Shown: positions 1 through 64,000 of the stretch, piece by piece | Layout: every line of letters starts with the position of its first letter | Numbering within the stretch: position 1 is the first letter of the stretch | Origin: a virus | Strand: one strand, 5' to 3' | Length of the DNA stretch: 64,000 bases | Virus record (IMG/VR): IMGVR_UViG_3300045971_000356 | Span: 1 to 64,000 of that record | Program-made: the position numbers and the translations under genes | The notes under the pieces: generated by a model | Told to the model about the DNA's origin: nothing | The model's database searches: none | The model's input: only the letters and a program-made list of their open reading frames with translations

Positions 1-199
1 GCGGTCAATGTACCAACTATTACTACGTATCTCTAACCCGCCGCGGCTAGTATTCACGGGTAAAATGGTTCCGAATGAGGGAGACGGAACGCTTCAAATT
101 CATTTTTCGTCTGTGGTTAAACTCCACAGAGGCTTGATAATCAAGCGACTGCGGTCTGTTGCCCAATACGCAACTCTATTATAGAAACGAGATTCAATT

Positions 200-283
200 T
201 TGTGTTTAGCATATTAAGTAATGCGTCCCCGATATGGTGTAAGAACCTGAAGGTAGATCAAGCGGTGCAATTCCGCAGCACGA
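200..283 (+). ncRNA. tRNA-like RNA with enlarged, non-canonical anticodon region
   Basis: Acceptor-like TTGTGTT/AGCACGA, D-arm-like AGCATATTAAGTAATGC and T-arm GCGGTGCAATTCCGC. No clean 7-nt anticodon loop and no encoded CCA. Confidence 0.35.
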
Positions 284-293
284 ATTCAATTTT

Positions 294-348
294 AGGGTGC
301 CTACAGCAATTAACCTCTTTCAATCAAGAACCAAATGTGCACCCTGTT
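294..348 (+). ncRNA. TACAGCAA-motif structured RNA, copy 1
   Basis: AGGGTGC...GCACCCT stem enclosing TACAGCAA and followed by GTT. Same layout at 3462-3522. Confidence 0.45.
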
Positions 349-353
349 GTTTT

Positions 354-429
354 AGCCTTGTATTCGATCGTAGTCGAAGCCTCTATGACACGGAGGATAT
401 AGTTGGTTAGACTCCAACCTAGGCCACCA
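354..429 (+). tRNA. atypical tRNA-Val(GAC)
   Basis: Anticodon arm CCTCT-ATGACAC-GGAGG, T-arm GTTGG-TTAGACT-CCAAC, 3' ACCA. Imperfect acceptor stem. Confidence 0.55.
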
Positions 430-481
430 GTTTTATTAAGTTTCCAATAAATACATGGTTAGTCCTAACCATCAGGAACTT

Positions 482-1174
482 ATGAAAAAATTGTTAGTTT
501 TGCTTAGTTTATTTTTGGCAACTTCTGCAATAGCAGAGCCAAAAGTGTCAGTCTCACTTGGAAGCACTTTTGCCAATACACAACCTTCAGGTATTTGGTG
601 GCAGCAAGAATACTCAAGTAAGTTTACCCATAATGCTCCCTCATTCACCCTGAGAGTTGATAATAGAATATCAAATGGATGGAGTTATGGAGTGGGTTAT
701 GCTTACGTAGGTAATTTTCATTCAGACTCATTGGCAGTTAGTTCAGATCCTGCTTATGCGAGCGGATCGCCATGGCCACTTTCTCGATGGATTGGGAATC
801 AGAAAGTAGATGGAATATTTTTAGTAGGTCGCAAAACGATTGGAAAATGGTATATTGAAGCAGGTCCCATGCTAACTAAAACTTCATACTCAATGGATGT
901 TCCAGACTGGATCGGATCAAAAGATTGGCCTACTAACCTTGTTCCAGATACAGGTAATACGCGATTTTTACACGTTGGCACACCACGGCAGATGAAGGTA
1001 GAATTAATCGGTGGGGTAGGCTATAATATATCAGATAAATTATCTGTTCAGTTTACAGCATACCCAACTCGTGTATTAAATCCACAGCCAGAGGAGGTTG
1101 GCGAAAGTGCTGACACCGGACCAGGTATCCTTAAAGGTTACTCAGGTAACCTTTCGGTACTGTACACATTTTAG
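482..1174 (+). CDS. outer-membrane beta-barrel protein
   Basis: Signal peptide MKKLLVLLSLFLATSAIA, amphipathic strands (WSYGVGYAYVG, GGVGYNISDKLSVQF) and C-terminal ...LYTF BAM-type signature. Confidence 0.75.
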   Translation: MKKLLVLLSLFLATSAIAEPKVSVSLGSTFANTQPSGIWWQQEYSSKFTHNAPSFTLRVDNRISNGWSYGVGYAYVGNFHSDSLAVSSDPAYASGSPWPLSRWIGNQKVDGIFLVGRKTIGKWYIEAGPMLTKTSYSMDVPDWIGSKDWPTNLVPDTGNTRFLHVGTPRQMKVELIGGVGYNISDKLSVQFTAYPTRVLNPQPEEVGESADTGPGILKGYSGNLSVLYTF

Positions 1175-1266
1175 TCCTGTTAGTTTAGTGGCCCAGAACG
1201 CCATTCGCCACCCTCGGGTGACCGGTTCAAGTGGTAACGTAGGTTCGAATCCTGCACAGGACACCA
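1174..1266 (+). tRNA. tRNA-Glu(TTC)-like gene with ~19-nt insert in the anticodon loop
   Basis: Perfect acceptor GTCCTGT/ACAGGAC-ACCA and canonical T-arm. Anticodon stem GCCAT/GTGGT encloses an extra CACCC-TC-GGGTG hairpin before TTCAA. Confidence 0.6.
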
Positions 1267-1509
1267 AAGAATGCACAGCATCGCTTTATGCTGTGGCGGG
1301 ACGGCTTAAACTTCCGCGGAAGTGCTACGAAGTAGGACTAAGGTCGCCTCTCAAACCGCAATTAGAGTTCTCCGCAAGAGAACATAGCAACAGAATTTCA
1401 TCGCGTTAGACTTTTTAAAGATAAAAAGTCAAAATTTGAAAAAACATTTTGTTCTAGAGCTTGTTCGCTTAAAGGCAACAGAAAAGTTTCAGGACATAAT
1501 CAGTATTTA

Positions 1510-1585
1510 GCCCTGGTGACGGAACGGCATACGTGTTGGTCTTAGAAACCAAATTCTGGGAGTTCGAGTCTCCCCCGGGGCACCA
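1510..1585 (+). tRNA. tRNA-Leu(TAG)
   Basis: Cloverleaf, TTGGT-CTTAGAA-ACCAA, CCA, short variable region. Confidence 0.85.
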
Positions 1586-1590
1586 AATAT

Positions 1591-1693
1591 GGCGTGTGAG
1601 GTACGCGGGACGTCAAAGCGTATTTCTTAGTACATAGACAAAATATTGCGGCCGCGGTATGCGACTAGTATTAAGTTAACTCCAACGCCGCCA
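1591..1693 (+). ncRNA. CCA-terminated RNA of unknown class
   Basis: 5' GGCGT pairs with 3' ACGCC followed by G-CCA. The interior is not a cloverleaf. Confidence 0.35.
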
Positions 1694-1700
1694 ACTTTAT

Positions 1701-1792
1701 GGATAGTAATGCAGCGGGGTTGGTCCTGCGACGAGCCTTGAAAACTCGGTTCTTAGAAATAGGATGGGGTTCGACTCCTCTGCTATCCGCCA
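1701..1792 (+). tRNA. tRNA-Ser(TGA)
   Basis: GGATAGT/GCTATCC-GCCA, loop CTTGAAA, long variable arm. Confidence 0.85.
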
Positions 1793-1798
1793 ATTTTT

Positions 1799-1890
1799 GG
1801 AAGATGAAGACCAGACGGTTCTGGCACTTGTTTGGAAAACATGGGGGCGTCAAGAAGTCGCCCGGGGCTCAACTCCTCCTTCTTCCGCCA
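1799..1890 (+). tRNA. tRNA-Ser(GGA)
   Basis: GGAAGA/TCTTCC-GCCA, loop TTGGAAA, long variable arm. Confidence 0.8.
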
Positions 1891-1895
1891 AACAC

Positions 1896-1978
1896 GCAGA
1901 ATGTGTATAAACTACCCGTAAGGGTTTCTGGTAAGTGTGTCAGTTCGCCGGACACTACACTAACAAAATTCTGCGCCA
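1896..1978 (+). ncRNA. CCA-terminated RNA of unknown class
   Basis: Perfect 7-bp stem GCAGAAT/ATTCTGC plus G-CCA. No T-loop consensus inside. Confidence 0.4.
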
Positions 1979-2077
1979 ATTTAAGCAGAGCCTGACTGAA
2001 ACGGGCATCGAGTACGTGGAACGTGGAAGAAGGTTCGATTCCTTCATACTCAATTTCAGTCTGCTTATTAATTTTAT

Positions 2078-2152
2078 GGGTCTAGAACCAGTCAGCATGG
2101 GTGCCGCACTGCAAACGCGGATAACACGGGGCAGCACCGTGTAGGCCTTCCA
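2078..2152 (+). tRNA. tRNA-Cys(GCA)
   Basis: CCGCA-CTGCAAA-CGCGG, U73 discriminator plus CCA, non-canonical T-loop. Confidence 0.75.
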
Positions 2153-2160
2153 ATTTATTT

Positions 2161-2172
2161 CGGTGTATAGCG
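2161..2172 (+). pseudogene. 5' remnant of a tRNA-Pro
   Basis: CGGTGTATAGCG resembles a typical tRNA-Pro 5' end and stops just upstream of the HNH cassette. Only 12 nt. Confidence 0.4.
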
Positions 2173-2221
2173 ATGCTGATTTGGAAAAACTCGAATTAGT
2201 GTCGCTAGGATAAATAATAGT

Positions 2222-2701
2222 ATGGAAATCAAAATCATCAGCCCAGGATTAGCAGCAATGAATCAAAAAATTTGTTGCCGTTTTTGCAATAAAGAAACTA
2301 CAAAAGGAAATATAGCACGGCACGAAGAAGCATGCTATATCAATCCGGCAGTGAAAGTAGAATGTAAAGTGTGTGGTGAACCAATTAAGGATTACAAACA
2401 CTCAAAGGGCACTTGCTCTTATTCATGCTCTAATAAATTATTTCGTTCAGGATACGATAACGGTAACTGGAAAGGTGACAATTATCGTAACATAGCAAAA
2501 ATACATCATAATATGAGCTGTGTAGTATGTGGGGAAGGTAAAATTGTAGCAATACATCATTATGATGAAAATCATAACAATAATTCCCCAGACAATCTAA
2601 TTCCTTTATGTCCGACACATCATCAATATGTGCATAGTAGATTTAAAGAATTAGTAATAGACAAGATTAATACGTATCAACGTAATCTCCGATTCGCCTA
2701 G
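2222..2701 (+). CDS. HNH homing endonuclease with Zn fingers
   Basis: CVVCG...IHHYDENHNNNSPDNLIPLCPTHH. ATAAATA late promoter upstream. The 3' end overlaps tRNA-Pro. Confidence 0.85.
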   Translation: MEIKIISPGLAAMNQKICCRFCNKETTKGNIARHEEACYINPAVKVECKVCGEPIKDYKHSKGTCSYSCSNKLFRSGYDNGNWKGDNYRNIAKIHHNMSCVVCGEGKIVAIHHYDENHNNNSPDNLIPLCPTHHQYVHSRFKELVIDKINTYQRNLRFA

Positions 2702-2764
2702 CCTGGTATGGCACTTCGTTTGGGACGAAGAATAACGGGAGTTCAAATCTCTCATCGGAGACCA
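2687..2764 (+). tRNA. tRNA-Pro(TGG)
   Basis: CTCCGAT/ATCGGAG-ACCA, CTTCG-TTTGGGA-CGAAG. Confidence 0.9.
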
Positions 2765-2769
2765 ATTTT

Positions 2770-2846
2770 CTGTGTGTGGTGACAAGTGGACGTCGACCTG
2801 TTTTGGAAGCAGGAATATGCCGGTTCGAGGCCGGCCACACAGACCA
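2770..2846 (+). tRNA. tRNA-Pro(TGG), second divergent copy
   Basis: CTGTGTG/CACACAG-ACCA, CCTGT-TTTGGAA-GCAGG. Confidence 0.75.
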
Positions 2847-2850
2847 ACTT

Positions 2851-3444
2851 TTAGGATCGACACAAGTTTTTAAGTGTCAATGACCTCCAGTTTTCTAAAG
2901 CATGGAGTGGAAAATTACTTGCTGGTATCAGTGTAAACTCACTGAGATGTTGTATGAATATGGCAGGGGGCTGAAACATTAATTCTTGCCAACTAACAGA
3001 CAACAGCTGATGAGAGCTTTTTTGTGGTTTAAAATAAATATTATCAAATTCAATATCGGTAAATTTTTTGCCGTGCCCCTCGTCAATCGACCACTTACAA
3101 TAAAAAATTTGTCTTAACTTATCATAATCGTCGGCAGTGAATGTTATTTCAATGACTTTGCTAAAATACGTAGACAGTAACTGACAATCTGTCATATGAC
3201 ACGGAATATATTGCGTAATTTCTAATACTGGGTTTTCGAGTAATTTACTAATATGAATATTTGGTGCATAACCCACTCCAAGTACACTACCTTTATACCG
3301 ATCTTGTGGGAGGTAACATGCACTACCGCGTTTAGTGAACATTTTGAGCGGACATTGCTCTCTTGCAGCATATAAAAATGCTCCTAAGAACCGTCCACCA
3401 GTACCGCCCATGAAGCGAATAGGTATAATGTCAGATCGTATCAT
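2851..3444 (-). CDS. sulfotransferase/P-loop-like protein
   Basis: N-terminal FMGGTGGRFL loop and TAAATA promoter upstream. Confidence 0.45.
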   Translation of the reverse strand: MIRSDIIPIRFMGGTGGRFLGAFLYAAREQCPLKMFTKRGSACYLPQDRYKGSVLGVGYAPNIHISKLLENPVLEITQYIPCHMTDCQLLSTYFSKVIEITFTADDYDKLRQIFYCKWSIDEGHGKKFTDIEFDNIYFKPQKSSHQLLSVSWQELMFQPPAIFIQHLSEFTLIPASNFPLHALENWRSLTLKNLCRS

Positions 3445-3461
3445 AATGAGTATTTAGTTTT

Positions 3462-3522
3462 AGGATAGTTACAGCAACTCAAAAGCTAACTATGGTTGTC
3501 TAGCGACAAAAGCTATCCTGTT
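3462..3522 (+). ncRNA. TACAGCAA-motif structured RNA, copy 2
   Basis: AGGATAG...CTATCCT stem, TACAGCAA and trailing GTT. The stem covaries with copy 1. Confidence 0.45.
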
Positions 3523-3530
3523 ATATTTTA

Positions 3531-3566
3531 CTGCCTATAGCTCAATGGATAGTGCAGTAGCCTTCG
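3531..3566 (+). pseudogene. 5' half of interrupted tRNA-Arg(TCG)
   Basis: CTGCCTA TAGCTCAATGGATAGTGCA GTAGC CT TCG, then unrelated sequence. The matching 3' end is at 4282-4304. Confidence 0.8.
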
Positions 3567-3587
3567 ATATTGCATAAATAGATATAT

Positions 3588-3664
3588 GCGCCCGTAGCTC
3601 AACTGGATAGAGTACTCGGCTTCTACCCGAACTGTTGGGGGTTCAAGTCCCTCCGGGCGCACCA
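3588..3664 (+). tRNA. tRNA-Arg(TCT)
   Basis: GCGCCCG/CGGGCGC-ACCA, loop CTTCTAC. Confidence 0.9.
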
Positions 3665-3679
3665 ACAATAAGGTGTTTT

Positions 3680-4435
3680 ATGTTTACGTGCAAACATTGT
3701 AAAAAAGAATTTCTGGGATTATCTACAGCTAATAAAGCTAACCATTCAAGGTGGTGTTCAGAAAATCCTAAACGAGCTAGTTATACTGCACCACCAGAGT
3801 TAAACTCCCCTGAGGCAATTCAAAAACGAAACATTAGCATTAAAAAAGCCTGGGCTGATGGTAAGTATGACAACATTCTTAACAAAGGAAATCATGGTTA
3901 CAGACATACTGCGCAGTCTAAAGAAGCTATCAGTAAAAAAGCATTAGCATCTAAACATAGAAGGTTGGTAAGATCTGTCAGGGAATATACAACACGTGAC
4001 GGCACTAAAATTATGCTTGATTCATCTTGGGAAGAAGCATTGGCAATTAGATTAGATGAATTAAACATAAACTGGATAAGACCAGATATCCCAATTCCGT
4101 ATATTACTGCTGATGGTAAGACACATAATTATTTTCCGGACTTTTATTTGCCGGACTTTGATTTATATCTTGATCCAAAAAACCCAGCAGCAATAAATGC
4201 TCAGGCAGAAAAGTTATCTATTATTACAAAAATTATGCCAAACTTAGTGATAATAGGCAGTTTATTAGAATGCAATAACTATTCGATTCCTGGTGGGCGG
4301 ACCAAAGAATTTAAGAACAATAATAAGAATAATAAATACACATATTGCGTGGTTAGGTTAATGGTAAACTCAGACGTTGCCAACGTTTATACAGGGGTTC
4401 GATTCCCCTACCCCGCACCAAATTTTAGCTCTTGA
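3680..4435 (+). CDS. TnsA-like PD-(D/E)xK homing endonuclease with NUMOD3-like motif
   Basis: DSSWEEALAIRLD...IPY...HNYFPDFYLPDFDLYLDPK. The frame reads through a tRNA 3' remnant and tRNA-Gly. Confidence 0.8.
   Translation: MFTCKHCKKEFLGLSTANKANHSRWCSENPKRASYTAPPELNSPEAIQKRNISIKKAWADGKYDNILNKGNHGYRHTAQSKEAISKKALASKHRRLVRSVREYTTRDGTKIMLDSSWEEALAIRLDELNINWIRPDIPIPYITADGKTHNYFPDFYLPDFDLYLDPKNPAAINAQAEKLSIITKIMPNLVIIGSLLECNNYSIPGGRTKEFKNNNKNNKYTYCVVRLMVNSDVANVYTGVRFPYPAPNFSS
4282..4304 (+). pseudogene. 3' remnant of interrupted tRNA-Arg(TCG)
   Basis: TTCGATTCCTGG TGGGCGG ACCA. TGGGCGG pairs with CTGCCTA at 3531. Confidence 0.75.
4347..4420 (+). tRNA. tRNA-Gly(GCC)
   Basis: AGACG-TTGCCAA-CGTTT, T-arm, CCA. 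Confidence 0.85.
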
Positions 4436-4502
4436 AGCATTGACAGCGATGCACGGGTCTTGTAAGCCTGAGAGTGGAGTGCAAGTCTTCACAGGAGCAC
4501 CA
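4428..4502 (+). tRNA. tRNA-Thr(TGT)
   Basis: CGGGT-CTTGTAA-GCCTG, CCA. Confidence 0.8.
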
Positions 4503-4510
4503 ATACATAT

Positions 4511-4584
4511 AGCGGGTAGTGAAGCCAACAATCCAGTCTCATAAGCTCGGATCAACGGAGGTGCGAATCCTTCACCCGCTTCCA
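4511..4584 (+). tRNA. atypical tRNA-Met/Ile(CAT)
   Basis: AGCGGGT/ACCCGCT-TCCA, loop CTCATAA, weak D-arm. Confidence 0.6.
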
Positions 4585-4610
4585 GTTTTTAAACTAAGAA
4601 AGGAAATAGC

Positions 4611-5168
4611 GTGAACAAGTATCCACTCGTTTTAACGCTCGACTCAGCTGGTATACCACAACGTTGGTCTACTTGGGAAGAAGGCGTTTGTTACAAAGTA
4701 AAAGATTTGATTGCATGGTCTATCGGAGACGAAACCATCTACCGCGGAGGCAACTCACGGTTAACTGGCTTGCAATCAACTGTGTCAGTACCATCCATCG
4801 TGGCTATACGCTCAATGGGTCGCACAAAGAACCGTTCTGTGCCACTTACAAACAGGAACCTGTTTGGTCGTGACCGTAACCTTTGCTGCTACTGCGGTAC
4901 ACACATAAAGGACCATGACGCGACCCGTGATCACATTCAACCTGTGTCAAAGGGCGGAGCAAACACTTGGATGAATTGCGTTACCAGTTGTAAAAGTTGC
5001 AATAACTATAAAGACAACAAAACCTTACAACAAGCTGGTTTAGAATTGTTATATTTGCCATATATACCAAATAGGGCCGAAGCATTGATTATGTCAAATC
5101 GAAAGATTTTGGCAGATCAGATGGAATTTCTTGCAGCTCATTTGCCGGCACATAGTCGTCTAGTTTAA
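4611..5168 (+). CDS. HNH endonuclease
   Basis: RDRNLCCYCG...TRDHIQPVSKGG..TWMNCVTSCKSCNNYK. Confidence 0.9.
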   Translation: MNKYPLVLTLDSAGIPQRWSTWEEGVCYKVKDLIAWSIGDETIYRGGNSRLTGLQSTVSVPSIVAIRSMGRTKNRSVPLTNRNLFGRDRNLCCYCGTHIKDHDATRDHIQPVSKGGANTWMNCVTSCKSCNNYKDNKTLQQAGLELLYLPYIPNRAEALIMSNRKILADQMEFLAAHLPAHSRLV

Positions 5169-5937
5169 GACACTTTCCGTCTTTGTGTTTTCTAACATAC
5201 CAAGAGAATATGGTTTGTTTACTACAAAATTCGCATGTCACTGGCATGTTTGCTTTGTTAGATGAGCCATATTTTTCTAAATTTGTAGATTTAGTTTTAT
5301 CCCAATTGTTATAAGTTGTGGTACCATATTTTTCAAGTTTTGTCTGTGACGCTTGATTTGAGTTCACAAAAGTTTCTGAACCATATTTTTCAAGTTTTGT
5401 AGATTTAGTTTGAGTTGGATTACAATATCCAGCAACACCATATTTCTCAGTTTTAGTTTTTGCAATTTTTGCTTTAACTAATGGATTTCTAGAACCATTG
5501 TTTATAGACTGTTTCAGTTTAGTTTCGGCAGATGATTTTCTGCCGGTGTTAATTAGAATATTCGACTCGCGAGCAGCAGCTTTCATTATTGCAAATTGTC
5601 TTGAATTTGGATTTCTTTGTTGAAATTTAGTCTTTTGATAAAACGCGGTAATTGCTTTAAGCATTTGACTTTTCATACGTTTATTAGAAAACATTTTAGA
5701 TAAAAGTCTATGAGCAATAAAGTGTTCTCTGAAAGTAAACCTAATCACATTGCTCATGTCACGTTCGCCACCTAGTTTAAAACTTTTTGGCAGCATGTGA
5801 TGTTTTTCTGTGTATTCGGTTTGTGTGATTCTAGTGAGTCTAGATTCGCAAAGTTGCACATAAATATATGCATATTTTGATTTATTACTCAGTTCTAAAA
5901 TTTGAGATAGGTATTGGTTCATAATTGCTCCATACAT
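5089..5937 (-). CDS. HNH homing endonuclease with NUMOD-type repeats
   Basis: EKHHMLPKS...REHFIAHRLL and repeated T.LEKYG units. Confidence 0.85.
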   Translation of the reverse strand: MYGAIMNQYLSQILELSNKSKYAYIYVQLCESRLTRITQTEYTEKHHMLPKSFKLGGERDMSNVIRFTFREHFIAHRLLSKMFSNKRMKSQMLKAITAFYQKTKFQQRNPNSRQFAIMKAAARESNILINTGRKSSAETKLKQSINNGSRNPLVKAKIAKTKTEKYGVAGYCNPTQTKSTKLEKYGSETFVNSNQASQTKLEKYGTTTYNNWDKTKSTNLEKYGSSNKANMPVTCEFCSKQTIFSWYVRKHKDGKCLKLDDYVPANELQEIPSDLPKSFDLT

Positions 5938-5981
5938 TATTTATCCTTTTAATGGTGTGACTGCATGTAAAATAAAACAAT

Positions 5982-6055
5982 GCTCTTTTAGGTCAGTGAT
6001 AGACCAACTGTTTCGTAAGCAGTGAACGTGAGTTTGATTCTCACAGAGAGCACCA
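5982..6055 (+). tRNA. tRNA-Thr(CGT)
   Basis: ACTGT-TTCGTAA-GCAGT, CCA. Confidence 0.85.
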
Positions 6056-6062
6056 AAATTTT

Positions 6063-6154
6063 AGTGAGTTGGATGAGAGGTTTAAATCGGCACCCTGCTA
6101 AGGTGTTGTTCGTAGAAATACGGGCCGTGGGTTCAAATCCCACACTCACTGCCA
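6063..6154 (+). tRNA. tRNA-Ser(GCT)
   Basis: AGTGAGT/ACTCACT-GCCA, loop CTGCTAA, long variable arm. Confidence 0.9.
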
Positions 6155-6162
6155 GAATTTAT

Positions 6163-6238
6163 TGGGGGTTTGTCATTTGGTAATGACACTGCGCTTTGAC
6201 CGCAGGAAAGTCGGGTCCGATTCCCACACCCTCTGCCA
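6163..6238 (+). tRNA. tRNA-Gln(TTG)
   Basis: CTGCG-CTTTGAC-CGCAG, GCCA end. Confidence 0.8.
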
Positions 6239-6245
6239 AACAAAT

Positions 6246-6324
6246 GCGTCGGTCTTCTAATTGGCAAGATCTCAGACTCCAAATCTGAATGTTAATGAAG
6301 GTTCGAATCCTTCTCGGCGCGCCA
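6246..6324 (+). tRNA. tRNA-Trp(CCA)
   Basis: TCAGA-CTCCAAA-TCTGA, GCCA end. Confidence 0.85.
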
Positions 6325-6332
6325 AACAATAT

Positions 6333-6365
6333 TACTCAGTAGTTCAATTGGCAGAATAGCGGTCT
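6333..6365 (+). pseudogene. 5' half of interrupted tRNA-Trp
   Basis: TACTCAGTAGTTCAATTGGCAGAATAGCGGTCT stops at loop position 33 and is followed directly by TGTATAAATA. Confidence 0.75.
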
Positions 6366-6391
6366 TGTATAAATAAGTGTAAGGGACAAAT

Positions 6392-7009
6392 ATGCACTAC
6401 TTAATATACAGAATAACTAATCTAATCGACAATAAAATATACGTTGGAGCACATCAAACGAAAGATATTACTGATGGGTATATGGGTTCAGGAAAGCACT
6501 TGCGATATGCCATTAAAAAATATGGTGTTGAAAATTTTAAAAAAGATATATTGTTTGATTTTGACAACAAACAAGATATGTTTAATTCTGAGATAAGCAT
6601 TGTAAATGAAGATTTTGTTAAACGTCTCGACACGTATAATTTAAAAGTTGGAGGATCAGGTGGGAATCCAGGAATAATAGGGGCATTCACAGGAAAGAAA
6701 CATTCAGCTGAATCTAAGGAAAAGCAACGGCAAGCCTCGTTGTTACAGGTTACTACGGATGCAAAACGAATGAAAATATCAACACATAACGGCATGAAAA
6801 ATTCTGCAGAGGCTAGAAAGAAAGTTTCAGAGGCGTTAACTGGAAGAATATGTTCAGACGCACACAGAGCAAATGTTGCTAACGCGAATTTAGGAAAGAT
6901 TGTAGTAAATAACGGTCTAGTAAGTAAGAGAATTGTAAAAGAAGAAGAAACAAAATATCTTGAATCCGGATGGGTTAGAGGTATGTTAACAAAGAAAATG
7001 TATCGGTAG
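6392..7009 (+). CDS. GIY-YIG (Seg-like) homing endonuclease with NUMOD3
   Basis: [18 protein letters not shown]...GYMGSG...[12 protein letters not shown] and [11 protein letters not shown]. Confidence 0.9.
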
Positions 7010-7075
7010 CTCAATTGGCAGAGTGCTCGCCTCCAAAGCGAGAAGTTGAGGGTTCGACTCCTTCCCGGTACGCCA
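7000..7075 (+). tRNA. tRNA-Trp(CCA) overlapping the endonuclease stop codon
   Basis: GTATCGG/CCGGTAC-GCCA, CTCGC-CTCCAAA-GCGAG. Confidence 0.9.
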
Positions 7076-7089
7076 AAGACAATTTTGGT

Positions 7090-7164
7090 GTGGCTGTCGC
7101 CAAGTGGTAAGGCCCGAGGTTGTGATTCTCGTATGCGTGGGTTCGATCCCCACCAGTCACCCCA
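7090..7164 (+). tRNA. tRNA-His(GTG)
   Basis: CGAGG-TTGTGAT-TCTCG, C73-CCA. Confidence 0.9.
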
Positions 7165-7176
7165 AAATTGTTTTAA

Positions 7177-7253
7177 GCGCATGTAGACAAATTGGTAAAG
7201 TCAGCGGTCTTAGAAGCCGTTATCTGAGAGTTCGAGTCTCTCCTTGCGCACCA
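7177..7253 (+). tRNA. tRNA-Leu(TAG)
   Basis: GCGGT-CTTAGAA-GCCGT, short variable region. Confidence 0.85.
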
Positions 7254-7333
7254 AGAATTTACCGGGAGCAACTAATCATTGCCGCTATATGTCCATACCC
7301 TGTGGGTATAGTGCTTCCCGGTAAAACTAATTC

Positions 7334-7408
7334 ATCTCTGTAGTACAACGGATAGTACATAAGTTTGCGGAACTTAGGACGAAGGTTCGACTCCTTCCAG
7401 AGGTACCA
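7334..7408 (+). tRNA. tRNA-Arg(GCG)
   Basis: TAAGT-TTGCGGA-ACTTA, canonical T-arm, CCA. Confidence 0.85.
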
Positions 7409-7544
7409 ATATAAAATAGTATTATAACTGTACGAGAAGGATAAATATTATTAAGAGCTTCGAGCCGTGCCGTAATCGACATTACCCGGAACCCTGTTTT
7501 ACACAGCCGCCATTGGTAGCACTAACAGAAAAGGAGATCTTAAA

Positions 7545-8237
7545 ATGAGAACGCAACGTAAAATTTTAGTCGTCGACGACGATCCAGTAGTAGGCCGCAG
7601 TTTTGAGCGGGTACTAAAAAGCAAAGGCTATGCAGTTATTAACTGCTCAAACGGCAAAGACGCTTTAACAAAACTACAAAATGAGGAATATGACGCAGTA
7701 TTCACAGACTTAAAAATGTCTGGAATGGATGGACTTGAAGTAGCCACAAAGGTTAAAGCAAGCCAACCATGGATGCCAGTCGTAATCATCACGGGGTATG
7801 CAACACCAGCAGCAGAAACCCAGGCAGCAACGCTAGGGGTGCACACATTCATTCAGAAACCACTAAGCCCTTCGATGATTGAAGAAATGGCTGAAAACGC
7901 GATGAGTGAAAAAAATGCAGTGTTTGAACCAACCACAGCAGTAATTGATGCATTAGTTGCCACACATGAAGTTAAGAAAGAAAACTTTGCTCTTAATTTA
8001 GCATTGTTTTTGTCAGCACCATTCATTGGTTTGCTGTATGCACTTGCATTGCCGCTAGTTGGCTTTGCTATGCTTGCTTACCTTGGTTTCAAGGCAGCAG
8101 TAAAGAGCGAAAAAATACGCTTTTATGGCACTATAATCGCAGCACCATTTATTGGGCTAGTATTTGCAATAGCAATGCCTATTGCAGGATTAGGTACGCT
8201 AGCTTACGTAGGCGGGCAAGCTGCTTTTAAAAAGTAA
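7545..8237 (+). CDS. response-regulator receiver protein with C-terminal membrane helices
   Basis: KILVVDDD...FTDLKMSGMDG...IITGY...QKP followed by duplicated hydrophobic APFIGL segments. Confidence 0.9.
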   Translation: MRTQRKILVVDDDPVVGRSFERVLKSKGYAVINCSNGKDALTKLQNEEYDAVFTDLKMSGMDGLEVATKVKASQPWMPVVIITGYATPAAETQAATLGVHTFIQKPLSPSMIEEMAENAMSEKNAVFEPTTAVIDALVATHEVKKENFALNLALFLSAPFIGLLYALALPLVGFAMLAYLGFKAAVKSEKIRFYGTIIAAPFIGLVFAIAMPIAGLGTLAYVGGQAAFKK

Positions 8238-8256
8238 TTTAACCTAACTACTCCGC

Positions 8257-8284
8257 AACGGCACTTTTACGTGCCGTTTCTATT
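8257..8284 (+). terminator. intrinsic terminator
   Basis: AACGGCAC-TTTTAC-GTGCCGTT hairpin followed by a T-rich tail. Confidence 0.6.
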
Positions 8285-8319
8285 GCGACCACCAGTAAAA
8301 TATAGTAAACTATACAGTT

Positions 8320-8661
8320 ATGAACATCAATATAGACCCAGCGTTTTTAACATCAGTTACTATTCATAAAGAATGGAGCATGTTTGGGCATAAAACAGAG
8401 CTAACTGAAGATGAGCTAGTTAAAGTCCTTAAAAACGAGGATAAATGCTCGTCAATCTCAAGTGAAGATCACCCTGAGTTTGCGAAAGTAAGAGAACAGC
8501 TAGGTAAAGACGGATACATAGAAATACAACGCAGTTGGTGGAACGGCGATCGTGTAACGAAAGCATTTACATTTAACGGCGCAAAATTTAAAAAAGGTGA
8601 GCAATTTCCAAGTGGTTGTGCAATGGCAGGCTACTTAAAGTTCACTAAGAAAGTAAAATAA
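8320..8661 (+). CDS. hypothetical protein
   Basis: Clean ORF. Confidence 0.6.
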   Translation: MNINIDPAFLTSVTIHKEWSMFGHKTELTEDELVKVLKNEDKCSSISSEDHPEFAKVREQLGKDGYIEIQRSWWNGDRVTKAFTFNGAKFKKGEQFPSGCAMAGYLKFTKKVK

Positions 8662-8664
8662 TAA

Positions 8665-8742
8665 GCCACTGTAGGCAAATCGGAAAAGTCGGCTGTCTCA
8701 AAAGCAGTTATTCTGTGGGTTCGAATCCCACCAGTGGCACCA
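8665..8742 (+). tRNA. tRNA-Leu(CAA)
   Basis: GCTGT-CTCAAAA-GCAGT, GCCACTG/CAGTGGC-ACCA. Confidence 0.9.
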
Positions 8743-8765
8743 AAATCAATTCAGCTAAATACTAG

Positions 8766-9455
8766 ATGCTTAAATTTTTATCTAAACTGCTTAATAAACC
8801 GCTTTTTAAACAAGAAGAAGCAGGCCCAACTGTCATTGACGAAGTTCGCATGAATTTAGATGATAGAAAAGCGTGGCGCCGGAAGATGGTATACTCTGCA
8901 ATACGCGAAACAATGACATCAGTTGGTGTCGTTGGATCAACATACAGATTTAAGTTGTCACAAGTTGATGATCGTGGGCACATTTATGCAGTGATGATTG
9001 ACATAAAGAAAAGTTTCACAATAAATCCATTGTCACAAGTAAAAGGATTTTTGGGCATTGAAAAATTAATTGTAAAAACTGCATTTGACAAATATGGAAT
9101 CACTGTAACTTCAGTATACTGGAGAACAGTGGAAGAAAAAGTTAACAAGGTTATTAAGAAAACAGTGGAATTAAAATCAGTCCCACCTAAACTTAAAGAT
9201 ATAGAAGTCATTGACGACAAAGATTTTGGCCCAGTAAGCGAGTTTGAACGCGAGCAATTCATGCAAGCAATTACACTTGGTATGCGTCCCAAGCCGTTAA
9301 CTATAGACGACAAAGCGTATTACTCTGATGTAATGCCACTTGAGGCTGCAAAGAAAGCAGTAGAGATAGATTTTGACTTGTCAGTGCCTGGCATAGTCGC
9401 TAGCTCAATCCAGTATTCAACTCAGCCTGGTGAGTTAACCGCAAAAAACAAATAA
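8766..9455 (+). CDS. host-like conserved hypothetical protein
   Basis: RRKMVYSAIRETMTSVGVVGSTYRFK...VMIDI...VYWR resembles, from memory, a Comamonadaceae-type hypothetical family. Confidence 0.55.
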   Translation: MLKFLSKLLNKPLFKQEEAGPTVIDEVRMNLDDRKAWRRKMVYSAIRETMTSVGVVGSTYRFKLSQVDDRGHIYAVMIDIKKSFTINPLSQVKGFLGIEKLIVKTAFDKYGITVTSVYWRTVEEKVNKVIKKTVELKSVPPKLKDIEVIDDKDFGPVSEFEREQFMQAITLGMRPKPLTIDDKAYYSDVMPLEAAKKAVEIDFDLSVPGIVASSIQYSTQPGELTAKNK

Positions 9456-9457
9456 TC

Positions 9458-9536
9458 GCGCCGGTATGCCGCTAGTCTTCGAAACTAGAGAAAGCTAACT
9501 GGACACATGCACGTTCGACTCGTGTTCGGCGCACCA
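9458..9536 (+). tRNA. D-armless tRNA-like RNA with Arg(TCG) anticodon arm
   Basis: GCGCCGG/TCGGCGC-ACCA, CTAGT-CTTCGAA-ACTAG. Only about 7 nt where the D-arm should be, and a long variable region. Confidence 0.55.
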
Positions 9537-9544
9537 AAATTAAT

Positions 9545-9619
9545 GCCCAGTTTGCATAGTGGTATTGCGCTCGTTTGGTATGCGAGAGATCATTGGTTCG
9601 ATTCCAATACTAGGCACCA
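9545..9619 (+). tRNA. tRNA-Thr(GGT)
   Basis: CTCGT-TTGGTAT-GCGAG, CCA. Confidence 0.85.
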
Positions 9620-9626
9620 ATATTAC

Positions 9627-9701
9627 GCCCAGGTAGCTCAGAGGAAGAGCAACGCTCCTACAAAGCGAAGGTCGAGATTTCGAAATTCTCCTTGGGCACC
9701 A
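9627..9701 (+). tRNA. tRNA-Val(TAC)
   Basis: GCCCAGG/CTTGGGC-ACCA, loop CCTACAA (C33). Confidence 0.75.
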
Positions 9702-9706
9702 AATAT

Positions 9707-9781
9707 CTCGCTATAGTACAATGGAAAGTGCGGGAGTTTCCTAAACTCTAAATGGGAGTTCGATTCTTCCTAGCGGGACCA
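9707..9781 (+). tRNA. tRNA-Arg(CCT)
   Basis: GGAGT-TTCCTAA-ACTCT, CCA. Confidence 0.85.
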
Positions 9782-9895
9782 CAGTAACAAATTTTAAAAG
9801 AGAGAAAGAAATGAAACACACTGACAAACGTTAGTGTCGTCGCAAGCCCCGTGTAGGTTCTGTGATGGCACGTAAAAGAAATTTTATACACATCA

Positions 9896-9970
9896 CCATT
9901 CTAAACTTTGATAGTGAAGTCCGGCCTCTTAAGCCGAGAGAACTCAGTGCGATTCTGAGAGAGTGGACCA
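9896..9970 (+). tRNA. tRNA-Lys(CTT)
   Basis: CCATTCT/AGAGTGG-ACCA, loop CTCTTAA. Confidence 0.75.
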
Positions 9971-9975
9971 TACAC

Positions 9976-10052
9976 GGATTGTTAGTTTAACGGTTAAAAC
10001 ATCTCCCTTTTAAGGAGTAAGACTCCGGGTTCGAATCCCGGGCGATCCACCA
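9976..10052 (+). tRNA. tRNA-Lys(TTT)
   Basis: CTCC-CTTTTAA-GGAG, canonical T-arm, CCA. Confidence 0.9.
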
Positions 10053-10123
10053 TATTAAAACACATTTTCTGAAACGTGAGAGCCTGTTTGCCGGTGCAGA
10101 GTAGGTCAGTGTGTTTTAATATG
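10051..10123 (+). ncRNA. long-stem cassette between two tRNAs
   Basis: CATATTAAAACAC...GTGTTTTAATATG inverted repeat. Confidence 0.5.
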
Positions 10124-10197
10124 GTGATATAGCATAGACAGATATGCAGGGGTCTCATAAGCCTCACAGGAAGGAGCGTTGCCTTCTATCACCACCA
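10123..10197 (+). tRNA. tRNA-Met(CAT)
   Basis: GGTGATA/TATCACC-ACCA, loop CTCATAA, non-canonical T-loop. Confidence 0.75.
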
Positions 10198-10208
10198 GTA
10201 AATACTTA

Positions 10209-11816
10209 ATGCGATTATGGTTTTTAATCTTTTTAGCACTCACATTGCTACCTGCTTACGCTCAAGACACGAGCCAACCGCAGGTAGTTTTTTCTGCGAT
10301 TAAAGATACTGACCAGCCCATTGAAGTACAGATGGAGACAGCAAGAGAGGCACTTAGGAACAATGACTTTGATACAGCAATAACCATACTGAATACAGTG
10401 CTGCTACTACCTAACAATAAGTTTACACAAGAGGCGCAAGCCCGCATTGGATTTGCGTACGAGAGATCTAAAAAGTACTCTAAAGCAATAGGCGAGTATA
10501 ACGCTTACATTGCCATGTATCCCAACAGCGGCATAGTGGAGTCAATGCGTAGGCGTTTACTGGCGCTTGAGATTTTAACGCCACAGCACGATGTAGCAAA
10601 AGCAATACCCGATGGACCGCGACAAATAAAAGAGCATAAAGTGGAAGCATCGAGCTCTACTTATTACATTGCTTCAGGTACTGACTCAACCTTGATTTCC
10701 AATGTACATGCGAACGGTGTGTTCAAAGATAATGAATACACTACAAAAGTAGTAGTGCGAGAAAATGTACACACTGACATTAAACCTAAAGTTGAATCTA
10801 AATACACGCTCAACACTGCCACTGTTGAAATTGAAAACAGTTATAAAGACTGGGAATTAAAACTTGGACGACAATCTTCTGATTACGGTGTAATGTCTAA
10901 GTTTGATGGTATAGCTGCAACGTATGGGTACGGGCACGACACTGAGTACACCTTAGTGCTCGGACAGCCATTAATGAACAATGCAACATCATCACGTAAA
11001 ATGTTTGGTCTTCACACTCACTTTAACTTAGGTGAGTTTACGTCAGCCACTGCATACTACAACCACCAAACTGCTGACAATTTTGAAGAGCGCTCAGCAT
11101 TGGGCACAGAGTTTAGGTACTTTAAGAACGAACTATCCGTGACAGCAGCAGCAGAGTACGACATAGCATATCAGCAACTAAACTCAGTGACATTTAACGC
11201 TCATAAAGACAACAACTCTAATAGATGGTTTGTGCTATACGATCGCAGAAAGTCTCCTGTGCTGTATGCCGACAAGGCGTTGGCACTGGGGTTGTTTAAC
11301 GGAGCAAACATGCCATATAATTCTATTGCAGAGGCATTAGCAAGGTCTGGTATGACAGCAAGCGAGTTGCGTGATTACATTGTGTCAGAAACAGCAGTGT
11401 CGTCAACATTTGCAATAGGTGGAGCAATAGCAGTAAACACATGGACCTTAGGTGGTGATATACAATCTGCAACAATGACAGGAACTGGTACCGAGCCGCA
11501 GTCATCTAAGATTAACTCAATATCGTTAAACGCATTTAACCCGAATGCTTTTCTAAAGCATTCAGTTAACGCTATTGTATCTTACTCTACGTCAGAAAAC
11601 GGTATATATACATTGACATTGTTAGACAGCACCGATATAGCAAAAATAAGATTAGACACTACTGCTCGTATTACTAACAAACAAAACAAACTATTATCGT
11701 TTAGTACACATCATAAACTGACTAAGGATGCGTTTTTAGAACTTCAACTTATGCTAAGTAAGATACGAGACGAGATAGACAAAACATTTATTTTAGGGTT
11801 TAGATATGAGTTTTAG
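10209..11816 (+). CDS. TPR-domain plus large beta-barrel outer-membrane protein (putative porin of a porin-cytochrome conduit)
   Basis: Signal peptide ending ...PAYA, TPR helices (EAQARIGFAYERSKKYSKAIGEYNAYIAMYP), many amphipathic strands and C-terminal LGFRYEF. Confidence 0.8.
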   Translation: MRLWFLIFLALTLLPAYAQDTSQPQVVFSAIKDTDQPIEVQMETAREALRNNDFDTAITILNTVLLLPNNKFTQEAQARIGFAYERSKKYSKAIGEYNAYIAMYPNSGIVESMRRRLLALEILTPQHDVAKAIPDGPRQIKEHKVEASSSTYYIASGTDSTLISNVHANGVFKDNEYTTKVVVRENVHTDIKPKVESKYTLNTATVEIENSYKDWELKLGRQSSDYGVMSKFDGIAATYGYGHDTEYTLVLGQPLMNNATSSRKMFGLHTHFNLGEFTSATAYYNHQTADNFEERSALGTEFRYFKNELSVTAAAEYDIAYQQLNSVTFNAHKDNNSNRWFVLYDRRKSPVLYADKALALGLFNGANMPYNSIAEALARSGMTASELRDYIVSETAVSSTFAIGGAIAVNTWTLGGDIQSATMTGTGTEPQSSKINSISLNAFNPNAFLKHSVNAIVSYSTSENGIYTLTLLDSTDIAKIRLDTTARITNKQNKLLSFSTHHKLTKDAFLELQLMLSKIRDEIDKTFILGFRYEF

Positions 11817-12318
11817 CAAGTTACTGATTGTAATATTTGTAAGTTGGTATGTTACACCTTCTATAGCAGCAGAATGTACCGCGTACGAAAAATCGCACCC
11901 ATCATTTTTGCTTGACGGAGCACACTTGTCCACGGGTAAGTGCCAAACGTGCGCAAGCTGTCACATCAACAGTATCTTCAACGGCACACCACGCTCATGC
12001 GTAACATGCCACAATGGAGATCCAGCACGTAACACCATTGGGAGACCAGCGTTACACATACCTACACAGCTTATCGAGTGTAATGCCTGCCACAAAACGG
12101 TATCATTTGCTACATCTGTTACTATGAATCACGTTATACTCGGGTCAGTGAAATGTACAACATGCCACTCAACAGCAAGCCCGCGATATCTTGGCAACCA
12201 GCAACGCATGTCGTTAACTCACGATCAGCGAACACCGGTGCCCACAGACTGCTCACAAGTTGGGTGCCACCGCCCCGGCGGTACAAAAGGTGTGCTATAC
12301 AAAAGTTGGGACAACTAA
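11806..12318 (+). CDS. secreted multiheme cytochrome c (4 CxxCH plus 1 CX4CH)
   Basis: Signal peptide; CASCH, CVTCH, CNACH, CTTCH and CSQVGCH. Confidence 0.9.
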   Translation: MSFSKLLIVIFVSWYVTPSIAAECTAYEKSHPSFLLDGAHLSTGKCQTCASCHINSIFNGTPRSCVTCHNGDPARNTIGRPALHIPTQLIECNACHKTVSFATSVTMNHVILGSVKCTTCHSTASPRYLGNQQRMSLTHDQRTPVPTDCSQVGCHRPGGTKGVLYKSWDN

Positions 12319-12408
12319 TCAGACTAAATAACTATGCTTTTAAGTTTTGACTAAGAACGCCTAAATAATTATGACCACTTGGTCATTACACATTAGGACG
12401 TTTATACC

Positions 12409-13137
12409 ATGCTTAAAAAGATATTACTTAGTTTAGCACTTATTGTAGCGGGCACATTGGGAACTGCTACTACAGCATCTGCGGCAGAATGTACCTTATA
12501 TGAGCAATCCCACCCAGCGTTCTTATTGGACGGGGCTCATCTATCAACTGGGCAATGCAACACCTGTGCATCATGTCACAAAGGTGGTGTATTTGTGGGT
12601 ACTCCAAAATCATGTACTGCGTGTCACAACGGTGACCCAGCAAGAACTACAGTAGGTAGGTCAGCATTACACATTCCAACACAGTTAACTGAATGTTCTT
12701 ACTGCCACCGCACAACTGCGTTTACGACCAACGTAAACATGGACCACACGCAAGTAACTCAGCAACGTTGCGACACTTGCCACAATGGATCATACTTGAA
12801 CTACGGTAAAAACTACGGTGGAGCAAAACAAAAAGGTCCATTGCACATTCCAACTACTGCTGATTGTTCATCGTGCCACACTACACAAAGCTGGTTAGTT
12901 AACCACGCAACAATCCATGCTGGCGTGACTACAGGTTGCGTAAACTGCCACAACGGCACTTACGCACCAGGCAAATCATCGTATGCTGCTGGACACCCAG
13001 TAACATCTGATGCTTGCGAAACTTGCCACAGCATTGATAACGCATTCAAGTGCGCCTCTGCTTACGACAAAGTAAAAGAATTCTTTGCGGTGTTGATACA
13101 CAAGGCAAAGATTTATTCCAACCATGCGTTTGCTTAG
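12409..13137 (+). CDS. secreted heptaheme cytochrome c, paralog of the upstream gene
   Basis: Signal peptide; CASCH, CTACH, CSYCH, CDTCH, CSSCH, CVNCH and CETCH. Confidence 0.92.
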   Translation: MLKKILLSLALIVAGTLGTATTASAAECTLYEQSHPAFLLDGAHLSTGQCNTCASCHKGGVFVGTPKSCTACHNGDPARTTVGRSALHIPTQLTECSYCHRTTAFTTNVNMDHTQVTQQRCDTCHNGSYLNYGKNYGGAKQKGPLHIPTTADCSSCHTTQSWLVNHATIHAGVTTGCVNCHNGTYAPGKSSYAAGHPVTSDACETCHSIDNAFKCASAYDKVKEFFAVLIHKAKIYSNHAFA

Positions 13138-13561
13138 TTTCAAAGACCTATATATTCTATCATCAGATTGGCATGTAAGTTATTGGACAGGTGTAGTTTG
13201 CGGCATAATAATGCTGCTATTGTTTACGTACCCGATTCGCAAATATTTCTTTGCGATTCGTGGTATCGGTAAAATGTCAACATGGTTTAACGCACACGTG
13301 GTGTTAGGCACTGCGATGACATTTCTGTTGATTTACCATACTAACTTTTTCCATACTCACTCGTTAAACGGTACCTTTGCCTTTTACAGCATTGTGGCAG
13401 TAGTAGCAAGCGGATTTGTGGGAAGGTATATTTTGCGTAGAGTACATAATCACAAATTTTGGGCTGACTTGTTCAAACATTGGCATGTAGCGCATGTACC
13501 CGTGATTTATATGTCGCTGGTTCTTGTGTTGATTCACGTTTATGCTATCCACGTATATTAA
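13124..13561 (+). CDS. four-helix inner-membrane His-rich protein (cytochrome b / ferric-reductase-like)
   Basis: Four hydrophobic segments with WFNAHVVLG, YHTNF, HWHVAHVP and LIHVYAIH. Confidence 0.7.
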   Translation: MRLLSFKDLYILSSDWHVSYWTGVVCGIIMLLLFTYPIRKYFFAIRGIGKMSTWFNAHVVLGTAMTFLLIYHTNFFHTHSLNGTFAFYSIVAVVASGFVGRYILRRVHNHKFWADLFKHWHVAHVPVIYMSLVLVLIHVYAIHVY

Positions 13562-13564
13562 CGC

Positions 13565-13593
13565 TTGACTTTGGGCTGATTCTGCGCTATAAT
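13565..13593 (+). promoter_or_regulatory. sigma70 promoter P1
   Basis: TTGACT-17 nt-TATAAT. Confidence 0.85.
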
Positions 13594-13650
13594 AAGCACT
13601 TAGACGCAAAGAAAACAATGTTTTTAGGCAATAAAAAGCAGAAAAACTAG

Positions 13651-13679
13651 TTGACTAGCGCAGTAAATAGTGTTATAAT
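13651..13679 (+). promoter_or_regulatory. sigma70 promoter P2
   Basis: TTGACT-17 nt-TATAAT. Confidence 0.85.
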
Positions 13680-13716
13680 AAACACTTAACGCAGTAAATG
13701 ATCGAGTTAGCTGCTA

Positions 13717-13731
13717 GCATTCATTAACAAT
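13717..13731 (+). promoter_or_regulatory. boxA-like antitermination site
   Basis: GCATTCATTAACAAT resembles rrn boxA (TGCTCTTTAACA) and lies just downstream of the tandem promoters. Confidence 0.5.
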
Positions 13732-13772
13732 ATAAGTAGACAGATTCCTTACGCTACAAGCGGGTGTAAGGA

Positions 13773-14832
13773 GTCATTTTGAAGTATTTTAGTTTGAACG
13801 TAAGTACATCCGAGGTGATCGAGGTTGTCCACTACCAGTATTGCTAAAGTATTTCAAAATGATTATCCCATGACAATAGCGCAACGATAGGGTACGCTTG
13901 CGATAGAACGACAATAGCAGCACGATATTATGGGATGTCATTTTGAAGTATCGTAGGTGATCCGAACCGTAGGCGACAATGCCAGACGAAGGTGATCTGG
14001 ACGGTATTTCAAAATGAGCTTTATTGTAAGCCAGTGTGGTACGCTGGTTAGCCGGATTGTGCGACAAGCAATAAAGAATCATTTTTAAGGGTACTCGCAG
14101 GTAATGGCAAGTTGGGAGGCCATCCAGATAAACCGTGGCCACGGTCTGGGTCTGTAGTCTTAGGTTCGAATCCTTTGTATCCTTCAAAATGATTTTTGTG
14201 AAAGTAAGGGGCGGTACCGTTGTGTGCCGAAAGACGGAGTCACTTCAGTTGTAAGACCGTGTAAAATCTTCCATTGCTCAGAAATCGCAAATCATTTTAG
14301 AGTGCACCAATGCGCCGTACACGCAGATACAGTGGAGTGTAGCCCGACGTTTGATATGTTGGGTCTGGCAGGTTCAAATCCTGCGAAGTGTACTCTAAAA
14401 TGATTATGTCAGTTGTTAAGTAGGTCATAGAATAGGGCAATCCAGTTTAGCGACCAGAGGACACTATTCAAACGGGACAGGTCGGGGCTCGGAATCTCGG
14501 ATGCTAACAACAAATCTTCATAAAGGGTTCTGCAGAACCTAGGTGTGGTCACAGCCTTTACTAAGGGCTTTCCGGTTCGATTCCGGGTGAGGATGACATG
14601 TCATTTTAAAGTATATCCACTACATTGGGTGATGCCAAATGGAAGATTAGGGAGTATCGTCCCGTTGGAATACTTTAAAATGATTTTATAGTTGAAGGCA
14701 CTGCGCGATTTGAGAAACACATCAGCTTGGTTGCTCTTGCACGATGTGAAAAGTCGGAATTTGTTCTAAGGGGCGTTCAACCTCTATACTGGGATGAAGG
14801 TAAAGTGTTTTGAACAGTGCCTTCAACTATAA
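13773..14832 (+). ncRNA. array of long-stem RNA cassettes with a shared terminal inverted repeat
   Basis: RTCATTTTNRAG...CTYNAAAATGA pairs at 13773-13863, 13937-14017, 14078-14193, 14291-14404 and 14600-14684, plus a related stem at 14686-14832. The spacers are also hairpins. Confidence 0.75.
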
Positions 14833-14842
14833 ATAATACTAC

Positions 14843-14962
14843 GCGAGTATGGTGGAATCGGTAGACACACCAGACTTCTACGGAACATCTGCTTAACGCG
14901 GGTGTTCAAAAAAATCTGACGGGGGCAACTCCATCCCGGTTCGACTCCGGGTACTCGCACCA
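14843..14962 (+). tRNA. tRNA-Leu(TAA) with 33-nt insert in the anticodon loop
   Basis: GCGAGTA/TACTCGC-ACCA and a Leu-type D-arm. CAGACTT[14878-14910]AAAATCTG restores CT-TAA-AA. Confidence 0.75.
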
Positions 14963-14968
14963 AGATTT

Positions 14969-15044
14969 GGGCTGTGATTGAGCTGGGGTTCTTGGCTGCT
15001 TTGCAAGCAGTTCTCGGTGGGTTCGATTCCCACACGGTCCACCA
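14969..15044 (+). tRNA. tRNA-Ala(TGC)
   Basis: GCTGC-TTTGCAA-GCAGT, G3-U70. Confidence 0.85.
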
Positions 15045-15104
15045 ATATTCTTGACAACACCGTACGATCAGCGTATGCTGTTGATAACTACTAAAGGAAA
15101 AATC

Positions 15105-15689
15105 ATGAAAACACTAAGTCTACTTATATTGTCTCTTACTGCTGGCGCAGCTCTTGCCCAGCCAATCAACAACTATCTCCCTGACGCAGATACACGAGTG
15201 CCTGAAGGTGCAAGTGGCCCTGGCATCGTGCATACGCAACGAGTGCTAGGCCGTGTTATTTCCATTGGTAATCCAGTGATGAAAAGCGTAGCGACGGGCA
15301 GAACATGCTATCCAACGCAGCAACCACAGTATCAGCAACAGCAGCAAAACGACTCCTCAATTAACCCAGGCACAATACTTGGTGCTATTGCGGGTGGCAT
15401 AGTTGGCAATCAAATTGGCGGTGGTGATGGCAACAAGGCAGCGGTGGCACTTGGTGCTGTAACGGGTGCAATGGTTGGTAACAACATGCATCAGCAACAG
15501 CAACCATCGCGTAATCAATATCAGCCAAATCAGCAGCAATGCGAGACTACGTTTGAACAACGTATCGTAGGCTATTCGTTTGTAGTGGAATACAACCAAC
15601 TACAAATGCAAGGATTTATGAACCGTCAGCCGCAGATTGGCGAGAGAGTGCAAGTTATTGTACGAAGCACATATTATCCAGGATTTTGA
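15105..15689 (+). CDS. glycine-zipper 2TM envelope protein
   Basis: GTILGAIAGGIVGNQIGGGDG..AAVALGAVTGAMVG. Upstream TTGACA-17-TATGCT at 15051. Confidence 0.85.
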   Translation: MKTLSLLILSLTAGAALAQPINNYLPDADTRVPEGASGPGIVHTQRVLGRVISIGNPVMKSVATGRTCYPTQQPQYQQQQQNDSSINPGTILGAIAGGIVGNQIGGGDGNKAAVALGAVTGAMVGNNMHQQQQPSRNQYQPNQQQCETTFEQRIVGYSFVVEYNQLQMQGFMNRQPQIGERVQVIVRSTYYPGF

Positions 15690-15699
15690 TAAATACAGT

Positions 15700-15828
15700 A
15701 TGACAAAAACACAAAAATTTTTCGTTTGGGCATTCATAATAATAAATGCTATCGCAATAAGCTATTTTACTGTCACGGCTATTACGCCAGTAATTCAGTC
15801 TGAATATCAGGAGCATATTGCTAGCTGA
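15700..15828 (+). CDS. small membrane protein
   Basis: One TM helix, with ATAAATA upstream. Confidence 0.5.
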   Translation: MTKTQKFFVWAFIIINAIAISYFTVTAITPVIQSEYQEHIAS

Positions 15829-15839
15829 AAGGGGAAAAT

Positions 15840-16022
15840 ATGATAGAAAAGATATTAGAAAAAGTAACAGGAAAGAGCGAGGATAAAACTGACGGATTAG
15901 AGCAGTTTATCATAGCAAACGACCCGCAAACACCGGGCGATGTGGAGAAACTTGAGCGAGATTACACAAAATATCGCTTTACGGGTGTGGGCCGCCAAGA
16001 ATACTACCCGATTACTCTGTAA
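15840..16022 (+). CDS. small hypothetical protein
   Basis: RBS AAGGGG; LEQFIIANDPQTPGDVEKLERDY. Confidence 0.55.
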   Translation: MIEKILEKVTGKSEDKTDGLEQFIIANDPQTPGDVEKLERDYTKYRFTGVGRQEYYPITL

Positions 16023-16125
16023 TACACAGACTTAGGCAATAGTGAAAAACTGCTATTGCCTTTTTCTTTGACTTTTATTTCTTGCAGCGGTTAGATAAAT
16101 ACTCAATAACTTAGAGGTATTTATA

Positions 16126-17589
16126 ATGGCAAATTCTTTTGGCGGCAATGACGCATTCACAATTCTTACAGCAGCACAATCTAATCCAAATGATGGTGTT
16201 GATTTACCAGCAAGTAAGTCAACGATATTGCAACCTGTAGCGCATGATACAGCATATATTCCGCCACCTGGAGCCACAACACAGCAAGTTTACGGATCTT
16301 CTAATATTCAAGTAGGAGCCACTGGTCCACAAGGTCCAATGGGAGCCACTGGTCCACAAGGTCCAATGGGAGCCACTGGTCCACAAGGTCCCGCTGGTGC
16401 AGATGGCGCGGTCGGTCCAGCTGGTCCACAAGGTCCCGCTGGTGCAGATGGCGCGGTCGGTCCAGCAGGGCAAGGGCTGCAAGGTAATACAGGCCAACCT
16501 GGACAAATGGGACCACAAGGTCCACAGGGTGACCTTGGACCACAAGGTCCACAGGGAGTAGAAGGACCCCAAGGACCCCAAGGATCTGCTGGTACTGGGA
16601 TAACACTTAAAGGGGCGTTAACTTTACTGTCAGAACTGCCAGCGGCACCAATACCATCCATTGGTGACTCGTATTTTGTACAAGAAGATGGTAATTTGTA
16701 TTCTTGGAACGGTTTATCATGGACTAATGTTGGCAATATTGAAGGCCCACAAGGTATACAAGGCCCGCCAGGCAACATTGGGCCACAGGGTGTCAAAGGT
16801 GATCCAGGTAGCATAGCTGAAGTGCCAGTGACTAACACAATTTATGTTGATCCGGCACGCCAAGATAACTACACCGAAACAGGTTCAATTTTAACCCCAT
16901 ATAAAACAATTACCTCTGCTATAAACGCATGCTCATCATTGAACTTAGTTAGTCAAGTGATTCAACTGGCGCCGTTCACTTACACCGAGGATGTTGTATT
17001 GAATAAAGATGGAGTTAACATTATTGGCCCACGCGGTGCTGCTTTAACGGGTACTTTGACTATACAGTCTCCTACAGTGATTGCACCACAAAGCAATCGC
17101 ATCGAAGGAATTACTATCTTTTGTACAACAGTTACCGTATCATTGATGTCTGATGTTAACGCTGATAGTATGCTTGAAATAGTTAACTGTGACACTGATG
17201 TGGGAACATGGGCAGTTACTAAAGACGCTGGCTCTAGACTTATAGTTACCATTGGTACAACTTATGCGTACAGTGTACCACACAGTGCCAACATATTCAT
17301 CCATCCAGATAACGGAGCGTTTCAATATCTTAACATGGCAAGCACTGCCACTATAACTTTCGCTGGGGCAGAAAGCTTTTTGGAATTTGGCACAGTGTTC
17401 AAGGTGACGTTAGAAATTACTGCAAACGGTAACCAAATCTTTTGGGGTCCGTCGGTGAGGTTTGTTACAAACCAACCCTTAGCAGTGCAAACTGGTGGTT
17501 CTAACCCTTCGTTGTATGATTTTTACACATATAATGCTGGTCAAACATGGACTGGAAGAGTTAGTTTTGCTCTTCCTGCTGGAGCATAA
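16126..17589 (+). CDS. collagen-like (Gly-X-Y) virion fibre/decoration protein
   Basis: GPQGP repeats, including exact 27-bp and 45-bp DNA duplications, then a G(S)xxxPYKTIxxA beta-helix leader. Confidence 0.85.
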
Positions 17590-17623
17590 AATTTAGTGTC
17601 TAGCATACAGTATTAAATACTGT

Positions 17624-18082
17624 ATGAAAAAAATACTGATCATGGGCCTGCCAGGTGCCGGCAAAACTACTCTGGCTAGTGCGTTAGATAAGTTATTGAC
17701 TGCCTTCAATAAAAAAACAATTTGGTTAAATGCCGACAAAGTTCGTGAAGAATTTAACGATTGGGATTTTAGTTTAGCTGGCAGAATTAGGCAAAGTACA
17801 CGCATGCGTGAGTTGGCAGAGAAAATAGAATGTGATTATGTAATAGCTGATTTTGTTGCCCCGCTCATCCAAATGCGATCTAACTTTAACGCTGATTACA
17901 CAATTTGGGTTGACACAATAACAGAAGGTAGATACACAGATACGAATAAGATTTTTGTACCACCTGGGATTTACGATTTTCGAGTCACAGAGCAAGATGC
18001 TGAAAAATGGGCAAAGATTATTTGTAAACAAATTTTAGAAAATAATATTATGGCAAGAACAGCACTTGAACCATCAAGCTAA
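17624..18082 (+). CDS. cysC: adenylylsulfate kinase-like P-loop protein
   Basis: GLPGAGKTTLA...WLNADKVREEFNDWDFSLAGRIRQ. Confidence 0.7.
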   Translation: MKKILIMGLPGAGKTTLASALDKLLTAFNKKTIWLNADKVREEFNDWDFSLAGRIRQSTRMRELAEKIECDYVIADFVAPLIQMRSNFNADYTIWVDTITEGRYTDTNKIFVPPGIYDFRVTEQDAEKWAKIICKQILENNIMARTALEPSS

Positions 18083-18116
18083 GTATGTTATACTACAAAT
18101 CCACTACAAGGATTAT

Positions 18117-18386
18117 ATGAAAAAACCTCTCCAATACGGTGCCGATACACCTGCACCTTACAAAAAAATGGTCACTGACTCGTTCATTGCTGAGAACGTC
18201 GAAGAATCGCTTAAAGCGTTTAACGGCTCACGATTTTCGATGATTATTACTGCATCTGAACGGGCACGAGATTTGAAAAAGGGCGCTTTGCCGTTTGTAA
18301 AATCTACGCATAAACCATGTGTTACGGCATTGCTGGAAATTGCCGCGGGTAAGGTTAAAAACACATACACACATAAGACACGGTAG
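18117..18386 (+). CDS. rpoZ: RNA polymerase omega subunit homolog
   Basis: SRFSMIITASERARDL...KPCVTALLEIAAGKV matches the omega core pattern. Confidence 0.8.
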   Translation: MKKPLQYGADTPAPYKKMVTDSFIAENVEESLKAFNGSRFSMIITASERARDLKKGALPFVKSTHKPCVTALLEIAAGKVKNTYTHKTR

Positions 18387-19733
18387 ATGATCCCGTCACC
18401 AGATATTTTTTGCTCAAGCCCATGGCTGCATCTTAGAATTCGAATTTCAGGGCAGCTTCAGTCTTGTCGTTGGATGAATTGGCAGCTCGGTACCCCGCTT
18501 AAAGATGAGTATATTCAAAACACATCAATGATTGAATATTTTAACTCTGTTGACATGTGTGCATTGCGTGGGGGGTTGTTATCAAATACCTCTCACCCAA
18601 TGTGTGCCAAGTGCTATTACCAAGATTCATTTAATAAAGTTAGTGGTAGGGTCAGACAGTTATTTCGAAGTAAGCTAGATAATCTTGACACATTCGCTGA
18701 TGACTTTGTGTCTAGCCCGCATATCGAGCTCTTTAACTACAGTTTAGAAAATAACTTCAAGGCTAGCAAATACCCAATTGATTTGCAAATTGATCTAGAA
18801 AATACTTGCAACGGTGCATGTATTATGTGTAACCCAGTCTTTAGTTCAAAGCTAGGGCATGATTTTAAAAAACTGCACGTAATAAATCCAAAAATATTCC
18901 CAATATCTGCACCACAAAAAAATTGGGCGGCTGATCCAGTGACGCTTGCTAAGTTTGTTGATGAAATAAAGCAAATGCCCGAAATTGAATACATTCATTT
19001 TTTGGGTGGGGAAACATTATATGTTGAAAGTTTTTATACTATTTGTGAGGCACTGATTAAGTCTGGTGCTGCGAAAAATATTATTATGGGCACTACTACT
19101 AACTGTTCTATATATTCAGATAGATTGGCCAATATTATATCGTCATTTAAAAGTGTGCATTTAGGGTTAAGCATTGAGTCAATGCACGAGGTTAATGATT
19201 ATATTCGATATCCAAGTAAAATAGGGATAGTGTCTGAAAACATTAAGAATTTTTTGGCACTAAGAGAGAATAACCACGAGTTGTATATTCAGTTTAGGAT
19301 TACTCCTAATATTTTTACTGTTTTTTATTTAGATGAATTGTTACAGTATGCATTAGATAATGGGATTAGTAGTGAAAGTTGTGATATTCTTTGCGAGCCG
19401 CCATATCTTTGTATTGAACTGATTCCAAATGATATTAAGATGCAAGCTATTAGCAAGTTAAAGAATTTCATGATACGTAACAAGTTAATGTACGTTGGCA
19501 AAGTAACAAACTCGCGTGAAAAATCGTTATGCAGGGAAGTGATGGCAGATGCAGTTACTAGTTATATAAACTTCTTGGAGACTATGCAACCTCCAACTAA
19601 TTGTGAAGATCTTAGATTTGGGTTGGTGGAATTTTTGCATGCGTTTGAAACTATACGTAAAAATAGTATCTTAGATTATGTACCTGAATTCACTGATTTC
19701 TTAATGCAATACGGGTATTCTCGACAGAAATGA
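18387..19733 (+). CDS. radical SAM protein (twitch/SPASM type)
   Basis: CNGACIMC, FLGGET and an N-terminal FCSSPW domain. Confidence 0.85.
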   Translation: MIPSPDIFCSSPWLHLRIRISGQLQSCRWMNWQLGTPLKDEYIQNTSMIEYFNSVDMCALRGGLLSNTSHPMCAKCYYQDSFNKVSGRVRQLFRSKLDNLDTFADDFVSSPHIELFNYSLENNFKASKYPIDLQIDLENTCNGACIMCNPVFSSKLGHDFKKLHVINPKIFPISAPQKNWAADPVTLAKFVDEIKQMPEIEYIHFLGGETLYVESFYTICEALIKSGAAKNIIMGTTTNCSIYSDRLANIISSFKSVHLGLSIESMHEVNDYIRYPSKIGIVSENIKNFLALRENNHELYIQFRITPNIFTVFYLDELLQYALDNGISSESCDILCEPPYLCIELIPNDIKMQAISKLKNFMIRNKLMYVGKVTNSREKSLCREVMADAVTSYINFLETMQPPTNCEDLRFGLVEFLHAFETIRKNSILDYVPEFTDFLMQYGYSRQK

Positions 19734-20851
19734 ACGAGTCACTTCGGTTTTTTTGCAGGTTACCGTGGGAGGGACTTGACATATCACCGCAGGGTGAATT
19801 TAAGCCGTGTTGTAAATATCGTGGAACTGTTGCCACTGGTTTTACAGAATATATTGCTAGCCCTGAGTTGAAGCAGCTAAGAGAATTATTTTTGGAAGGT
19901 AAAAAACCTGACAAATGCGTTAGATGCTGGAATGACGAAGAAGCTGGGATAAAAAGCAAACGTCAGATTGAGTTTGACAATCATTTAGTAGAACAACCGG
20001 TTAACAAGGACTTTAAAATTGTAAGCTTATCTTTTGGTAATACCTGCAATTTAGCTTGCCGATCTTGCTCAAGTTACGCAAGTTCTAAATGGCTCACTGA
20101 GGCAAAAAAATTGCATGCACTTGGAGTTGAGACGAAGCAGTTTCCACACACTGCATTTTATAAACAGCAAGAATTTACGGAAAATATAAAGCAAATATCT
20201 AAACATGCGTCGCTTATTGAAATTGTTGGTGGCGAACCATTTTATACTGGGCTTGCTGAACATAAAGAATTTCTTCGATACTTAACTGAAAATTCACCGG
20301 CGGAAAAAAGCTTGCATTACGTTACTAATGTGACTGCATTTCCTGACGATGAGTTCTGGGATTTATGGAAGAATTTTAAAAATGTTGATATACAATTAAG
20401 CATAGATGGGGTTGGCAAACAATTTGAATATCTTAGGTGGCCTGCTAAATGGGGTAATGCTTATAGCAACATAAAAAAATATCAGCAGAAAAAAGAAAAA
20501 ATCACAAATTTGCAACTTAGTATAAGCCACACTGTAAGTTCAATGAACGTGTATTATCTTCCTGAATTTTTACAATGGTGTAAACAAGAAGAGTTGCCAG
20601 TGCCTTATTGCGGTAAAGTGCATACTCCCGAGTATTACGACATTGCTACCTTACCTCAACATATTAAATGTGCTATTTTTAAAAAATTTGGAGATAACAC
20701 AGAGCTCGCACCAATGGTGGCAGCAATGCAAAAAAACGAAGAGAGTATGTTTGCTGAGTTTACTTTAATGCTTGATACATTAGATAAGATGAGAAATCAG
20801 TCGTTTGATGAGGTGTTTCCTGAGTATGCGCAAATAATAAAAACGGCATAA
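19730..20851 (+). CDS. radical SAM protein (twitch/SPASM type)
   Basis: CNLACRSC, VGGEP. Confidence 0.85.
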   Translation: MNESLRFFCRLPWEGLDISPQGEFKPCCKYRGTVATGFTEYIASPELKQLRELFLEGKKPDKCVRCWNDEEAGIKSKRQIEFDNHLVEQPVNKDFKIVSLSFGNTCNLACRSCSSYASSKWLTEAKKLHALGVETKQFPHTAFYKQQEFTENIKQISKHASLIEIVGGEPFYTGLAEHKEFLRYLTENSPAEKSLHYVTNVTAFPDDEFWDLWKNFKNVDIQLSIDGVGKQFEYLRWPAKWGNAYSNIKKYQQKKEKITNLQLSISHTVSSMNVYYLPEFLQWCKQEELPVPYCGKVHTPEYYDIATLPQHIKCAIFKKFGDNTELAPMVAAMQKNEESMFAEFTLMLDTLDKMRNQSFDEVFPEYAQIIKTA

Positions 20852-20858
20852 ATATCTT

Positions 20859-21224
20859 ATGTTTATGCAAATCAACGAAGAAGAGCACAAAGCTATCTAT
20901 GATATCATTGATAAGCTTGAAGAGGTTATTGCTCATCCACCACTGATGATAGTGCGTGAATTGCTGACTACTATAGAGCAGCACTTCGCTCATGAAGAAG
21001 CATGGATGGCAAGGCATAACTATCCCGACTATCCTGGGCATAAAAAAGCGCACGAAGCATATCTTTCATTGCTCACAAAATTTTACAACGACGTAAAAAA
21101 CGACCCATCTATTTTGCCCGGAAGACTTGAAATGATCAAACACGCATTAGACAGCCACAAAGATACCGAGATGGTGGCATTCGCTGTTCATGTCAGTGAC
21201 GTCCCACCAGCAGCAGAAATTTAG
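20859..21224 (+). CDS. bacteriohemerythrin
   Basis: EEH...HFAHEE...YPDYPGHKKAH...H...D. Confidence 0.85.
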   Translation: MFMQINEEEHKAIYDIIDKLEEVIAHPPLMIVRELLTTIEQHFAHEEAWMARHNYPDYPGHKKAHEAYLSLLTKFYNDVKNDPSILPGRLEMIKHALDSHKDTEMVAFAVHVSDVPPAAEI

Positions 21225-21284
21225 TCACACGTAACCACTGAGATAAAAATAAAGCAGTGGTGATCTTAGAGATAAATAAAAAGA

Positions 21285-21360
21285 GCCCGATTAGCACAGC
21301 GGTAGTTGCAATCGCCTTGTAAGCGATAGGTCGTCTGTTCGATTCAGACATTGGGCACCA
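21285..21360 (+). tRNA. tRNA-Thr(TGT)
   Basis: ATCGC-CTTGTAA-GCGAT, CCA. Confidence 0.9.
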
Positions 21361-21424
21361 GTTATCTCACATAAAGATCTACATTTAATTTAGTCAGCAT
21401 AAATACCTGAGATAGGAGATTTTT

Positions 21425-21940
21425 ATGCTGACTTGCGAATGTGGTAAACAGTTTTTAAATATTAGACAATTGAACGGACATAAAAGCGTTCATACTCGCG
21501 GTGAAAATTATAGAAATAGTCGTGCATCTGAAGTAATACGATATAAATGTTTAAATTGCAGTAAAGAGGTAGATGCAGGGGCATCAAAAGTTAATAAATA
21601 TTGTAGCACTAATTGCCAGCGTGAGTATCAAAGTGCAGACAAAATTAGACAATGGTTAGAAGAAGGTAAGGATTGGAATTATGGTGTGCCACCCTGGGCA
21701 AGAAGAACAATAGCAAAACTTCGCGGAGATGGATGTGAAATTTGCGGAGTAGTGACACACAATAATTTGCCTTTGCAACTTGAATGCGACCATATTGATG
21801 GCAATCACACTAACAATAAGATAGAAAATTTAAGATTAATATGCCCAAATTGTCATAGCCAAACATCAACATATAAGGCAAAGAATATGGGAAACGGAAG
21901 AAAAAGTAGAAGAACAACAGATTATGGCAAAACAACTTAA
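21425..21940 (+). CDS. HNH homing endonuclease
   Basis: LECDHIDGNHTNNKIENLRLICPNCHSQT. Confidence 0.9.
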   Translation: MLTCECGKQFLNIRQLNGHKSVHTRGENYRNSRASEVIRYKCLNCSKEVDAGASKVNKYCSTNCQREYQSADKIRQWLEEGKDWNYGVPPWARRTIAKLRGDGCEICGVVTHNNLPLQLECDHIDGNHTNNKIENLRLICPNCHSQTSTYKAKNMGNGRKSRRTTDYGKTT

Positions 21941-22021
21941 AGAAATAGCATCAATTGTGTTCGCATTAACTTGTATTGTGCCATTTATTCTGTTATACTT
22001 GCACTACGGCAAAAGAATATA

Positions 22022-22096
22022 GGATTGTTGGCGCAGCGGTAGCGCAGTGTCCTTACACGGCATTGGTCGTAGGTTCGAATCCTACACAATCCACCA
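22022..22096 (+). tRNA. tRNA-Val(TAC)
   Basis: GGATTGT/ACAATCC-ACCA, loop CTTACAC. Confidence 0.9.
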
Positions 22097-22117
22097 ATTT
22101 AACTAACGAAAGAAAAC

Positions 22118-22414
22118 ATGACTGATAAAATCCCAGGTGTAAATTTAGAAAAGCGTTTAGCCTGCGCTAAGGGCACCAAAATGTCAAAGCGCACCAAGAC
22201 CATTGGTGCGTTAATTGGTTTCGCATCACGTGCAGACCAAAAGCAATACATGAAATTGCTCGCTAAGACTCAGCATGAAGCTGACATTCAGTCCAAGAGC
22301 AATAAGCGTATTGGCGGCGGTGGCGGATTTACTGGTGGCCAACCACGTGATGTGGTTCCAGGTGCTGCTCGTACATTGCGCCCAGGCGAAGCGTCTACCG
22401 CAGACTTGGTTTAA
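22118..22414 (+). CDS. hypothetical protein
   Basis: ORF with RBS. Confidence 0.5.
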   Translation: MTDKIPGVNLEKRLACAKGTKMSKRTKTIGALIGFASRADQKQYMKLLAKTQHEADIQSKSNKRIGGGGGFTGGQPRDVVPGAARTLRPGEASTADLV

Positions 22415-23079
22415 CGCAACCTGCCCGGACTCCATCCTACTGGGCAGGTAACTGATAATGTATGTGAACATCCGTTGTTCCACCATCGTTTTTGGCGGCC
22501 AAGTTCCACCATTCTCGCTTTAATCTCATCGGATCTAACTAACCCACTTAAACTGGCAGACATTTTATTGCGAGTTTCACTTGATACTATTTTACCTTTG
22601 TGAATCTTAGATATTTTATCTCTTGTCTCAGCAGATACTACCTTACCCAGATGCGCCTCTGACATTTTTTGTCTTGTTGCAATAGAATGTCTTCTGAGTT
22701 TGCTAGCATTTGCGATATTTTTCTTATGTTCCTCAGTGAAGGTACGCTTTATGCCAGAATTGGCACCTTTGGTGGTTCCGAGACCATTTTCGAGAATTTT
22801 GTTAGCCCATATTTTCTTACCAGTGTGGTTATCAATGGCATTGATAATGTTGTGTGAAGTAGAAAATGCCATGGCCTCTTCAACAAGCGTTTCCTTATCT
22901 AAGTATAAATGACACCATATTGTTGAAACATCTTTCCCGTGTTTACGAAGATGTGCTAACCAGTATTCGCCAGAACCAGAATATTTGATTGGATCTTTGG
23001 AAGATGTTTTCCCAAAATATTTTAAACCAGTTTGGTTATGTTGTTTTATGTAAAGCCAAGTCGGCTTATAAATACTCAT
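22411..23079 (-). CDS. GIY-YIG homing endonuclease with NUMOD3 repeats
   Basis: LYIKQHNQTGLKYFGKT...YSGSG and GKVVSAETRDKIS repeats. Confidence 0.9.
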   Translation of the reverse strand: MSIYKPTWLYIKQHNQTGLKYFGKTSSKDPIKYSGSGEYWLAHLRKHGKDVSTIWCHLYLDKETLVEEAMAFSTSHNIINAIDNHTGKKIWANKILENGLGTTKGANSGIKRTFTEEHKKNIANASKLRRHSIATRQKMSEAHLGKVVSAETRDKISKIHKGKIVSSETRNKMSASLSGLVRSDEIKARMVELGRQKRWWNNGCSHTLSVTCPVGWSPGRLR

Positions 23080-23145
23080 GCTGTAACTCCTTTCAGTTAT
23101 AGAGTAGGTGGATGCTGATACATCGCGATCTACACTATTATTTAG
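23080..23145 (-). promoter_or_regulatory. conserved structured endonuclease leader, copy 1
   Basis: TAAATAATAGTGTAGATCGCG...CCACCTACTCTA...GAAAGGAG...CAGC-ATG. Confidence 0.7.
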
Positions 23146-23206
23146 CCATTATCGTTGACGAATTATTAAATTTATAGTAAACTAATGCTTTACACGAGGA
23201 AATTAT

Positions 23207-23362
23207 ATGTTTTTTGAAAGTATCGAATTGAGAAAAGTTAAGAATGGCTTTTTGCTAACACTCAACACTGAGGACGGAAACGAAGAATACGTTTTTGACT
23301 CATCGCGCAAAGCACTCAAGTTCATCAAAGACTACATTGAAGCAAAACCTGAAGCAAAGTAA
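23207..23362 (+). CDS. small hypothetical protein (51 aa)
   Basis: GAGGA RBS; MFFESIELRKVKNGF... Confidence 0.6.
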   Translation: MFFESIELRKVKNGFLLTLNTEDGNEEYVFDSSRKALKFIKDYIEAKPEAK

Positions 23363-23368
23363 TTTGCG

Positions 23369-24787
23369 ATGCATAGTGTAACCGTTATTACCCCAACGAC
23401 GGGGAAAGCATCGTTATTGAAATTAATTGACTCCATAGAGTCCCAAAGTCTTTCGGGGATTGTATATCACCTATTGCTATGGGATGATTTTAGAGACTCT
23501 GACGTTGATCCAGCTTCATTTAATAGCGATCATCGATTCAGTATTGTTGCTCCGCCAGGCAGTGGGAAAAATGGTTCTGCACCGGGGTCAATTCTTAGGG
23601 CAGTTGGATTTATACTGGCCAATACTCCTTGGATCACATTTGCCGATGATGATGTTACGTGGGACAACAATCATTTGGCTGTATTGAACGAAGTTATTAC
23701 TAATTCCGGTAAAAATTGGGCGTTTACTATGCGTAAAATTTGGTCACCTGCAGGTGATTACTTAGGCATAGACAATTTTGAATCCGTTGGGGATTCACCA
23801 TTACGCAGAGTTCCATATGAGATGTGTGATGGTAATACAATGATATTTCGACGCGAGTATGGAGTGGCAGCAGCACATTTGTATCGCAATACTACAGAGT
23901 ACAACGACGATAGGCTCATGTATGCCTTACTTAAAGAAAACGCTGGCCCAGGTGCTCAAACTAATACTGCGACAATCAATCAAATTTGCCCAGATAAGCT
24001 AATTGATTTTTTTAAAAACAATTGTGATAAAACACGAACAATAGAATTTTATAATGACTATCATTTAGGCGACAATGTATTTCACTTGACTTTTTTGAGA
24101 AAGTTATGTGCGCTAACATCTGATAAATTTGTTTACTACATTAAGCCAAATTACATAGCCGAGTTAAACAACCACATCGTTGGTTTTGAGAATCGCATTT
24201 CGTTGCGGCCACTCAGTGAGAAAACTGCATTGGCTATGAATGCTTGGATTGGTGAAATTTACTTTGCACATCCTGGCTCGTCAATTTACGATATTTTTTA
24301 TATAGATTGGTTTAATTATCTAACGAATAAAATGTATGGTAAGTCGTTAAACCTTACTTTAATATCTGATTATCTACCTCTGTCAATGGGTACGCCTCAA
24401 TATGACATGTTAATTATTAATTCAGTGCCGCAATCAAACCAGTTTGCACTCAATGAGCAATTGTTCAATGAGTATATCGTTAACCTAAGTAAAAAATATA
24501 AAGTTATTACTACTAAAAAAGTTGACGGGGTTCCTTGCTCTATAGATACAAACATGACGTTAATTGACATTGGGGCGATAGCAGCAAAGGTAGATCACGT
24601 GATTGCCATTCACACTGGGCCAATAACCACGTGTATTAATCAATGGGCAGTAAACAATGTTAAATCATGGGTCATTTGTGACATTAAAAACTCATTCTCT
24701 TTTAGTAACATGACTTGGGTTCGTAATATGCAAGAATTAATAGATGTAATTCAAAATGATTATCTTGCAGGCAAACACATAACATGA
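23369..24787 (+). CDS. GT2 glycosyltransferase fused to a second GT-like domain
   Basis: VTVITPT...WITFADDD and a C-terminal YHLGDNVF domain. Confidence 0.75.
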   Translation: MHSVTVITPTTGKASLLKLIDSIESQSLSGIVYHLLLWDDFRDSDVDPASFNSDHRFSIVAPPGSGKNGSAPGSILRAVGFILANTPWITFADDDVTWDNNHLAVLNEVITNSGKNWAFTMRKIWSPAGDYLGIDNFESVGDSPLRRVPYEMCDGNTMIFRREYGVAAAHLYRNTTEYNDDRLMYALLKENAGPGAQTNTATINQICPDKLIDFFKNNCDKTRTIEFYNDYHLGDNVFHLTFLRKLCALTSDKFVYYIKPNYIAELNNHIVGFENRISLRPLSEKTALAMNAWIGEIYFAHPGSSIYDIFYIDWFNYLTNKMYGKSLNLTLISDYLPLSMGTPQYDMLIINSVPQSNQFALNEQLFNEYIVNLSKKYKVITTKKVDGVPCSIDTNMTLIDIGAIAAKVDHVIAIHTGPITTCINQWAVNNVKSWVICDIKNSFSFSNMTWVRNMQELIDVIQNDYLAGKHIT

Positions 24788-24864
24788 AATTTGGGTTTTT
24801 GGTAACGTCAGCCATAAACACAAAGTTTGGTGTTTACAGCGCAGATGCAACTTCAACAAAATAA
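24784..24864 (+). pseudogene. possible truncated gene remnant
   Basis: MKFGFLVTSAINTKFGVYSADATSTK*, coupled to the upstream stop and ending abruptly. Confidence 0.35.
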
Positions 24865-24877
24865 TCATTTAATTTAT

Positions 24878-25462
24878 ATGTTCGAACAATCTAAATCAGC
24901 AAAACGTCGATATTACGACGGTAATTTTTTGTCAAAATACTTTGTGGGCAACGGACTTGATGTTGGGTGTGGATCAGATTCAATTGGTCAGTATATGGGA
25001 ATTTTCCCGATGATCACTTCGGTGACTCCGTGGGACAAAGAAGACGGTGATGCAATGCTTCTTGCATCTATTCCAGATGAATCTTACAATTTTGTTCATG
25101 CAAGTCACTCACTTGAGCATATGAGTGACCCGGTGGTAGCGTTAACAAACTGGTTTAGAGTAGTCAGGACTGGTGGTCACATCATCGTCACGATTCCTGA
25201 TGAAGATATGTACGAGCACGGTATTTGGCCAAGTCAATATAACCCAGAGCATCATTTTAGTTTTACTATATGCAAGGATGTATCAATGATGCCGCGTTCG
25301 GTTAATGTGACTGATTTAGTTAAACATTTTGCAAATGTTGGGAAGTGCGTAAAAATTCAATTGCTTGACGATTTTTATCGCAGTAACCTATCCAGCACAA
25401 TAGATCAAACAATGCTGCTTAACGCGGAATGTGGAATTGAAATTATTTGGAAAAAACGGTAA
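24878..25462 (+). CDS. class I SAM methyltransferase
   Basis: GLDVGCGSD...FVHASHSLEH...GGHIIVTIP. Confidence 0.85.
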   Translation: MFEQSKSAKRRYYDGNFLSKYFVGNGLDVGCGSDSIGQYMGIFPMITSVTPWDKEDGDAMLLASIPDESYNFVHASHSLEHMSDPVVALTNWFRVVRTGGHIIVTIPDEDMYEHGIWPSQYNPEHHFSFTICKDVSMMPRSVNVTDLVKHFANVGKCVKIQLLDDFYRSNLSSTIDQTMLLNAECGIEIIWKKR

Positions 25463-25529
25463 TATTGGTTTTGACAGCCAGTGTTAAATGTGTTACACTG
25501 TACCTACCGCAACTTTAACTTCGTATATT

Positions 25530-25808
25530 ATGAACATCAAAGATTATCCGTTGGAACAGAAAAAAGCAATCATTTGGAACGTGCTGTCAACATCAGAAGC
25601 ACTGGTTGAGTTTACAAAAGTAAATGGCGAGCATCGTGTTATGCCGTGTACACTTGAGCTATCAAGGTTACCTGCAAAAATACTCACTGAAGGAAAAACT
25701 GAACATAAAGGTAATCCTGACGTGTTACGAGTGTTTTGTACAGACAAAAACGAATGGCGATCATTCAGGTACGACAGTGTCATATCCATTACAGAGGCAG
25801 GCAAATGA
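25530..25808 (+). CDS. SH3/Sm-like (WYL_2-type) protein
   Basis: VEFTKVNGEHRVMPCTL...EWRSFR. Confidence 0.7.
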   Translation: MNIKDYPLEQKKAIIWNVLSTSEALVEFTKVNGEHRVMPCTLELSRLPAKILTEGKTEHKGNPDVLRVFCTDKNEWRSFRYDSVISITEAGK

Positions 25809-26062
25809 AATTAGTTATCAACACAACCAAAAAGCAAAAACCAGCTAACACATATCTGGTTCGTGTCCCTAACTACTTTGATGTGAACAAGGTACAGGAG
25901 TTAGTTGAGGCAGTTGAAAAAGTAATCCCCGCTACTGAAACTGTAGCTCATCACACGCTATACGGCGATTGGGTGTTGTCCATTGAGGAACGGAATCAAA
26001 TTGACTACACTGGTGAAGTAACTGACAAGCCTATTGAGATTGAGGTCGACTATGCTTTCTAA
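25805..26062 (+). CDS. hypothetical protein
   Basis: ATGA-coupled ORF. Confidence 0.5.
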   Translation: MKLVINTTKKQKPANTYLVRVPNYFDVNKVQELVEAVEKVIPATETVAHHTLYGDWVLSIEERNQIDYTGEVTDKPIEIEVDYAF

Positions 26063-26321
26063 GGACGAAGATTTCCTGCGATCAGTTATGGAACAGCGTC
26101 GCCGCTTTCGTGCGACGGACCCGCAAATTCCATCTTACACTTACCGCGGCCAAGACAAGAAGATTCCAAGTCTGTGCAGCGGCATTGGCAACGCAACGTT
26201 GGCACCAGCAAAAGTGTACACTGGCACGGAGATGATCGGCATTTCGCAAATGGCGAAATCAAATGCTATTCCAGTGTTTAATTCTGATCACATTACAGAC
26301 ATCGCTAGGATGAGGAGATAA
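26052..26321 (+). CDS. conserved T4-like phage hypothetical protein
   Basis: YTGTEMIGISQMAKSNAIPVF...IARMRR. Confidence 0.6.
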   Translation: MLSKDEDFLRSVMEQRRRFRATDPQIPSYTYRGQDKKIPSLCSGIGNATLAPAKVYTGTEMIGISQMAKSNAIPVFNSDHITDIARMRR

Positions 26322-26324
26322 ATT

Positions 26325-26576
26325 ATGGCAGAAAAATGCAAAACATGCGGTAAAGAATATTCAACATCGTGCACGTACCATCAAGGTCGTTGCGAGCATC
26401 CGCTTGCTAAGGCACCGCTTGCGCCACCAGACCCAATGCTTCACCGCAATATTAGCTTTGTCAAGAGTATTTTGCGAGTAGTGGCAGGTGCGTTGCTAAT
26501 TAACAACAGAATAGTTGCTGCTGGTGTAATGATTATTCTTGCTGAAATACTGGGCGTTATTGAAGAAGTAGTGTAG
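26325..26576 (+). CDS. small membrane protein with Zn-ribbon
   Basis: CKTC...HRNISFVKSILR...AEILGVIEE. Confidence 0.55.
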   Translation: MAEKCKTCGKEYSTSCTYHQGRCEHPLAKAPLAPPDPMLHRNISFVKSILRVVAGALLINNRIVAAGVMIILAEILGVIEEVV

Positions 26577-26643
26577 ATTTTGCTTGACTTTTTGCGATTT
26601 CTATCATATAATCCCAGTATCGTAACAAAGATAGGAGTCTATC

Positions 26644-26790
26644 ATGAGTAAGTTAGTTATTGCTGTGGTTGTAGCACTTTTGGCAGGGTGCAGCACAGTG
26701 GCAGGCACGGTGCGCGGCCTTGGTGAGGACGTCGGTGCAGGAACCAACACTGTAGCAAACTGGATTAAACCAGCGCCAGTACAAAAATAA
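26644..26790 (+). CDS. entericidin EcnA/B-like lipoprotein
   Basis: LLAGC lipobox, STVAGTVRGLGEDV. Sigma70 promoter TTGACT-17-TATAAT at 26584. Confidence 0.75.
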   Translation: MSKLVIAVVVALLAGCSTVAGTVRGLGEDVGAGTNTVANWIKPAPVQK

Positions 26791-26798
26791 ATCTTAGT

Positions 26799-26875
26799 GC
26801 GCTGGTAGTTCAGTTGGTTAGAACAGTCGACTCATAATCGATTGGTCACAGGTTCGAGTCCTGTCCGGCGCACCA
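26799..26875 (+). tRNA. tRNA-Ile2/Met(CAT)
   Basis: GTCGA-CTCATAA-TCGAT, canonical cloverleaf. Confidence 0.9.
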
Positions 26876-26895
26876 TTCACATTAAAGGAAATAAA

Positions 26896-27261
26896 ATGAT
26901 TCAACCAGTACAAGTTATTCGCTATGTTCGCCCACGCCTTGAGAACGGCACGTGGAGCAATTTGGGCGGCGCAACGTTTGTGTTCACTATGGATTACAAC
27001 AACCGCACAGTGCGAGTCCAGCATGCGCTATGCTCGTCAAAGGACAATTTCAACAAAGCACTCGGCCTCAAGACGGCGCTCGCAAGCGGCTTCCGTGAGT
27101 TCAACTTGGATTCTTTCCAAGAGTTTGCGGACAAGTTGGGCGGATTTGTCCTAGCATATCAAATGATGCTGTCAACATTCTCAGTGTCAGGCACTTTGTC
27201 ATCAAGCGAAGCAGTGTTTGTGAAAAAGTGGAATGCCCAAAATCTCAACGACCTAGCATGA
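26896..27261 (+). CDS. hypothetical protein
   Basis: AAGGA RBS; CSSKDNFNKALG. Confidence 0.6.
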   Translation: MIQPVQVIRYVRPRLENGTWSNLGGATFVFTMDYNNRTVRVQHALCSSKDNFNKALGLKTALASGFREFNLDSFQEFADKLGGFVLAYQMMLSTFSVSGTLSSSEAVFVKKWNAQNLNDLA

Positions 27262-27653
27262 CAGTAAGAATGAGTAACGTTGACACTCTTGGCATGTTCC
27301 GCGACTCCACGCGGAACTGGGAAGTTGACGAAGAATGGTCCCATGTTGCTTACAACTATGTGGTCCTTGGGTTACAACCAGGCAGTTTTTTTACTGCATT
27401 TTTTGCTAACGATCTTGTCAGCGCCGCGTGTCACTCACACCCATCAAACACGATGGGGGCTGTTATTGCCCTTGGCAAGTGGCTTGCTACCGACGCACCC
27501 AAAGATTGTTGGGGATCTTACGAAAAAGTGGGTGCTTGGATCGCCCTTCGTCAAGAAATACGTGATGAAATCTGTGAAAAGTGTGGTTTAAAAGCAACAG
27601 CTTGGGATATTTTAAGCAGAAAAGAGGTCATTCTCGACGAAATCATTGCTTGA
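27258..27653 (+). CDS. hypothetical protein
   Basis: PGSFFTAFFANDL...CWGS. Confidence 0.6.
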   Translation: MTVRMSNVDTLGMFRDSTRNWEVDEEWSHVAYNYVVLGLQPGSFFTAFFANDLVSAACHSHPSNTMGAVIALGKWLATDAPKDCWGSYEKVGAWIALRQEIRDEICEKCGLKATAWDILSRKEVILDEIIA

Positions 27654-27712
27654 CTTACCCCCAGATCTGCGCTATAATAACCACATAGCGCAACAACATA
27701 GGACATTTAAAA

Positions 27713-28756
27713 ATGGCTCAAGCATACGTTAAAATCACAAAAGGTACTTACGCTAACAAATCCGTTAAGGGTGTTGTTTTGCCGCTCGTCGAGCACTTTA
27801 AGACTGGTTCCAAAGGTGGTTACGTTACAGTTAACGGCGCTTACTTCAAGAAAGACCGTAACATCCGTATTGGTGTTGCTGCTCCTTCTGCTTACGAGTT
27901 TGTGTCAGAAGACGAGTACTTTGCGCAAAGCGTAGAGTTGACTGCTCCTGCTAAGACAGCAGAAGTTGCTGTTACAAAGGAAAGCGACGAGCAAGTGATG
28001 GCTCGTATTGCTGAACGCTTTGACATTCTGCATGACATGACGAAGGCTGCTTGCGAAGGCAACATCCGCGCCATGATTGTTACTGGCCCACCCGGCGTTG
28101 GCAAGAGCTTTGGCGTTGAACTTGAAATTGAAAAAGCATCGCTGTTTGACAAGATCCAAAACAAGCGCACCCGTAGTGACGTGGTTAAAGGTGCTGCTAC
28201 ACCCATTGGCTTGTATCAGAAACTGTACGAGTTCAGCGACAAAGATTGTGTGCTCGTTTTTGATGACTGCGACATGTTGTTTTATGATGACTTGTCGTTG
28301 AACTTGCTGAAGGCTGCACTGGACACATCCAAGCGTCGCAAGATTTGCTGGAACAGCGAGTCAAGTGTGCTGGAACGCGAAGGCATCCCACGCACGTTTG
28401 ACTTCAAAGGTTCAATCATCTTCATTACCAACTTGAAGTTTGAAAACATCAAGTCCAAGAAGCTGCAAGACCACTTGATGGCACTTGAGTCACGTTGCCA
28501 CTATTTGGACTTGACCCTGGATACAGTGCGCGACAAGTTGCTGCGTATCAAACAGATTGCCAACACTGGTGAACTGTTTAACGACTACGAGTTTAATAAA
28601 GTTGAAGAAACTGAGATCATTGACTTTTTGTTTGCTAACCACACTAAACTGCGCGAAGTGTCTCTGCGTACGGCACTGAAAATTGCCGACTTGCGTAAGA
28701 GTTTCCCGACACGCTGGAAGAACATGGCCCAAACTACTGTGATGAAGACTGCTTAA
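27713..28756 (+). CDS. AAA+ ATPase (early gene)
   Basis: GPPGVGKS, LVFDDCD. Sigma70 promoter TTGACT-17-TATAAT at 27650. Confidence 0.85.
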   Translation: MAQAYVKITKGTYANKSVKGVVLPLVEHFKTGSKGGYVTVNGAYFKKDRNIRIGVAAPSAYEFVSEDEYFAQSVELTAPAKTAEVAVTKESDEQVMARIAERFDILHDMTKAACEGNIRAMIVTGPPGVGKSFGVELEIEKASLFDKIQNKRTRSDVVKGAATPIGLYQKLYEFSDKDCVLVFDDCDMLFYDDLSLNLLKAALDTSKRRKICWNSESSVLEREGIPRTFDFKGSIIFITNLKFENIKSKKLQDHLMALESRCHYLDLTLDTVRDKLLRIKQIANTGELFNDYEFNKVEETEIIDFLFANHTKLREVSLRTALKIADLRKSFPTRWKNMAQTTVMKTA

Positions 28757-28757
28757 T

Positions 28758-29081
28758 ATGGCAACTTTTTTAGAGTTTCGTGAGACAAAGTGGGGCTCAG
28801 CAGACGGTAGGGGCACAAAGATTAAGGATTTGACAGTAGGTCATCTTACTGCCATCCTTAATTGGGTTAAACGCTATCCTAAGTCGTACTCTCTACACGT
28901 ATATCAAAACCTCGAGCAAGAAGCACATTACCGCAAACTGTTTTTGTTTGCGGAAGGTAAGCCATACCCGACGTTTGACGGAGAACATTGGGACTTGGTT
29001 GACCCAAAAACGGGGGTGACATTTATTGAGCCACCGCCACAGGAATATCTTGATGCCATTAAAACAATTTCCGTACATTGA
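28758..29081 (+). CDS. hypothetical protein
   Basis: Adjacent ORF. Confidence 0.55.
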   Translation: MATFLEFRETKWGSADGRGTKIKDLTVGHLTAILNWVKRYPKSYSLHVYQNLEQEAHYRKLFLFAEGKPYPTFDGEHWDLVDPKTGVTFIEPPPQEYLDAIKTISVH

Positions 29082-30204
29082 AGACTACGTCCTTTTTCTA
29101 AACAGCCGCATTGACGCGACTGGCAATGTGTTCGCGCCTTGGGCAGGGTCAATGCAAGTGTTTTTCCTCAACGCATTTGACAAAAAGTTCATCAGTGACA
29201 TGTCTGACATCGTGGACAAGTCTGCGTTTTTAGTGTCGCTGAATGTTGCTAAGGACACTTACACAGACAAGCAAGCGAACTTGATCCTGCGTATTATTGG
29301 CAAGTACAAGCGCCAACTTGAGAAGGAAGGCATTGAGATTCCAACGCACAGAAATTTCAGATCAACAATACGCATAGTTGACAGGTCCACGGGTCTGAGC
29401 CTGGTTAACGGCAGGCTGCATGCGAGGTTCCCGTATCAGAACATGCTCATTGAACAACTGCGAGCAATCTCCAAGGTAGCGCAAGGTAATGTAAAGTGGG
29501 ACGTTGAGGAGCGAGTGTGGTCGTTTGCGCTGACAGAGTACAATGTGAGTTGGACTGTAGCGTTTGCTCAACATAACAACTTTGCGATTGATGAAGAAGT
29601 TCAAGAGCTGTTTGCGCAAATACTTGAGATTGAGAATGGACTATCGCAAAGCATTAAGCTGGTGGTGAACGATAACCATCAGCTTGAGATTGAAAACGTG
29701 CCACAGTCAATGCTTGAGTACATGGCAAGCAAAAACGTTGACACAACTGACATTTACGCGATGGTGGATTGTGCGGGTGAGTTATGCTACGAAGTCAGTG
29801 ACGACATTAAAGAGGTACTCACTGAGACAGATGGCAAACAGTTTGTGGAACTGTGTACGCAACATGAAATTGGCTCAAAGCATAATTTTGAAGAAGTTGT
29901 GAAATGGGCCATTAAGGTGAATCGTTTGCCTATTGTGGTGTACAATCCAATTTATGCTAAACACGACACATCAGTTCAGGATAAATACTTTCTACCCAGC
30001 GAAATACAAATAATCAAATCGAGCGGTAAGACGATTGATCCTTCTGCGAAATTAGTGTACACTACAACTGCGATAGAGGCAGAAGCCAATAGCATTCCAG
30101 TATTGGTATCGTACGCTAATTTGATGCATGGTAAAACTAAAAAAGGTATGCTTAGTGCAGCCCGTAAAGTTGTTTACCATTGCGAGACCTTACCTACAAC
30201 ATAA
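29053..30204 (+). CDS. hypothetical protein
   Basis: Long ORF upstream of the helicase. Confidence 0.65.
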   Translation: MPLKQFPYIEDYVLFLNSRIDATGNVFAPWAGSMQVFFLNAFDKKFISDMSDIVDKSAFLVSLNVAKDTYTDKQANLILRIIGKYKRQLEKEGIEIPTHRNFRSTIRIVDRSTGLSLVNGRLHARFPYQNMLIEQLRAISKVAQGNVKWDVEERVWSFALTEYNVSWTVAFAQHNNFAIDEEVQELFAQILEIENGLSQSIKLVVNDNHQLEIENVPQSMLEYMASKNVDTTDIYAMVDCAGELCYEVSDDIKEVLTETDGKQFVELCTQHEIGSKHNFEEVVKWAIKVNRLPIVVYNPIYAKHDTSVQDKYFLPSEIQIIKSSGKTIDPSAKLVYTTTAIEAEANSIPVLVSYANLMHGKTKKGMLSAARKVVYHCETLPTT

Positions 30205-30259
30205 ATGACTACAGCACGAATTATGATATAAATAAATGGATAGATTGAAAGGTTATCAT

Positions 30260-30985
30260 ATGTCATTTATTTATATTGTTACTAATTTATTGGATGGTAA
30301 AATTTACATTGGCAAATCTAAATACAATAATCCAACTTATTATGGGTCTGGGTTGAAAATTGGATATGCAATTAAAAAACATGGAATAGAAAATTTTAAA
30401 AAAGAAATTCTCGAAGAGTGTGCCGATGACATGGTAAGTGAGCGAGAAATTTACTATATAGAACAGTATAAGTCAACTATAGATCATATTGGATATAATA
30501 TAAGTAAAGGTGGCGAGGGCGGCGCCCATTATTGGAGTTCGTTAACTGAAAATGAAAGAAAACAGCAGGGTAGGAAAATTAGTGCAGCATTGACTGGTAA
30601 AAAATATGGGCCAAGGTCAGAAACTACTAGGAAAAATCAAGCGTTGAGCTACAACCGAACACCTGAAATTTTAGAAAAGAGAGCAGCTGGAAAGCGTAAA
30701 TTTTATACTTGTGTAAACCATAATAGTTTGGAAATATATATTACTAAAAATCTCCCAGTTTGGTGCACTGAGATGAGTTTAAATCTCGGAGCCATGCAGC
30801 ATAATGCGAGAACACGAAAAAAACTGTGCAATAAAAATTGGTCATGCCGTTTTGGTGTTCTTGCCGGCGATGTCACGGATATAGTTACTATGCTCAATGA
30901 AGAAATTAGGCAGGCTCGAGCTATAACTAAAGAAAAAATCATTAACAAAGGAAAAAATGGCAACTGCAAAAATAGTTATAAATGA
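30260..30985 (+). CDS. GIY-YIG homing endonuclease
   Basis: FIYIVTNLLDGKIYIGKS...YYGSG...GYNISKGG. Confidence 0.9.
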   Translation: MSFIYIVTNLLDGKIYIGKSKYNNPTYYGSGLKIGYAIKKHGIENFKKEILEECADDMVSEREIYYIEQYKSTIDHIGYNISKGGEGGAHYWSSLTENERKQQGRKISAALTGKKYGPRSETTRKNQALSYNRTPEILEKRAAGKRKFYTCVNHNSLEIYITKNLPVWCTEMSLNLGAMQHNARTRKKLCNKNWSCRFGVLAGDVTDIVTMLNEEIRQARAITKEKIINKGKNGNCKNSYK

Positions 30986-31970
30986 CGAAGCAAATTGTAA
31001 AATTTTGGGATTGGATTTGAATACAAGGAAGAAACTTGTAGGCAAGTTTAAGTACGAGATACCTGGAGCCAGATTCACCCCCGCATGTAAACTTGGGCGT
31101 TGGGATGGGTGTAAAACATTTGCCCAACTTGGCGGTAGTACCTATATCAATTTGCTTACAGAAATCTTGCCTATGCTTGACAGTGCTGGTTACGATGTCA
31201 CGCTTGAGGACTTGCGTGAGTATAATACCACGTTTGAGTTTGACGCAGTCCACGAAAAAAGTTACGCACACAAAGCATGGCCCAAAGGGCACGAGCATGA
31301 GGGCGAGCCCATTATGCTGCGTGACTATCAGGTCGAGGCAATCAACACATTCTTAGAAAACACACAGAGCATTCAGTGCCTTGCGACTGGTAGTGGTAAA
31401 ACTATCATGACAGCAGTGCTGAGCCACAAGTGCGAGCCCTATGGCAGAACAATCGTCGTGGTGCCAAGCAAGGACTTGGTGCTGCAAACAGAGCGCGACT
31501 ACATTAACATGGGACTTGATGTGGGCGTGTTCTTTGGCACACGAAAAGAATACACAAAAACGCACACTATTTGCACATGGCAATCACTCAACTCACTCTT
31601 TAAGAACACAAAGAACGGTGAAGCACAGATTCCGTTTGGTGAGTTTATTGAAGATGTCGTATGCGTGATGATCGACGAATGCCTTGCTCCAGGAACTTTG
31701 GTCAAAACTCCGTCTGGAAATGTAGCTATTGAAACATTAGTTCCCGGTGATAAAGTATATTCATTTAATGAATTATCTAATGAATTTATTATTGACGAGG
31801 TAGTTAAGTTACATGTAAATTTACCTAAAACTAATAGTGCTGAAATGTATGAATTTGAATTAGACGATGGAAGTCTGATTCAAATAACCGGCAATCACAA
31901 AATGCTAACTGATCGTGGATGGGTTGCTGCGAGAGACATAAATGAAGGGGATAATATACGCAGTCATTGA
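30957..31970 (+). CDS. UvsW-like SF2 helicase N-half fused to split-intein N fragment
   Basis: LRDYQ, ATGSGKT, then IDE|CLAPGTLV...ITGNHKM (intein blocks A and B, from 31680). Confidence 0.9.
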   Translation: MATAKIVINDEANCKILGLDLNTRKKLVGKFKYEIPGARFTPACKLGRWDGCKTFAQLGGSTYINLLTEILPMLDSAGYDVTLEDLREYNTTFEFDAVHEKSYAHKAWPKGHEHEGEPIMLRDYQVEAINTFLENTQSIQCLATGSGKTIMTAVLSHKCEPYGRTIVVVPSKDLVLQTERDYINMGLDVGVFFGTRKEYTKTHTICTWQSLNSLFKNTKNGEAQIPFGEFIEDVVCVMIDECLAPGTLVKTPSGNVAIETLVPGDKVYSFNELSNEFIIDEVVKLHVNLPKTNSAEMYEFELDDGSLIQITGNHKMLTDRGWVAARDINEGDNIRSH

Positions 31971-32013
31971 CATTGTATCTACTATAAATACATACAATAA
32001 AGGCGTTTACATT

Positions 32014-32910
32014 ATGAGCAAATTATGGAATGATAGATTATTAACAAGTGGAGCCACATTGAGAATTATGACGTTTTCTCAAAATTCTGTAATTTTAAGC
32101 AATGGTTTTACATTATCAGACAAAAATAGTGTAGCACGATTTACTTCAAGATTAAAGCAGGGATGGAATATTGATTTAGCATATCATGAAGACGAAATAG
32201 TTCGCCTCGCCTATATAAAGACTCACAAATCTGAATTAGCCAGAAAAGGTGGCATATCATGTCAAGCAATGAATCCACATATTAGGGAAATTGCAACAAA
32301 AAATTTAGCAACTGCAAGAGATAATGGTAGTAATCTTGCATACCTTAAAAAACGTGGGCAGTGGAATAAAGGATTGACTAAAGAAACGGATTCACGAATA
32401 TTGGCTATCAGCGCCCGGGCAACTGGCAGTGGGAATCCGATGTTTGGTACTAAGCATTCTGAAGAATATAAAGCAACTCAATCCAAGACAATGAAGGAAA
32501 ACATTAAGTCTGGCAAATTTACTCCAAGCATTAAAAATAGTAAAACGCATTGGCAAGTTGAATTTGATGGTAAAAAGTTTAGAAGTTCGTGGGAAGCAGC
32601 CTGGTCTGCTTTACATCCATCACATTTATATGAACAGATTAGAATTAGTTATTGGGTTGCCAATGTTGAAAAGATCTACATTGTAGACTTTTATGATCCT
32701 GCTGTAAACACTCTAATAGAGATTAAACCGGTAGAACATACATATAGTGAACAATTTAAAGCAAAGAAATTATGGGCAGAAAAATGGGCATTAGAGAACA
32801 ACGGATATTATAAAGTAATAACCCAGGAGTATTTTAAAGATAATATGCCAGCATTGCTTTTGACTAATCTGCCAGACGATGTTAAAATGAAAATAAGGAA
32901 TATTAAATGA
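32014..32910 (+). CDS. free-standing TnsA-like endonuclease between split-intein halves
   Basis: FRSSWEA...YIVDFY...LIEIKP, NUMOD3 motif and its own TATAAATA at 31983. Confidence 0.85.
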   Translation: MSKLWNDRLLTSGATLRIMTFSQNSVILSNGFTLSDKNSVARFTSRLKQGWNIDLAYHEDEIVRLAYIKTHKSELARKGGISCQAMNPHIREIATKNLATARDNGSNLAYLKKRGQWNKGLTKETDSRILAISARATGSGNPMFGTKHSEEYKATQSKTMKENIKSGKFTPSIKNSKTHWQVEFDGKKFRSSWEAAWSALHPSHLYEQIRISYWVANVEKIYIVDFYDPAVNTLIEIKPVEHTYSEQFKAKKLWAEKWALENNGYYKVITQEYFKDNMPALLLTNLPDDVKMKIRNIK

Positions 32911-33746
32911 AGGTTATTAGAAAAACATTAACAGAAAAAACGCCAATAACATACAATTTGCACGTTAAAGAGAATCATAATTATGTGGCAAACGGATTAG
33001 TGGTATCCAATTGTCACGGCATTAAAGCAGACGCATTGCTTGGCATGCTAACTGGTGTGATGGCACATATTCCAATACGCTGGGCAGTGACGGGCACGAT
33101 CCCCAAAGAAGATTTTGAGAAGCGGTCACTACAGGTTGCCATTGGCGAGGTGGTGGGCACAATCAAGGCAAGCGACTTACAAGATAAAGGTGTGCTGTCA
33201 AACTGCCACGTTAACATTGTGCAGATGATTGACCACCCAGAATTTAAGCAGTATCAGGATGAACTAAAATATTTGCTTGAGACAGAAGGTCGCCTCCAAT
33301 ACATGGCTGCACTGATTGAGAAAGCAAGTGTGGACGGCAATACTTTGGTGCTGGTTGATCGTGTAGAAGCAGGCAAGACACTGGCGAGTTTGATCCCTGG
33401 CGCAGTATTTTTAAGTGGCGCAACTAAATCAGCAAACCGCAAAGAGCAATATGATTCCATTGCGACGACTAATAACGGCGTGACAATTTGCACGTATGGC
33501 ATTGCTGCGGTGGGCATTAACGTGCCGCGAGTGTTTAACGTGTTTTTGATTGAACCTGGTAAGAGTTTTATACGGGTGATACAGAGCATTGGCCGCGGTT
33601 TGCGCAAAGCGGAAGATAAAGACTTTGTCAACATTTATGACATTACGTCATCATGCAAGTTTGCGAAGCGCCATTTGACTAAACGAAAAGCATTTTACAC
33701 TGAGTCAAATTATCAATATAGTATTGTAAAAGTGGCGTGGCAGTAG
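32907..33746 (+). CDS. split-intein C fragment (35 aa) fused to helicase C-half
   Basis: TYNLHVKENHNYVANGLVVSN|CHG, then TGT and QSIGRGLR. Confidence 0.9.
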   Translation: MKVIRKTLTEKTPITYNLHVKENHNYVANGLVVSNCHGIKADALLGMLTGVMAHIPIRWAVTGTIPKEDFEKRSLQVAIGEVVGTIKASDLQDKGVLSNCHVNIVQMIDHPEFKQYQDELKYLLETEGRLQYMAALIEKASVDGNTLVLVDRVEAGKTLASLIPGAVFLSGATKSANRKEQYDSIATTNNGVTICTYGIAAVGINVPRVFNVFLIEPGKSFIRVIQSIGRGLRKAEDKDFVNIYDITSSCKFAKRHLTKRKAFYTESNYQYSIVKVAWQ

Positions 33747-34580
33747 CTAAATTTTTGTCTTACATTTATCGTTGTGCCACCGTGATAGATTAGCTTTAGT
33801 AACTTCTTTACCGCAGTGGATACATTTGAATATGGCGCGATTTTTGTGTGATTCTTTTTGCTTTAAAATAGTTTCTGGAGAAGTAGTTTTTCCTTTGTTT
33901 GCGGGAGCTACCCCTTTTCTCCATGGCGCTGGCCGTCCAGAATATAGATTTGAATAATATTCTTTTCGCTCATTGGAGCATGGGGTATTGTGTTTCCCTA
34001 GATTGTTTTCTGAAATTTTTATCTTTGTTGCTTCTGAGTGTTTATAATTTTTTCTTGTTTCTAATATTTTTGCTATAGTTTCTGGAGTTATGAATCGCCC
34101 ATTCTTGGCAATTGTGGCTTTCATTTTTACTTTTTGCTCTTCTGACATTGGTTTGCCTAGATTGGGCCCAGGTTTTCCTTTATGAGAATCAGATATTTTT
34201 TTGCGTGTTTCAGTAGATACTATTTTACCTTTATGAAGAGAAGAACTAAATTCAGCTATTTTAGCACGGGTAATTTCATAATGTTTGCCTTTAGATACGT
34301 GCCGTTTTTGAGATTTATTTTTAGTGCGAAGTATCATCCAAGCAGCATACCACATGCTGACAGTATGTTTAGGATTTTTGGTCATTCTTGGCAGAAGCAA
34401 ATGTATTAATCTATGTTCTTGGGCAAGCAGTTGAACTAAGTTGTCACTGGAGTTTGACCCGCCTAACGATTTTGGGATAATATGATGTGTCTCAAAATAA
34501 ATATTTGGTGGTAAAGTTCTTGCTTTTGCTTTAGCAATAATGTTACAATACCATTGTGTATATTTGTTTTGTATATACAT
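33747..34580 (-). CDS. HNH homing endonuclease with NUMOD3
   Basis: ETHHIIPKSLGGSNSSDNLVQL..EHRLIH. Confidence 0.9.
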   Translation of the reverse strand: MYIQNKYTQWYCNIIAKAKARTLPPNIYFETHHIIPKSLGGSNSSDNLVQLLAQEHRLIHLLLPRMTKNPKHTVSMWYAAWMILRTKNKSQKRHVSKGKHYEITRAKIAEFSSSLHKGKIVSTETRKKISDSHKGKPGPNLGKPMSEEQKVKMKATIAKNGRFITPETIAKILETRKNYKHSEATKIKISENNLGKHNTPCSNERKEYYSNLYSGRPAPWRKGVAPANKGKTTSPETILKQKESHKNRAIFKCIHCGKEVTKANLSRWHNDKCKTKI

Positions 34581-34610
34581 TTCTAGATTTCCTGGATTGT
34601 ATACTTATTT

Positions 34611-35129
34611 ATGCGGAGAAATAAAATTAGAATTTTAACTTTAGACAACATTTCGTATCCAATGGATGAGATTCCAGACGAGATTGACGATTTGCGTTTC
34701 TGCGTCTTTGATAACAGTAATCCAAAGGAACCAGATTATTTTTACATTCCACTTATCTTTTTGGAAAGCTTCAACAGCCCAGCATTGGTGCTGAAAATTG
34801 GTGATGACGTTATTCGTATGCCAGTGGACTGGCAGATTTTGATCGGTGAGCCGGACTTAGGCGATTTAGAAGTAGTGCCGCTTACAAGCATTAACGACCG
34901 CGGCTTTAACGTATTTTGTTTTAACCCTATTGCTGGCTTTAAACCAGAGTTTAAGTCAGTGGAAGTGATTGACATCTATCAAGACGTAAAGTGGTATTTC
35001 CCTAAGTTAAAGCCTGGGCAGATGTTAGCAGTGCCGTTGAAGGACAAGACAGACAAGCCGCTTTGTGCATTTTTTGTGAAAGAAATTTCGAGACAATCGG
35101 AAATAGTTGACTACTCTAAAAGTTGGTGA
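34611..35129 (+). CDS. conserved phage hypothetical protein
   Basis: RILTLDN...PLIFLESFNSPA. Confidence 0.65.
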   Translation: MRRNKIRILTLDNISYPMDEIPDEIDDLRFCVFDNSNPKEPDYFYIPLIFLESFNSPALVLKIGDDVIRMPVDWQILIGEPDLGDLEVVPLTSINDRGFNVFCFNPIAGFKPEFKSVEVIDIYQDVKWYFPKLKPGQMLAVPLKDKTDKPLCAFFVKEISRQSEIVDYSKSW

Positions 35130-35132
35130 AAC

Positions 35133-35384
35133 GTGCCCGTCCCTGCTATAATGGTAACTCCAACAAGGCCCTGGCCCAACCCACCTCCGTTTCGTGTCCC
35201 GCAGCCTGATCCTTGGACAAGGAAAGGAAACTGGCAAAAATGGTTCGCTTGGTATCCAGTGAAGGTCAATGGGGATACACAGTGGTTAAAATTTGTGTAT
35301 CGTAGGAAATGGATTAATGTATTTCACAGTGGCGATGAATTTAAAACAGAATACGGCACAGTGTTTGACATATTGAAAGACTAA
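35133..35384 (+). CDS. hypothetical protein
   Basis: WQKWFAWYPVKV motif. Confidence 0.55.
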   Translation: MPVPAIMVTPTRPWPNPPPFRVPQPDPWTRKGNWQKWFAWYPVKVNGDTQWLKFVYRRKWINVFHSGDEFKTEYGTVFDILKD

Positions 35385-35385
35385 G

Positions 35386-35868
35386 ATGGCAACAGAATTT
35401 AAAAGCGCAAAACTTACCGTTAACTACGAAATGTCAGCACTTGACAGAAAAGATCGTGGCTTTTACGATAGCTTGACTGTTGAGGAAAAGAAGAGGTTTA
35501 GCAACTTTTTGATGATCCGTTATGGCAGTAGTGTTGGTGGTAGTTCCGACATGCAAGCGTATTACTTGATGTCGACAAACGCAAAGTTGAACAAGAACTT
35601 TTTCGCTATACCTAAAGAGCATGAAAAGTTACAGTGGCTTACAGTCACAACTATATCGCCAGGGATGGGGAATCAGAATCATCAATGGATCTCCATGAAG
35701 AAGAAGGAAGGCAGTGACGCAAAACTAATGAAGTTTTTACGCAAGCAGTATCCAACATACAAGGAAGATGATCTAAAAACATTGATAGCGGTGAACGAGC
35801 CATCAGTGTGGAAGACAATGGCAAAGGACTTGGGCATGACGCCTGAGCAAATTAAATCTGCCTTATAG
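35386..35868 (+). CDS. clamp-loader small subunit (gp62-like)
   Basis: FSNFLMIRY...LNKNFF...LQWL...WISMKKK. Confidence 0.6.
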   Translation: MATEFKSAKLTVNYEMSALDRKDRGFYDSLTVEEKKRFSNFLMIRYGSSVGGSSDMQAYYLMSTNAKLNKNFFAIPKEHEKLQWLTVTTISPGMGNQNHQWISMKKKEGSDAKLMKFLRKQYPTYKEDDLKTLIAVNEPSVWKTMAKDLGMTPEQIKSAL

Positions 35869-35983
35869 TAGCATTCTTTTTATTTTGTCTACACTACAAC
35901 TAAGAGCTCTTGCAGCATTGCTGGTGTCCTTTCCGACATTAGAGTAGTTGGGCCGGCAAGCCGCGAACTACACTATTATTTAT
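35863..35983 (-). pseudogene. deleted homing endonuclease: leader copy 2 plus C-terminal tail
   Basis: Conserved leader and ATG joined out of frame to ...AARALSCSVDKIKRMLL*, a NUMOD1-like tail. Confidence 0.6.
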
Positions 35984-35987
35984 CTAT

Positions 35988-36677
35988 ATGAACCTAACAA
36001 CTGAAATTTATAAATGCCAATATTGTGACAAGTCGTTTAGAAAATTGTCAACTCTTTCGGTTCATATTTGTGAACAGAAACGAAGAGCACAACAAGAAAA
36101 AGACACTGGTGTTCAACTTGGGTTTAGGGCATATTTGCGTTTTTACGAGATGACACAAGGCAGTGCTAAAACAAAAACATACGCTGACTTTTCAGACTCT
36201 GCTTATTACAGTGCGTTTGTAAAGTTTGGGCAATACTTGGTCCAAATACGATGTGTGAACACAGGCATGTTTACAGACTATTTGCTGAAGGAAAGCAAGA
36301 AGTTAGATCAGTGGACAAAAGACGTTTTTTACGATGAGTGGCTGTATACGCATCTACGCAAAGAGCATCCATCAGATGCGTTAGCACGAACGCTGACTGA
36401 ACTACAAACAGCAGCAGATGAGGCTGGGGTTCAACTTGCTGAATCGTTTACTAAAGTCTCAAGCAATAAACTGTGTAACATGATCGTAAACGGTCGTGTG
36501 AGTCCGTGGGTTTTATACAACTGTTCAAGTGGTGTAAATTTCTTGGCTTCACTAAATACTGAACAAGTTAAGTTAGTATTTAAATGGATTGAGCCAACAT
36601 TCTGGCAGCACAAATTTACGGATTTCGTTGCTGACGTGGAGTTTAATAAATCAGTGTTAGAAACTGCGGGATTATGA
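35988..36677 (+). CDS. C2HC/C2H2 zinc-finger protein
   Basis: YKCQYCDKSFRKLSTLSVHIC. Confidence 0.7.
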   Translation: MNLTTEIYKCQYCDKSFRKLSTLSVHICEQKRRAQQEKDTGVQLGFRAYLRFYEMTQGSAKTKTYADFSDSAYYSAFVKFGQYLVQIRCVNTGMFTDYLLKESKKLDQWTKDVFYDEWLYTHLRKEHPSDALARTLTELQTAADEAGVQLAESFTKVSSNKLCNMIVNGRVSPWVLYNCSSGVNFLASLNTEQVKLVFKWIEPTFWQHKFTDFVADVEFNKSVLETAGL

Positions 36678-36678
36678 T

Positions 36679-39350
36679 GTGGCAACTTCCATTAAACATA
36701 GCAATATTTTTAAGGCAGTGCATACAAATCTCGCTCCTGTTCCGTCAGCCATCGGAGAAACTGTAACCACAGTCCGTGGGTTTAACGATACATGGTTTTG
36801 GGTGAAGCCAGAAGCACCATTATGGCCCGCAGAATGGGAAGAAAATAAAATACACCAGAAAGAAATGGTAAAATGGTGCCTTGACTCTTTTGGCAATTTC
36901 GGCTATAATGTATGCACAGACCAGATTCGCTGGGCACACGAGAATAACGTTTTTTATTTTACTTTCGAATCAGACAGAAGCATGTTTCTGTTACGCTGGC
37001 AATGACGCTGAAACAATATATAGCATTGGACATTATTGGTGTTCAATCAATGCCTGCCTTCGCAGGCGAGATTTTCTCCATTACACGAAACAGGTTTGGT
37101 AAGCCAATGCGAGACCCAAAATATCAATTTTCACGTAAAGACTGGTTCATTGCCGACCTTTTTAATAAAGGTTATCACATGTCTGAAGTTCGAGAATGGT
37201 GCACTGAACAGTTTGGGCTAAAATCGGAAAATCCAGATGCATGGTCACGGTGGATCAACAATACTAACTCGTTATTTAGATTTCGCGACGAGAAAGATTA
37301 CGTGCTATTTGTATTACGGTGGGGATCATGACAGTTAAAAAAACTGTTAAGTGGACTGACTACCCGCACAGATCTAAAAAAGTGCTGCGTGGTCATTGGT
37401 GGTATGTAGCCCCTAACGGAAAAGATGGTCAGTGGTATGGATATTACACATGGTGTAACGAAACAATAGGTAGATGGTGCAGCATCGATGACGGCGAAAG
37501 CCCGTGGGAATTTATGAACGATCAATTTCTTTTTAGACGTGAGGCAGACTTACTGTTGTTTAAGTTGAAGTGGGAATAATGTCACGCATAACAATTACTT
37601 GCCCAATTACTTGGTGGGAACGTTGTAATTGGGTCGCTGAAAATTGTAAGGGATATAAAGATGCGACTTGCTGGTCAGCGTGGAATATTGGGTATGATGA
37701 CATTTATTTTGAAGTAAACGATAAAGACGCAATGTGGTATCATTTAATATGGGGGTGTAAATAATGTATCTGTCAGCAGAGGGACGAACGGTAGTCTTAC
37801 CATCAAAGCAATTTTACCACCTGATTGATCATCCGATCCGTGATTGGAATACAGCACAGTTTGGCAAAGGGCTATGGTTCGACAATGCTGCTTTTAAAGA
37901 TCCCGCAGTAATGTGGATAGTTGAAACAGGATTAGCCGCTACTGTGAAGTTTACGTTTAGGAAAAAAGAGGACGCGACGATGTTTGCGTTGAAGTGGCTT
38001 TAAGATGCACATAGTAAAGATTAGTAACGTTGACGCATTGGCAGAGGCTGAAGCGTGTCATTGGGCATGGAAAAACTGTTTGAGTTTTATTGGTTGGAAA
38101 TTGATTGAAGACAATAAAGTGATTGAATTTAAATTTAAGAGCGAGCATGATGCTTTGATGTTTACACTGATGTGGGCAAAATGAAGTTTTTTGAATACAT
38201 TAACGACAAGTGGCTTACTTTGTATACAGGCAAGGATAAAATCACACGAGATTGGGAAAAGTGGAGCGAGGAAAATATTGTCCGCAGGGCTGATACATTG
38301 CAAAACTATTTTGTGAACTTCAAGCACATCATTGAAGTTGACCCGCAAAAGTTTTGGGACTTCGCTGAACCATTTGGCTGGTGTGTGGTGGAAGATTTTC
38401 AACAATATGAATACCCGCAACGAGCGTTAGGAGACAATGCTGTGGGAAACTGGTTTAGGGGTTATTGGAATCAATGGGACAGTAGGTTTCACCTCACTGA
38501 CTTGGCTGGCAGTGATCGAGTATTTGTGGCAACTAACAACGATGAGGACGCATTGATGATTGCGTTAAAGTATTCATGACTGACGAGGAAATGGACCAGT
38601 TGAATTTGTTTACTGTCCCGTGGCATTGGACAGATGTAGTAATGCCAACGTATTTAACGGAAGCAGTAAACTGGTGTATTGAACTGGGTTTGGATTATGA
38701 GGTTGATTACTACGTTGAAACTATTGATGAAACGGTAAAAGTTGCGCCACGTGGGAAAATGACACAGGTAGTTCGAACACATCACTGGTTGTTTAAAGAT
38801 CCGCAATATGCTACAATGTTTAGATTAAAATGGTGTGGGCAATGATGTATTCAAGAAGTGAGTTTAAGAAAATATTGAATTCCTGGAAAAAAGGTCTGGG
38901 TAGTGAGAATGGGCCGGCGTGGGAAGGTGAAAAGCATGCGAAAGTTAAATGTGATTGGTTTGTAAAAGTCATTCCAATTACTGACGATTTCCACGTCGAT
39001 AATAACAAGAATAATTACTGGCGGTGGTGCAACGATACACTAACTGGCAAATTACTGTGTATCAGCACTACAGGCAATGTTAATGTTAATGTTAAGGATA
39101 GGCAAGAGTGGTGGGGTTTTACTAATAAAGATGATATTCCGCTGTGGCTGCTGAAGTGGGCATGACAACAGTTACTATAGTGAAGAATGAAGATGCGTTG
39201 CAAGCACTTTACTGGGCTAAAGAAAACTGCCCAAGTTATATAACGAACGACATGCACATGAACGGATATAATACATACGATGTGACGAAACTTGACTTCC
39301 ATTTTAGTGAAGCAGAGGATGCTCTAATGTTTAGATTGAGGTGGCAATGA
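36679..39350 (+). other. tandem array of ten small paralogous CDS
   Basis: CDS at 36679-37005, 37002-37331, 37328-37579, 37579-37764, 37764-38003, 38005-38184, 38181-38579, 38576-38845, 38842-39165 and 39162-39350 share the C-terminus F-x3-4-D-x3-F-x-L-[KR]-W. Confidence 0.8.
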
Positions 39351-39940
39351 TAAAACAACAAGGCGACATAGATATTGATTTCCCAAACAGGGATAACGCA
39401 CTGTCACATTTGATGCACTATAAAGCAAGCATTAAGCGTGATAAGACATTCAGCAAACACGCTACGGGGATATACTTCACGGAAATTCCGCATGACTTAG
39501 ACGGTAACGCAACTATTGATTACAAAGAGGCAGAGGGAAGAGGATACTTTAAGGTAGACTTCTTGAACGTGTCAGTATACGAGCAAGTGACGTCAGAGCA
39601 GCATTTAGTTGAGTTGATGACTACGAACCCACCGTGGCAGCGATTGCTTGAGCCAGATTTTTGCGCACAGTTGATACACGTGGGCAACTATAACTGGATG
39701 ATTAAAAACTTAGCAGAGCCTATTGACAGCATCCCGCGATTAATGATGTTTATATCTTTGATACGCCCCGGAAAGAAACATTTAGTTGGAAAAACTTGGA
39801 AAGAAATAGCAGAGACTATTTGGGACAAACCAACCGACGGGTCATATGCATTCAAAAAGTCGCATGCCTGCGCCTATTCGCATTTAATTATTGTTCACAT
39901 GAATCTATTGGTAGAGCAAGAGAAGTTATCCATTTGTTAA
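39347..39940 (+). CDS. minimal DNA polymerase III alpha-like protein
   Basis: [21 protein letters not shown] and [11 protein letters not shown] motifs in about 197 aa. Confidence 0.75.
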
Positions 39941-40631
39941 ACGTATTGATCGCCATTTCTTTTTTGTCTATAATTCTACTAACTCGTAATCGTTTTTGAC
40001 CAGTATTTTTTGCTACTCTATTTGCTACTGTGTCTATTGATTGTTTAATATGCTTGCCAAACATTCCATTTTTTGACCCAGGATGACCGCATTTTGCTTT
40101 TGCCTCAGCAGTATGTGTTTTGCCAAACATATGATTTCTATCACCAACCATAAGCCCAGTTAAACTTTTTGCTCTTTTATCTATTGTTTCTTTAGATTGC
40201 GCGCGACCTGCATTCTTTTTACCACCTTGCTTATATTTGTCATCTAATAGAGTCAATCCTTTATTCCACGGTATGTTTCCTTTCTTAACACCCATGTTTT
40301 TAGTTATTGCTTTTGGTTTTCTAAGTTTTTGCTTATGCTCATTGGTCATATTAACTATCCTACCACTGGTTCCGTCCCCACCGTCAGTTAAGTTTCTTAA
40401 AATACCTGTGTTGATATCTTTACGGCCATACCATTTGATTAATCTGCGTTCTATGGCTAACGCTCCGATCTCAGTGAGATTATTTTCAACTATAACAATT
40501 AAGTGTTTATTTTTCGGAAGGTTAACATTATGTTTTACAAAAACTCGACGCTTGCATCCCTTACCTATATAATATGGAGTTCCGTCTTGTCGCAAGTATG
40601 CGTAGACATAATAAATAAGTTGGCTGGACAT
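39888..40631 (-). CDS. GIY-YIG homing endonuclease
   Basis: [19 protein letters not shown]...RNLTDGGDG. Confidence 0.9.
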
Positions 40632-40696
40632 ATGGCCTTTCATCGGGTTGTTTAGGGTAGTTGGACCTGCAAGTCGCGAACTACACTATTATTTAG
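40632..40696 (-). promoter_or_regulatory. conserved structured endonuclease leader, copy 3
   Basis: TAAATAATAGTGTAGTTCGCG...CCAACTACCCTA...GAAAGG. Confidence 0.7.
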
Positions 40697-40712
40697 CTTA
40701 TAATAACCTTCA

Positions 40713-40937
40713 ATGGATCTAATTAAAGACGTTAACAACTTATTTCGGTTTAAACTTCTTACAAAGCTTAGAAAGTTAAGTCCGAACAATAGGTTTGATG
40801 ATGCCTTTGATAAGTGGGTCTTTAAAAACTACGGGTTACGTTTGAGATACGAGTTGCCTGACCGCCCGTTAGTGATAACCGGGATGAATATTTCTGAAGA
40901 GGATTATACGTTGTTATTGCTAAAACTGTCTGCTTAG
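40713..40937 (+). CDS. small hypothetical protein
   Basis: C-terminal EEDYTLLLLKL loosely resembles the paralog family. Confidence 0.5.
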   Translation: MDLIKDVNNLFRFKLLTKLRKLSPNNRFDDAFDKWVFKNYGLRLRYELPDRPLVITGMNISEEDYTLLLLKLSA

Positions 40938-41311
40938 CCAATTTTACGTATCAGGGTGATACTGCGGCGCTTGGACTTTTTAAGCGCCATTTCTTTGAGG
41001 CTCAACGCTGGGCCTACTTTGATGTCAACGTCCTTAGAGTTTAACGTTTTTAGTGTGGGTCTGAAGAAATCCCACTCCTGCTTTAGAAACACGTTTATGG
41101 GCACCATGCGGTTACTTTCCCACCACCAAATCTCAGCAAGTTGTAGGAATACAATGCGATCTTCTTCAGATTTAACTACGCCCAAATCGTAAATGGTCGT
41201 AATCGCGTCGTCAACGTTTTGTATGATCCCAACGAAGTCAGTCTTAGCATACGTCAAATATGACAGGTATGGATGAGAATTCAGTAACTGCTGGTATTTA
41301 GGCTCGATCAT
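40934..41311 (-). CDS. conserved phage hypothetical protein
   Basis: WWWESNRMVPINVFL. Confidence 0.65.
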   Translation of the reverse strand: MIEPKYQQLLNSHPYLSYLTYAKTDFVGIIQNVDDAITTIYDLGVVKSEEDRIVFLQLAEIWWWESNRMVPINVFLKQEWDFFRPTLKTLNSKDVDIKVGPALSLKEMALKKSKRRSITLIRKIG

Positions 41312-42038
41312 ATTTTTTACATTTATTAAAGTGGAATTGTGTCATTGCACCTCCACCTCCAATTTTTCCGCAGTGCGGGCATTCTACTTGCTTTATATTT
41401 CGCTTCTTTTCAATCCCTAACTCTTTACGTAGTGCATTATTGGTTATCAGTGATGCGGCGTGATTCTTAGTATGCGATGAACTGCGTGATTTACCTTTAA
41501 GGGCATTACTAATTTTTTCACGGTGTTCTAATGTCTGAGCTCCTTTACTTTTTCCGAGATGTGAGGTGGACAGATTGTTTTTGTGAGCCTCACTTTTTAA
41601 CTTCCCGCGTAAACTGTTGCTTATTGCTATTTTGTGACCTTCAGATTTGGGATTTTTGTATTTCCCTTTTAGCGCCTCACTCATTTTTATTTTGACATAT
41701 TCAGGACGTGGCTTTCCCGTAAACATTTTCGACATGTGCTTCTTTTGATCATCAGATTGTCTATATCCGCTCGACCCCTCGCCGCCATCAGTTAAATTAT
41801 GCAACACACCAGTGTTTATATCTTTTCTGCCATAATAAGAAATCAATTGTTTTTCTAATAGAAACGCTTCGTTTTCAAATAATTTTTGTGCAAAAAATTT
41901 TATTTTACTGCGGTCAGAAGGAACGGTAACTGTGTGGCGATTAAACGCTCGGCGACCTTTACCCTTGCCTATATAGTAGGGGGTAATGTTGTCTTTACGC
42001 AAATATGCGTAAACATAAAATATTGCTTTATCGTCCAC
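41298..42038 (-). CDS. GIY-YIG homing endonuclease
   Basis: [20 protein letters not shown]...HNLTDGGEG. Confidence 0.9.
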   Translation of the reverse strand: MDDKAIFYVYAYLRKDNITPYYIGKGKGRRAFNRHTVTVPSDRSKIKFFAQKLFENEAFLLEKQLISYYGRKDINTGVLHNLTDGGEGSSGYRQSDDQKKHMSKMFTGKPRPEYVKIKMSEALKGKYKNPKSEGHKIAISNSLRGKLKSEAHKNNLSTSHLGKSKGAQTLEHREKISNALKGKSRSSSHTKNHAASLITNNALRKELGIEKKRNIKQVECPHCGKIGGGGAMTQFHFNKCKKYDRA

Positions 42039-42075
42039 AGTTTATTTAGTTTAGAAAAATCATATTGATAAATAC

Positions 42076-42867
42076 TTGATGCAATCAAATAATATTTATT
42101 ATTACGCTAACGCCGTTGACGTTCAGCTTGACTTAGACCCCACTATAACCACGAGGAATCGCATTGTGTATCAAAGAACTGTGAAAATTTATAAGGGCGT
42201 TGATAACACCCTGCAATTTAACTTTAAAAACTCCGACCAGAAAGCTGTCAACATCACTGGCTGGGACGTTTCGTTCAATGTCATATCTGATACTGATGGT
42301 GTTGTGATTTTGAGCAAGTTAGCAACCGTAGTAGATTTGCTTAAAGGCATCGTTACTGTTGAGTTAAATGAGTTGGATTTGATTGGGTTAGATCGTGAGT
42401 TTTACAACTATACGTTGAGCGTAACGGACCCACTTACAGGCAAAACCAAACCCGTGTATGTGGACGACAACTACGATGTTCGTGGTGAGCTGTCAGTATT
42501 GCCAGGGCGTTATCCTACCTTCTTGCCAAGCATTCAAGTTGGCTTCCCAACTGACAGCAACGTTACGGTTACCACAAGTGCTATCCGCAGCGAGTCACCA
42601 TCCCGCCAACTTAGCACATCGCACACAGCACAGTTTTACTTTGACAACTTCACGGGCAATATCGCTGTGCAAGCGACACTGGACTCGCTGCCACCAAATG
42701 GTGCTACGTCAGCAAACGTAACACTAAGCTGGGCAACCATTTCAACGTTGCCATACGTGAACCAAACTACACCAGATTATTACAACTTTGATGGTGTGTT
42801 TACGGCAGTTCGTTTTAACATAGCCAAAGATTCCGGCACTGTGACATCGGCGTTATACCGTCCTTAA
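42076..42867 (+). CDS. virion structural protein (BppU-like Ig fold)
   Basis: KIYKGVDNTLQFNFKNSDQKAVNITG, beta-rich, late promoter. Confidence 0.55.
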   Translation: MMQSNNIYYYANAVDVQLDLDPTITTRNRIVYQRTVKIYKGVDNTLQFNFKNSDQKAVNITGWDVSFNVISDTDGVVILSKLATVVDLLKGIVTVELNELDLIGLDREFYNYTLSVTDPLTGKTKPVYVDDNYDVRGELSVLPGRYPTFLPSIQVGFPTDSNVTVTTSAIRSESPSRQLSTSHTAQFYFDNFTGNIAVQATLDSLPPNGATSANVTLSWATISTLPYVNQTTPDYYNFDGVFTAVRFNIAKDSGTVTSALYRP

Positions 42868-42917
42868 TTGAGCCTATGGTATTTGATTTTACAGGAGCAG
42901 GCATATATAATAAGTGT

Positions 42918-43946
42918 ATGTCTACTCTGATTCAAGAAACTGCCCTAAGTCACTGGCGTGGCAAAACGAACTCCAAAGGGTGGAATTCTGGCAATGCGGT
43001 ATGCTGCACTCATAACGGCGAAACAATGGATTCCCGTGGTCGCGGCGGGTTCAAATCAGAGCCAGACGGATCAATTGTTTACTCTTGCTTTAACTGTCAA
43101 TTCACAACAGGCTACACACCAGGGCATCCATTATCCTACAAGTTTAGAAAACTACTTAGCTGGCTCAATGTAGATGATTTAGAAATCCATAGACTCTCAA
43201 TAGAAGCATTACGAGAGAAAGAAAAAATGGAGTTGCTGGGGATTATTGCCCCAGAAGTTAAAAAAGAGGAAATCAAAACAAACTACAAAGTTGAGCCTCT
43301 GCCAGAACAGGCGTTGTCGTTTATTGCGTTAGCTGAGTTTTACGAGTTGAAGGATAGTTTGGATTACCCCACAGGGTTAATGGAAGCAGTTGATTACATT
43401 AGCACTCGCAAGATAGACATGCGTAAGTATGATTTTTTGTGGACGCCAGACACAAGTTATAAGATGAACAAGCGGGTGATTATACCGTTTGTTTGGAAAG
43501 GGCAGACGATTGGATATACAGCACGAGCGATGCATGATGGAATCCTGCCTAAGTATGTAACGCATGTGGACTCAGGTTTTGTGTTCAACATGGACGCACA
43601 GAAGAAGGATTCCAAGTTCGTGATTGTATGCGAGGGTATCTTTGACGCATTGTCCGTAGATGGTGTTGCGGTGATGAAAGCTAACGCTAACCCACAGCAA
43701 GTAGCGCTCATTGAAAGTTTAGATCGCGAAATCATCGTTGTGCCTGATATGAACAAAACTGGTCGCAAGCTAATAGACCTTGCACTAAATAATAACTGGT
43801 CGGTGGCTTTCCCAGTGTGGGCGGAAACTTGCACCGACATCAATGAAGCAGTTTGCAAATACGGCAAATTGTTTGTGCTCAAAACAATACTTGACAGTGT
43901 TGAACGCAGCAAGCTAAAAATAAAACTACGAAGGAAGAAAATCTGA
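42918..43946 (+). CDS. DNA primase (gp61-like)
   Basis: Zn-binding CC...CFNC, TOPRIM motifs VCEGIFDAL and VPD. Confidence 0.85.
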   Translation: MSTLIQETALSHWRGKTNSKGWNSGNAVCCTHNGETMDSRGRGGFKSEPDGSIVYSCFNCQFTTGYTPGHPLSYKFRKLLSWLNVDDLEIHRLSIEALREKEKMELLGIIAPEVKKEEIKTNYKVEPLPEQALSFIALAEFYELKDSLDYPTGLMEAVDYISTRKIDMRKYDFLWTPDTSYKMNKRVIIPFVWKGQTIGYTARAMHDGILPKYVTHVDSGFVFNMDAQKKDSKFVIVCEGIFDALSVDGVAVMKANANPQQVALIESLDREIIVVPDMNKTGRKLIDLALNNNWSVAFPVWAETCTDINEAVCKYGKLFVLKTILDSVERSKLKIKLRRKKI

Positions 43947-44578
43947 TGAAGGTTGCTGTAATTGGATATCCGAGAACTGGATCTACTCTGGCTAGTATGC
44001 TATTATGTGAAGCATACAACTTAGAATATCTTGGGGAGTTAGTTCGTGGGTATTATAGCGACAGTGACAAGAGTTTAGCCTTTACAAAGTTAGATACCGT
44101 AGATAATATTTGCGTTAAATTTTTCCCAGGGCACATAAAAAATCATATTTCTGAAATTAGTTGGGGATTGTTTGATATAATCATAACAACTGGAAGAAAA
44201 TCAATAGTTGACGCATATATTAGTTTGGAATTTGCATTAAGCACTAATCATTGGATCAAGACTAAAGGTGATAGCTGGGCTACAAATATTCTTTCTGTAG
44301 ATGCATCTACAGAAAGAATACAGAAATGGGTAGAAGTTTATCTAGCATCACTTAACACAATAATTACAAAAATTGAAGCAATATATAAAAAACCAATTTT
44401 AAACTTTACATATGAAGAATTATTGAAAACTGCACCTGCAATGAAATCAGTGATCCCTGATCAAACAACTAATAAGTTGACAAGATTTGGAATAATACCA
44501 GCTGATATTAATTATAAAGAACAATGCATTAATTATGTAGAAGTAGAAAACAAATTTAAGGAGTTGGGGCTAATATGA
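43946..44578 (+). CDS. sulfotransferase-like protein
   Basis: IGYPRTGSTL PAPS-binding-like loop. Confidence 0.6.
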   Translation: MKVAVIGYPRTGSTLASMLLCEAYNLEYLGELVRGYYSDSDKSLAFTKLDTVDNICVKFFPGHIKNHISEISWGLFDIIITTGRKSIVDAYISLEFALSTNHWIKTKGDSWATNILSVDASTERIQKWVEVYLASLNTIITKIEAIYKKPILNFTYEELLKTAPAMKSVIPDQTTNKLTRFGIIPADINYKEQCINYVEVENKFKELGLI

Positions 44579-46017
44579 GTGAAGGCAAAGTATACAATAA
44601 AGATTTACAGCAGTTGTTTTTGGAGATGATGGTGGACTCGCCAGAGAGTTATGTGCGAGTTCAAAATATTTTTGATGTAAAAAACTTTGATCGCTCACTA
44701 CAAGAGGTAGCTGAGTTTGTGAAAGAGCATGCTGACAAGTATAAAGCAATGCCTACGGTTGAACAAATTAACGCATCGTTTGGTGTAGAGTTAAAGACAA
44801 CAAAGGGACTTAGCGAATCACATTACGATTGGTTCTTAGCTGAGTTTGAGGGGTTTAGTAAGACAAAAGCACTTGAGCGGGCGATTTTAAAAGCAGCAGA
44901 CTTGCTTGAGAAGGGCGGCGACTTTAACCCCATTGAAAAGTTGATTAAAGATGCGATACAGATAGGGTTAGTTAAGGACATTGGCACTGATTACTTTAAA
45001 GATCCACGGGAACGGCTGATGCAAATTAAGTCGTCCAATGGGCAAGTTAGCACTGGCTGGAAGAACTTAGACAAGGTGCTGTTTGGCGGCATGAACAGGG
45101 GCGAGTTAAACATTTTTGCTGGCGGCTCGGGTTCAGGTAAGTCACTGTTTATGCAAAACATTAGCGTGAACTGGATGACAGCAGGACTGAACGGGATTTA
45201 CTTAACGCTTGAGTTGAGTGAAGGGTTGTCTGCTATGCGTATTGACGCTATGGTAGCAAACTGCGGCACGAAGGACATTTTCAAGAACTTGGACGATGTT
45301 GAGTTAAAAGTTGGAATGACAGGTAAACGCTCAGGCAAGTTTCAGTTGAAGTATTTGCCCGCACAAAGCAATGTAAACGATATTCGTGCGTTTATCAAAG
45401 AATACGAAATTCAGATGAAAGCCAAAATAGACTTCTTGATGGTTGACTATTTGGACTTACTAATGCCCGTGACAGCTAAAGTTAGTCCAAATGACTTGTT
45501 TGTTAAAGACAAGTATGTATCGGAAGAACTGCGTAATTTGGCTAAGGAATTAAATGTATTGTTTATTACTGCGTCACAGTTGAATCGTGCAGCAGTTGAC
45601 GAGACAGAGTTTGATCACTCGCATATTTCGGGTGGTATTTCCAAGATCAATACAGCAGACAATGTGTTTGGTATCTTTACGAGCCGTGCGATGCGTGAGC
45701 GCGGTAAATATCAGCTACAGTTACTAAAAACACGTTCAAGTTCTGGTGTTGGCAGCAAGGTAGACTTAGATTTTGATGTAAACAGTTTACGAATTGTTGA
45801 TGCAATTGAGTCTGATGACTCAAACGGAAATACTTCTGCCCCTACAATGGCAAATAACATCTTGAATGGCATTAAGGGCAAGTCCAAAGTAACTAAGCCT
45901 GGTGAATTATTAGATGAGCATACGGGCGAAATCACTAAGGCACCACAAGCAGAGATACAAGCGACTATGTTGAAAAATATGTTGAACGGGCTTAAGACCC
46001 CAATTAAAACAAATTGA
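44575..46017 (+). CDS. replicative DnaB/gp41-like helicase
   Basis: GGSGSGKS, VDYLDL, TASQLNR. Confidence 0.92.
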   Translation: MSEGKVYNKDLQQLFLEMMVDSPESYVRVQNIFDVKNFDRSLQEVAEFVKEHADKYKAMPTVEQINASFGVELKTTKGLSESHYDWFLAEFEGFSKTKALERAILKAADLLEKGGDFNPIEKLIKDAIQIGLVKDIGTDYFKDPRERLMQIKSSNGQVSTGWKNLDKVLFGGMNRGELNIFAGGSGSGKSLFMQNISVNWMTAGLNGIYLTLELSEGLSAMRIDAMVANCGTKDIFKNLDDVELKVGMTGKRSGKFQLKYLPAQSNVNDIRAFIKEYEIQMKAKIDFLMVDYLDLLMPVTAKVSPNDLFVKDKYVSEELRNLAKELNVLFITASQLNRAAVDETEFDHSHISGGISKINTADNVFGIFTSRAMRERGKYQLQLLKTRSSSGVGSKVDLDFDVNSLRIVDAIESDDSNGNTSAPTMANNILNGIKGKSKVTKPGELLDEHTGEITKAPQAEIQATMLKNMLNGLKTPIKTN

Positions 46018-46055
46018 TCCATTTAACATAAATACTCTATACTTCGGAGCATTTC

Positions 46056-46319
46056 TTGCAAAAAAAGACGCGATCGCTACTTGACGAGTTAGACAGCCTG
46101 CTTATTCATAGAGATAGAGAAAATCTCATTGAAAGCAGAGCAACTCACATCATTCAAGGTGCTATAAACCTAATCAATACCATCCGTGAGTCATATGACG
46201 CCGATGTTGCAGACGAAATGGAGCGTAGGTTTATTAACAGCATTCGTGGTCAAGATCCTGCAAAGTTTACCCGGGGATTAAAGAGAATTACGAATGAAAA
46301 TAAACGAAATAGTCAGTAA
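46056..46319 (+). CDS. conserved phage hypothetical protein
   Basis: TTG start after GGAG, late promoter. Confidence 0.6.
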   Translation: MQKKTRSLLDELDSLLIHRDRENLIESRATHIIQGAINLINTIRESYDADVADEMERRFINSIRGQDPAKFTRGLKRITNENKRNSQ

Positions 46320-47037
46320 TCAAGTCAACGAAGGTTTTTGGGATGCTCTAAAAGCAGCAGGCAGCGGTGTTGCGGCCGCAGCAACTGGTAAAAATCCTGC
46401 TCAAGCTGCGTCACAGACATATCAACAATCCGTGGGCGAAAAGAACTTGGCAGGTATGACAAAATCTGTAATGGCTCGATGGAATCAGCAGATTGCTCCG
46501 GCTATTCCACCTGCTAAGAAAACTGACCCAGCTACAATAAAACAATACTTAGACAAGTTCTTAAGCTCGTATTTTGCTGGTGATTATTCAAGCAACAATG
46601 CGTTAGATTCCGCAGATGCCCAAGCAGTTGGTAATTATATTCGCAAGGCAGTAAACGCTGAAGCTGCTGGTATGTCGGTTGCTTCTACAAGTCAGCAACC
46701 ACAGCAACCACCAGACACGACTGCGGCACAACCACCACAATCAACAGTGCAAGGAGTTCGCCCTGGGTATCGTATTAAAGTTACTAATCCGTCAAATGGT
46801 GGAATTTACTATAAAACTACGGCTGGGTGGTTTAACGATGTTGGTCAACAACTTAAAAAACAACAATCAATTGATTTTTTAGATCAATTAGCAAATAATA
46901 TCGGGAAAGAAGAGCCAGATCCAGGCCAGCAGCATCCTCCACCACCGCCACAAGGTCAACAGCAACAACCGCCACAGCAGCAAGCTCAACCAAGCAATAA
47001 GCGTCGTCGCAAATCAAGAAATAGGGCCGCACCGTGA
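46294..47037 (+). CDS. putative internal head protein
   Basis: MKINEI...NEG N-terminus, Q/P-rich. Confidence 0.5.
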   Translation: MKINEIVSNQVNEGFWDALKAAGSGVAAAATGKNPAQAASQTYQQSVGEKNLAGMTKSVMARWNQQIAPAIPPAKKTDPATIKQYLDKFLSSYFAGDYSSNNALDSADAQAVGNYIRKAVNAEAAGMSVASTSQQPQQPPDTTAAQPPQSTVQGVRPGYRIKVTNPSNGGIYYKTTAGWFNDVGQQLKKQQSIDFLDQLANNIGKEEPDPGQQHPPPPPQGQQQQPPQQQAQPSNKRRRKSRNRAAP

Positions 47038-47792
47038 GCATATTAATGGAAGGTGGTAACGTATTCCCTGACGTTACAGCAATTAAGAAAGAGTATGTGC
47101 CTGGCATCATTAAAAAGATACAGGCAATAATGCCTGGCGGCATACAAATAATTCCGCACATTGGCAGTGCTGGCTTCAAGGTTGAATCGGGTGACATGGA
47201 TGTGTTTGTTGATGCTGCTGAAATAGCGCAGCACTTTAACGCGGCTGATGATAAGATTGCTAAAGTAGCATTGAAAAAGTATTTTGAAGCTAAGGGCTAC
47301 CAAGCAGCACTAACAGGACGCAATGTTCACATTCGTATGCCAGTGCCAGGCGGAACATTTGTTCAAGTTGATGTGATGGTAATTCCAGACGCAGCGCGAG
47401 TAGCACCATTTCACCAACACGGACCATCTGGTCAATACAACGACCCAACGTTTAAAGGCGGCCAGTTGTTCATCATGTATTCATCACTCGCTAAGGCAGC
47501 AGGGATGAAGTTTAGCCCGTTTGAGGGTAAGCTGGTTGACCGCACTACTGGTGAGTTAGTAGCAGACAACAAAGACGATGTGGCGAAGATTTTATTGAAC
47601 CCAAATGCTACAGCAGCAAATTTGGCATCAGTGAAAGCTATCATGGCAGCATTGGCGAACGATCCACGCAAGGAAGAGAAAATTGCGCAAGCGAGAGAAG
47701 ATGCGAAAAAGGGTCTTATTGTATTGCCTGAGTCAGTGCAGCCAGGCACAGCACAATGGTTTAGAGATATACAAAATATTTTAGTGTCATGA
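47034..47792 (+). CDS. nucleotidyltransferase-fold protein
   Basis: IGSAG...SGDMDVFVD...VQVDVM. Confidence 0.65.
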   Translation: MSILMEGGNVFPDVTAIKKEYVPGIIKKIQAIMPGGIQIIPHIGSAGFKVESGDMDVFVDAAEIAQHFNAADDKIAKVALKKYFEAKGYQAALTGRNVHIRMPVPGGTFVQVDVMVIPDAARVAPFHQHGPSGQYNDPTFKGGQLFIMYSSLAKAAGMKFSPFEGKLVDRTTGELVADNKDDVAKILLNPNATAANLASVKAIMAALANDPRKEEKIAQAREDAKKGLIVLPESVQPGTAQWFRDIQNILVS

Positions 47793-48247
47793 AATTTTAC
47801 GAATTTGAATTAGGAAAACCTCCAGTCTATGATTTGGTTGAGGAATTTAACCAAAATTTGTCCGAAGTTGAATTGGGCAAGGGAGATAAACAGCTAATTG
47901 ATGACTGCGCTGATTTTGCACATCAATACTGCACTGACCCAGCAACTTTAACTAAGGGAAAAAATTATTTTGCTATTACGGTTATATCACAGCCAAGAAT
48001 TAGTTTAATTCAACTTGAATATTCAAATACCCCAGTATGTTTTATTGGAGTTAATAATAACAAGTTTGAATTCAAGAGTAAGGAAAAAACGTATTTACTG
48101 CCTATTTTATTATCAAATGATGATAAATCTTTAATATTTTCAACTACTGTATTTGCACAAGCTGATGAAGCAAACCAATTTTTAACTATGTTTATGCTAA
48201 AATTTTCTAGTAGAGCACATATTAACAAAAAAGAGTTAGTGTCATGA
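47789..48247 (+). CDS. hypothetical protein
   Basis: MKFYEF N-terminus. Confidence 0.55.
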   Translation: MKFYEFELGKPPVYDLVEEFNQNLSEVELGKGDKQLIDDCADFAHQYCTDPATLTKGKNYFAITVISQPRISLIQLEYSNTPVCFIGVNNNKFEFKSKEKTYLLPILLSNDDKSLIFSTTVFAQADEANQFLTMFMLKFSSRAHINKKELVS

Positions 48248-49407
48248 AAATTAGCGAGATTATAACAGAATCCAGAAAGCCTGCCTTCAAGTTGAATGAA
48301 GTTGGGATGAACCACGCGGAAGATATTATATTTTTTGAGGGGTCGGCTGGTGCTCTCCGTGTATTACAGAGCTTTAAGGCGCTGCCTAAGAAGAAAGACG
48401 AAGTGTTGACCATTAAATGGGACGGGCAAGTGGCGCTATACGCTGGTAGAACAGCGGATGGAACATTTGTGCTAACTGATATGGCAGGCTGGGGAGCAAA
48501 GGGCTATAATGGCATGTATACCTCTGCTAAAGAGTTTATTGCGCAAAAGCAAACTAAGGGTGGTAATCCAGACTTCTTGTCTAAGATCTCTGCAATATGG
48601 CCTATCGTTGAATCAGCAATACCTCCATCGTTCCGTGGTTTTATCAAGGGCGACGTAATGTGGTGGCCAGGCACACTAAAAGACACTGGCAAACGCTGGG
48701 TGTTTGGCGAAGGAACAACTACATATGAAGTTGACAAAACATCTGAGTTGGGTAGGCGAGTTGGCCAAGGTAAGGCAGGGCTAGCGATACACGGATTTTA
48801 CGATGCGTCAGTGGCAGGCTCCCCAGAGGAGCGCACTGCGACAGAACCAGCACCGTTACGCAATACAGCAGGGTTAAATCCTAACGGGGCATTGTGCGTT
48901 CTTGGCCCTGAGATTAAAGTTGAAGGCAATGTAGCATTAGACGGCAATAAGATGAAGGAAGTGACGCAATATGTGCGCAAAAACGCTAAAGTCATTGACA
49001 CTTTCCTTGATGTAAACACGCTAAAAGAACGCAAGCTAACCAGCTTGCCTAATATGCTGTATACATTCGTTAACCAACAGACACGCATACGAGACTTAGA
49101 TATGCTTGCTCATAAATTTCCAGCTTGGGTTCAGTCTAACCCTAAGTTGAGCAAAGCAATGGCACAAAATGTGATTGCTTACATACAAGAGACTGGAGCG
49201 GCATTGCAAACCGTGTTTAATGTGTTTGACGCAGTTACCACACTGAAGCTGGACATTATCAATCAACTTGACAATTCAAGCACAACGCTATACGCACACA
49301 TCAAGGGTGTTAAGGGCGGAGAAGGATATGTCGCTTCAAGTCCAGACGGTCACGTAAAATTAGTCAATCGTTCACATTTTTCAGCAGCTAACTTCGGCAA
49401 CCACTAA
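48244..49407 (+). CDS. conserved phage protein with ligase-like KWDG motif
   Basis: HAED...TIKWDG...GEGYV...KLVNR..FS. Confidence 0.6.
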   Translation: MKISEIITESRKPAFKLNEVGMNHAEDIIFFEGSAGALRVLQSFKALPKKKDEVLTIKWDGQVALYAGRTADGTFVLTDMAGWGAKGYNGMYTSAKEFIAQKQTKGGNPDFLSKISAIWPIVESAIPPSFRGFIKGDVMWWPGTLKDTGKRWVFGEGTTTYEVDKTSELGRRVGQGKAGLAIHGFYDASVAGSPEERTATEPAPLRNTAGLNPNGALCVLGPEIKVEGNVALDGNKMKEVTQYVRKNAKVIDTFLDVNTLKERKLTSLPNMLYTFVNQQTRIRDLDMLAHKFPAWVQSNPKLSKAMAQNVIAYIQETGAALQTVFNVFDAVTTLKLDIINQLDNSSTTLYAHIKGVKGGEGYVASSPDGHVKLVNRSHFSAANFGNH

Positions 49408-49982
49408 TGAAATCTCTGCCGTTCCTAGAAGAACTCGCAGAAGCGAGATTATACTTTGACGCTGATGATGTCAAGGGTAAGTCTGCTGACGACATAGCGC
49501 ACATAATATTCCTTATGTTTATGATGATTGAGGTTATTCGTCGCTCATACCCATCGTGGGCAATGAGTTACGCTGACCAGACTATGCGTTATAACACATA
49601 CGAGAACATTCACTACTCAGGCACAGACTTGGGAAACTTGTTGGCTGTGTTAAACAATCAAGATACATTTAAAGACAAGATTAAAACAAACACAAGCATT
49701 AACATTCCGTTGTTTCAGATCAATCGCTATCTATCCGCAGTGCGCTCTAATGCTAACAGCCACAGCGATGATGCTACATTTTTCTGGAGATTAGACGATT
49801 ACTTGAAGGCATACAACTCGCCCGCATTACGACAACTGCGTCGTGATGTGGTTGATTGGGAGAACGCAGAGCATGCTGATAAAGAGCGCATTGTGGCAAT
49901 GCTGCGTCGTGAAATGGACAAGCGTTCATCATCCAATGACATTTACCTGTGGTTTAGACAAAACTACAGGCTAAAGAAATAA
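49407..49982 (+). CDS. hypothetical protein
   Basis: Coupled ORF. Confidence 0.6.
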   Translation: MKSLPFLEELAEARLYFDADDVKGKSADDIAHIIFLMFMMIEVIRRSYPSWAMSYADQTMRYNTYENIHYSGTDLGNLLAVLNNQDTFKDKIKTNTSINIPLFQINRYLSAVRSNANSHSDDATFFWRLDDYLKAYNSPALRQLRRDVVDWENAEHADKERIVAMLRREMDKRSSSNDIYLWFRQNYRLKK

Positions 49983-50855
49983 TTACTCGTCAGCTTTCTT
50001 AGCGATATATCGCTTCCAAACAAAAACAAATATTGGTAGTAATATGGTTGACCACAGCCATTGCCCGTATTGCTTTAACCACCCAAAAAGAACCTGTTGT
50101 TTAGTAATATCAATAAACACAGACTGGTCGAATGTAGTTATATGACGGTTAGCAGACATATCATCTACGACTACTAATGCGTCAACAGTGATTTTAACCT
50201 CTTGCTTACCGGGTTTAGTTGGAGTCAAATCCCATTCCCATATAGTAGGCGCAGATTCTGCCAATGCTTGCTCTTCTGTGCTAAGTGCGACCACAGTGAA
50301 CGACGGAGCAATGAGTTTCACAGTGATGATTTTAGATACCTGTATTTTGCTTGAAACAACAATGCCTTTTTGCTCAATATTTACTTCCCCAACTTTCTTC
50401 TTTGGGTCAAGTATTACTTGAATGCGGAACTTTTCTGCGACATTGACAGACTCAGGAACATTAAACGCAATAGTAGACTCGTGTAACTGATCAAGTATGT
50501 TGTCCGTTGTCGTGTGCTTTGCGGTAGCAGTCCGTTCTGCTTTTGAAACAAGAACTGCCATTCGTCTAACACTGCGAACAGCTTTTTCCATTTCAGCGTC
50601 TTTCTCTGTTTTACTAACTTTATCTGTTGCGGCAGATTCAGTCGCAGAGGCTTTTTTAGCCTTTGATGCAAAATTAAAGTTAAATGAAGTATCACCCGCA
50701 ATGAATGCTGCTCTTGGGCTTGTGACCGGAATCGGCGGCGAAGGCATAGGTATTGATGCTGACACGGGCATAAGCACTACTACAGGCATTGGTTGTAGAG
50801 TTCCGCAAGACACTAATAAAATACATAGTAAGGGAGTAACAATATGTTTTTTCAT
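49983..50855 (-). CDS. lipoprotein with C-terminal TM anchor
   Basis: LVSC lipobox and C-terminal WLWSTILLPIFVFVW. Confidence 0.6.
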   Translation of the reverse strand: MKKHIVTPLLCILLVSCGTLQPMPVVVLMPVSASIPMPSPPIPVTSPRAAFIAGDTSFNFNFASKAKKASATESAATDKVSKTEKDAEMEKAVRSVRRMAVLVSKAERTATAKHTTTDNILDQLHESTIAFNVPESVNVAEKFRIQVILDPKKKVGEVNIEQKGIVVSSKIQVSKIITVKLIAPSFTVVALSTEEQALAESAPTIWEWDLTPTKPGKQEVKITVDALVVVDDMSANRHITTFDQSVFIDITKQQVLFGWLKQYGQWLWSTILLPIFVFVWKRYIAKKADE

Positions 50856-50893
50856 ATCGTATTTATAGATAAATAAGTTAAAGAGGTATCTGT

Positions 50894-51301
50894 ATGGACC
50901 TAATATTATCGTTTATTTTGCGTAACAAAGGGCTAGTCGTAGGTCTACTTCTTATGGCAGCATTGGGTGGATGTTACATTTACATAGACATGCTTAAAAA
51001 TGATGCAAAGGTTATCATTGCAGAAAAAAATGTAGTTATAGCGGAGTTGCAAGCGTCACAAGCTGCGTTAAAAGGGCTGCAATCTGCAATCAATGAGCAA
51101 AACTCAGCAGTAACTAAGTTAAAGGATGATGCCGAAGCAAGGGCAGCGGCAGGCCAGGCAGAAATAACGCAAGCAAAAGTAACCTCAGAGCTATACAGGC
51201 GCAAAGCGTCAGACTTGATGAAGGTTAAACCAGATCCAAAACTGTCTCGCTGCGATGCTGCTAACGCTCTTATAAACTCGGAGATCGGCAATGCAAACTA
51301 A
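50894..51301 (+). CDS. i-spanin (Rz-like)
   Basis: N-terminal TM, coiled coil, C-terminal Cys, overlapping a lipoprotein gene. Confidence 0.7.
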   Translation: MDLILSFILRNKGLVVGLLLMAALGGCYIYIDMLKNDAKVIIAEKNVVIAELQASQAALKGLQSAINEQNSAVTKLKDDAEARAAAGQAEITQAKVTSELYRRKASDLMKVKPDPKLSRCDAANALINSEIGNAN

Positions 51302-51587
51302 ACTTTTATTATCTCTATTGGCAGCATTTGCGTTAGCTGGTTGCGCGACGACTAAAGAGCCTGTGATTACTACAGTAATACAAAAAGTAGAAGTGCCTAT
51401 TTCGGTGCCATGCAAAGTGGAAATGCCACCACCACGCGATTACAACTTTAACAAGATTACAGCAGAGATGGATATTTTTGAGAAAGTGCAGGCGCTACTT
51501 GCTGACAGGCGCTTACACTTAGGCTACGAAGCTGAACTAAAAGCAACATTAGGGACCTGCACCGCAGATACAATTAAGGCAAAATAA
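51291..51587 (+). CDS. o-spanin (Rz1-like) lipoprotein
   Basis: LAGC lipobox, Pro-rich VPCKVEMPPP. Confidence 0.7.
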   Translation: MQTKLLLSLLAAFALAGCATTKEPVITTVIQKVEVPISVPCKVEMPPPRDYNFNKITAEMDIFEKVQALLADRRLHLGYEAELKATLGTCTADTIKAK

Positions 51588-51630
51588 TTGTAGCAAACCG
51601 TTACTAATTGGCATTTTTGCTAATTAGTTC

Positions 51631-51638
51631 TATAAATA
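51631..51638 (+). promoter_or_regulatory. T4-type late promoter
   Basis: Exact TATAAATA 30 nt before the cytochrome ATG. Confidence 0.75.
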
Positions 51639-51668
51639 AAAGTACATACTTTTAATATAGGAGGAAAT

Positions 51669-52310
51669 ATGTTTTTGAAGAAGTTATTTGCGGCCTTATT
51701 CGCTGTAAGTGTAGTTAGTGCTGGCGCCGGCACCATTGTAGGATCAGCACATGATTTTAGTGGTCAAGCATGGTCTCCGAATGCGCAAACTTGCGTGGCT
51801 TGTCACGCACCTCACGCAACAGCAGTTCTGGCAGATGCTCCACTTTGGAACCACGCATCATCAGTAGCAACATACACTGTTTACGCATCATCATCAATGA
51901 ATGCAACGGTGGGGCAACCTGGCTCAACCTCCAAACTTTGCTTGTCATGCCATGATGGTACGGTGGCAGTTAATTCTTTTGGCGGAGTGACTGGTACTAC
52001 AATGCTGACTGGCGGTTCAAATCTCAGCACGGTATTAACTAATGACCATCCGATCGGTTTTACTTATGATGCTGCGTTAGTAACAGCAGACGGTGCGTTG
52101 GCTCCAATTACAAATACAGTTACCTTAGGTTCAGGTACTAAAGTTAAATCTGGACCCACTGTAACTATAGCATCTGCTATGTTATATGCGGGTAAAGTTG
52201 AATGCGCATCATGCCATGATGTACATAATACATTTACCGCTGCAACTGGTAAATTGGTAAAAGTGTCAATGGCATCAAGTGCATTGTGTACCACTTGCCA
52301 CACTAAATAA
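51669..52310 (+). CDS. OmcE-like secreted tetraheme cytochrome c
   Basis: Signal peptide; HDFS, CVACHAPH, PLWNH, CLSCHDG, LTNDHPIGF, ECASCHDVH and LCTTCHTK. Confidence 0.85.
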   Translation: MFLKKLFAALFAVSVVSAGAGTIVGSAHDFSGQAWSPNAQTCVACHAPHATAVLADAPLWNHASSVATYTVYASSSMNATVGQPGSTSKLCLSCHDGTVAVNSFGGVTGTTMLTGGSNLSTVLTNDHPIGFTYDAALVTADGALAPITNTVTLGSGTKVKSGPTVTIASAMLYAGKVECASCHDVHNTFTAATGKLVKVSMASSALCTTCHTK

Positions 52311-52325
52311 ACATCAAAACCGCAG

Positions 52326-52354
52326 AAAACTGGCACTTTCGAGTGCCAGTTTTC
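52326..52354 (+). terminator. intrinsic terminator
   Basis: AAAACTGGCAC-TTTCGA-GTGCCAGTTTT. Confidence 0.85.
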
Positions 52355-52416
52355 ATTTGTAATGCTATAAAAGTAGCGATGATATATGATAAATAACTTT
52401 TTAAGGAAATTAACGG

Positions 52417-52710
52417 ATGAATAGAATTTTAGCGGCTTTGCTTATTGCTCTTGTAGTAATACCAGTGATGGCGAAAACAAACAAAAACGATAGTGCATAC
52501 ACTGAAAAGTATTCGTTTGAAGAAAAGATAAAAGATCAATACAATAACGGCAAAAATGATATAAATTTTGACAAAAATGAGTATGCAGATTATAGCAGCA
52601 GCAATGATCATTATACTCCGACAAGTCCAGTGCCAGAACCGACATCTTGGATGATGATGCTTGCCGGCGGAATAATAATTAACCGCCTTCGCAAAAAGAT
52701 GCATAAATAA
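52417..52710 (+). CDS. small PEP-CTERM surface protein
   Basis: Signal peptide; C-terminal VPEPTSW, hydrophobic stretch, RLRKK. Confidence 0.85.
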   Translation: MNRILAALLIALVVIPVMAKTNKNDSAYTEKYSFEEKIKDQYNNGKNDINFDKNEYADYSSSNDHYTPTSPVPEPTSWMMMLAGGIIINRLRKKMHK

Positions 52711-52715
52711 TATAT

Positions 52716-53035
52716 TGTTGTATATCCCTTCAAAGCGAAGGAATTCTGGACGGGGATGCGAATTCCCCCTCCTCCACCAAAAGTGCTCTAAATTGAGTAG
52801 TAATACTTGATCAGGTTTGGCATCCCGGGTAAACTCTCCAGCAATGGACTCGTCCGTATACGCCGTGAGTACTTTTGATGGGGGAGACTAGTTTCGACAG
52901 GGTTAGATAGTAGAGACGGCAACTCAGTAGGCGATGACTGTATAAATCAAGCAAATCAAACTAAAGGCAAACGATAGTTTATATTCCTTAGCCGCTTAAG
53001 GCATGGGTGGGGAGGCTGTACCCTGTAACACTTTA
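52716..53035 (+). ncRNA. ssrA: circularly permuted (two-piece) tmRNA
   Basis: Acceptor piece ends CTCCTCC-ACCA (52779) before the coding piece starting GGGGGAG (52880), with G3-U70. Tag ANDSLYSLAA* at 52967-52999. Confidence 0.9.
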
Positions 53036-53069
53036 GCAGAGACCCGCTTCACGGCGGGTTTCTTTTGCT
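53036..53069 (+). terminator. intrinsic terminator after tmRNA
   Basis: GAGACCCGC-TTCACG-GCGGGTTTC-TTTT. Confidence 0.8.
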
Positions 53070-53269
53070 GTAATATAACGGTAACACCCTCTGATATAAA
53101 TACTTTATGTAAATCGAGTACAACTATTGAGTACAGCAGGAACTCGTAACCTGTATTGAGGCAACTTAGGTTGCCTTTCTTTTGGCTAAAATATTTCACT
53201 CAAACTCGTGTAAATTTATATGAATGTAATATATGACCAGATAAGTAGTTATAACACTATCACTTTACC

Positions 53270-54382
53270 ATGCCACCAATACAAGCCCCGAGAATTCTAT
53301 TCATCCTAAAACGCCGCGAAGATTACAACCATGCAAAACACAGCAGTCACCTGGGGTTAAGCACTGGGTTGTTCAACTCAGCAAACTTTGTCAATGGTAT
53401 GCTGACTGAAATAGGATATACATCTAAGATGGTGGTAGTGCACGATAACAACGACATTGATCGTGAATGCACTGCATTTAGACCAACGCATGTCATCATT
53501 GAAGCGTTATGGGTTGTGCCAACTAAATTCTCAGTATTAGAAAAACTACATCCATCAGTGACATGGATTATTCGTCTACACTCAGAGATGCCGTTTATGG
53601 CGGGCGAAGGTATGGCTATGGATTGGCTTGGTGATTATTCAAGTTTTAAAAACACGATAATCGCAATTAACGCACCGCGGATGCTGTCTGAAATAAAATT
53701 GTATTTGAAAGTTAAAAACAAATGGGACGATGCTACTGCTAACCGAAGAGTGATTTATTTCCCAAATTATTACCCTAAGGACTTTGCTAAGTCAAGAACA
53801 ATTAACACTGATTCAGACACAATCAACATAGGTTGTTTTGGTGCGATACGGCTATTGAAAAATCATTTATTACAAGCATTTGGTGCGTTAAAATTTGCTG
53901 ACTCAATTGGTAAAAAACTTTGTTTTCATGTAAACGCTGGGCGCATTGAGATGAAGGGCGAGCCCGTTATTAACAACTTGCGTGGACTATTTGAACAACT
54001 TGATGGGACTGGGCACACATTGGTAAATCACGAGTGGGTCCCACATGATGGATTCATCGATTTATGCAAGAAAATGGACATTGGCATGCAGGCAACATTC
54101 TCCGAAACATTTAACATTGTTGGAGCAGATTTTATAGCAAATGGCATTCCTTTAGTCGGAACGAGTGAAATTCCATGGATTAGCAAAATATCAGCAGCTG
54201 ACCCAATGAGTTCAGATGATTTAGCAGCAAAGTTAGCAGTGGCATATCAATATACAGATACGGTGGTTAAAATGAATCAACAGTCGCTGGCTAAGTATTC
54301 CGACACAACTCATTGGATTTGGGATAAATACTTCACAAATTGGAGTATATATCATGAAAGACACCGGGCACAATCAACATAA
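53270..54382 (+). CDS. GT-B glycosyltransferase-like protein
   Basis: IGCFGAIRLLKN...FSETFNIVGAD. Confidence 0.7.
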   Translation: MPPIQAPRILFILKRREDYNHAKHSSHLGLSTGLFNSANFVNGMLTEIGYTSKMVVVHDNNDIDRECTAFRPTHVIIEALWVVPTKFSVLEKLHPSVTWIIRLHSEMPFMAGEGMAMDWLGDYSSFKNTIIAINAPRMLSEIKLYLKVKNKWDDATANRRVIYFPNYYPKDFAKSRTINTDSDTINIGCFGAIRLLKNHLLQAFGALKFADSIGKKLCFHVNAGRIEMKGEPVINNLRGLFEQLDGTGHTLVNHEWVPHDGFIDLCKKMDIGMQATFSETFNIVGADFIANGIPLVGTSEIPWISKISAADPMSSDDLAAKLAVAYQYTDTVVKMNQQSLAKYSDTTHWIWDKYFTNWSIYHERHRAQST

Positions 54383-54608
54383 AATTAAGTTATTCCGTTG
54401 GATAGACGGGGTATTAGAGACTGTTGAAAAATTCTTTGATAAGCTTGAGGATGCTATAACCAGCACTAAAGATTCTGAAGCTCAATCTTACAAGATATAT
54501 GATCGCAACGGAGAGTTATGCCACAGTGGCACTATCCATCACAAAGAAAAAGAACACAATCATGGCCACCATGGCCATGATCACGACGGCGATAACCAAT
54601 ACGCATAA
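54354..54608 (+). CDS. small protein with His-rich tail
   Basis: HNHGHHGHDHD. Confidence 0.55.
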   Translation: MKDTGHNQHKIKLFRWIDGVLETVEKFFDKLEDAITSTKDSEAQSYKIYDRNGELCHSGTIHHKEKEHNHGHHGHDHDGDNQYA

Positions 54609-54616
54609 TTGAAACC

Positions 54617-55069
54617 ATGCGTGTATCTGAGATAACAGAATCCTTTGATAGTAATGTTCCCTACTCTGTAGTTAGAGCAGGGAATAATTTGTTCACGACT
54701 CGCGCAGACATAAACGGTAGAATGGTTACATTTAACGCAGTTGGTGAGCTGGACTATAATGGCGGAAGAGATGTAATTTGGGAAATTGATTTCTCAGAGA
54801 AAACTAGTCAAACTGGGATTACTTTTGCTAAAACTGGGCATGGTGGAGAGATGCAAGTATTTTCGTTTGTAATTGCTTCGATAAAAGAACTGATTTCCAG
54901 GTATGCTCCAAATGTGATTGAGTTTGCCTCACACAAAGCAGACGGTAATAGAACAAAATTGTATCAACGCATGTTATCACGCATTGCGCTACCAGGATAT
55001 CATGTTGCTCCAACTAGTAACTCAGACGCATCTGCTGACGATTTTTTTAGAATAGAAAAGGTTAGATAA
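54617..55069 (+). CDS. hypothetical protein with MRxxEI leader
   Basis: MRVSEITES; R.KLY.RM motif. Confidence 0.6.
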   Translation: MRVSEITESFDSNVPYSVVRAGNNLFTTRADINGRMVTFNAVGELDYNGGRDVIWEIDFSEKTSQTGITFAKTGHGGEMQVFSFVIASIKELISRYAPNVIEFASHKADGNRTKLYQRMLSRIALPGYHVAPTSNSDASADDFFRIEKVR

Positions 55070-55260
55070 TGTTAGTTAAATTAGCAAACAACATAGGTAA
55101 ATGGCATGGCCAGTTTTTTGGTTACTTGAGCCGCAAAGCGACTACGAGTAAGTGGTTTGCTCTTGGGCTAACACTGTGGGCATGCTACGAGATATTTGAG
55201 CACATTGCTCTACCAGCCATCGCTATTATGTGGGGCACAGGACATTTGGGAACGAAATGA
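55069..55260 (+). CDS. small membrane protein
   Basis: Hydrophobic helices. Confidence 0.5.
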   Translation: MLVKLANNIGKWHGQFFGYLSRKATTSKWFALGLTLWACYEIFEHIALPAIAIMWGTGHLGTK

Positions 55261-55937
55261 GAGCATCTGAAATCATTGATGAATACGACATGCAGTCTCC
55301 AGCAACAAAGCAAATTACTTCCAAGTTAAAGAGCCTTGGTTACAAGATGCTTGGCAGTGGACAAGATGCTACAGTGTGGACTAAGGATGAAGCATCAGTT
55401 ATTAAGATTTTAATGCCTTCTGAAGAATTTGACGATCCAGAATTGTCTGAGAAAACATTTTTAACATTCTACGACTTTTGCCAATCATACCCATCCCCGC
55501 ACTTGCCAAAGTTCATTGATGTTGGTGGTCAGCATCACACTGTGTTTGAACTTAACGGAATGCCTTATAGGCAAATCGCAATGGAAAGGTTAGCACCCAT
55601 CAAGAACAACACATTTGAAGAAGCGATGGTGTGGATGATGAGTGATATGGCAGACGAGGATTACTACGAAAATTGGGATAACTTTACAACAAAATTGTTA
55701 AACGAAGATTGGGCAGGCGTTAATCCTCCACTTGGCGAGCAAATGCCTGAGTTAATACTTACTAAGATGCGAGACAAAGGATTTAGGGATTACTACGGCG
55801 GGTTGTTCATGGTAATGCGCAACTTGTATGAGATAGGACGGCAAAATAGATTAGGCTGGGATATGCACACTGAGAATGTAATGCAGCGCAGAGACGGCAC
55901 ATTAGTCGTTGTAGATCCATGGTGGGGGTCAGTATAA
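55257..55937 (+). CDS. protein-kinase-fold enzyme
   Basis: LGSGQDATV, VIKI, MERL, DMHTENVM, VVDP. Confidence 0.8.
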   Translation: MRASEIIDEYDMQSPATKQITSKLKSLGYKMLGSGQDATVWTKDEASVIKILMPSEEFDDPELSEKTFLTFYDFCQSYPSPHLPKFIDVGGQHHTVFELNGMPYRQIAMERLAPIKNNTFEEAMVWMMSDMADEDYYENWDNFTTKLLNEDWAGVNPPLGEQMPELILTKMRDKGFRDYYGGLFMVMRNLYEIGRQNRLGWDMHTENVMQRRDGTLVVVDPWWGSV

Positions 55938-56566
55938 TGCGAGCATATGAGTTAACTGAATCATCGACCATCGACAATGAATTGAGTGCCGCACTGAAAC
56001 AGAAGGGCTACAAGTTTTTAGGTAGAGGTGTTGACCAAGCGGCGTGGCTTGAACCTGGTACTGGGTTAGTGCTTAAAATATTTGGCACTGACAAAATGAT
56101 TCATTCAAATCCATTGGATTTGTCCAATGAGCAAAAATCATTTGTTAAGTTTGCTAACTACTGTATGGCTAATCCAGATAATGAATTTTTGCCGCAGTTT
56201 TTAGGTTGGCAGAAATTTATATACAACGAATACGCTTATTTGCAAATACGATGTGAACGCTTGTTTGAGATTGACAAAGGTAAGACTCAGATATGGGCTC
56301 ATGAATTAAACAAAATGGCTAGATATACTAGATTGCAGCTTCCATTGGCCACTTATCTTAGAGACAGCAATAAAAATGAAAGCCCAGGACATTATGAACT
56401 TATGTCATATTTGGGTGAAGATAAACTTGCCACATTATGGAAAACAATAGGAGATTTATATAAGATAGCAAACCGCAACGGGTATGATCTTGACTTACAC
56501 CCTGGAAACTTTATGCTAGGCAGCGATGGTCACATTGTGATCTCTGATCCTTTTTACGCTTGGTAA
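55937..56566 (+). CDS. protein-kinase-fold enzyme (paralog)
   Basis: LGRGVDQAA, VLKI, CERL, DLHPGNFM, ISDP. Confidence 0.8.
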   Translation: MRAYELTESSTIDNELSAALKQKGYKFLGRGVDQAAWLEPGTGLVLKIFGTDKMIHSNPLDLSNEQKSFVKFANYCMANPDNEFLPQFLGWQKFIYNEYAYLQIRCERLFEIDKGKTQIWAHELNKMARYTRLQLPLATYLRDSNKNESPGHYELMSYLGEDKLATLWKTIGDLYKIANRNGYDLDLHPGNFMLGSDGHIVISDPFYAW

Positions 56567-56571
56567 CGAAT

Positions 56572-56958
56572 ATGAGAGCAAACGAAATAGTCACAGAGTT
56601 AGTAAACGACAAAGTCTTTTACACTGACTTTAACAAGCAGAAACCTATATTAAACGGTGCGTATGTTTTACATGCGTCTGCAGGCTATGTTGGGTATGGC
56701 TCTAAGAACGGATACAAGAGCGAGCAGTTTAGAATAGTTGCTAAGACTGCGAATGGTGCAGAGTGCGGTTGGGTAAACTTTGAAAACAAAGACGGTAAAC
56801 TTGAAGCACTGGATCTAAGCATTCAGCCCGCACACCGTAGAAAAGGCATTGCTACGGAAATGTATAAGTTTGCACGCGAGCTAGGCAACGACATAGCACC
56901 CTCCAAACTACAGACAAGCATGGGTAAACAGTTTTGGAATAAAGATCACAGTAAATAA
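56572..56958 (+). CDS. GNAT acetyltransferase
   Basis: IQPAHRRKGIATEMY motif A. Confidence 0.8.
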   Translation: MRANEIVTELVNDKVFYTDFNKQKPILNGAYVLHASAGYVGYGSKNGYKSEQFRIVAKTANGAECGWVNFENKDGKLEALDLSIQPAHRRKGIATEMYKFARELGNDIAPSKLQTSMGKQFWNKDHSK

Positions 56959-57035
56959 CGGTTTTTGACACACGAGCATAAATAAAAGTATGCGGTAGAT
57001 AAGTGTTTACTGCAAAAACATTAGGAGATTATAAA

Positions 57036-57470
57036 ATGGCAATTCAGAAAAGATATAATGGCGATGCAACAGGTATCGTAAACGGCGACATTAGCTTACA
57101 TGGCGTGTCTTCAGCACCAGGCGTGATTATTTCCACTGGTATCGGCAAACACCCAACGTTCGTTAAGATTTCTGGCGGTGCATCCTTGGATGCAGAGTTA
57201 GGCGTTGGTGGTGCTGTTGAAGCAATGATCCGCGTTATGACTATCAAAGCAACAGTGTTAGCTTATCAAGTTGACGGCGCTCAAATGAGCGTGTTGTTAG
57301 AGTCGTCAGGTTGGGGCTATGAAAGCACCGGCGGCGCAACAGCAGCAGCTGATTTGACGGCGGCTTTGGCAGCATTGGGTAACCGTGCAGCTGATCCAGC
57401 AGTTCCAGTATCTGCATACAACTTTGGACCAGTGGTAGCTGCTACAGCTGGTGGATTCAAGTTGGCTTAA
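57036..57470 (+). CDS. putative virion structural protein
   Basis: Late promoter, strong RBS, Ala/Gly-rich, terminator at about 57492-57516. Confidence 0.5.
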   Translation: MAIQKRYNGDATGIVNGDISLHGVSSAPGVIISTGIGKHPTFVKISGGASLDAELGVGGAVEAMIRVMTIKATVLAYQVDGAQMSVLLESSGWGYESTGGATAAADLTAALAALGNRAADPAVPVSAYNFGPVVAATAGGFKLA

Positions 57471-57551
57471 TAGTTCAAGACTATACAACGAAATAGGGAC
57501 TTTAGGTCCCTATTTTCATGACTGAAATTTATTCCAATAAATACTAAGATA

Positions 57552-57971
57552 ATGGTCCCACTTCACATCCACGCTGGTTACACTCTAATAGATATTTCAG
57601 ACACTGGAGTAATATCAGTTGATGACTCCCCACGACGTAATCAGCATAGGAACTGGGAAACTTTAGTCCAAGTTCTTGGGTTACGTGCGCAACTGATGCT
57701 ACTTAGCTCGCCTGAAGTAATGGAACTAGATACAACAAACTTAGAGTTTGGTGAGGATTTCACTGGCAAGCAACTGGTGTGGGTGTTTAAGTTTGGGGTA
57801 GAGCAAAGCGATGTATATGCTAACACTACATCAGCTTATGGTAATCTTGAAAGTGACTGCTCGTGTGTTCCTGTTATAATAGGGTTAAACGAGACAGCAA
57901 AGATTACTGTGCCAACTTTTTGCACTAGAGGCAACCAAAAGAACATCTATTTTAATAAGGTCAAAATTTAA
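57552..57971 (+). CDS. conserved phage hypothetical protein
   Basis: TLIDISDTG...RNQHRNWET. Confidence 0.6.
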   Translation: MVPLHIHAGYTLIDISDTGVISVDDSPRRNQHRNWETLVQVLGLRAQLMLLSSPEVMELDTTNLEFGEDFTGKQLVWVFKFGVEQSDVYANTTSAYGNLESDCSCVPVIIGLNETAKITVPTFCTRGNQKNIYFNKVKI

Positions 57972-57981
57972 TAAATACGTA

Positions 57982-58194
57982 ATGAAGATAATCGAATTAC
58001 TTAATAGCCTTAGCCTTCCTCTAACCAACGAAGAAGCAGATGTGTTGGATAAGTTTAACGAAAATGCTGTAATTTTGAAGTCGTCTCTTGAACCAAGAGA
58101 ACAACTTATTGCGAACAATTTAGTGTCTAAAGACGTATTGTATAGAAAGAAAAACGGCAGTGGCAAACTTGAATATTCCAAAAAAATCCGCTAA
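57982..58194 (+). CDS. hypothetical protein
   Basis: MKIIELL, late promoter. Confidence 0.6.
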   Translation: MKIIELLNSLSLPLTNEEADVLDKFNENAVILKSSLEPREQLIANNLVSKDVLYRKKNGSGKLEYSKKIR

Positions 58195-58669
58195 CCAACT
58201 CGACGCCATAACTAACTATGGCTTCGACAAAGTATCGACGTGGACTAAGCGCGAGCTTTACAAACTACAGCATAACAGTGAGTTGCCGATTTGTATTGAA
58301 CTACAAAATGGGAACTATCTAGTAGCAACTTACTTGATTGAAAAATGTGTTGGTATGTGGGCGGTAAATGACTTAGAGTTCAACAACAAAACAGCAGCAA
58401 TTTATTATTGCTCACTATGCCACTTAGCGCGGTTTATGGACGCAGAACAAGTATACAGATTAGATCGTGCTATTGGCAATTTAGAATTTGATAAAATGGT
58501 GTTTCGTGATAAGCTAGATGCAGCCCATTTGCTTCAAGATCAGTTCAAAATTGATCTCTACAGCAGTAGATTTGATGAAACCAAGCGAAAATTAGCTGTG
58601 ATTAAACAAGATTTTACAAAAAAAATGTCGCAAGCTAAATACATCTATAAAGAAGTTTTAGGAAACTAA
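58160..58669 (+). CDS. hypothetical protein
   Basis: ORF in an operon. Confidence 0.55.
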   Translation: MANLNIPKKSANQLDAITNYGFDKVSTWTKRELYKLQHNSELPICIELQNGNYLVATYLIEKCVGMWAVNDLEFNNKTAAIYYCSLCHLARFMDAEQVYRLDRAIGNLEFDKMVFRDKLDAAHLLQDQFKIDLYSSRFDETKRKLAVIKQDFTKKMSQAKYIYKEVLGN

Positions 58670-58672
58670 CAA

Positions 58673-59353
58673 ATGAAATATGATGAGCATTATGCTAGGC
58701 TGATAGAAAGAGCAAAAACCCGCAATTTGCCGGGTTATGCTGAACAGCATCATATTGTTCCGAAATGTGTTGGTGGCACTGATAGCAAAGAAAATTTAGT
58801 TAAATTGACTCCAGAAGAGCATTACACTGCTCATCAATTATTAGTTAAATTGTATCCTGAATCAAAAAAACTAGCATTTGCAGCAAATATGATGACTGTC
58901 AATAGTAGAGATACTAAAAGAAATAACAAATTGTATGGCTGGTTAAAGAAAAGAATATCAGCAGCTAGAACTGGAACTAAAAATGCTAAGTGGGCTGCTT
59001 TATTAAAAGGCAATACTTACGGCAAGGCAAATAAAGGAAAGAAAAATCCTGGACTTTCTTTAAGAAATATTGGAAATCAATACGCCAGTGGTAAATCTAA
59101 TTTAGGTTCTGCGGCTGCTTGTAAAATAAATATGATAGGCAATACTTATGGTAAAGCCAATAAAGGAAAGAGTAATACTGGGGTCACCGCCGCTAATTTA
59201 AAGCGGTTAGCTGAAGGGACACATCCTTCGCAAAATAAAATTAAATGTGAACATTGTTCAAAGATTATAGGCGCAAGTATGTATGCCAGGTGGCATGGCA
59301 ACAACTGTAAATTAGCATCCGCAACTAAGGAATTATTAAATGAAATTAACTGA
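58673..59353 (+). CDS. HNH homing endonuclease
   Basis: EQHHIVPKCVGGTDSKENLVKLTPEEHYTAH. Confidence 0.9.
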   Translation: MKYDEHYARLIERAKTRNLPGYAEQHHIVPKCVGGTDSKENLVKLTPEEHYTAHQLLVKLYPESKKLAFAANMMTVNSRDTKRNNKLYGWLKKRISAARTGTKNAKWAALLKGNTYGKANKGKKNPGLSLRNIGNQYASGKSNLGSAAACKINMIGNTYGKANKGKSNTGVTAANLKRLAEGTHPSQNKIKCEHCSKIIGASMYARWHGNNCKLASATKELLNEIN

Positions 59354-60053
59354 TATAGCAGCAACTAAACCATCACTTAACAAAATGAACGAAACAATGC
59401 TTTCGAGATTTGGTTTCAAAATTAATTATGACGCAATTACGCTTCCAAAAGCGCAACAAATGCGTTCCAAAATCTACGAAACAGTTTCAAACATTCGTAA
59501 GTCAAGTGCTATCCACACAGCAGAGAAAAACCCACAATATTTAGAAATGCTTATTGTATATGAAGGTTTATCCCGCTGGATTGACGCTTACAAAGGTCAA
59601 CAAGCACGCCGCAAGTTAAAAGAGGGTGAGTTGGGTCAAGCAGAAGCTATTTTAGCAGCTAAAGATATGGTGGACACATGCCAAGACTTTATTGAGAAAG
59701 TTGGCAAGATGCAAAACGAACAATTGCCAGCTTTGATTGACTCAGTTCGTGATCAAATTGGTGCTGCTCAAGCAGACGCATTTAAGAATACAGCTGGTAT
59801 GGCATTGACAACATTGTCGCAGCAACTTGGACAAGCTCGTGAAGCATTAGACGGTGCTTCTCGTGCATTGACTGGTGAGCCACAAGTTGATATGGCTATG
59901 CCAGGCGCTGACCCTACTGGTGGCCTGCCTCCAGCACCAGGTATGGACGATGGAAGCATGGATGATTTAGGTGCTGACATGGCAGCAGACGATTTTGGTG
60001 CAGCTGATGCAGCCGCTGGTGGTCCAGAAGATTTGGGACGCGAGCGTCGTTAA
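59340..60053 (+). CDS. putative head scaffold/internal protein
   Basis: Helical, LKEGE cleavage-like site, acidic tail. Confidence 0.45.
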   Translation: MKLTDIAATKPSLNKMNETMLSRFGFKINYDAITLPKAQQMRSKIYETVSNIRKSSAIHTAEKNPQYLEMLIVYEGLSRWIDAYKGQQARRKLKEGELGQAEAILAAKDMVDTCQDFIEKVGKMQNEQLPALIDSVRDQIGAAQADAFKNTAGMALTTLSQQLGQAREALDGASRALTGEPQVDMAMPGADPTGGLPPAPGMDDGSMDDLGADMAADDFGAADAAAGGPEDLGRERR

Positions 60054-60054
60054 T

Positions 60055-60504
60055 ATGAAAATTAAAGAAGTAATCAGCGAAGGGTATTACCCAGACGAAA
60101 GCGATTTTATGGGCGCACCTGGTCAATTTGACGACGATGGCGCAATGCCCGGCGAGCACACTCCAGAAATGGAATTATCGTCCAATGCTGACACTAAGAT
60201 GATCAACGCAGTTAAGCGTGTATGCGACGAATACAAAGGTCAAGGCCACGCTCAAGTTGAAATTTTACCGTTTATCTCCAAAGTGATTGAACTTGCTAAG
60301 AAGCCAGTTAACTTAGCTGACTTGATTGCTATCAACAAAAAGTCTCCAGAGATTCGCAGCATGATTGACAGCATTGATGACAAGAAGATTAAGTTCAAGA
60401 ACATGTCTGTCAAGAACGAAGATCCTAAGGCCCAAGCAGAGAAGAAAGATGCTACTGTAGGTGGCATGGCTGGCAGAGCAGCTAGCCGCAACCGCGGACT
60501 ATAA
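60055..60504 (+). CDS. hypothetical protein with MKxxEV leader
   Basis: MKIKEVISE. Confidence 0.6.
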   Translation: MKIKEVISEGYYPDESDFMGAPGQFDDDGAMPGEHTPEMELSSNADTKMINAVKRVCDEYKGQGHAQVEILPFISKVIELAKKPVNLADLIAINKKSPEIRSMIDSIDDKKIKFKNMSVKNEDPKAQAEKKDATVGGMAGRAASRNRGL

Positions 60505-60893
60505 TGCGAGTTAACGAAATCATTCGTGAAGATGTTAGCGCAGAAGAGCAACTTGGTGACTCATCAGTATCCAACTTGATCCCAGTGCTTATGTTCCTGC
60601 GCAAGCGCAGTGAGGACAAAGGTATTACGCCTAAGTTACGCACTAACAGCTTGATTCAACTTGTTCAAAATGCTGGTGACGCATCGTTTAGCTATCCTAC
60701 ACTGGCAGCAGCATACGAAGGAAACGAAGCAGTTAAAGAATTGATTGCGGATTTCAACCAAGACGAGATTACACTTACTACTGATTTGGATTCCGCAGAG
60801 GACGCACATGACGACGCAGAAGAAGGCAAGGAAAGAGACCCACAGCAAGTAGTGGCTAGTATGGCTAAAAAAGCTCGTGATAATAGAGAATAA
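60504..60893 (+). CDS. hypothetical protein with MRxxEI leader
   Basis: MRVNEIIRE; C-terminal V..MA..A shared with the upstream gene. Confidence 0.6.
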   Translation: MRVNEIIREDVSAEEQLGDSSVSNLIPVLMFLRKRSEDKGITPKLRTNSLIQLVQNAGDASFSYPTLAAAYEGNEAVKELIADFNQDEITLTTDLDSAEDAHDDAEEGKERDPQQVVASMAKKARDNRE

Positions 60894-60965
60894 TTGCTCA
60901 AAACTTAAAAAAAAGCAGCCTAAATGGCTGCTTTTTACATTGCATTTAGTATATACTACATAGAT

Positions 60966-61637
60966 ATGAAATTTGATTATAAACCACTAAGCAGAGAAAA
61001 TATAAACGGGAAGCGACATTATTGCACACCAGATGGTATGAAGTTGCCCAGCGTAACTACTATACTTGAGAAAACAAAGTCGCAAGAAAAGATAGAAGCA
61101 CTTAACAACTGGCGTAGACGAGTTGGCCCACAGGCAGCGCAAACTATTACGACAGAAGCAGCAGGCACAGGCACTGTGATGCACAAGATTCTAGAAGAGC
61201 ATTGTTTGGGCAAGTCGAAGCCTCCAGGCACTAACACGGTGCAAAAAATAGCATACCCGATGGCACAAACCATTATTCAAAATGGACTAGTGCACATGAA
61301 TGAGGTATGGGGTAATGAAATCTCCCTGTATTATCCAAGCCTATACGCTGGATCAACTGACTTAGCGGGAGTATGGAAAAACAAAGAGTCCATTCTCGAC
61401 TTCAAACAAACAAATCGGCCTAAGAAATCTGAGTGGATTGACGATTACCGAATCCAATTGTGCGCCTACGCATTGGCGCACAATGAAGTGTATGGAACTA
61501 ACATTAGACAAGGTGTAGTGCTAATGTGCAGCAGAGCATGCGAGTATCAAGAGTTCGTAATTGAAGGATCAGATTTTGATTACTGGGCTGATCAATGGTG
61601 GGACAAGGTCCAAGAATATTACAGCATAAATACTTAA
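60966..61637 (+). CDS. PD-(D/E)xK exonuclease
   Basis: PSVTTIL...GTVMH...YAGSTD...ILDFKQ...QLCAYA. Confidence 0.85.
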   Translation: MKFDYKPLSRENINGKRHYCTPDGMKLPSVTTILEKTKSQEKIEALNNWRRRVGPQAAQTITTEAAGTGTVMHKILEEHCLGKSKPPGTNTVQKIAYPMAQTIIQNGLVHMNEVWGNEISLYYPSLYAGSTDLAGVWKNKESILDFKQTNRPKKSEWIDDYRIQLCAYALAHNEVYGTNIRQGVVLMCSRACEYQEFVIEGSDFDYWADQWWDKVQEYYSINT

Positions 61638-61657
61638 TATGTCTGAGGTATAACAAA

Positions 61658-63292
61658 TTGGCAATCACACAAATATCCAAAATTAGGGCTCGTAGAGGGC
61701 ATTTAGAAGATCTACCTAGTCCACTGTCGTCAGCTGAATTTGGCTGGGCAATAGATGCACGCCGTTTGTTTATCGGCAATGGCGAACAAGAAGAAGGCGC
61801 TCCGCTTATTGGTAACACTGAGGTTCTGACAGAACACAGTGACATTACAAAACTTAGCGGAATGTATACTTTTACTGGTAGGCTCGCTGGTTACACTGTG
61901 CAAACGGGTGAAGGTGCATTGTCTCCAATGTCCCGCACACTGGGTGACAAGCTGGATGATATCGCTAACTTTAGAGATTTTGGTGGTGTGGGTGATGGCG
62001 TTACTAATGAAGTAAGAGCATTTAACCGCGCTATACAACAGTTACACAAAACAGCAGTGCTTAACATTGAATCTCGTGTTCGCCGCACCTTGCACATACC
62101 TGCTGGTGTTTATATTCTTGGCGATGTAACTAATAGCAGTAGTGGAACTGCTGAAGATTACATTAAGTTACTTCCTTTTGTTAAACTGCGTGGAGATGGC
62201 AAGAACGCGACATTTATTATTCAAGTAAACGCCAACGCTCAGTGCGTAGTGGGTAACACAGATACAGCTCTTTCAACTTATCCTGATTTTATCAGTAATT
62301 ATACATCAATCCCTCACCCAGGTTATAATGAGATCGAAGGTATTACGCTGATTAATGTGACAGCAAATCACGTAACAATGTTTGCTAATGCTACCGACAC
62401 ATTGTTGACACAAGTTAGGATGCAGCACGTTAACTGGAATACTACATTGCCAGTACCACTTGCTACGGATTCAGCAACAGTTAACGCTGAAACCGCGACA
62501 ACTGGTGGTTTAAAAACTTCGTGTATCGCATTGTTTGGTAATGACCCTGCGCTACCATCGCAACTAACATTCCAAAACTGTGAGTTCATTGGCACCACTA
62601 CCGCAATAACATCAGAAGCTGGGGCAGTAGCATCCGTATTATTTGACAACTGTTTCTTTTCTAGGCTGTATCGTGGTTGCTACTTATCGCAAGGTGCAAC
62701 AAAAATCGTTGCATCTAGATTTACCGACATTTCCCATGAAGCAGTTTACTCTCCTGGTGTGCATAGTGTAGTAAGCGCACACAACACATTTACAAATGTT
62801 GGCAACGCATTGTCTGCGACGCCTGTTTACGCAGTATTAGATTTGTGGGGTGACAACTGCTACAGCATTGGTGATGTATTTGACAGAAGTTCTGACGCAG
62901 CAGTGCAAGCAGTTAATTTACGTGGCAAGGCTAGTTTTGCAACATTGCAGAACGGTAGGCTTATGCTTGGTAAACAGCATTACGCTGGTGGCAGGGCAAT
63001 TACGCTCACTGATGGTGTTGTTACCGCGACAGTAGCGGGTGTTATTGGTTATGGCAATCGCCCAACTAAACTTGAATACACGGTGCAGCGCGGAACAGAA
63101 CAACGCACTGGTACGATGCATATAGCACCAGTTGGCACTGCGTTGACATTCTCAGATGATTATGTAGAAACGGACGACATTGGAGTCTCATTGATTCCAA
63201 CACTAACTGGCGGTGCTATTGAGTTAACCTATACAACTTCCAGCACAACAGAAAATGCAACCTTAACTGTAGCAAGCAGAACTTTAACTTAA
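61658..63292 (+). CDS. tail/baseplate protein with pectate-lyase-like beta-helix
   Basis: ANFRDFGGVGDGVT...LHIPAGVY, TTG start after GAGG. Confidence 0.7.
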   Translation: MAITQISKIRARRGHLEDLPSPLSSAEFGWAIDARRLFIGNGEQEEGAPLIGNTEVLTEHSDITKLSGMYTFTGRLAGYTVQTGEGALSPMSRTLGDKLDDIANFRDFGGVGDGVTNEVRAFNRAIQQLHKTAVLNIESRVRRTLHIPAGVYILGDVTNSSSGTAEDYIKLLPFVKLRGDGKNATFIIQVNANAQCVVGNTDTALSTYPDFISNYTSIPHPGYNEIEGITLINVTANHVTMFANATDTLLTQVRMQHVNWNTTLPVPLATDSATVNAETATTGGLKTSCIALFGNDPALPSQLTFQNCEFIGTTTAITSEAGAVASVLFDNCFFSRLYRGCYLSQGATKIVASRFTDISHEAVYSPGVHSVVSAHNTFTNVGNALSATPVYAVLDLWGDNCYSIGDVFDRSSDAAVQAVNLRGKASFATLQNGRLMLGKQHYAGGRAITLTDGVVTATVAGVIGYGNRPTKLEYTVQRGTEQRTGTMHIAPVGTALTFSDDYVETDDIGVSLIPTLTGGAIELTYTTSSTTENATLTVASRTLT

Positions 63293-63305
63293 ACTTTAAA
63301 ATTTA

Positions 63306-63755
63306 ATGTGGTATTTAAAACCTGAAGAACGCCTTCACGAGTGGAGGGCTTTCCGCAAACAGCTAGCAGAGCTGTCTTTTGACGACGCAGTCAAACAAAC
63401 TGTAAATCTTTGGAGTTACGCTCCATTTGTTAACCACTACCTTGATCACATCGAGGACAAAGATTGGCCCTCACCTTGGGAATTAGTGGCAGAAAACAAT
63501 TATGATGATATTGCTAAAGCCGCCGGCATGCTTTATACATTATTTTTGTCTGAGCACGGAAAAAACCACTCGTTTTCACTCATCGAAGCCAGGGGAAAAT
63601 CCGGGTTAGACACCTACAATTTAGTCTCGATTGACGATGGAAAATATATACTTAATTTCGCATTCAACGAAGTAATAAGTAATCTATCGCTTGACAAAGA
63701 ATTGGATATCACAAAAGCGCACACAGCAGAAGCACTGCAACTCGACAAATATTAA
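63306..63755 (+). CDS. conserved phage hypothetical protein
   Basis: WSYAPFV...WPSPWEL. Confidence 0.6.
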   Translation: MWYLKPEERLHEWRAFRKQLAELSFDDAVKQTVNLWSYAPFVNHYLDHIEDKDWPSPWELVAENNYDDIAKAAGMLYTLFLSEHGKNHSFSLIEARGKSGLDTYNLVSIDDGKYILNFAFNEVISNLSLDKELDITKAHTAEALQLDKY

Positions 63756-63835
63756 AACGGTTAAAAATACACGGGTGGATGGTCTGCCTTTGTAAATAAT
63801 ACACAGTCATCATTAAACAAAAGGAAAATAGAAAA

Positions 63836-64000
63836 ATGGACAATTACAGGAAATACATTCATAAGAGTAGGTACGCTAGGTTTATAGATGAAAAAGCAAG
63901 ACGTGAAAATTGGGAAGAAACGGTGCAACGGTTAGTTGATTTTTATAGTAACAAATTCCCAGATTATGCTTCTGTATTAAGCAATGGTATTCGGTCAAAC
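63836..64000 (+). CDS. ribonucleotide reductase (class II-like), 5' part
   Basis: MDNYRKYIHKSRYARF...RRENWEETVQR, runs off the window edge. Confidence 0.75.
   Translation, partial: MDNYRKYIHKSRYARFIDEKARRENWEETVQRLVDFYSNKFPDYASVLSNGIRSN

Follow-up and report, generated by a model that had tools for sequence, protein, structure and literature searches.

How can a homing endonuclease gene come to occupy a tRNA gene without depriving its phage of that tRNA? On the usual view, homing endonucleases invade essential genes only where an intron or intein hides the damage, and otherwise stay in intergenic positions. The question is raised by a tRNA array of a large phage, in the virus record IMGVR_UViG_3300045971_000356, whose first 64,000 nucleotides are hereafter called the window. 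A first-pass annotation had proposed three cassettes there, each breaking a tRNA gene and bringing a complete tRNA of the same identity. Comparison with other contigs upholds this for the tRNA-Arg and tRNA-Trp loci; the tRNA-Pro case fails. The nuclease genes concerned belong to homing-endonuclease families (GIY-YIG, phrog_314; HNH, phrog_1271; and a PD-(D/E)XK fold with invariant D154, D165 and K167), and their ORFs stand alone, not inside an intron or intein.

The tRNA-Arg locus

The following features, all on the forward strand, make up this locus.

3531-3565, forward strand: positions 1-35 of a resident tRNA-Arg(UCU), the 5' half left by the break, whose last bases, CTTC, run into the anticodon
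3573-3580, forward strand: CATAAATA, resembling a T4-type late promoter; it opens the cassette on the left and is separated from the cargo tRNA by 7 nt
3588-3664, forward strand: complete cargo (replacement) tRNA-Arg(UCU) (ARAGORN; Rfam tRNA, 60.9 bits)
3680-4435, forward strand: ORF of a PD-(D/E)XK homing-type nuclease, with a conserved part at 3680-4288 (203 aa)
4282-4304, forward strand: 3' remnant of the broken tRNA-Arg(UCU), comprising the T-loop, the 3' strand of the T-stem, the 3' strand of the acceptor stem and ACCA

Judged by their sequence, the segments at 3531-3565 and 4282-4304 are the two ends of a single tRNA-Arg gene. Their acceptor strands, CTGCCTA and TGGGCGG (4292-4298), pair at 7/7 positions, two G-U pairs included, and the resulting unusual acceptor stem differs from that of the cargo tRNA and is identical to that of an intact tRNA-Arg(TCT) in another contig (L188:11408-11482). 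The 5' half and the 3' remnant are identical to this intact gene at 32/35 and 21/23 positions, respectively, and to the tRNA-Arg copy of contig L165 at 33/35 and 21/23, while the 20-mer covering the D-arm and anticodon arm, with TCT, is present in 65 viral contigs. The break falls directly after C35, positions 36-53 (18 nt) of the victim are absent, and the 3' remnant begins, at 4282, where the homology of the nuclease stops. The locus had been described as a tRNA-Arg(TCG) gene split into 3531-3566 and 4282-4304; the pairing of the acceptor strands bears out the split. The victim is a tRNA-Arg(UCU) whose 5' half ends at 3565, with the G at 3566 already part of the insert.

Between the halves lie, as had been claimed, a late-promoter motif, a full tRNA-Arg(UCU) and a nuclease of TnsA-like PD-(D/E)XK fold. 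The CATAAATA motif at 3573-3580 probably acts as a late promoter; (T)ATAAATA stands upstream of the cargo tRNA in 28/34 non-redundant homologous loci, mostly ending 6-11 nt before the tRNA. The cargo is the sole tRNA-Arg(UCU) of the 166-kb record, where AGA makes up 22% of the Arg codons. The victim and its replacement carry the same anticodon, UCU.

The conserved part of the nuclease combines an N-terminal Cys/His finger and NUMOD-like helices with a C-terminal nuclease domain. Throughout the family, D154, D165, P166 and K167 are invariant and E118 is nearly so, and the predicted structure (AF2, pLDDT 90) has a restriction-endonuclease-like fold with the acidic residues and D-x-K motif of the PD-(D/E)XK group. 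The top fold match is TnsA (Z 9.2, rmsd 3.3 over 114 residues; Foldseek probability 1.0), with further matches to Vsr (Z 6.8) and I-Bth0305I (Z 6.1). An identification as TnsA proper was considered and rejected: the match covers the catalytic domain only, the conserved protein has 203 aa, and the neighbours are tRNA genes. Among 80 homologous loci, nearly all align to query residues 1 to ~203 only, and bases 4289-4435 of the window ORF, where it reads on through the tRNA remnant and a tRNA-Gly gene, form a tail that is not conserved. The activity of the window protein is therefore uncertain, since its normal stop has been lost and 48 extra codons run through the tRNA-Gly gene. The family is nearly uncultured, with one match among 50,697 GenBank phage records.

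The tRNA-Trp locus

The second locus is held by a nuclease of a different family.

6246-6324, forward strand: a further full-length tRNA-Trp(CCA), its variable loop 8 nt long (ARAGORN; Rfam, 47.5 bits)
6333-6365, forward strand: broken tRNA-Trp, of which the 5' half up to and including U33 remains (positions 1-33)
6368-6375, forward strand: TATAAATA, similar to a late promoter and marking the left end of the cassette
6392-7009, forward strand: SegB-like GIY-YIG homing endonuclease gene, 205 aa (phrog_314, E 7.7e-42; NUMOD3)
7000-7075, forward strand: complete tRNA-Trp(CCA) downstream of the GIY-YIG gene (ARAGORN; Rfam, 62.9 bits)

The description given earlier, of a 5' half at 6333-6365 followed by TATAAATA, a GIY-YIG gene and a full tRNA-Trp overlapping its stop, was confirmed. 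The fragment is 31/33 identical to an intact tRNA-Trp(CCA) of another contig (L005:1096-1171), with a contiguous 29/29 at 6337-6365; the next-best tRNA-Trp matches at 24/33, and the two adjacent full genes of the window at 23/33 and 19/33. Its score against tRNA 5' halves is 30; the window has 32 such motifs, and their median is 11. This victim has no 3' half at all. In the downstream tRNA-Trp, U8-A9-G10 (TAG) is the stop codon of the GIY-YIG ORF. The gene is 68% identical in nucleotide sequence, over 282 nt, to segB of T4-like phages, and its product, besides the NUMOD3 match, has Y17 and G19, corresponding to the catalytic Tyr and Gly of T6 SegB that were shown by mutation to be essential (PMC13096335).

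The tRNA-Trp at 6246-6324, which lies 8 nt upstream of the fragment, had no place in the first-pass annotation. The window therefore holds two full tRNA-Trp genes and one fragment within 830 nt and, as one of the full genes adjoins the fragment, a spare is not strictly needed at this locus.

The tRNA-Pro locus

2161-2172, forward strand: claimed 12-nt tRNA-Pro-like stub, at chance level
2222-2701, forward strand: HNH endonuclease gene (phrog_1271, E 2.3e-11), with its stop in the TAG of the tRNA-Pro at 2687-2764
2687-2846, forward strand: tandem tRNA-Pro(TGG) genes (2687-2764 and 2770-2846), resident and not cargo

The overlap between the HNH stop and the tRNA-Pro is real, and no more of the proposed cassette could be retained. 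As a tRNA relic, the stub at 2161 was rejected: its local alignment scores 14.0, whereas shuffled sequences average 13.3 and have their 95th percentile at 15.75. A relative (L003:5756-5925) keeps the same tRNA-Pro tandem, 76% identical over 170 nt, without the upstream HNH gene. In 8/8 homologous loci, a tRNA-Pro(TGG) is found just upstream of the HNH gene. We regard the HNH gene beside tRNA-Pro as an ordinary insertion between genes, for which no victim can be demonstrated.

Recurrence in other viral contigs

The Arg layout is repeated in about 30 non-redundant viral contigs. A tRNA-Arg(TCT) lies at most 200 nt upstream of the nuclease in 34/59 non-redundant homologous loci, and another tRNA in only 3; thus, of the 37 loci with an upstream tRNA, 34 have tRNA-Arg(TCT), whereas the downstream neighbours are of 17 kinds. 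The cargo is preceded by, in this order, a tRNA 5' half, a T-rich sequence and TATAAATA. Many of these fragments end at CTTC, others being decayed or off by one or two bases, and their mean score against tRNA 5' halves is 17.7 (null mean 11.3, null maximum 14). In 10/34 loci, the acceptor strand of the fragment pairs 7/7 with an NCCA-ending remnant past the nuclease, compared with 2.5% of permuted pairings, and the flanks are therefore parts of one tRNA distinct from the cargo. The right-hand junctions differ among loci, the remnants ranging from the full T-arm down to the acceptor strand alone.

The layout of the Trp locus is also found elsewhere. The nuclease of contig L006 is 60% identical to the GIY-YIG protein of the window and is followed by a full tRNA-Trp with the same overlap between ORF and tRNA. 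Its upstream fragment derives from a different tRNA-Trp allele (24/25 to that of L043), cut at the same base, and the junction TGTATAAATAA after the fragment is the same in both. In other clades, fragments of tRNA-Met precede a full tRNA-Met (L071, L066), or a truncated tmRNA copy, broken in the T-arm, precedes a full tmRNA (46/55 identical in L009).

Each nuclease family is tightly linked to one tRNA identity. Nevertheless, the cargo tRNA types of the sister nucleases of L031 and L033 differ, so nuclease and tRNA are not rigidly co-inherited; in the syntenic contigs L064 and L120, different tRNA-Arg-plus-nuclease units occupy the same slot.

Proposed breakage and replacement, and the alternatives

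At the Arg and Trp loci, an endonuclease gene and a foreign gene copy stand alongside a native relic, the combination expected of a break-and-replace element. The loci are probably free-standing cassettes of this kind, inserted into a resident tRNA gene of the same identity with entry at the anticodon loop, and each cassette would combine a nuclease gene and a complete tRNA gene with its own putative late promoter of T4 type. This reading is supported because the layout recurs in many unrelated contigs with victim alleles that vary between them, and because intact versions of the victims exist elsewhere and the flanking halves pair together, not with the cargo. A search of close relatives for the empty site of the Arg and Trp cassettes found none, the nearest contigs being ~60% identical in protein, and no relatives were found of the gene flanking the Arg cassette.

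Phage T6 offers a model for a purely local origin, as SegB drives tandem amplification of the adjacent tRNA and itself there (PMC13096335). By analogy, a tRNA-plus-nuclease unit could have been amplified and then collapsed, leaving the full tRNAs as original residents with no invasion, and the two full tRNA-Trp genes and fragment within so short a distance would suit such a history. The Trp fragment, however, resembles the allele of another contig (31/33) far more than its neighbours (23/33 and 19/33), the two Arg flanks are complementary to one another, forming an acceptor stem unlike that of the cargo, and there are no partial nuclease copies, so that we judge duplication and decay to be quite improbable. 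A retained function of the split genes, with the cassette as an intron or the halves joined in trans and no gene destroyed, recalls the endonuclease-bearing group I introns of bacterial tRNA anticodon loops (Bonocora and Shub 2001, as cited in PMC3984707), which sit at a similar position. A group I intron carrying the endonuclease ORF was accordingly considered as a candidate and rejected: in positions 1-11000 of the window, no group I or group II intron matched even at E up to 1, and 18 nt of the tRNA body are gone from the Arg victim (positions 36-53). The Trp victim is without any 3' half, and the remnants at other loci retain anything between the complete T-arm and just the acceptor strand; a functional split is thus extremely unlikely.

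The remaining alternative keeps the nucleases as ordinary intergenic homing genes cutting elsewhere, for example in the T-arm or 3' end of tRNA genes, with the fragments left behind where an array prone to recombination was repaired imprecisely, and the full tRNA linked by proximity only. It would agree with the recognition site of SegB, the T-arm with cleavage after CCAR, with the variable right junctions of the Arg cassettes and with the T-arm break of the tmRNA clade. Yet the left junction is recurrent: CTTC is the end of many Arg fragments, and U33 the last base of both Trp fragments, despite their different alleles; the fragment has the isotype of the adjacent full gene at two Trp and two Met loci, the tmRNA loci pairing likewise; and the upstream tRNA of the Arg nuclease is almost always tRNA-Arg(TCT) (34/37). 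We therefore consider this explanation unlikely. A point against breakage and replacement is that T4 SegB cuts the 3' end of tRNA genes and not the anticodon loop, so the break point need not be the cut site.

If the cassettes break and replace tRNA genes, their spread can be pictured as follows. During co-infection, the nuclease would cut the uninterrupted tRNA gene of a cassette-free phage, and the cut would be repaired using the cassette-bearing genome as template, the homology being supplied by the leftover halves of the broken gene and by conserved tRNA parts. In the recipient, the cassette would then interrupt a dead tRNA, and a working spare would preserve decoding. We infer that the nucleases cut the victim tRNA genes, perhaps at the break points; the spare tRNA, taken to be recoded and cleavage-resistant in the first-pass annotation, may resist cutting, and the halves may serve as homology arms.

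In this arrangement, the element occupies an RNA gene and the damage is offset by a full spare copy. Were the mechanism true, it would provide a concrete route for the gain, swap and loss of tRNA genes in phage tRNA arrays, and would account both for the frequent tRNA-Arg(UCU) beside a nuclease gene and for the tRNA debris of these arrays. The Arg loci also delineate a family of PD-(D/E)XK homing nucleases that is nearly uncultured and has a predictable target. The break-and-replace design could explain the spread and turnover of phage tRNA genes. It is plausible, if slightly less likely than not, that there is a large undescribed phage class of one-identity endonuclease-plus-tRNA cassettes, which enter the anticodon loop of the resident gene, substitute a cut-resistant copy and, with the halves as portable homology arms, hop between otherwise unrelated tRNA arrays, forming a main vehicle of phage tRNA spread and turnover, for instance of tRNA-Arg(UCU).

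Comparison with known systems

Our literature search found no publication describing the layout of broken tRNA, nuclease and spare tRNA. The known system closest to the Trp cassette is SegB of T4 and T6: the GIY-YIG gene of the window is homologous to segB, belongs to a tRNA array and follows a putative late-promoter motif. T4 SegB cuts tRNA genes, cleaving their 3' end after the T-arm, and its homing within the T4 tRNA cluster co-converts tRNA genes nearby (PMC2330249); its homologues are enriched beside tRNAs, with no isotype preference seen by the authors (PMC13096335). In contrast to the window, where the tRNA-Trp is broken after U33, SegB has been described between intact tRNA genes and with 3'-end cutting, and neither paper (PMC2330249; PMC13096335) reports a truncated upstream victim with a downstream same-isotype tRNA whose TAG ends the ORF.

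TnsA of Tn7 (PDB 1T0F/1F1Z) is the best structural match to the Arg nuclease domain, and the PD-(D/E)XK core is common to both. The window nuclease nevertheless has neither the C-terminal domain of TnsA nor TnsB/C partners nor transposon ends and, unlike TnsA, carries a predicted N-terminal zinc-finger/NUMOD-like DNA-binding part, typical of homing endonucleases. I-Ssp6803I (PDB 2OST), in the account of Bonocora and Shub (2001) cited in PMC3984707, is a PD-(D/E)XK homing endonuclease of a group I intron in the anticodon loop of the Synechocystis tRNA-fMet. Both are thus elements with a PD-(D/E)XK homing nuclease in a tRNA anticodon loop; the fold match between them is weak (Z 4.0 vs 9.2 for TnsA), with no sequence match. 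There, the self-splicing intron restores its tRNA, whereas the window cassette has no ribozyme and brings a whole spare tRNA gene.

The mORFs of fungal mitochondria, through which atp6, atp9, cox2 and nad3 become hybrid genes (Allomyces, Glomus; PMC3630166), share the principle: an endonuclease ORF arrives with a foreign copy of the displaced gene part, while the native segment persists beside it as a relic that is not expressed (PMC3630166). There, the targets are organellar protein genes of which the C-terminal part alone is replaced in frame; here, they are phage RNA genes, and the cassettes supply the whole gene with its own putative promoter.

The tRNA array and its nuclease genes

The window covers the initial 64 kb of a 166-kb record, and since CheckV rates that record as 47% complete, the source phage was probably a jumbo phage. 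All 22 tRNAs called by ARAGORN in the record are located within the window. The tRNA array lies entirely on one strand and spans 1174-10194, with several extra weak tRNA-like bodies detected by Rfam and at least five endonuclease-type genes scattered through it:

2222-2701, HNH gene
3680-4435, PD-(D/E)XK-type gene
4611-5168, plus strand, HNH_5 gene
5089-5937, minus strand, phrog_655 homing endonuclease gene
6392-7009, SegB-like GIY-YIG gene

The HNH_5 and phrog_655 genes are convergent, with 3' ends overlapping by 80 nt, and no tRNA fragment was seen beside either of them. No near-identical DNA to 2100-7500 was retrieved from GenBank phages by megablast. In the nearest contigs, protein identity in a flanking response-regulator gene is about 60% and the tRNA order differs; within the array of the window, 7545-8237 encodes a response-regulator receiver-domain protein (Pfam E 2e-27) that is kept in the three nearest contigs.

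The array displays other unusual bodies. At 1174-1266, ARAGORN predicts a 93-nt tRNA-Gly(ACC) whose anticodon region carries a long insert. Two long tRNA-like bodies (1701-1788 and 1799-1886), not called by ARAGORN, give weak tRNA-Sec matches of 30-33 bits, under the cut-off; the former is conserved, as it is 90% identical to positions 116-206 of an otherwise unrelated contig, L120.

A split tRNA-Arg gene in the window

Hereafter, a cassette is a nuclease gene with its complete (cargo) tRNA, and the victim is the broken resident tRNA gene of the same identity. The Arg locus is composed of the following parts:

3531-3565, 5' half of the victim (tRNA positions 1-35, ending in CTTC inside the anticodon loop)
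3573-3580, late-promoter-like motif CATAAATA, within the insert
3588-3664, complete cargo tRNA-Arg(UCU) (Rfam 60.9 bits)
3680, start of the nuclease ORF
4282-4304, 3' remnant of the victim (T-loop, 3' strand of the T-stem, 3' strand of the acceptor, ACCA)

The first-pass annotation had interpreted the two outer pieces as one tRNA-Arg gene split around a promoter, a full tRNA-Arg(TCT) and a nuclease, and our results support this layout. The flanking acceptor strands, CTGCCTA and TGGGCGG, pair 7/7 (two G-U pairs included), and a metagenome contig contains an intact tRNA-Arg(TCT) (L188:11408-11482) with exactly the acceptor stem of the victim, identical to it at 32/35 positions of the 5' piece and 21/23 of the 3' piece. 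A second intact copy, in contig L165, reaches 33/35 and 21/23. The victim lacks positions 36-53, and 715 nt (3567-4281) stand in the place of these 18 nt.

The identity of the victim had to be revised. It had been read as tRNA-Arg(TCG), the first base of the insert having been counted into the anticodon. The first 33 nt of the fragment are by themselves ambiguous as to isotype, with a tRNA-Met as top match; the exact 29-mer ending in G has no match in viral contigs, where matches to the fragment appeared only once the victim was read as TCT. The 20-mer of its D-arm and anticodon arm followed by TCT is present in 65 viral contigs. Therefore, the existence of intact TCT alleles with the same acceptor stem and 20-mer indicates that the victim was a tRNA-Arg(UCU).

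The cargo is the sole tRNA-Arg(UCU) of the record, in which AGA represents 22% of the Arg codons of long ORFs, and it differs from the victim mainly in the anticodon and acceptor stems. No empty site was recovered, as 0/65 contigs with intact alleles are syntenic with the window, and ORF 2851-3444, flanking the cassette, has no relatives in the metagenome collection.

Recurrence of the Arg layout

Homologs of the PD-(D/E)XK nuclease were found at 80 loci in viral contigs, 59 of them non-redundant. A tRNA-Arg(TCT) is located at most 200 nt upstream on the same strand in 34/59, another tRNA in 3/59, and none was called in the remaining 22/59, while the downstream neighbors are of 17 kinds. The motif and pairing counts refer to the 34 loci. 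Most loci present a tRNA 5' half upstream of the cargo, followed by a T-rich stretch and then TATAAATA, a motif found in 28/34 that mostly ends 6-11 nt ahead of the cargo (mode 7). The fragment ends in CTTC and then A or G in many loci, and elsewhere the end has decayed or lies one or two bases away. Scored against the first 33 nt of 564 tRNAs, the fragments reach a mean of 17.7, in contrast to 11.3 (at most 14) for control segments, and their top matches are mostly Arg tRNAs. In many loci a 3' remnant directly follows the end of the conserved ORF, ranging from a full T-arm down to the acceptor strand alone. The flanks pair 7/7 in 10 of the 34 loci, compared with 2.5% of permuted locus pairs, and these ten use eight different acceptor stems; therefore, different tRNA-Arg alleles have been hit.

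Cargo tRNA types cluster only partly on the nuclease tree. Since the sister nucleases of contigs L031 and L033 carry different types, the cargo can be exchanged. Comparing the flanks of cassette loci yielded, apart from duplicates, a single informative pair, L064/L120, syntenic and 94% identical in the flanks, with different units in one slot after tRNA-Lys. L064 has a fragment, promoter motif, tRNA-Arg and PD-(D/E)XK nuclease, and L120 an intact tRNA-Arg(TCT) followed by a Vsr/DUF559-like nuclease of 303 aa (L120:8551-9573), whose N-terminal Cys/His finger resembles the one in the window nuclease. We take this pair as direct evidence that cassettes turn over at a tRNA-Arg site.

Two further arrangements were observed. 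In L033, a GIY-YIG gene (3640-3912) directly follows the PD-(D/E)XK cassette and is preceded by a second junction (CTTCA, T-rich stretch, TATAAATA), from which one junction module seems common to two nuclease families. In five contigs (L037, L083, L085, L101 and L103), the nuclease start is preceded at about 110 nt by tRNA-Arg(UCU)-like genes missed by ARAGORN; their order of acceptor strand, immediately adjoining anticodon arm (CTTCTAA), D-arm-like piece, T-arm and CCA looks like a rearrangement of parts.

The PD-(D/E)XK nuclease of the Arg cassette

As the homologs match only residues 1 to about 203, the window ORF has lost its normal stop, reading through 48 unconserved extra codons (4289-4435) across the tRNA-Arg remnant and then tRNA-Gly(GCC) (4347-4420) in its entirety. 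Across 43 aligned sequences, C4, C7, H22 and C26, in a zinc-finger-like N-terminus, are among the invariant residues, as are D154, D165, P166 and K167. In-frame stops interrupt the aligned stretch in L050:3001-3615 and L086:3001-3588, which may be decaying copies; their flanking tRNA halves still pair perfectly. Such stops also occur in the alignments of six further loci, possibly just because these overrun the true stop.

A PDB search with the nuclease sequence gave no match. In the AlphaFold model (mean pLDDT 90), the best match of the C-terminal domain is TnsA (Foldseek probability 1.0, E 1e-2; VIA Z 9.2, rmsd 3.3 over 114 residues), followed in the fold ranking by Vsr, VRR-NUC, I-Bth0305I, Bax1 and Hjc, with I-Ssp6803I at only Z 4.0. 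The earlier term "TnsA-like" is adequate for the fold, but the protein is no TnsA ortholog. Cultured phages almost entirely lack the family: one match, annotated as hypothetical, was obtained among 50,697 GenBank phage records, and the nine in 185,579 species genomes are all on metagenome-bin contigs.

The Trp locus and related SegB-like genes

The 5' half of a tRNA-Trp (6333-6365, positions 1-33) breaks after U33, with TGTATAAATAA directly behind it; next in line are the GIY-YIG ORF and a complete tRNA-Trp, and the ORF terminates at the TAG formed by positions 8-10 of this tRNA. This arrangement, proposed in the first-pass annotation, is corroborated by an intact tRNA-Trp (L005:1096-1171) identical to the fragment at 31/33 positions (29/29 contiguous), in contrast to only 23/33 and 19/33 for the two full tRNA-Trp genes beside it. 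The window contains no 3' remnant of this victim. A replacement was not strictly required at this locus, since a third tRNA-Trp (6246-6324) is located 8 nt upstream of the fragment.

Contig L006 presents the same arrangement and ORF/tRNA overlap with a nuclease 60% identical. Its fragment best matches other tRNA-Trp genes (24/25 to that of L043), with the same cut base and junction sequence. Two different victim alleles sharing one junction argue for site-specific entry over a random scar. In more distant clades of the GIY-YIG family (L071 and L066), tRNA-Met fragments lie upstream of the nuclease and a full tRNA-Met downstream. Similarly, in more than 10 contigs the nuclease is preceded by a partial copy of a permuted tmRNA gene, truncated to its start, and followed by the full tmRNA; in L009 the two share 46/55 positions.

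In the viral contigs L009-L027, there is a 40-50-nt overlap between SegB-like genes and the beginning of permuted tmRNA genes; the truncated tmRNA copy upstream of each ends in a perfect hairpin that uses the T-loop sequence and is closely followed by an ATAAATA motif.

The Pro locus

As had been noted, the tRNA-Pro at 2687-2764 provides, with its TAG, the stop of the HNH ORF. This HNH family is linked to tRNA-Pro, since 8/8 homologs are located about 95 nt downstream of a tRNA-Pro(TGG). The other elements proposed for this locus did not hold: the claimed tRNA-Pro stub lacks significance, scoring 14.0, below the 95th percentile of shuffled sequences (15.75), and a relative, contig L003, has this tRNA-Pro tandem as well (76% identical over 170 nt) without the HNH gene. 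These tRNA-Pro genes are residents and not cargo. Overall, the first-pass observation holds in part, and its proposal of nuclease cassettes that break and replace tRNA genes has partial support: from fragments, intact victim alleles and recurrence for Arg and Trp, and none for Pro.

A possible mechanism

In our reading, the Arg and Trp units are putative free-standing homing cassettes; each would invade a tRNA gene at its anticodon loop and bring a full substitute with it. Simple duplication of the cargo as the origin of the fragments is discarded because the flanks never match the cargo acceptor stem. A group I intron interrupting the tRNA was also rejected, no intron-family match being found in 1-11000 of the window.

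Following the established double-strand-break repair pathway of T4-type homing (PMC2330249; PMC2988022), the nuclease of a free-standing cassette would cut the intact tRNA allele of a co-infecting phage and the cut ends would be resected; the 5' half and 3' remnant retained by the donor would pair with the two sides of the break, and promoter, tRNA and nuclease would be copied by synthesis. The cargo tRNA would have to escape cutting. As arrays of different phages vary in gene order, a cassette that needs no homology beyond the tRNA itself would be able to move between them. Since T4 SegB cleaves at the 3' end of tRNA genes (PMC2330249), the anticodon-loop break may be the repair junction instead of the cut site.

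Comparison with known systems

SegB acts on tRNA genes and its homologs are enriched beside tRNAs (PMC2330249; PMC13096335); amplification of the adjacent tRNA and a lack of isotype preference are also reported (PMC13096335). A truncated victim accompanied by a spare of the same isotype, as in the window cassettes, is described in neither paper. For PD-(D/E)XK homing nucleases, a case in the anticodon loop of a tRNA is known, located within a self-splicing intron (Bonocora and Shub, 2001, as cited in PMC3984707); there the intron restores the tRNA, whereas the Arg cassette gives no group I intron match. Our literature search found no description of a truncated tRNA and a replacement tRNA beside a phage endonuclease, nor of break-and-replace for phage tRNA genes. 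The same logic is known from the mORFs of fungal mitochondria (PMC3630166), which share it with the Arg and Trp cassettes.

What the first reader, a model, noticed from the sequence alone, without database searches (positions are those of the whole stretch)
10209..13561. Phage-encoded trans-envelope electron conduit: porin, two multiheme cytochromes and an inner-membrane cytochrome b-like protein
Seen: four adjacent, partly overlapping genes inside the phage tRNA island. They encode a TPR plus large beta-barrel ending in F, secreted cytochromes with 4+1 and 7 heme-binding motifs (paralogs sharing AECT.YE.SHP.FLLDGAHLSTG.C.TCASCH), and a four-helix His-rich membrane protein. Known: this composition matches porin-cytochrome complexes for extracellular electron transfer (Mtr/Pcc logic, and the PCC3-type clusters of betaproteobacterial Fe oxidizers, which include an inner-membrane partner). 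Inference: the phage installs a compact quinone-pool-to-surface wire during infection, an auxiliary metabolic module I do not know from phages. No heme-maturation genes are in the window, so host Ccm/Res would be needed.
Basis: partly seen in the sequence, partly recalled or inferred. Interest (0 to 1): 0.92.

Follow-up and report, generated by a model that had tools for sequence, protein, structure and literature searches.

The report
Phage miniature porin-cytochrome electron conduit
A large bacteriophage carries a shrunken four-gene copy of a bacterial "PCC3" system, which is thought to move electrons across the cell envelope; related big phages keep it under selection, so these viruses probably rewire how infected cells exchange electrons with their surroundings.

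Summary
Four co-oriented genes at 10209-13561 encode a TPR plus 22-strand outer-membrane barrel, a 5-heme (4 CXXCH + CX4CH) cytochrome, a 7-heme cytochrome and a 145-aa four-helix membrane protein.

All four are homologs of parts of the PCC3 porin-cytochrome cluster (He et al. 2017) as found in Methylophilaceae. The barrel matches the PCC3 porin. Both cytochromes match the N-terminal part of the giant extracellular cytochrome. The membrane protein keeps both WX3HX13H motifs and the SGXXG motif of the PCC3 inner-membrane protein.

This is a cut-down version: 12 hemes instead of about 60-95, a half-size membrane protein, and no 21-27-heme periplasmic cytochrome.

The record is a 166-kb phage fragment (CheckV 47%). 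The barrel-cytochrome module recurs in at least 18 viral contigs, including a complete 369-kb genome with terminal repeats. The phage barrels form one clade among Methylophilaceae porins, and dN/dS is 0.04-0.13.

Function is inferred, because PCC3 itself is untested. The set is too short to bridge the periplasm alone, so host parts are needed.

I found no paper describing a phage porin-cytochrome module. This scan had already reported the same kind of module on two other phage genomes (e1-5322710, e1-5322727). The same phage also encodes an OmcE-family nanowire cytochrome.

The parts
10209..11816 (+). Outer-membrane porin: signal peptide, TPR-like periplasmic domain (about residues 38-123), 22-strand beta-barrel (141-534) with a conserved helical insert (354-393, DRRKSPVLY region) and a C-terminal GFRYEF. 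An alternative TTG start lies at 10179.
   Evidence: AF2 pLDDT 82.5; best fold matches are 22-strand TonB-dependent receptors (Z 17-20) and BamD for the TPR part (Z 13.3). Homolog of Methylophilaceae PCC3 porins: 30% identity, E 1e-44 to 7e-51; 45 of 361 family genomes have a match.
11806..12318 (+). cytA: secreted 5-heme c-type cytochrome (4 CXXCH plus a C-terminal CX4CH). Its start overlaps the porin stop by 11 nt, which suggests translational coupling.
   Evidence: The alignment of 22 family members keeps all five motifs; the last one varies between CX2CH and CX4CH. The best cellular match is the N-terminus of the PCC3 extracellular giant cytochromes (E about 1e-14). Giant homologs also carry a C-terminal CX3CH. 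The porin-cytA overlap recurs in the phage loci and in the MAG locus L005.
12409..13137 (+). cytB: secreted 7-heme c-type cytochrome, paralog of cytA, with seven conserved extra His residues that could give bis-His ligation.
   Evidence: Pfam Cytochrome_C7 9e-12 and Paired_CXXCH_1 1e-8. All 7 CXXCH plus H44, H88, H113, H146 and H196 are invariant in 41 sequences. It aligns collinearly with the N-terminus of the PCC3 extracellular cytochromes (residues 2-223 against 4-218, E 4e-30). Distant solved relatives are GSU1996, MtrC and MtrA.
13124..13561 (+). Mini inner-membrane protein: a four-helix bundle with W54xxxH58x13H72, S96GxxG100 and W120xxxH124x13H138, probably binding two b-type hemes.
   Evidence: Motif scan. 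Alignment with cellular PCC3 inner-membrane proteins of 274-326 aa: the four His, SGxxG and W120 are invariant, while TM1 and the loop of about 110 aa between TM4 and TM5 are absent. 37-38% identity, E 1e-17 to 2e-18, to proteins encoded beside 21-27-heme cytochromes. AF2 pLDDT 81.5, four long helices.
51669..52310 (+). Possibly associated, not adjacent: an OmcE-family secreted tetraheme cytochrome (cytochrome-nanowire family). TATAAATA lies at 51631-51638.
   Evidence: Full-length match to PDB 7TFS chain A, E 4.4e-26. 7TFS is the OmcE nanowire. Promoter-like motif.

Best explanation
This is a phage-carried, miniaturised derivative of the bacterial PCC3 porin-cytochrome gene cluster. It was probably captured once from a Methylophilaceae-like host and has been kept as an auxiliary metabolic module. 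In the infected cell the four proteins would be exported by the host Sec system. The two cytochromes would receive heme from the host cytochrome c maturation system, and the barrel would be inserted by the host BAM machinery. The barrel, together with the translationally coupled 5-heme cytochrome, would form an electron path through the outer membrane. The 7-heme paralog would act on the periplasmic or outer side of that path. The 4-helix, probably di-heme-b, membrane protein would be the inner-membrane end. The set lacks the periplasm-spanning 21-27-heme cytochrome, so it most likely plugs into host periplasmic carriers, such as the host's own PCC3 cytochrome. The effect would be to keep or redirect electron exchange with extracellular iron, humic substances or other partners while the phage replicates. 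The direction of electron flow is not known. Shown here: gene content, homology, motifs, phage context, conservation and purifying selection. Inferred: heme loading, assembly, electron transfer and benefit to the phage.
For: 1. Homology to all matching PCC3 parts. Canonical Methylophilaceae clusters encode an inner-membrane protein of 274-308 aa with two WX3HX13H and SGXXG, a 27-heme cytochrome, a 34-68-heme cytochrome and a 730-795-aa porin. They are hit by the phage membrane protein (37%, E 1e-17), by cytA and cytB (33-37%, E 1e-21 to 1e-24, on the extracellular cytochrome) and by the barrel (30%, E 1e-44 to 7e-51).
2. The membrane-protein motifs sit at the positions expected from the published definition.
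3. Heme sites. All 12 motifs, and the distal His of cytB, are conserved across the families.
4. Barrel. The model has 22 strands with pLDDT 82.5, ends in an aromatic residue (F) and has a signal peptide.
5. Phage context. The contig encodes a tail fibre, DnaB, primase, RIIA, ligase, NAMPT and 22 tRNAs. It is an IMG/VR record, linear, CheckV 47%. The module GC of 42.4% is close to the phage's 41.4%.
6. Recurrence. The module occurs in at least 18 viral contigs, flanked by homologs of other genes of this phage. One of them is a 369-kb genome with terminal repeats and CheckV 100%.
7. Origin. In a quick tree the phage barrels form one clade (SH-aLRT 100) placed among the Methylophilaceae porins.
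8. Selection. dN/dS is 0.13 (barrel), 0.04 (cytA) and 0.07 (cytB) at dS 0.65-0.76.
9. Complex prediction for barrel domain + cytA + 4 hemes gave weak support only. Median score 0.49 (runs 0.56, 0.04, 0.49); best of 3 controls 0.00. The mark was reached by 58 of 80 solved complexes and 2 of 110 mismatched pairs. At 0.60 or under it was reached by only 7 of the 80 solved complexes and by both mismatches that passed. The runs agree in at least 0% of contacts and the partner pLDDT is at least 53.
10. The same phage encodes an OmcE-family cytochrome.
Against: PCC3 has never been tested biochemically in any organism, so the function is inherited from a hypothesis. No ortholog of the periplasmic 21-27-heme cytochrome is present in the 166 kb; only weak repeat-level hits were seen, E 1e-5 to 1e-7. 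By the published scale of about 100 A for decaheme MtrA, 5 + 7 hemes cannot bridge the periplasm. The membrane protein is absent from a complete (369 kb) and a 95%-complete related phage, so it is not essential to the module. Its fold matches are non-specific for helical bundles. The barrel resembles generic 22-24-strand barrels more than MtrB (Z 14.7, rank 27). No expression data could be obtained. No promoter was found directly upstream. The host is not identified directly.
Confidence: 0.72

Rival explanations
1. Receptor replacement or masking. The host's surface-exposed PCC3 porin or giant cytochrome is the phage receptor, and the phage makes truncated versions that displace it. That would block superinfection or stop new virions being trapped on lysed cells. 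Electron transfer would be incidental or only partly retained.
For: Both phage cytochromes derive from the surface-exposed (extracellular) cytochrome and not from the periplasmic one. The repeats that would extend from the cell are deleted. The N-terminal domain of the barrel is swapped between phage lineages (TPR, AMIN, others). Most phages lack the inner-membrane part (90). A Methylophilaceae MAG carries the mini trio in place of a porin and extracellular cytochrome beside its inner-membrane protein and 27-heme genes.
Against: All heme-binding motifs and distal His are invariant and under strong purifying selection. A mere decoy would not need that. This phage and three other lineages also carry the inner-membrane redox protein. 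No receptor-binding data exist.
Confidence: 0.1
2. A periplasmic or outer-membrane redox module with a purpose other than respiration-type extracellular electron transfer. Examples are reductive iron acquisition through the barrel, detoxification of metals or reactive oxygen, or an electron sink that balances redox state during phage DNA synthesis.
For: The set is too short to be a full envelope wire. Neighbouring genes include a hemerythrin, two radical SAM enzymes and a membrane-anchored receiver protein. The receiver protein is conserved beside the module in L001.
Against: The homologous cellular clusters have the architecture of an envelope-spanning conduit. This phage also encodes an OmcE-family nanowire cytochrome, which points to extracellular electron transfer.
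Confidence: 0.13
3. Artefact: host DNA joined to phage DNA by mis-assembly, or a bacterial fragment wrongly classed as viral.
For: The record is an incomplete linear metagenomic contig (CheckV 47%). No capsid or terminase gene was found among the 30 ORFs scanned against PHROGs. Read mapping could not be done.
Against: The same gene order, with phage genes on both sides, is seen in independent assemblies from other samples (L001, L016, L017). It also occurs in a complete genome with terminal repeats. There is no compositional break. tRNAs and homing endonucleases flank the module.
Confidence: 0.03

Closest known systems
PCC3 porin-cytochrome c gene clusters (He et al. 2017, PMC5566968; Hoover et al. 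2023, PMC9900912), here as found in Methylophilaceae
   Same: Homologous porin, homologous extracellular-type multiheme cytochrome and homologous inner-membrane protein with two WX3HX13H and SGXXG. The same adjacency: porin, cytochrome(s), inner-membrane protein. Wire-like ratio of about 30 residues per heme.
   Different: 5 and 7 hemes instead of 10-85 (extracellular) and 21-27 (periplasmic). No ortholog of the periplasmic cytochrome. The inner-membrane protein is 145 aa with 4 helices instead of about 300 aa with 5. The barrel protein is 535 aa instead of 730-800. A phage-clade-specific Cys pair lies near the N-terminus of both cytochromes. The module is carried by a phage.
MtrCAB / MtoAB / PioAB of Shewanella, Sideroxydans and Rhodopseudomonas (structure 6R2Q)
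   Same: The same logic: a large outer-membrane barrel gene beside multiheme cytochrome genes. The cytochrome profile distantly matches MtrC (E 5e-8) and MtrA (E 6e-6).
   Different: No MtrB_PioB family hit for the barrel. 22 predicted strands. The fold match to MtrB (Z 14.7) is weaker than to unrelated TonB-dependent receptors. There is no decaheme and no lipoprotein cytochrome.
Geobacter c7-type polymer cytochrome GSU1996 (3OV0) and the OmcE nanowire (7TFS)
   Same: cytB's best solved relative is GSU1996 (E 6e-9). A separate gene of this phage (51669-52310) is a full-length OmcE homolog (E 4e-26).
   Different: The Geobacter proteins are chromosomal and are not linked to a PCC3-type barrel. 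Whether the phage OmcE-like protein forms filaments is unknown.
Other mobile-element or viral multiheme cytochromes: the NapC/NirT cytochrome of amoC-phages (10.64898/2026.06.18.733297) and the multiheme cytochromes of Borgs and Methanoperedens elements (PMC13444090)
   Same: Precedent that large phages and extrachromosomal elements carry host-like multiheme cytochromes as metabolic cargo.
   Different: Those are single inner-membrane or archaeal cytochromes. None of the papers found describes a porin plus cytochromes plus inner-membrane partner in a phage.

Membership tests
PCC3 porin-cytochrome cluster (He et al. 2017) | Outer-membrane beta-barrel porin gene next to multiheme cytochrome genes, homologous to PCC3 porins | tested here: met
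   22-strand model. 30% identity, E 1e-44 to 7e-51, to the porins of Methylophilaceae clusters that have the full PCC3 architecture. Shared DRRKSPVLY insert.
PCC3 porin-cytochrome cluster (He et al. 2017) | Extracellular multiheme cytochrome with a very large heme count (median 34; 10-35 in Gallionellaceae) | tested here: not met
   cytA and cytB are homologs of this component (collinear N-terminus, E up to 4e-30). They have only 5 and 7 heme motifs.
PCC3 porin-cytochrome cluster (He et al. 2017) | Periplasmic multiheme cytochrome with 21-27 hemes | tested here: not met
   tblastn of two Methylophilaceae 27-heme proteins against the 166-kb contig gives only weak repeat-level hits on cytA and cytB (E 3e-7 or worse). 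The contig is about 47% of the genome, so absence from the whole phage is not proven.
PCC3 porin-cytochrome cluster (He et al. 2017) | Conserved inner-membrane protein with two WX3HX13H motifs and SGXXG | tested here: met
   Motifs at residues 54, 96 and 120. They are invariant in the alignment with cellular PCC3 inner-membrane proteins.
PCC3 porin-cytochrome cluster (He et al. 2017) | Inner-membrane protein of about 300 aa with five transmembrane helices | tested here: not met
   145 aa with four long helices. TM1 and the TM4-TM5 loop are missing.
PCC3 porin-cytochrome cluster (He et al. 2017) | Electron transfer across the envelope | not testable with these tools
   Not shown for any PCC3 cluster.
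MtrAB / MtoAB / PioAB | MtrB/PioB-family barrel and decaheme MtrA-type cytochrome | tested here: not met
   No MtrB_PioB Pfam hit at E up to 1. The OmcA/MtrC decaheme model scores 21 bits against a cut-off of 209. The heme counts are 5 and 7.
Cyc2 fused cytochrome-porin | Heme-binding motif at the N-terminus of the barrel protein | tested here: not met
   No CXXCH in the barrel protein.
Bacteriophage genome (module is viral cargo) | Phage genes on both sides, and recurrence in independent and complete viral genomes | tested here: met
   No capsid or terminase gene was seen among the 30 ORFs scanned in this 47% fragment.

The most novel reading that the evidence does not exclude
A clade of jumbo phages of freshwater methylotrophs encodes its own minimal extracellular-electron-transfer pathway. 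In this phage that would be the full chain: a di-heme-b inner-membrane protein, a 12-heme outer-membrane conduit and an OmcE-type extracellular nanowire subunit. The phage would use it to change the respiration of infected cells, for example by letting them dump electrons on Fe(III) or humic substances, or take up electrons, in oxygen-poor lake water. That would be the first virus-encoded electron conduit. It would also be the smallest natural PCC3 system, which makes the untested PCC3 family experimentally tractable.
Probability: 0.35. Interest if true: 0.9.

Novelty: new variant of a known kind. Interest (0 to 1): 0.8.

Why it matters
Extracellular electron transfer is treated as a cellular trait. 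If phages carry and maintain an outer-membrane electron conduit, viral infection could alter iron, humic and methane-linked carbon cycling in lakes. Phages would also be vectors that spread such conduits: a Methylophilaceae chromosome carries a phage-type mini module between insertion sequences. In practical terms, PCC3 has been known from genomes since 2017 but has never been tested, partly because its cytochromes have 20-85 hemes. A natural version with 5 + 7 hemes, a 535-aa porin and a 145-aa membrane protein is small enough for heterologous expression and structure determination.

Tried and rejected
- blastn of 10000-14000 against 50,697 phage records found no match.
- The search for related loci with the 41-sequence alignment failed because no block was conserved enough. 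It worked with 16 sequences.
No read mapping, habitat or expression data could be obtained, and read laying was not used.
- Foldseek on the barrel returned only generic barrels.
- Foldseek on the membrane protein gave nothing at E up to 0.001. VIA matches to the di-heme proteins CybB, Dcytb, cytochrome b561 and FdnI (Z 9-11) do not stand above unrelated four-helix bundles.
- The OmcE-like protein was not found with this query in five related phage records or in three Methylophilaceae genomes.
- The membrane-anchored ferredoxin/flavoprotein-like neighbour of cellular PCC3 has no homolog in the 166 kb.
- Cyc2 and Mtr membership were rejected (see membership test).
- A lipoprotein reading of the cytochromes was rejected by eye: a Glu separates the conserved Cys from the signal-peptide end, so there is no lipobox.
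- dN/dS for window against L001 was unusable for three genes because dS was saturated.
- The third homologous-protein search, the search of protein representatives and the protein atlas were not used.
Full report
**What is there**

The window is the first 64 kb of a single 166,302-bp contig with 41% GC. The tools identify it as an IMG/VR virus record, linear, with a CheckV completeness of 47%. That implies a jumbo phage of roughly 350 kb.

Four co-oriented ORFs occupy 10209-13561:
- A 535-aa protein with a Sec-type signal peptide that ends GFRYEF.
- A 170-aa secreted protein with four CXXCH and one CX4CH motif (cytA). Its start overlaps the previous stop by 11 nt.
- After a 90-nt gap, a 242-aa secreted protein with seven CXXCH motifs (cytB).
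- Overlapping cytB by 14 nt, a 145-aa hydrophobic, His-rich protein.

cytA and cytB are paralogs (52% identity, E 1e-53). In the whole contig only these two and one further ORF (51669-52310) carry four or more CXXCH motifs. The module sits in a tRNA-rich stretch, with 22 tRNAs in the window, and shows no compositional break.

**The barrel**

Pfam and NCBIfam see only weak TPR/BamD-like signal at residues 43-108. An AlphaFold2 model built on 24 homologs (pLDDT 82.5) gives TPR-like helices at 38-123. These are followed by a 22-strand barrel (141-534), interrupted by a helical insert at 354-393. That insert contains the most conserved sequence block of the family, DRRKSPVLY.

Fold searches return generic large barrels. 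TonB-dependent receptors score Z 17-20 and the FimD usher also matches. MtrB (6R2Q chain B) scores only Z 14.7 at rank 27. The TPR part matches BamD at Z 13.3. So this is a large outer-membrane barrel, but not an Mtr-family one.

**The cytochromes**

cytB hits Cytochrome_C7 (9e-12) and Paired_CXXCH_1. Among 41 homologs, all seven CXXCH motifs are invariant. Five further His (H44, H88, H113, H146, H196) are invariant and two more (H35, H170) are nearly so. That is enough for bis-His ligation of every heme.

In the cytA family (22 sequences) all five sites are kept. The last site alternates between CX2CH and CX4CH, which supports the reading that the odd motif binds heme. Both proteins have about 30 residues per heme.

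The closest solved relatives by profile are GSU1996 (E 6e-9), MtrC (5e-8) and MtrA (6e-6).

**The membrane protein**

It carries W54xxxH58x13H72, S96GxxG100 and W120xxxH124x13H138. This is the motif set that He et al. (2017) used to define the conserved inner-membrane protein of PCC3 and PCC4. They proposed that it binds two b hemes, as ferric-reductase-type domains do.

Aligned with cellular homologs of 274-326 aa, the four His, SGxxG and W120 are invariant. The phage protein lacks TM1 and a loop of about 110 residues between TM4 and TM5. Its model is a four-helix bundle (pLDDT 81.5). Structural matches to di-heme b proteins exist, but they do not rise above unrelated helical bundles.

**Cellular counterparts**

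A scan of species-representative genomes with the cytochrome family found loci in Proteobacteria MAGs. These encode, in a row: an inner-membrane protein with the same motifs; a 21-heme cytochrome (18 in the alphaproteobacterial locus); a 55-65-heme cytochrome (17 in that locus); and a SPOR/TPR barrel in L007 and L008. L006 ends before any barrel gene.

In the family of the best-matching MAG (Methylophilaceae), 45 of 361 species genomes have a homolog of the barrel. Three of those loci were read in full. They show an inner-membrane protein (274-308 aa) in L053 and L054, a 27-heme cytochrome (22 motifs in L055, whose fetched stretch ends inside that region and shows no inner-membrane gene), an extracellular-type cytochrome (68, 34, or 26 + 14 hemes) and a porin (730-795 aa). 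This is the published PCC3 architecture, including the 21/24/27-heme class of periplasmic cytochrome.

Every phage protein matches its counterpart:
- Membrane protein: 37% identity, E about 1e-17.
- Barrel: 30% identity, E 1e-44 to 7e-51.
- Both cytochromes match the extracellular giant cytochrome (E 1e-21 to 1e-24), collinear from the N-terminus.
- Both cytochromes match the periplasmic cytochrome only weakly (E 1e-5 to 1e-7).

The giant cellular proteins also end with a CX3CH motif, as cytA ends with CX4CH. The phage set is therefore a contracted PCC3. It has two short derivatives of the extracellular cytochrome, no periplasmic cytochrome, and a half-size membrane protein.

**Is it really phage cargo?**

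The contig encodes a collagen-like tail fibre, DnaB-type helicase, primase, RIIA, DNA ligase, NAMPT/NadM-type NAD salvage genes and homing endonucleases. No capsid or terminase gene was found among the 30 ORFs scanned against PHROGs. That does not argue against a phage, because about half of the genome is missing from the contig.

The barrel plus cytochrome module occurs in at least 18 IMG/VR contigs of 11-369 kb, and in further metagenome contigs. Those contigs share other genes with this phage on both sides of the module, in several different arrangements. One relative is a 369-kb genome with direct terminal repeats and CheckV 100%. Others are 92-95% complete.

L001, from another sample, repeats the local order: receiver protein, barrel, cytA, cytB, membrane protein. 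A chimeric junction is thus very unlikely.

**Evolution**

In a quick maximum-likelihood tree of 34 barrels, all phage sequences form one clade (SH-aLRT 100). That clade is sister (support 84) to two Methylophilaceae porins, inside the Methylophilaceae porin diversity. Caveats apply: several branches are long, the outgroup is not clean, and other betaproteobacterial families were not sampled.

The least saturated phage pair gives dN/dS of 0.13 (barrel), 0.04 (cytA) and 0.07 (cytB).

The mini membrane protein is present in this phage, in L001 and in two phages of about 327 kb. It is absent from the complete 369-kb genome and from a 95%-complete genome. The core of the phage module is therefore the barrel plus small cytochromes.

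One Methylophilaceae MAG carries a phage-type trio (7-heme cytochrome, 573-aa TPR barrel, 5-heme cytochrome; 52-54% identity on the cytochromes). It lies on a 2-Mb contig between IS200-like and DDE transposase genes, and its GC is lower than that of its flanks. This barrel falls inside the phage clade. The same MAG has an inner-membrane protein and a 27-heme cytochrome at another locus with no porin beside them. This suggests two things: exchange between these phages and Methylophilaceae, and that the mini outer-membrane part can work with host inner parts.

**Mechanism**

The most likely reading is an outer-membrane electron conduit made in the infected cell by host export, heme-attachment and barrel-assembly systems. 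No PF01578-type maturation gene is on the fragment.

The conserved overlap of the barrel and cytA genes suggests that these two proteins assemble together. A complex prediction of the barrel domain with cytA and four hemes gave weak support only. The median score was 0.49 (runs 0.56, 0.04, 0.49) and the best of three controls was 0.00. The mark was reached by 58 of 80 solved complexes and by 2 of 110 mismatched pairs. At 0.60 or under, it was reached by only 7 of those 80 and by both mismatches that passed. Agreement of contacts between runs was at least 0%, and the partner pLDDT was at least 53.

Decaheme MtrA measures about 100 A. The 21-27-heme cytochrome is the part thought to span the periplasm. 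The 5 + 7 hemes here therefore cannot connect both membranes by themselves. Either cytB shuttles, or host carriers fill the gap. The direction of electron flow and the natural partner (iron, humic matter, another cell) cannot be decided from sequence.

**Rival readings**

- Receptor replacement. This is suggested because both cytochromes derive from the surface-exposed component and the distal repeats are gone.
- Another redox role, such as iron uptake or redox balancing.
- Assembly artefact.

The invariant heme sites under strong purifying selection argue against a pure decoy. The replicated phage context argues against an artefact.

**Wider context in this phage**

ORF 51669-52310 is a full-length homolog of the OmcE nanowire cytochrome (7TFS, E 4e-26). 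It is preceded by TATAAATA and followed by a small PEP-CTERM protein. It was not found in five related phage records.

Near the module are a receiver-domain protein with membrane segments, two radical SAM proteins and a hemerythrin.

**Novelty**

Five full-text searches found no description of a phage porin-cytochrome module. The nearest precedents are a NapC/NirT cytochrome in amoC-phages and multiheme cytochromes on archaeal Borg-like elements.

Within this scan, the same kind of module was already reported and followed up on two other phage genomes (e1-5322710 and e1-5322727). My analysis reached the same family assignment independently and agrees with them.

Particular to this window:
- All four genes are contiguous.
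- It has the smallest barrel proteins among the phage loci compared here (535 aa).
- An OmcE-family gene lies on the same phage.

Noticed in passing
window 51631-52710: A secreted tetraheme cytochrome (51669-52310) is a full-length homolog of the Geobacter OmcE nanowire subunit (7TFS, E 4e-26). TATAAATA lies at 51631. It is followed by a 97-aa protein with a PEP-CTERM motif (52417-52710). It was not found in five related phage records or in three Methylophilaceae genomes with this query.
   Followed up: partly
window 7545-8237: A response-regulator receiver domain is fused to a hydrophobic C-terminal half. It is 75% identical in L001, where it also lies just upstream of the module, so it may regulate or sense for it.
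   Followed up: partly
window 18387-21224: Two adjacent radical SAM proteins (448 and 373 aa) are followed by a 121-aa hemerythrin-domain protein. This is redox or oxygen-sensing cargo close to the conduit.
   Followed up: no
window 13565-14832: Two near-consensus sigma-70-type promoters (TTGACT-17-TATAAT at 13565 and 13651) start directly after the module. They are followed by about 1.2 kb without a convincing ORF.
   Followed up: no
L005 (Methylophilaceae MAG JABFRO01, 2.0-Mb contig) and L040: The chromosome carries a phage-type mini trio (7-heme cytochrome, 573-aa TPR barrel, 5-heme cytochrome) between IS200-like and DDE transposase genes. Its GC is 44%, against 47-51% in the flanks. The MAG's PCC3 inner-membrane protein and 27-heme cytochrome lie at another locus without a porin.
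   Followed up: partly
L053 734-2029, L054 649-1956, L040 6753-8063 (minus strand): In Methylophilaceae PCC3 loci, a 431-436-aa protein is encoded divergently next to the inner-membrane protein. It has an N-terminal membrane segment and ferredoxin-type Cys motifs. It has no homolog in the phage fragment.
   Followed up: partly
window 11872-11946 and 12487-12561; alignments A4 and A6: Both phage cytochromes, and all phage-clade relatives, have an extra conserved Cys pair (AEC...GKC) before the first heme motif. The pair is absent from the cellular giant homologs and may form a clade-specific disulfide.
   Followed up: no
L003, L021, L022, L027 and others: The periplasmic N-terminal domain of the phage barrel protein differs between lineages: TPR here, AMIN in the 273-kb phage, and an unrelated extension of about 200 aa in others. 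The barrel itself stays homologous. Heme counts of the small cytochrome also vary (5 or 7), and one complete phage has only one cytochrome.
   Followed up: partly
window 1174-1266: ARAGORN calls a 93-nt tRNA-Gly with anticodon ACC at position 37. That is unusually long and carries an unusual anticodon.
   Followed up: no

What the first reader, a model, noticed from the sequence alone, without database searches (positions are those of the whole stretch)
13565..14832. rRNA-operon-style promoter driving an array of long-stem small-RNA cassettes with a conserved terminal repeat and variable cargo
Seen: two TTGACT-17-TATAAT promoters and a boxA-like site precede about 1.1 kb with no credible ORF. 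Five units open with RTCATTTTNRAG and close with its complement (13773-13863, 13937-14017, 14078-14193, 14291-14404, 14600-14684), forming 16-20 bp stems that covary beyond the core. A sixth perfect stem is at 14686-14832. The interiors are unrelated to each other, and the inter-unit spacers are closed hairpins too (ATCCCAT/ATGGGAT, CTTTATTG/CAATAAAG, TTTGTGA/TCGCAAA, ATGTCA/TGACAT). This is not CRISPR, because the repeats are inverted pairs flanking cargo. Inference: a strong early polycistronic transcript is cut (RNase III-like) into about 10 distinct RNAs acting as decoys, sponges or guides, possibly against host defences or translation.
Basis: partly seen in the sequence, partly recalled or inferred. 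Interest (0 to 1): 0.85.

Follow-up and report, generated by a model that had tools for sequence, protein, structure and literature searches.

The report
Phage operon of handle-tagged small RNAs
A large T4-like phage carries, inside its tRNA island, a ribosomal-RNA-style operon of about ten small folded RNAs. Five of them are closed by the same conserved double-stranded "handle", an undescribed RNA family that in related phages sits directly behind the gene for a Ro60-like RNA-binding protein.

Summary
Two near-consensus sigma-70 promoters and a conserved boxA-like leader precede 1.1 kb without a credible ORF. It contains five units closed by UCAUUUUNRAG/CUYNAAAAUGA stems, a sixth long hairpin and four closed spacers.

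The handle occurs nowhere else in the 166-kb record. No Rfam family matches, and canonical tRNA finders do not call the units, although U3, U4 and spacer S4 carry tRNA-like arms.

Homologous arrays occur in at least six other viral or metagenomic contigs, with units shuffled and compensatory changes. G·U pairs place the structure on the + strand.

In at least 23 other contigs, one copy lies 25-45 nt behind a DUF2828/DUF7788 gene and just ahead of a tRNA. The predicted fold of that protein family matches Ro60.

Most likely the transcript is processed into stable handle-tagged scaffold RNAs linked to the phage Ro60-like system (Y-RNA-like). Neither binding nor RNase III cutting was tested.

A caveat is that a different handle (WCAGCAA...CCUGUU) is the near-universal neighbour of that gene, and two copies lie in this window. 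The gene itself is absent from this partial record.

The scan has reported Ro60-like genes with handle-RNA arrays on other genomes. This duplex handle was not among the stretches it retrieved.

The parts
13565..13593 (+). Promoter P1, TTGACT-17-TATAAT
   Evidence: It matches the consensus at 11/12 positions. It is one of 5 such sites in 64 kb, against 0.18 expected.
13651..13679 (+). Promoter P2, TTGACT-17-TATAAT with an extended -10 TG
   Evidence: Tandem promoters are also present in L014 and L040.
13718..13733 (+). BoxA-like leader element (AUUCAUUAACAAUAU)
   Evidence: It is conserved at the same leader position in L073 and L032 (GUUCCUUAACAAUAU) and in L014 (GUUCUUUAAAAAC). The resemblance to rrn boxA GCUCUUUAACAA rests on established knowledge.
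13747..13771 (+). Leader hairpin CCUUAC/GUAAGG, abutting the first handle
   Evidence: Read from the sequence. An equivalent small hairpin precedes the handle in all single-copy loci.
13773..13863 (+). U1: handle-B unit with a 21-bp closing stem; the cargo contains GAGGUGAUC
   Evidence: Fold z is -4.8. Orthologues occur in L073, L032 and L232. Of the 26 predicted pairs, 3 show compensatory change (2 in the closing stem), and the apical 25-30 nt diverge.
13864..13936 (+). S1: closed spacer RNA in which the direct repeat GACAAUAGCRSCACGAUA flanks a variable core
   Evidence: D8. Orthologues occur in L073 and L232, and the closing stem has compensatory changes.
13937..14017 (+). U2: handle-B unit carrying two AGGUGAUC motifs around a variable core
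   Evidence: Fold z is -5.1. (D6). The L073 orthologue keeps both motifs, while the core differs.
14018..14077 (+). S2: closed spacer hairpin with a 9-bp closing stem CUUUAUUGU/GCAAUAAAG
   Evidence: Fold z is -2.1. No orthologue was found.
14078..14193 (+). U3: handle-B unit with tRNA-like cargo (D-like arm, short anticodon-like arm, T-arm). It has a window-specific 12-nt insertion.
   Evidence: Alignment with L097 and L032. In L097 the T-stem reads AAAGG/CCUUU with loop UUCGACU. Standard tRNA finders do not call it.
14194..14290 (+). S3: conserved 95-nt spacer RNA
   Evidence: It lies within a segment 85% identical to L097. Within S3 itself only a handful of positions differ.
14291..14404 (+). 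U4: handle-B unit with tRNA-like cargo (T-arm GCAGG/CCUGC)
   Evidence: Fold z is -6.9. In the L032 orthologue the T-stem pair G-C becomes A-U. ARAGORN calls it only at an 80% threshold.
14405..14599 (+). S4: 195-nt RNA made of a 5' stem domain and a 3' tRNA-like domain. The 3' domain has an 8-9 bp acceptor stem, a 4-bp T-stem and a 6-bp D-stem with a 4-nt loop. Its anticodon arm is truncated.
   Evidence: RNAalifold on the window, L040 and L097 predicts 48 pairs, 23 of them with compensatory changes.
14600..14684 (+). U5: handle-B unit
   Evidence: Arms of 14 nt are 100% complementary (I7). Fold z is -4.5. No cargo orthologue was found.
14685..14833 (+). U6: 149-nt RNA closed by a perfect 19-bp stem that is not handle B
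   Evidence: I1. It is 85% identical to L073 4605-4757, and 42 pairs are conserved.
14843..14962 (+). tRNA with anticodon CUA, a long variable arm and a 31-nt insertion in the anticodon loop. It is the first canonical tRNA of the same transcription unit.
   Evidence: Rfam tRNA, 42.4 bits. ARAGORN run with the intron option.
14969..15044 (+). tRNA-Ala(UGC)

Best explanation
The region is a noncoding operon inside the phage's tRNA island.

Shown from sequence and comparison:
- Two tandem near-consensus sigma-70 promoters precede a boxA-like leader, about ten independently closed RNA domains and two tRNAs.
- No intrinsic terminator on the + strand lies in between.
- Five domains share 'handle B', a duplex of 12-17 bp (5'-UCAUUUUNRAG... 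paired with ...CUYNAAAAUGA-3'). It carries interchangeable apical cargo. Some cargo is tRNA-like (U3, U4). Some consists of conserved motifs around a hypervariable core (U1, U2).

Inferred mechanism:
- Host RNA polymerase, made termination-resistant through boxA, produces one precursor.
- Endonucleases release stable small RNAs. RNase P acts at the tRNA 5' ends, and a double-strand-specific activity such as host RNase III acts in or at the handles.
- Handle B serves as the common docking or processing module of scaffold RNAs that belong to the phage's Ro60-like ribonucleoprotein system. In that sense they work like Y RNAs: a conserved terminal helix plus a variable module, sometimes tRNA-like.
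For: 1. Structure is real and RNA-level.
- Fold z-scores reach -6.9.
- Across 34 distinct units, handle position 7 covaries (A-U 10, G-C 18, C-G 2, U-A 1). Positions 10 and 13 alternate between G-C and G.U and between U-A and U.G, which pair only on the + strand.
- S4 has 23 compensatory pairs.

2. The units are conserved and modular.
- Homologous arrays occur in L073, L032, L097, L014/L040 and L232.
- Unit order differs: U2-U1-S1 in L073 against U1-S1-U2 here.

3. Handle B is linked to the Ro60-like gene.
- Motif-only scans returned 16 single-copy units. Fifteen of them lie 25-45 nt after the stop codon of a 470-480 aa DUF2828/DUF7788 gene, on the same strand. The sixteenth, L235, shows no phage context and looks like a chance match.
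- Eight more such loci are L115, L117, L177, L201, L184, L156 and L196 and L319. L156 and L196 carry a one-base variant core.
- The tRNA downstream varies: Gly-UCC, Leu-UAA, Ser-GCU or Gly-GCC.
- Other ORF-to-tRNA junctions in the same islands lack the element.
- In the protein tree, 9 of the 10 rows of one clade (support 94/99) carry the adjacent handle. The tenth, G009, carries a diverged handle that still pairs.

4. The protein is Ro60-like. The 13 Foldseek matches with E <= 0.001 are all Ro60/TROVE structures, aligned over the full length (E from 6e-8). A DxSxS MIDAS motif is kept.

5. Array-bearing relatives encode the protein. In G001 (estimated 100% complete) and G003 the gene lies 12-15 kb from the array.

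6. The window itself holds two RNAs with the other handle that accompanies this gene family, at 293-350 and 3459-3525.
Against: - No Ro60-like gene is found in the 166-kb record. The record is an estimated 47% of the genome. The gene's usual neighbour, a gene resembling T4 gp32, is also missing.
- Handle B has no bulged helix. It also lacks the GNCGAA(N)G motif described for Ro60 binding (PMC4201824).
- A different handle, UUUUAGG-N6-WCAGCAA...CCUGUU, is the near-universal neighbour of this gene. There are 168 units on the gene strand and 0 on the other, and 73 of 75 loci have at least one. Handle B may therefore not be the protein's primary partner.
- 79 of 80 loci chosen by the protein lack an exact handle B next to the gene.
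- Several large Ro-like-bearing phages lack the exact motif, including a complete 364-kb genome. Diverged versions escape that pattern, as G009 shows.
- In the single-copy loci the gene, the handle and the tRNA are always adjacent, so shared descent could explain the linkage.
- No expression or binding data could be obtained.
Confidence: 0.42

Rival explanations
1. The handles are pure processing and stability cassettes. Handle B would be a host RNase III site (or a 3'-end protective hairpin) that excises or stabilises unrelated small RNAs from an rRNA-style precursor, in the way flanking stems release 16S and 23S rRNA. It would have no functional tie to the Ro60-like protein, and the adjacency would reflect shared ancestry of the tRNA island.
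For: - The duplexes are 16-21 bp and almost perfectly paired.
- The context is rrn-like, with tandem promoters and a boxA-like element.
- Some phages have a bare 17-bp hairpin without cargo (L115, L117, L177, L201).
- In single-copy loci the hairpin ends 2-5 nt before a tRNA 5' end. RNase P cleavage would therefore leave it as a protective 3' end on the upstream mRNA.
- A different handle is the regular neighbour of the Ro-like gene.
Against: - A stabiliser or RNase III stem does not need 12-15 bp of conserved sequence across proteins only 64-70% identical.
- Other ORF-to-tRNA junctions in the same islands lack the element.
- The spacers between units are closed by unrelated stems, so a common sequence is not needed for closure.
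- No phage RNase III gene is present, which is neutral if the host enzyme is used.
Confidence: 0.3
2. One reading: the released RNAs act as decoys, sponges or guides against host defences or translation. One version is SD-like AGGUGAUC loops that titrate the 16S rRNA 3' end. Another is tRNA-like cargo that decoys tRNA-targeting nucleases.
For: - AGGTGATC occurs 6 times in 166 kb, and 3 of these lie within 185 nt of U1 and U2.
- Both copies in U2 are conserved in L073.
- The motif is complementary to the 16S 3' end GAUCACCU (established knowledge).
- Orthologous units keep the scaffold but replace the inner 20-30 nt.
- Some cargo is tRNA-like but lacks a usable anticodon arm.
Against: - The cargo shows no complementarity of 14 nt or more to the phage's own genome beyond T-arm similarity.
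- The host is unknown, so host targets cannot be tested.
- AGGUGAUC is absent from the U1 orthologues in L073, L032 and L232.
- Variable cores may simply be unconstrained loops.
Confidence: 0.12
3. The units are decayed tRNA genes or a MITE-like mobile palindrome that spread within the tRNA island, without RNA function.
For: - T-arm remnants occur in the cargo.
- An 11-nt stretch is identical between the U3 5' end and a tRNA 3' end (D3 and D14).
- Unit order is shuffled between phages.
Against: - Copies occur at one locus only in the 166-kb and 192-kb records.
- There is strand-specific G.U covariation.
- Scaffolds are conserved at 80-95% between phages whose flanking DNA does not align.
- There are dedicated promoters and an antitermination leader.
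Confidence: 0.05

Closest known systems
Ro60 (Rsr) with Y RNAs: bacterial and mycobacteriophage YrlA/YrlB (Chen et al. 2014, PMC4201824) and Thermus phage phiLo Ro60 with Yrl1/Yrl2 (PMC12135203)
   Same: - In relatives, small RNAs are encoded on the same strand next to a Ro60-fold protein gene.
- The 5' and 3' ends pair into a conserved terminal helix.
- The variable module is in some copies tRNA-like, with a T-arm and a D-like arm.
- There are several paralogues per genome.
   Different: - The protein is a divergent branch (Pfam DUF2828/DUF7788, no TROVE Pfam hit) and is not seen on this partial record.
- The handle is a perfect AU-rich duplex without a bulge or a CGAA motif.
- There is no match to any Rfam model at E <= 10.
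- The tRNA-like part is attached through its acceptor stem.
- Here the array is unlinked from the gene and driven by rrn-style signals.
- A second, different handle (WCAGCAA) is the gene's regular neighbour.
rRNA operon architecture: tandem P1/P2 promoters, boxA antitermination, and RNase III cleavage in long stems formed by flanking sequences (established knowledge)
   Same: - Tandem strong sigma-70 promoters 86 bp apart.
- A boxA-like leader.
- Structured RNAs each enclosed by a long duplex.
- tRNAs in the same transcript.
   Different: - The products are 80-195 nt RNAs of unknown function, not rRNA.
- The same duplex sequence is reused five times.
- Cleavage has not been shown.
Stable small RNAs of unknown function in phage tRNA clusters (T4 species 1 and 2, also called RNA C and D; from my own knowledge, not checked here)
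   Same: Non-tRNA stable RNAs are co-transcribed and co-processed with phage tRNAs.
   Different: No sequence or Rfam relationship was found. T4 has no Ro60-like gene and no repeated handle.
Non-canonical tRNAs with an 8/4 or 9/3 acceptor/T branch and tRNASec-like D-arms ('allo-tRNAs', Mukai et al. 2017, PMC5389517)
   Same: The 3' domain of S4 has an 8-9 bp acceptor stem, a 4-bp T-stem and a 6-bp D-stem with a 4-nt loop. All are supported by compensatory changes.
   Different: - S4 lacks a normal anticodon arm (3-bp mini-hairpin).
- It has no encoded CCA.
- It is preceded by a 120-nt 5' domain and closed by an outer stem.
- It is not called by the Rfam tRNA or tRNA-Sec models.

Membership tests
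Y RNA (Ro60-associated ncRNA, YrlA type) | Encoded within a few kb of a Ro60 orthologue on the same strand | tested here: inconclusive
   This feature is met for handle B in at least 23 related single-copy loci, 25-45 nt downstream. In the array-bearing relatives G001 and G003 the gene is 12-15 kb away. In this window's 166-kb partial record no such gene is found.
Y RNA (Ro60-associated ncRNA, YrlA type) | 5' and 3' ends pair into a terminal helix that holds the Ro60 site (bulged helix; GNCGAAN0-1G or GGUCCGA motif) | tested here: not met
   The terminal helix is present. It is fully paired, and its conserved sequence is UCAUUUUNRAG. GACGAAG occurs once, in the U2 cargo, but is not kept in the L073 orthologue.
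Y RNA (Ro60-associated ncRNA, YrlA type) | tRNA-like effector domain (T-arm plus D-arm) | tested here: inconclusive
   U3 and U4 (and S4) have T-arms with canonical T-loops and D-like arms. U1, U2 and U5 do not.
Y RNA (Ro60-associated ncRNA, YrlA type) | Match to the Rfam covariance model | tested here: not met
   The scan of 13400-15200 against all Rfam families at E <= 10 returned only the two tRNAs and one chance hit.
Y RNA (Ro60-associated ncRNA, YrlA type) | Physical binding to the Ro60 protein | not testable with these tools
   This needs gel-shift or RIP experiments. The complex predictor takes only proteins and listed ligands.
RNase III processing stems (rrn or T7 type) | About two turns of duplex formed by sequences flanking the product | tested here: met
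   Closing stems are 16-21 bp.
RNase III processing stems (rrn or T7 type) | Staggered double-strand cleavage by RNase III | not testable with these tools
   No read data could be obtained. No phage RNase III gene is present.
tRNA genes | Cloverleaf recognised by ARAGORN or the Rfam tRNA model | tested here: not met
   None of the units is called at standard settings. U4 and the 3' part of S4 appear only at an 80% threshold, and the anticodon arms proposed there are not conserved.
CRISPR array | Direct repeats of constant length separated by unique spacers | tested here: not met
   The repeats are inverted pairs that enclose the cargo.
WCAGCAA-handle RNAs next to DUF2828 genes (reported earlier by this scan; unpublished) | UUUUAGG-N6-WCAGCAA ... 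N6'-CCUGUU closing module | tested here: not met
   The motif is absent from 13500-15100. It is present elsewhere in the window, at 293-350 and 3459-3525.
MITE-like mobile palindromes | Many dispersed copies with similar interiors | tested here: not met
   All copies lie in one locus in G000 and in G001. The interiors differ.
Large structured RNAs (GOLLD, ROOL and similar) | Match to the Rfam model | tested here: not met

The most novel reading that the evidence does not exclude
Handle B marks a second, previously unrecognised class of partner RNAs of the phage Ro60-like particle. In large phages it would have been expanded into an rRNA-style, antiterminated 'cassette array'. The exchangeable, fast-evolving cargo (tRNA mimics, loops complementary to the 16S 3' end) would programme the particle towards different host RNAs or defence nucleases.
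Probability: 0.12. Interest if true: 0.85.

Novelty: new variant of a known kind. Interest (0 to 1): 0.66.

Why it matters
Phage tRNA islands are usually annotated as tRNAs plus unexplained gaps. Here about 1.1 kb of such a gap is a dedicated, strongly promoted operon of conserved structured RNAs. Their shared handle defines an RNA family that is absent from Rfam and was not found in the literature searched.

The family's linkage to a very abundant Ro60-like protein family (more than 7,800 homologues) gives a concrete, testable entry into what these phage ribonucleoproteins do. It could also explain how phages manipulate host RNA or tRNA metabolism.

If the link to Ro60 fails, the region still provides a clean natural example of a reusable RNA excision or stability cassette.

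Tried and rejected
- Rfam at gathering and at E <= 10 found nothing in the region.
- blastn of the region, and of a single-copy unit, against 50,697 phage records found no match.
- Loose pattern scans of the viral collection were swamped by chance hits: the first pattern and a 15-mer. L087, L225, L226 and L235 were chance matches.
- A scan for U6 found only L073.
- Searches of the own record for TROVE, DUF2828, DUF7788 and the L007 protein all came back empty.
- A look-up of exact copies of a neighbouring protein, made to find a longer assembly of this phage, found nothing on record.
- The exact handle-B pattern was sought in 10 other large records that carry the Ro-like gene. None showed a paired cluster. 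One of them (G009) turned out to have a diverged handle, so that test under-detects.
- Box C/D sRNA, retron msr/msd, type III toxin-antitoxin repeats, self-cleaving ribozymes and permuted tRNAs were considered and dropped. For each, the motif or a required partner is absent, or there is no Rfam hit.
- A tRNASec reading of S4 (ARAGORN at an 80% threshold) was rejected, because the proposed anticodon stem is not conserved in the orthologues.
- The 132-aa minus-strand ORF was rejected as coding (unit order is shuffled in relatives).
Full report
**What the window is.** The window is the first 64 kb of a 166-kb IMG/VR virus record, estimated to be 47% complete. It carries 22 tRNA genes and a two-piece tmRNA. 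Relatives encode a protein resembling T4 gp32, so this is a large T4-like phage. The finding lies inside its tRNA island.

**Checking the observation.**
- Both promoters are 11/12 matches to TTGACA-17-TATAAT. The pattern TTGACW-N16-18-TATAAT occurs 5 times in 64 kb, against 0.18 expected.
- No + strand intrinsic terminator lies between 13.3 and 15.3 kb. Transcription should therefore run through the array into a tRNA(CUA) at 14843-14962 and tRNA-Ala at 14969-15044.
They fold far better than shuffled sequence, with z from -4.0 to -6.9 for five of the six.
- The core 11-mer and its complement are essentially confined to this locus in 166 kb.
- The spacers S1, S2 and S4 are closed by their own stems. 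S3 is weakly closed but highly conserved.
- The one long ORF (132 aa, minus strand) has no family match. It spans units whose order is not conserved.

**What it is not.**
- No Rfam family matches, even at E <= 10.
- Standard tRNA finders do not call any unit.
- The repeats are inverted rather than direct, so this is not CRISPR.
- Copies are not dispersed, so this is not a MITE.

**Relatives.**
- Pattern scans recovered homologous arrays in L073 (a 192-kb record estimated complete), L032, L097, L014/L040 and L232.
- Orthology by blastn:
  - U1, S1, U2 and U6 have orthologues in L073.
  - U1, U3 and U4 have orthologues in L032.
  - U3, S3 and S4 have orthologues in L097.
  - S4 has orthologues in L040 and L014.
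  - The leader is shared with L014, L040 and L032.
- Unit order differs between phages, so the units behave as modules.
- The leader keeps a boxA-like UUCMUUAACAAUAU element.
- Structures are supported by compensatory changes, most strongly in S4 (48 pairs, 23 compensatory).
- In U1 and U2 the scaffold is conserved while the inner 20-30 nt are replaced.

**The handle as a family.**
- A specific two-sided pattern returned 10 viral and 10 metagenomic stretches.
- Over 34 distinct units the closing helix is 16-17 bp. Covariation is clear at position 7 (A-U, G-C, C-G, U-A). G.U alternatives would be A.C mismatches on the other strand.
- This places the function in an RNA made from the tRNA strand.
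- Some phages have only a bare 17-bp hairpin without cargo. The duplex itself is therefore the functional core.

**The protein link.**
- Of the 16 single-copy units from those two motif-only scans, 15 lie 25-45 nt after a 470-480 aa gene, preceded by a small hairpin. Most end 2-5 nt before a tRNA whose identity varies. The sixteenth, L235, has no phage context and looks like a chance match.
- Eight further loci show the same arrangement: L115, L117, L177, L201, L184, L156 and L196 from the earlier 15-mer scan and L319.
- The gene is Pfam DUF2828 + DUF7788 and phrog_850 'RNA-binding protein'. It is annotated 'Ro-like RNA binding protein' in some mycobacteriophages.
- An AlphaFold model (pLDDT 65) gives helical repeats plus a vWA domain with a MIDAS motif. 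Its 13 Foldseek matches with E <= 0.001 are all Ro60/TROVE proteins, aligned over the full length.
- The array-bearing relatives G001 and G003 encode it 12-15 kb from the array.
- In a protein tree, 9 of the 10 rows of one clade (support 94/99) carry the adjacent handle. The tenth, G009, carries a diverged handle that still pairs.

**Complications.**
- The protein gene is not on this partial record. Its usual neighbour is also missing, so absence cannot be concluded.
- When loci were chosen by the protein, 79 of 80 lacked handle B at the gene.
- Those loci showed a different module upstream: UUUUAGG-N6-WCAGCAA ... N6'-CCUGUU. There were 168 units on the gene strand and none on the other strand. 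At least one was present in 73 of 75 loci.
- Earlier notes of this scan had described such 'ACAGCAA' handles, which is where the lead came from. I re-derived it here.
- Two such RNAs lie in this window, at 293-350 and 3459-3525. This argues that the phage has the Ro60-like system.
- It also shows that handle B is not the system's universal RNA.

**Mechanism.**
- Shown:
  - rrn-style transcription signals;
  - about ten closed, conserved RNA domains;
  - a sequence-conserved duplex handle, acting at RNA level, with exchangeable cargo;
  - tRNA-like cargo in U3 and U4, and a tRNA-like domain in S4;
  - genetic linkage of the handle to a Ro60-fold protein gene and to tRNA 5' ends.
- Inferred:
  - processing into stable small RNAs, by RNase P at the tRNAs and by a double-strand-specific cut (probably host RNase III) at the handles;
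  - use of handle B as the docking or processing module of scaffold RNAs that work with the Ro60-like particle.
- The main rival is that handle B is only a processing or stability cassette.
- The decoy, sponge or guide idea has one hint. Three of the six AGGUGAUC sites in the record lie within 185 nt, and the motif is complementary to the 16S 3' end. Nothing supports guiding against the phage's own genome.

**Novelty.**
- Ro60 with Y RNAs is known in bacteria and in some phages (PMC4201824, PMC12135203).
- This scan has already reported DUF2828 genes with handle-tagged RNA arrays on other genomes.
- Handle B, its rrn-style array and its unlinked position were not retrieved by sequence from earlier findings. 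They were also not found in Rfam, in cultured phages or in the four literature searches that ran.
- I class the finding as a new variant of a known kind.

Noticed in passing
window 293-350 and 3459-3525 (+): Two small RNAs have the closing module UUUUAGG-N6-ACAGCAA ... N6'-CCUGUU. In 73 of 75 protein-selected loci the same module lies upstream of the Ro60-like gene on the gene strand (168 units against 0 on the other strand).
   Followed up: yes
window 14843-14962 (+): A tRNA with anticodon CUA (it would read UAG) has a long variable arm and a 31-nt insertion in the anticodon loop. This hints at stop-codon suppression or recoding late in infection.
   Followed up: partly
window 13813, 13955, 13990 (+): AGGTGATC is complementary to the 16S rRNA 3' end. 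It occurs 6 times in the 166-kb record, all on the + strand, and 3 of these lie within 185 nt in U1 and U2. Both U2 copies are conserved in L073.
   Followed up: partly
window 14089-14099 and 14949-14959: The first 11 nt of the U3 cargo (GGGTACTCGCA) are identical to the T-stem/acceptor 3' end of the neighbouring tRNA(CUA). This suggests that the cargo arose from tRNA pieces.
   Followed up: no
window 52666-53065 (+): A phage-encoded two-piece (permuted, beta-type) tmRNA, 119 bits.
   Followed up: no
window 10179-13561 (+): A TPR protein, two multihaem c-type cytochromes and a small membrane protein lie directly upstream of the RNA operon. Other notes of this scan describe them as a porin-cytochrome conduit.
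   Followed up: partly
L073 3010-3205, L232 (minus strand, about 8620-8850 in reverse-complement coordinates) and L032: A further RNA of about 190 nt, closed by GUUGUUAGG/CCUAACAAC, has its own promoter just upstream of the arrays in three relatives. It is absent at this position in the window.
   Followed up: no
L073 3858-3960: A tRNA-like gene has a GGGCUAA/UUGGUCC acceptor stem (G3.U70), a T-arm and an encoded CCA. ARAGORN does not call it.
   Followed up: no
L240 (Synechococcus phage BUCT-ZZ01, ON615601) 3995-4340: In a cultured cyanophage the Ro60-like gene is followed by tRNA-Met and two tRNA-like genes. Both carry the same insertion of about 40 nt (AACGCATTCTGTAAAGAATGAATTCTGCAATC).
   Followed up: no
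L284 4140-4330 (record G009): A diverged handle-B unit (UCAUUUAGAAAC.../...GUUUCUAAAUGA) lies behind the Ro60-like gene. It shows that exact-pattern scans under-count the family.
   Followed up: partly
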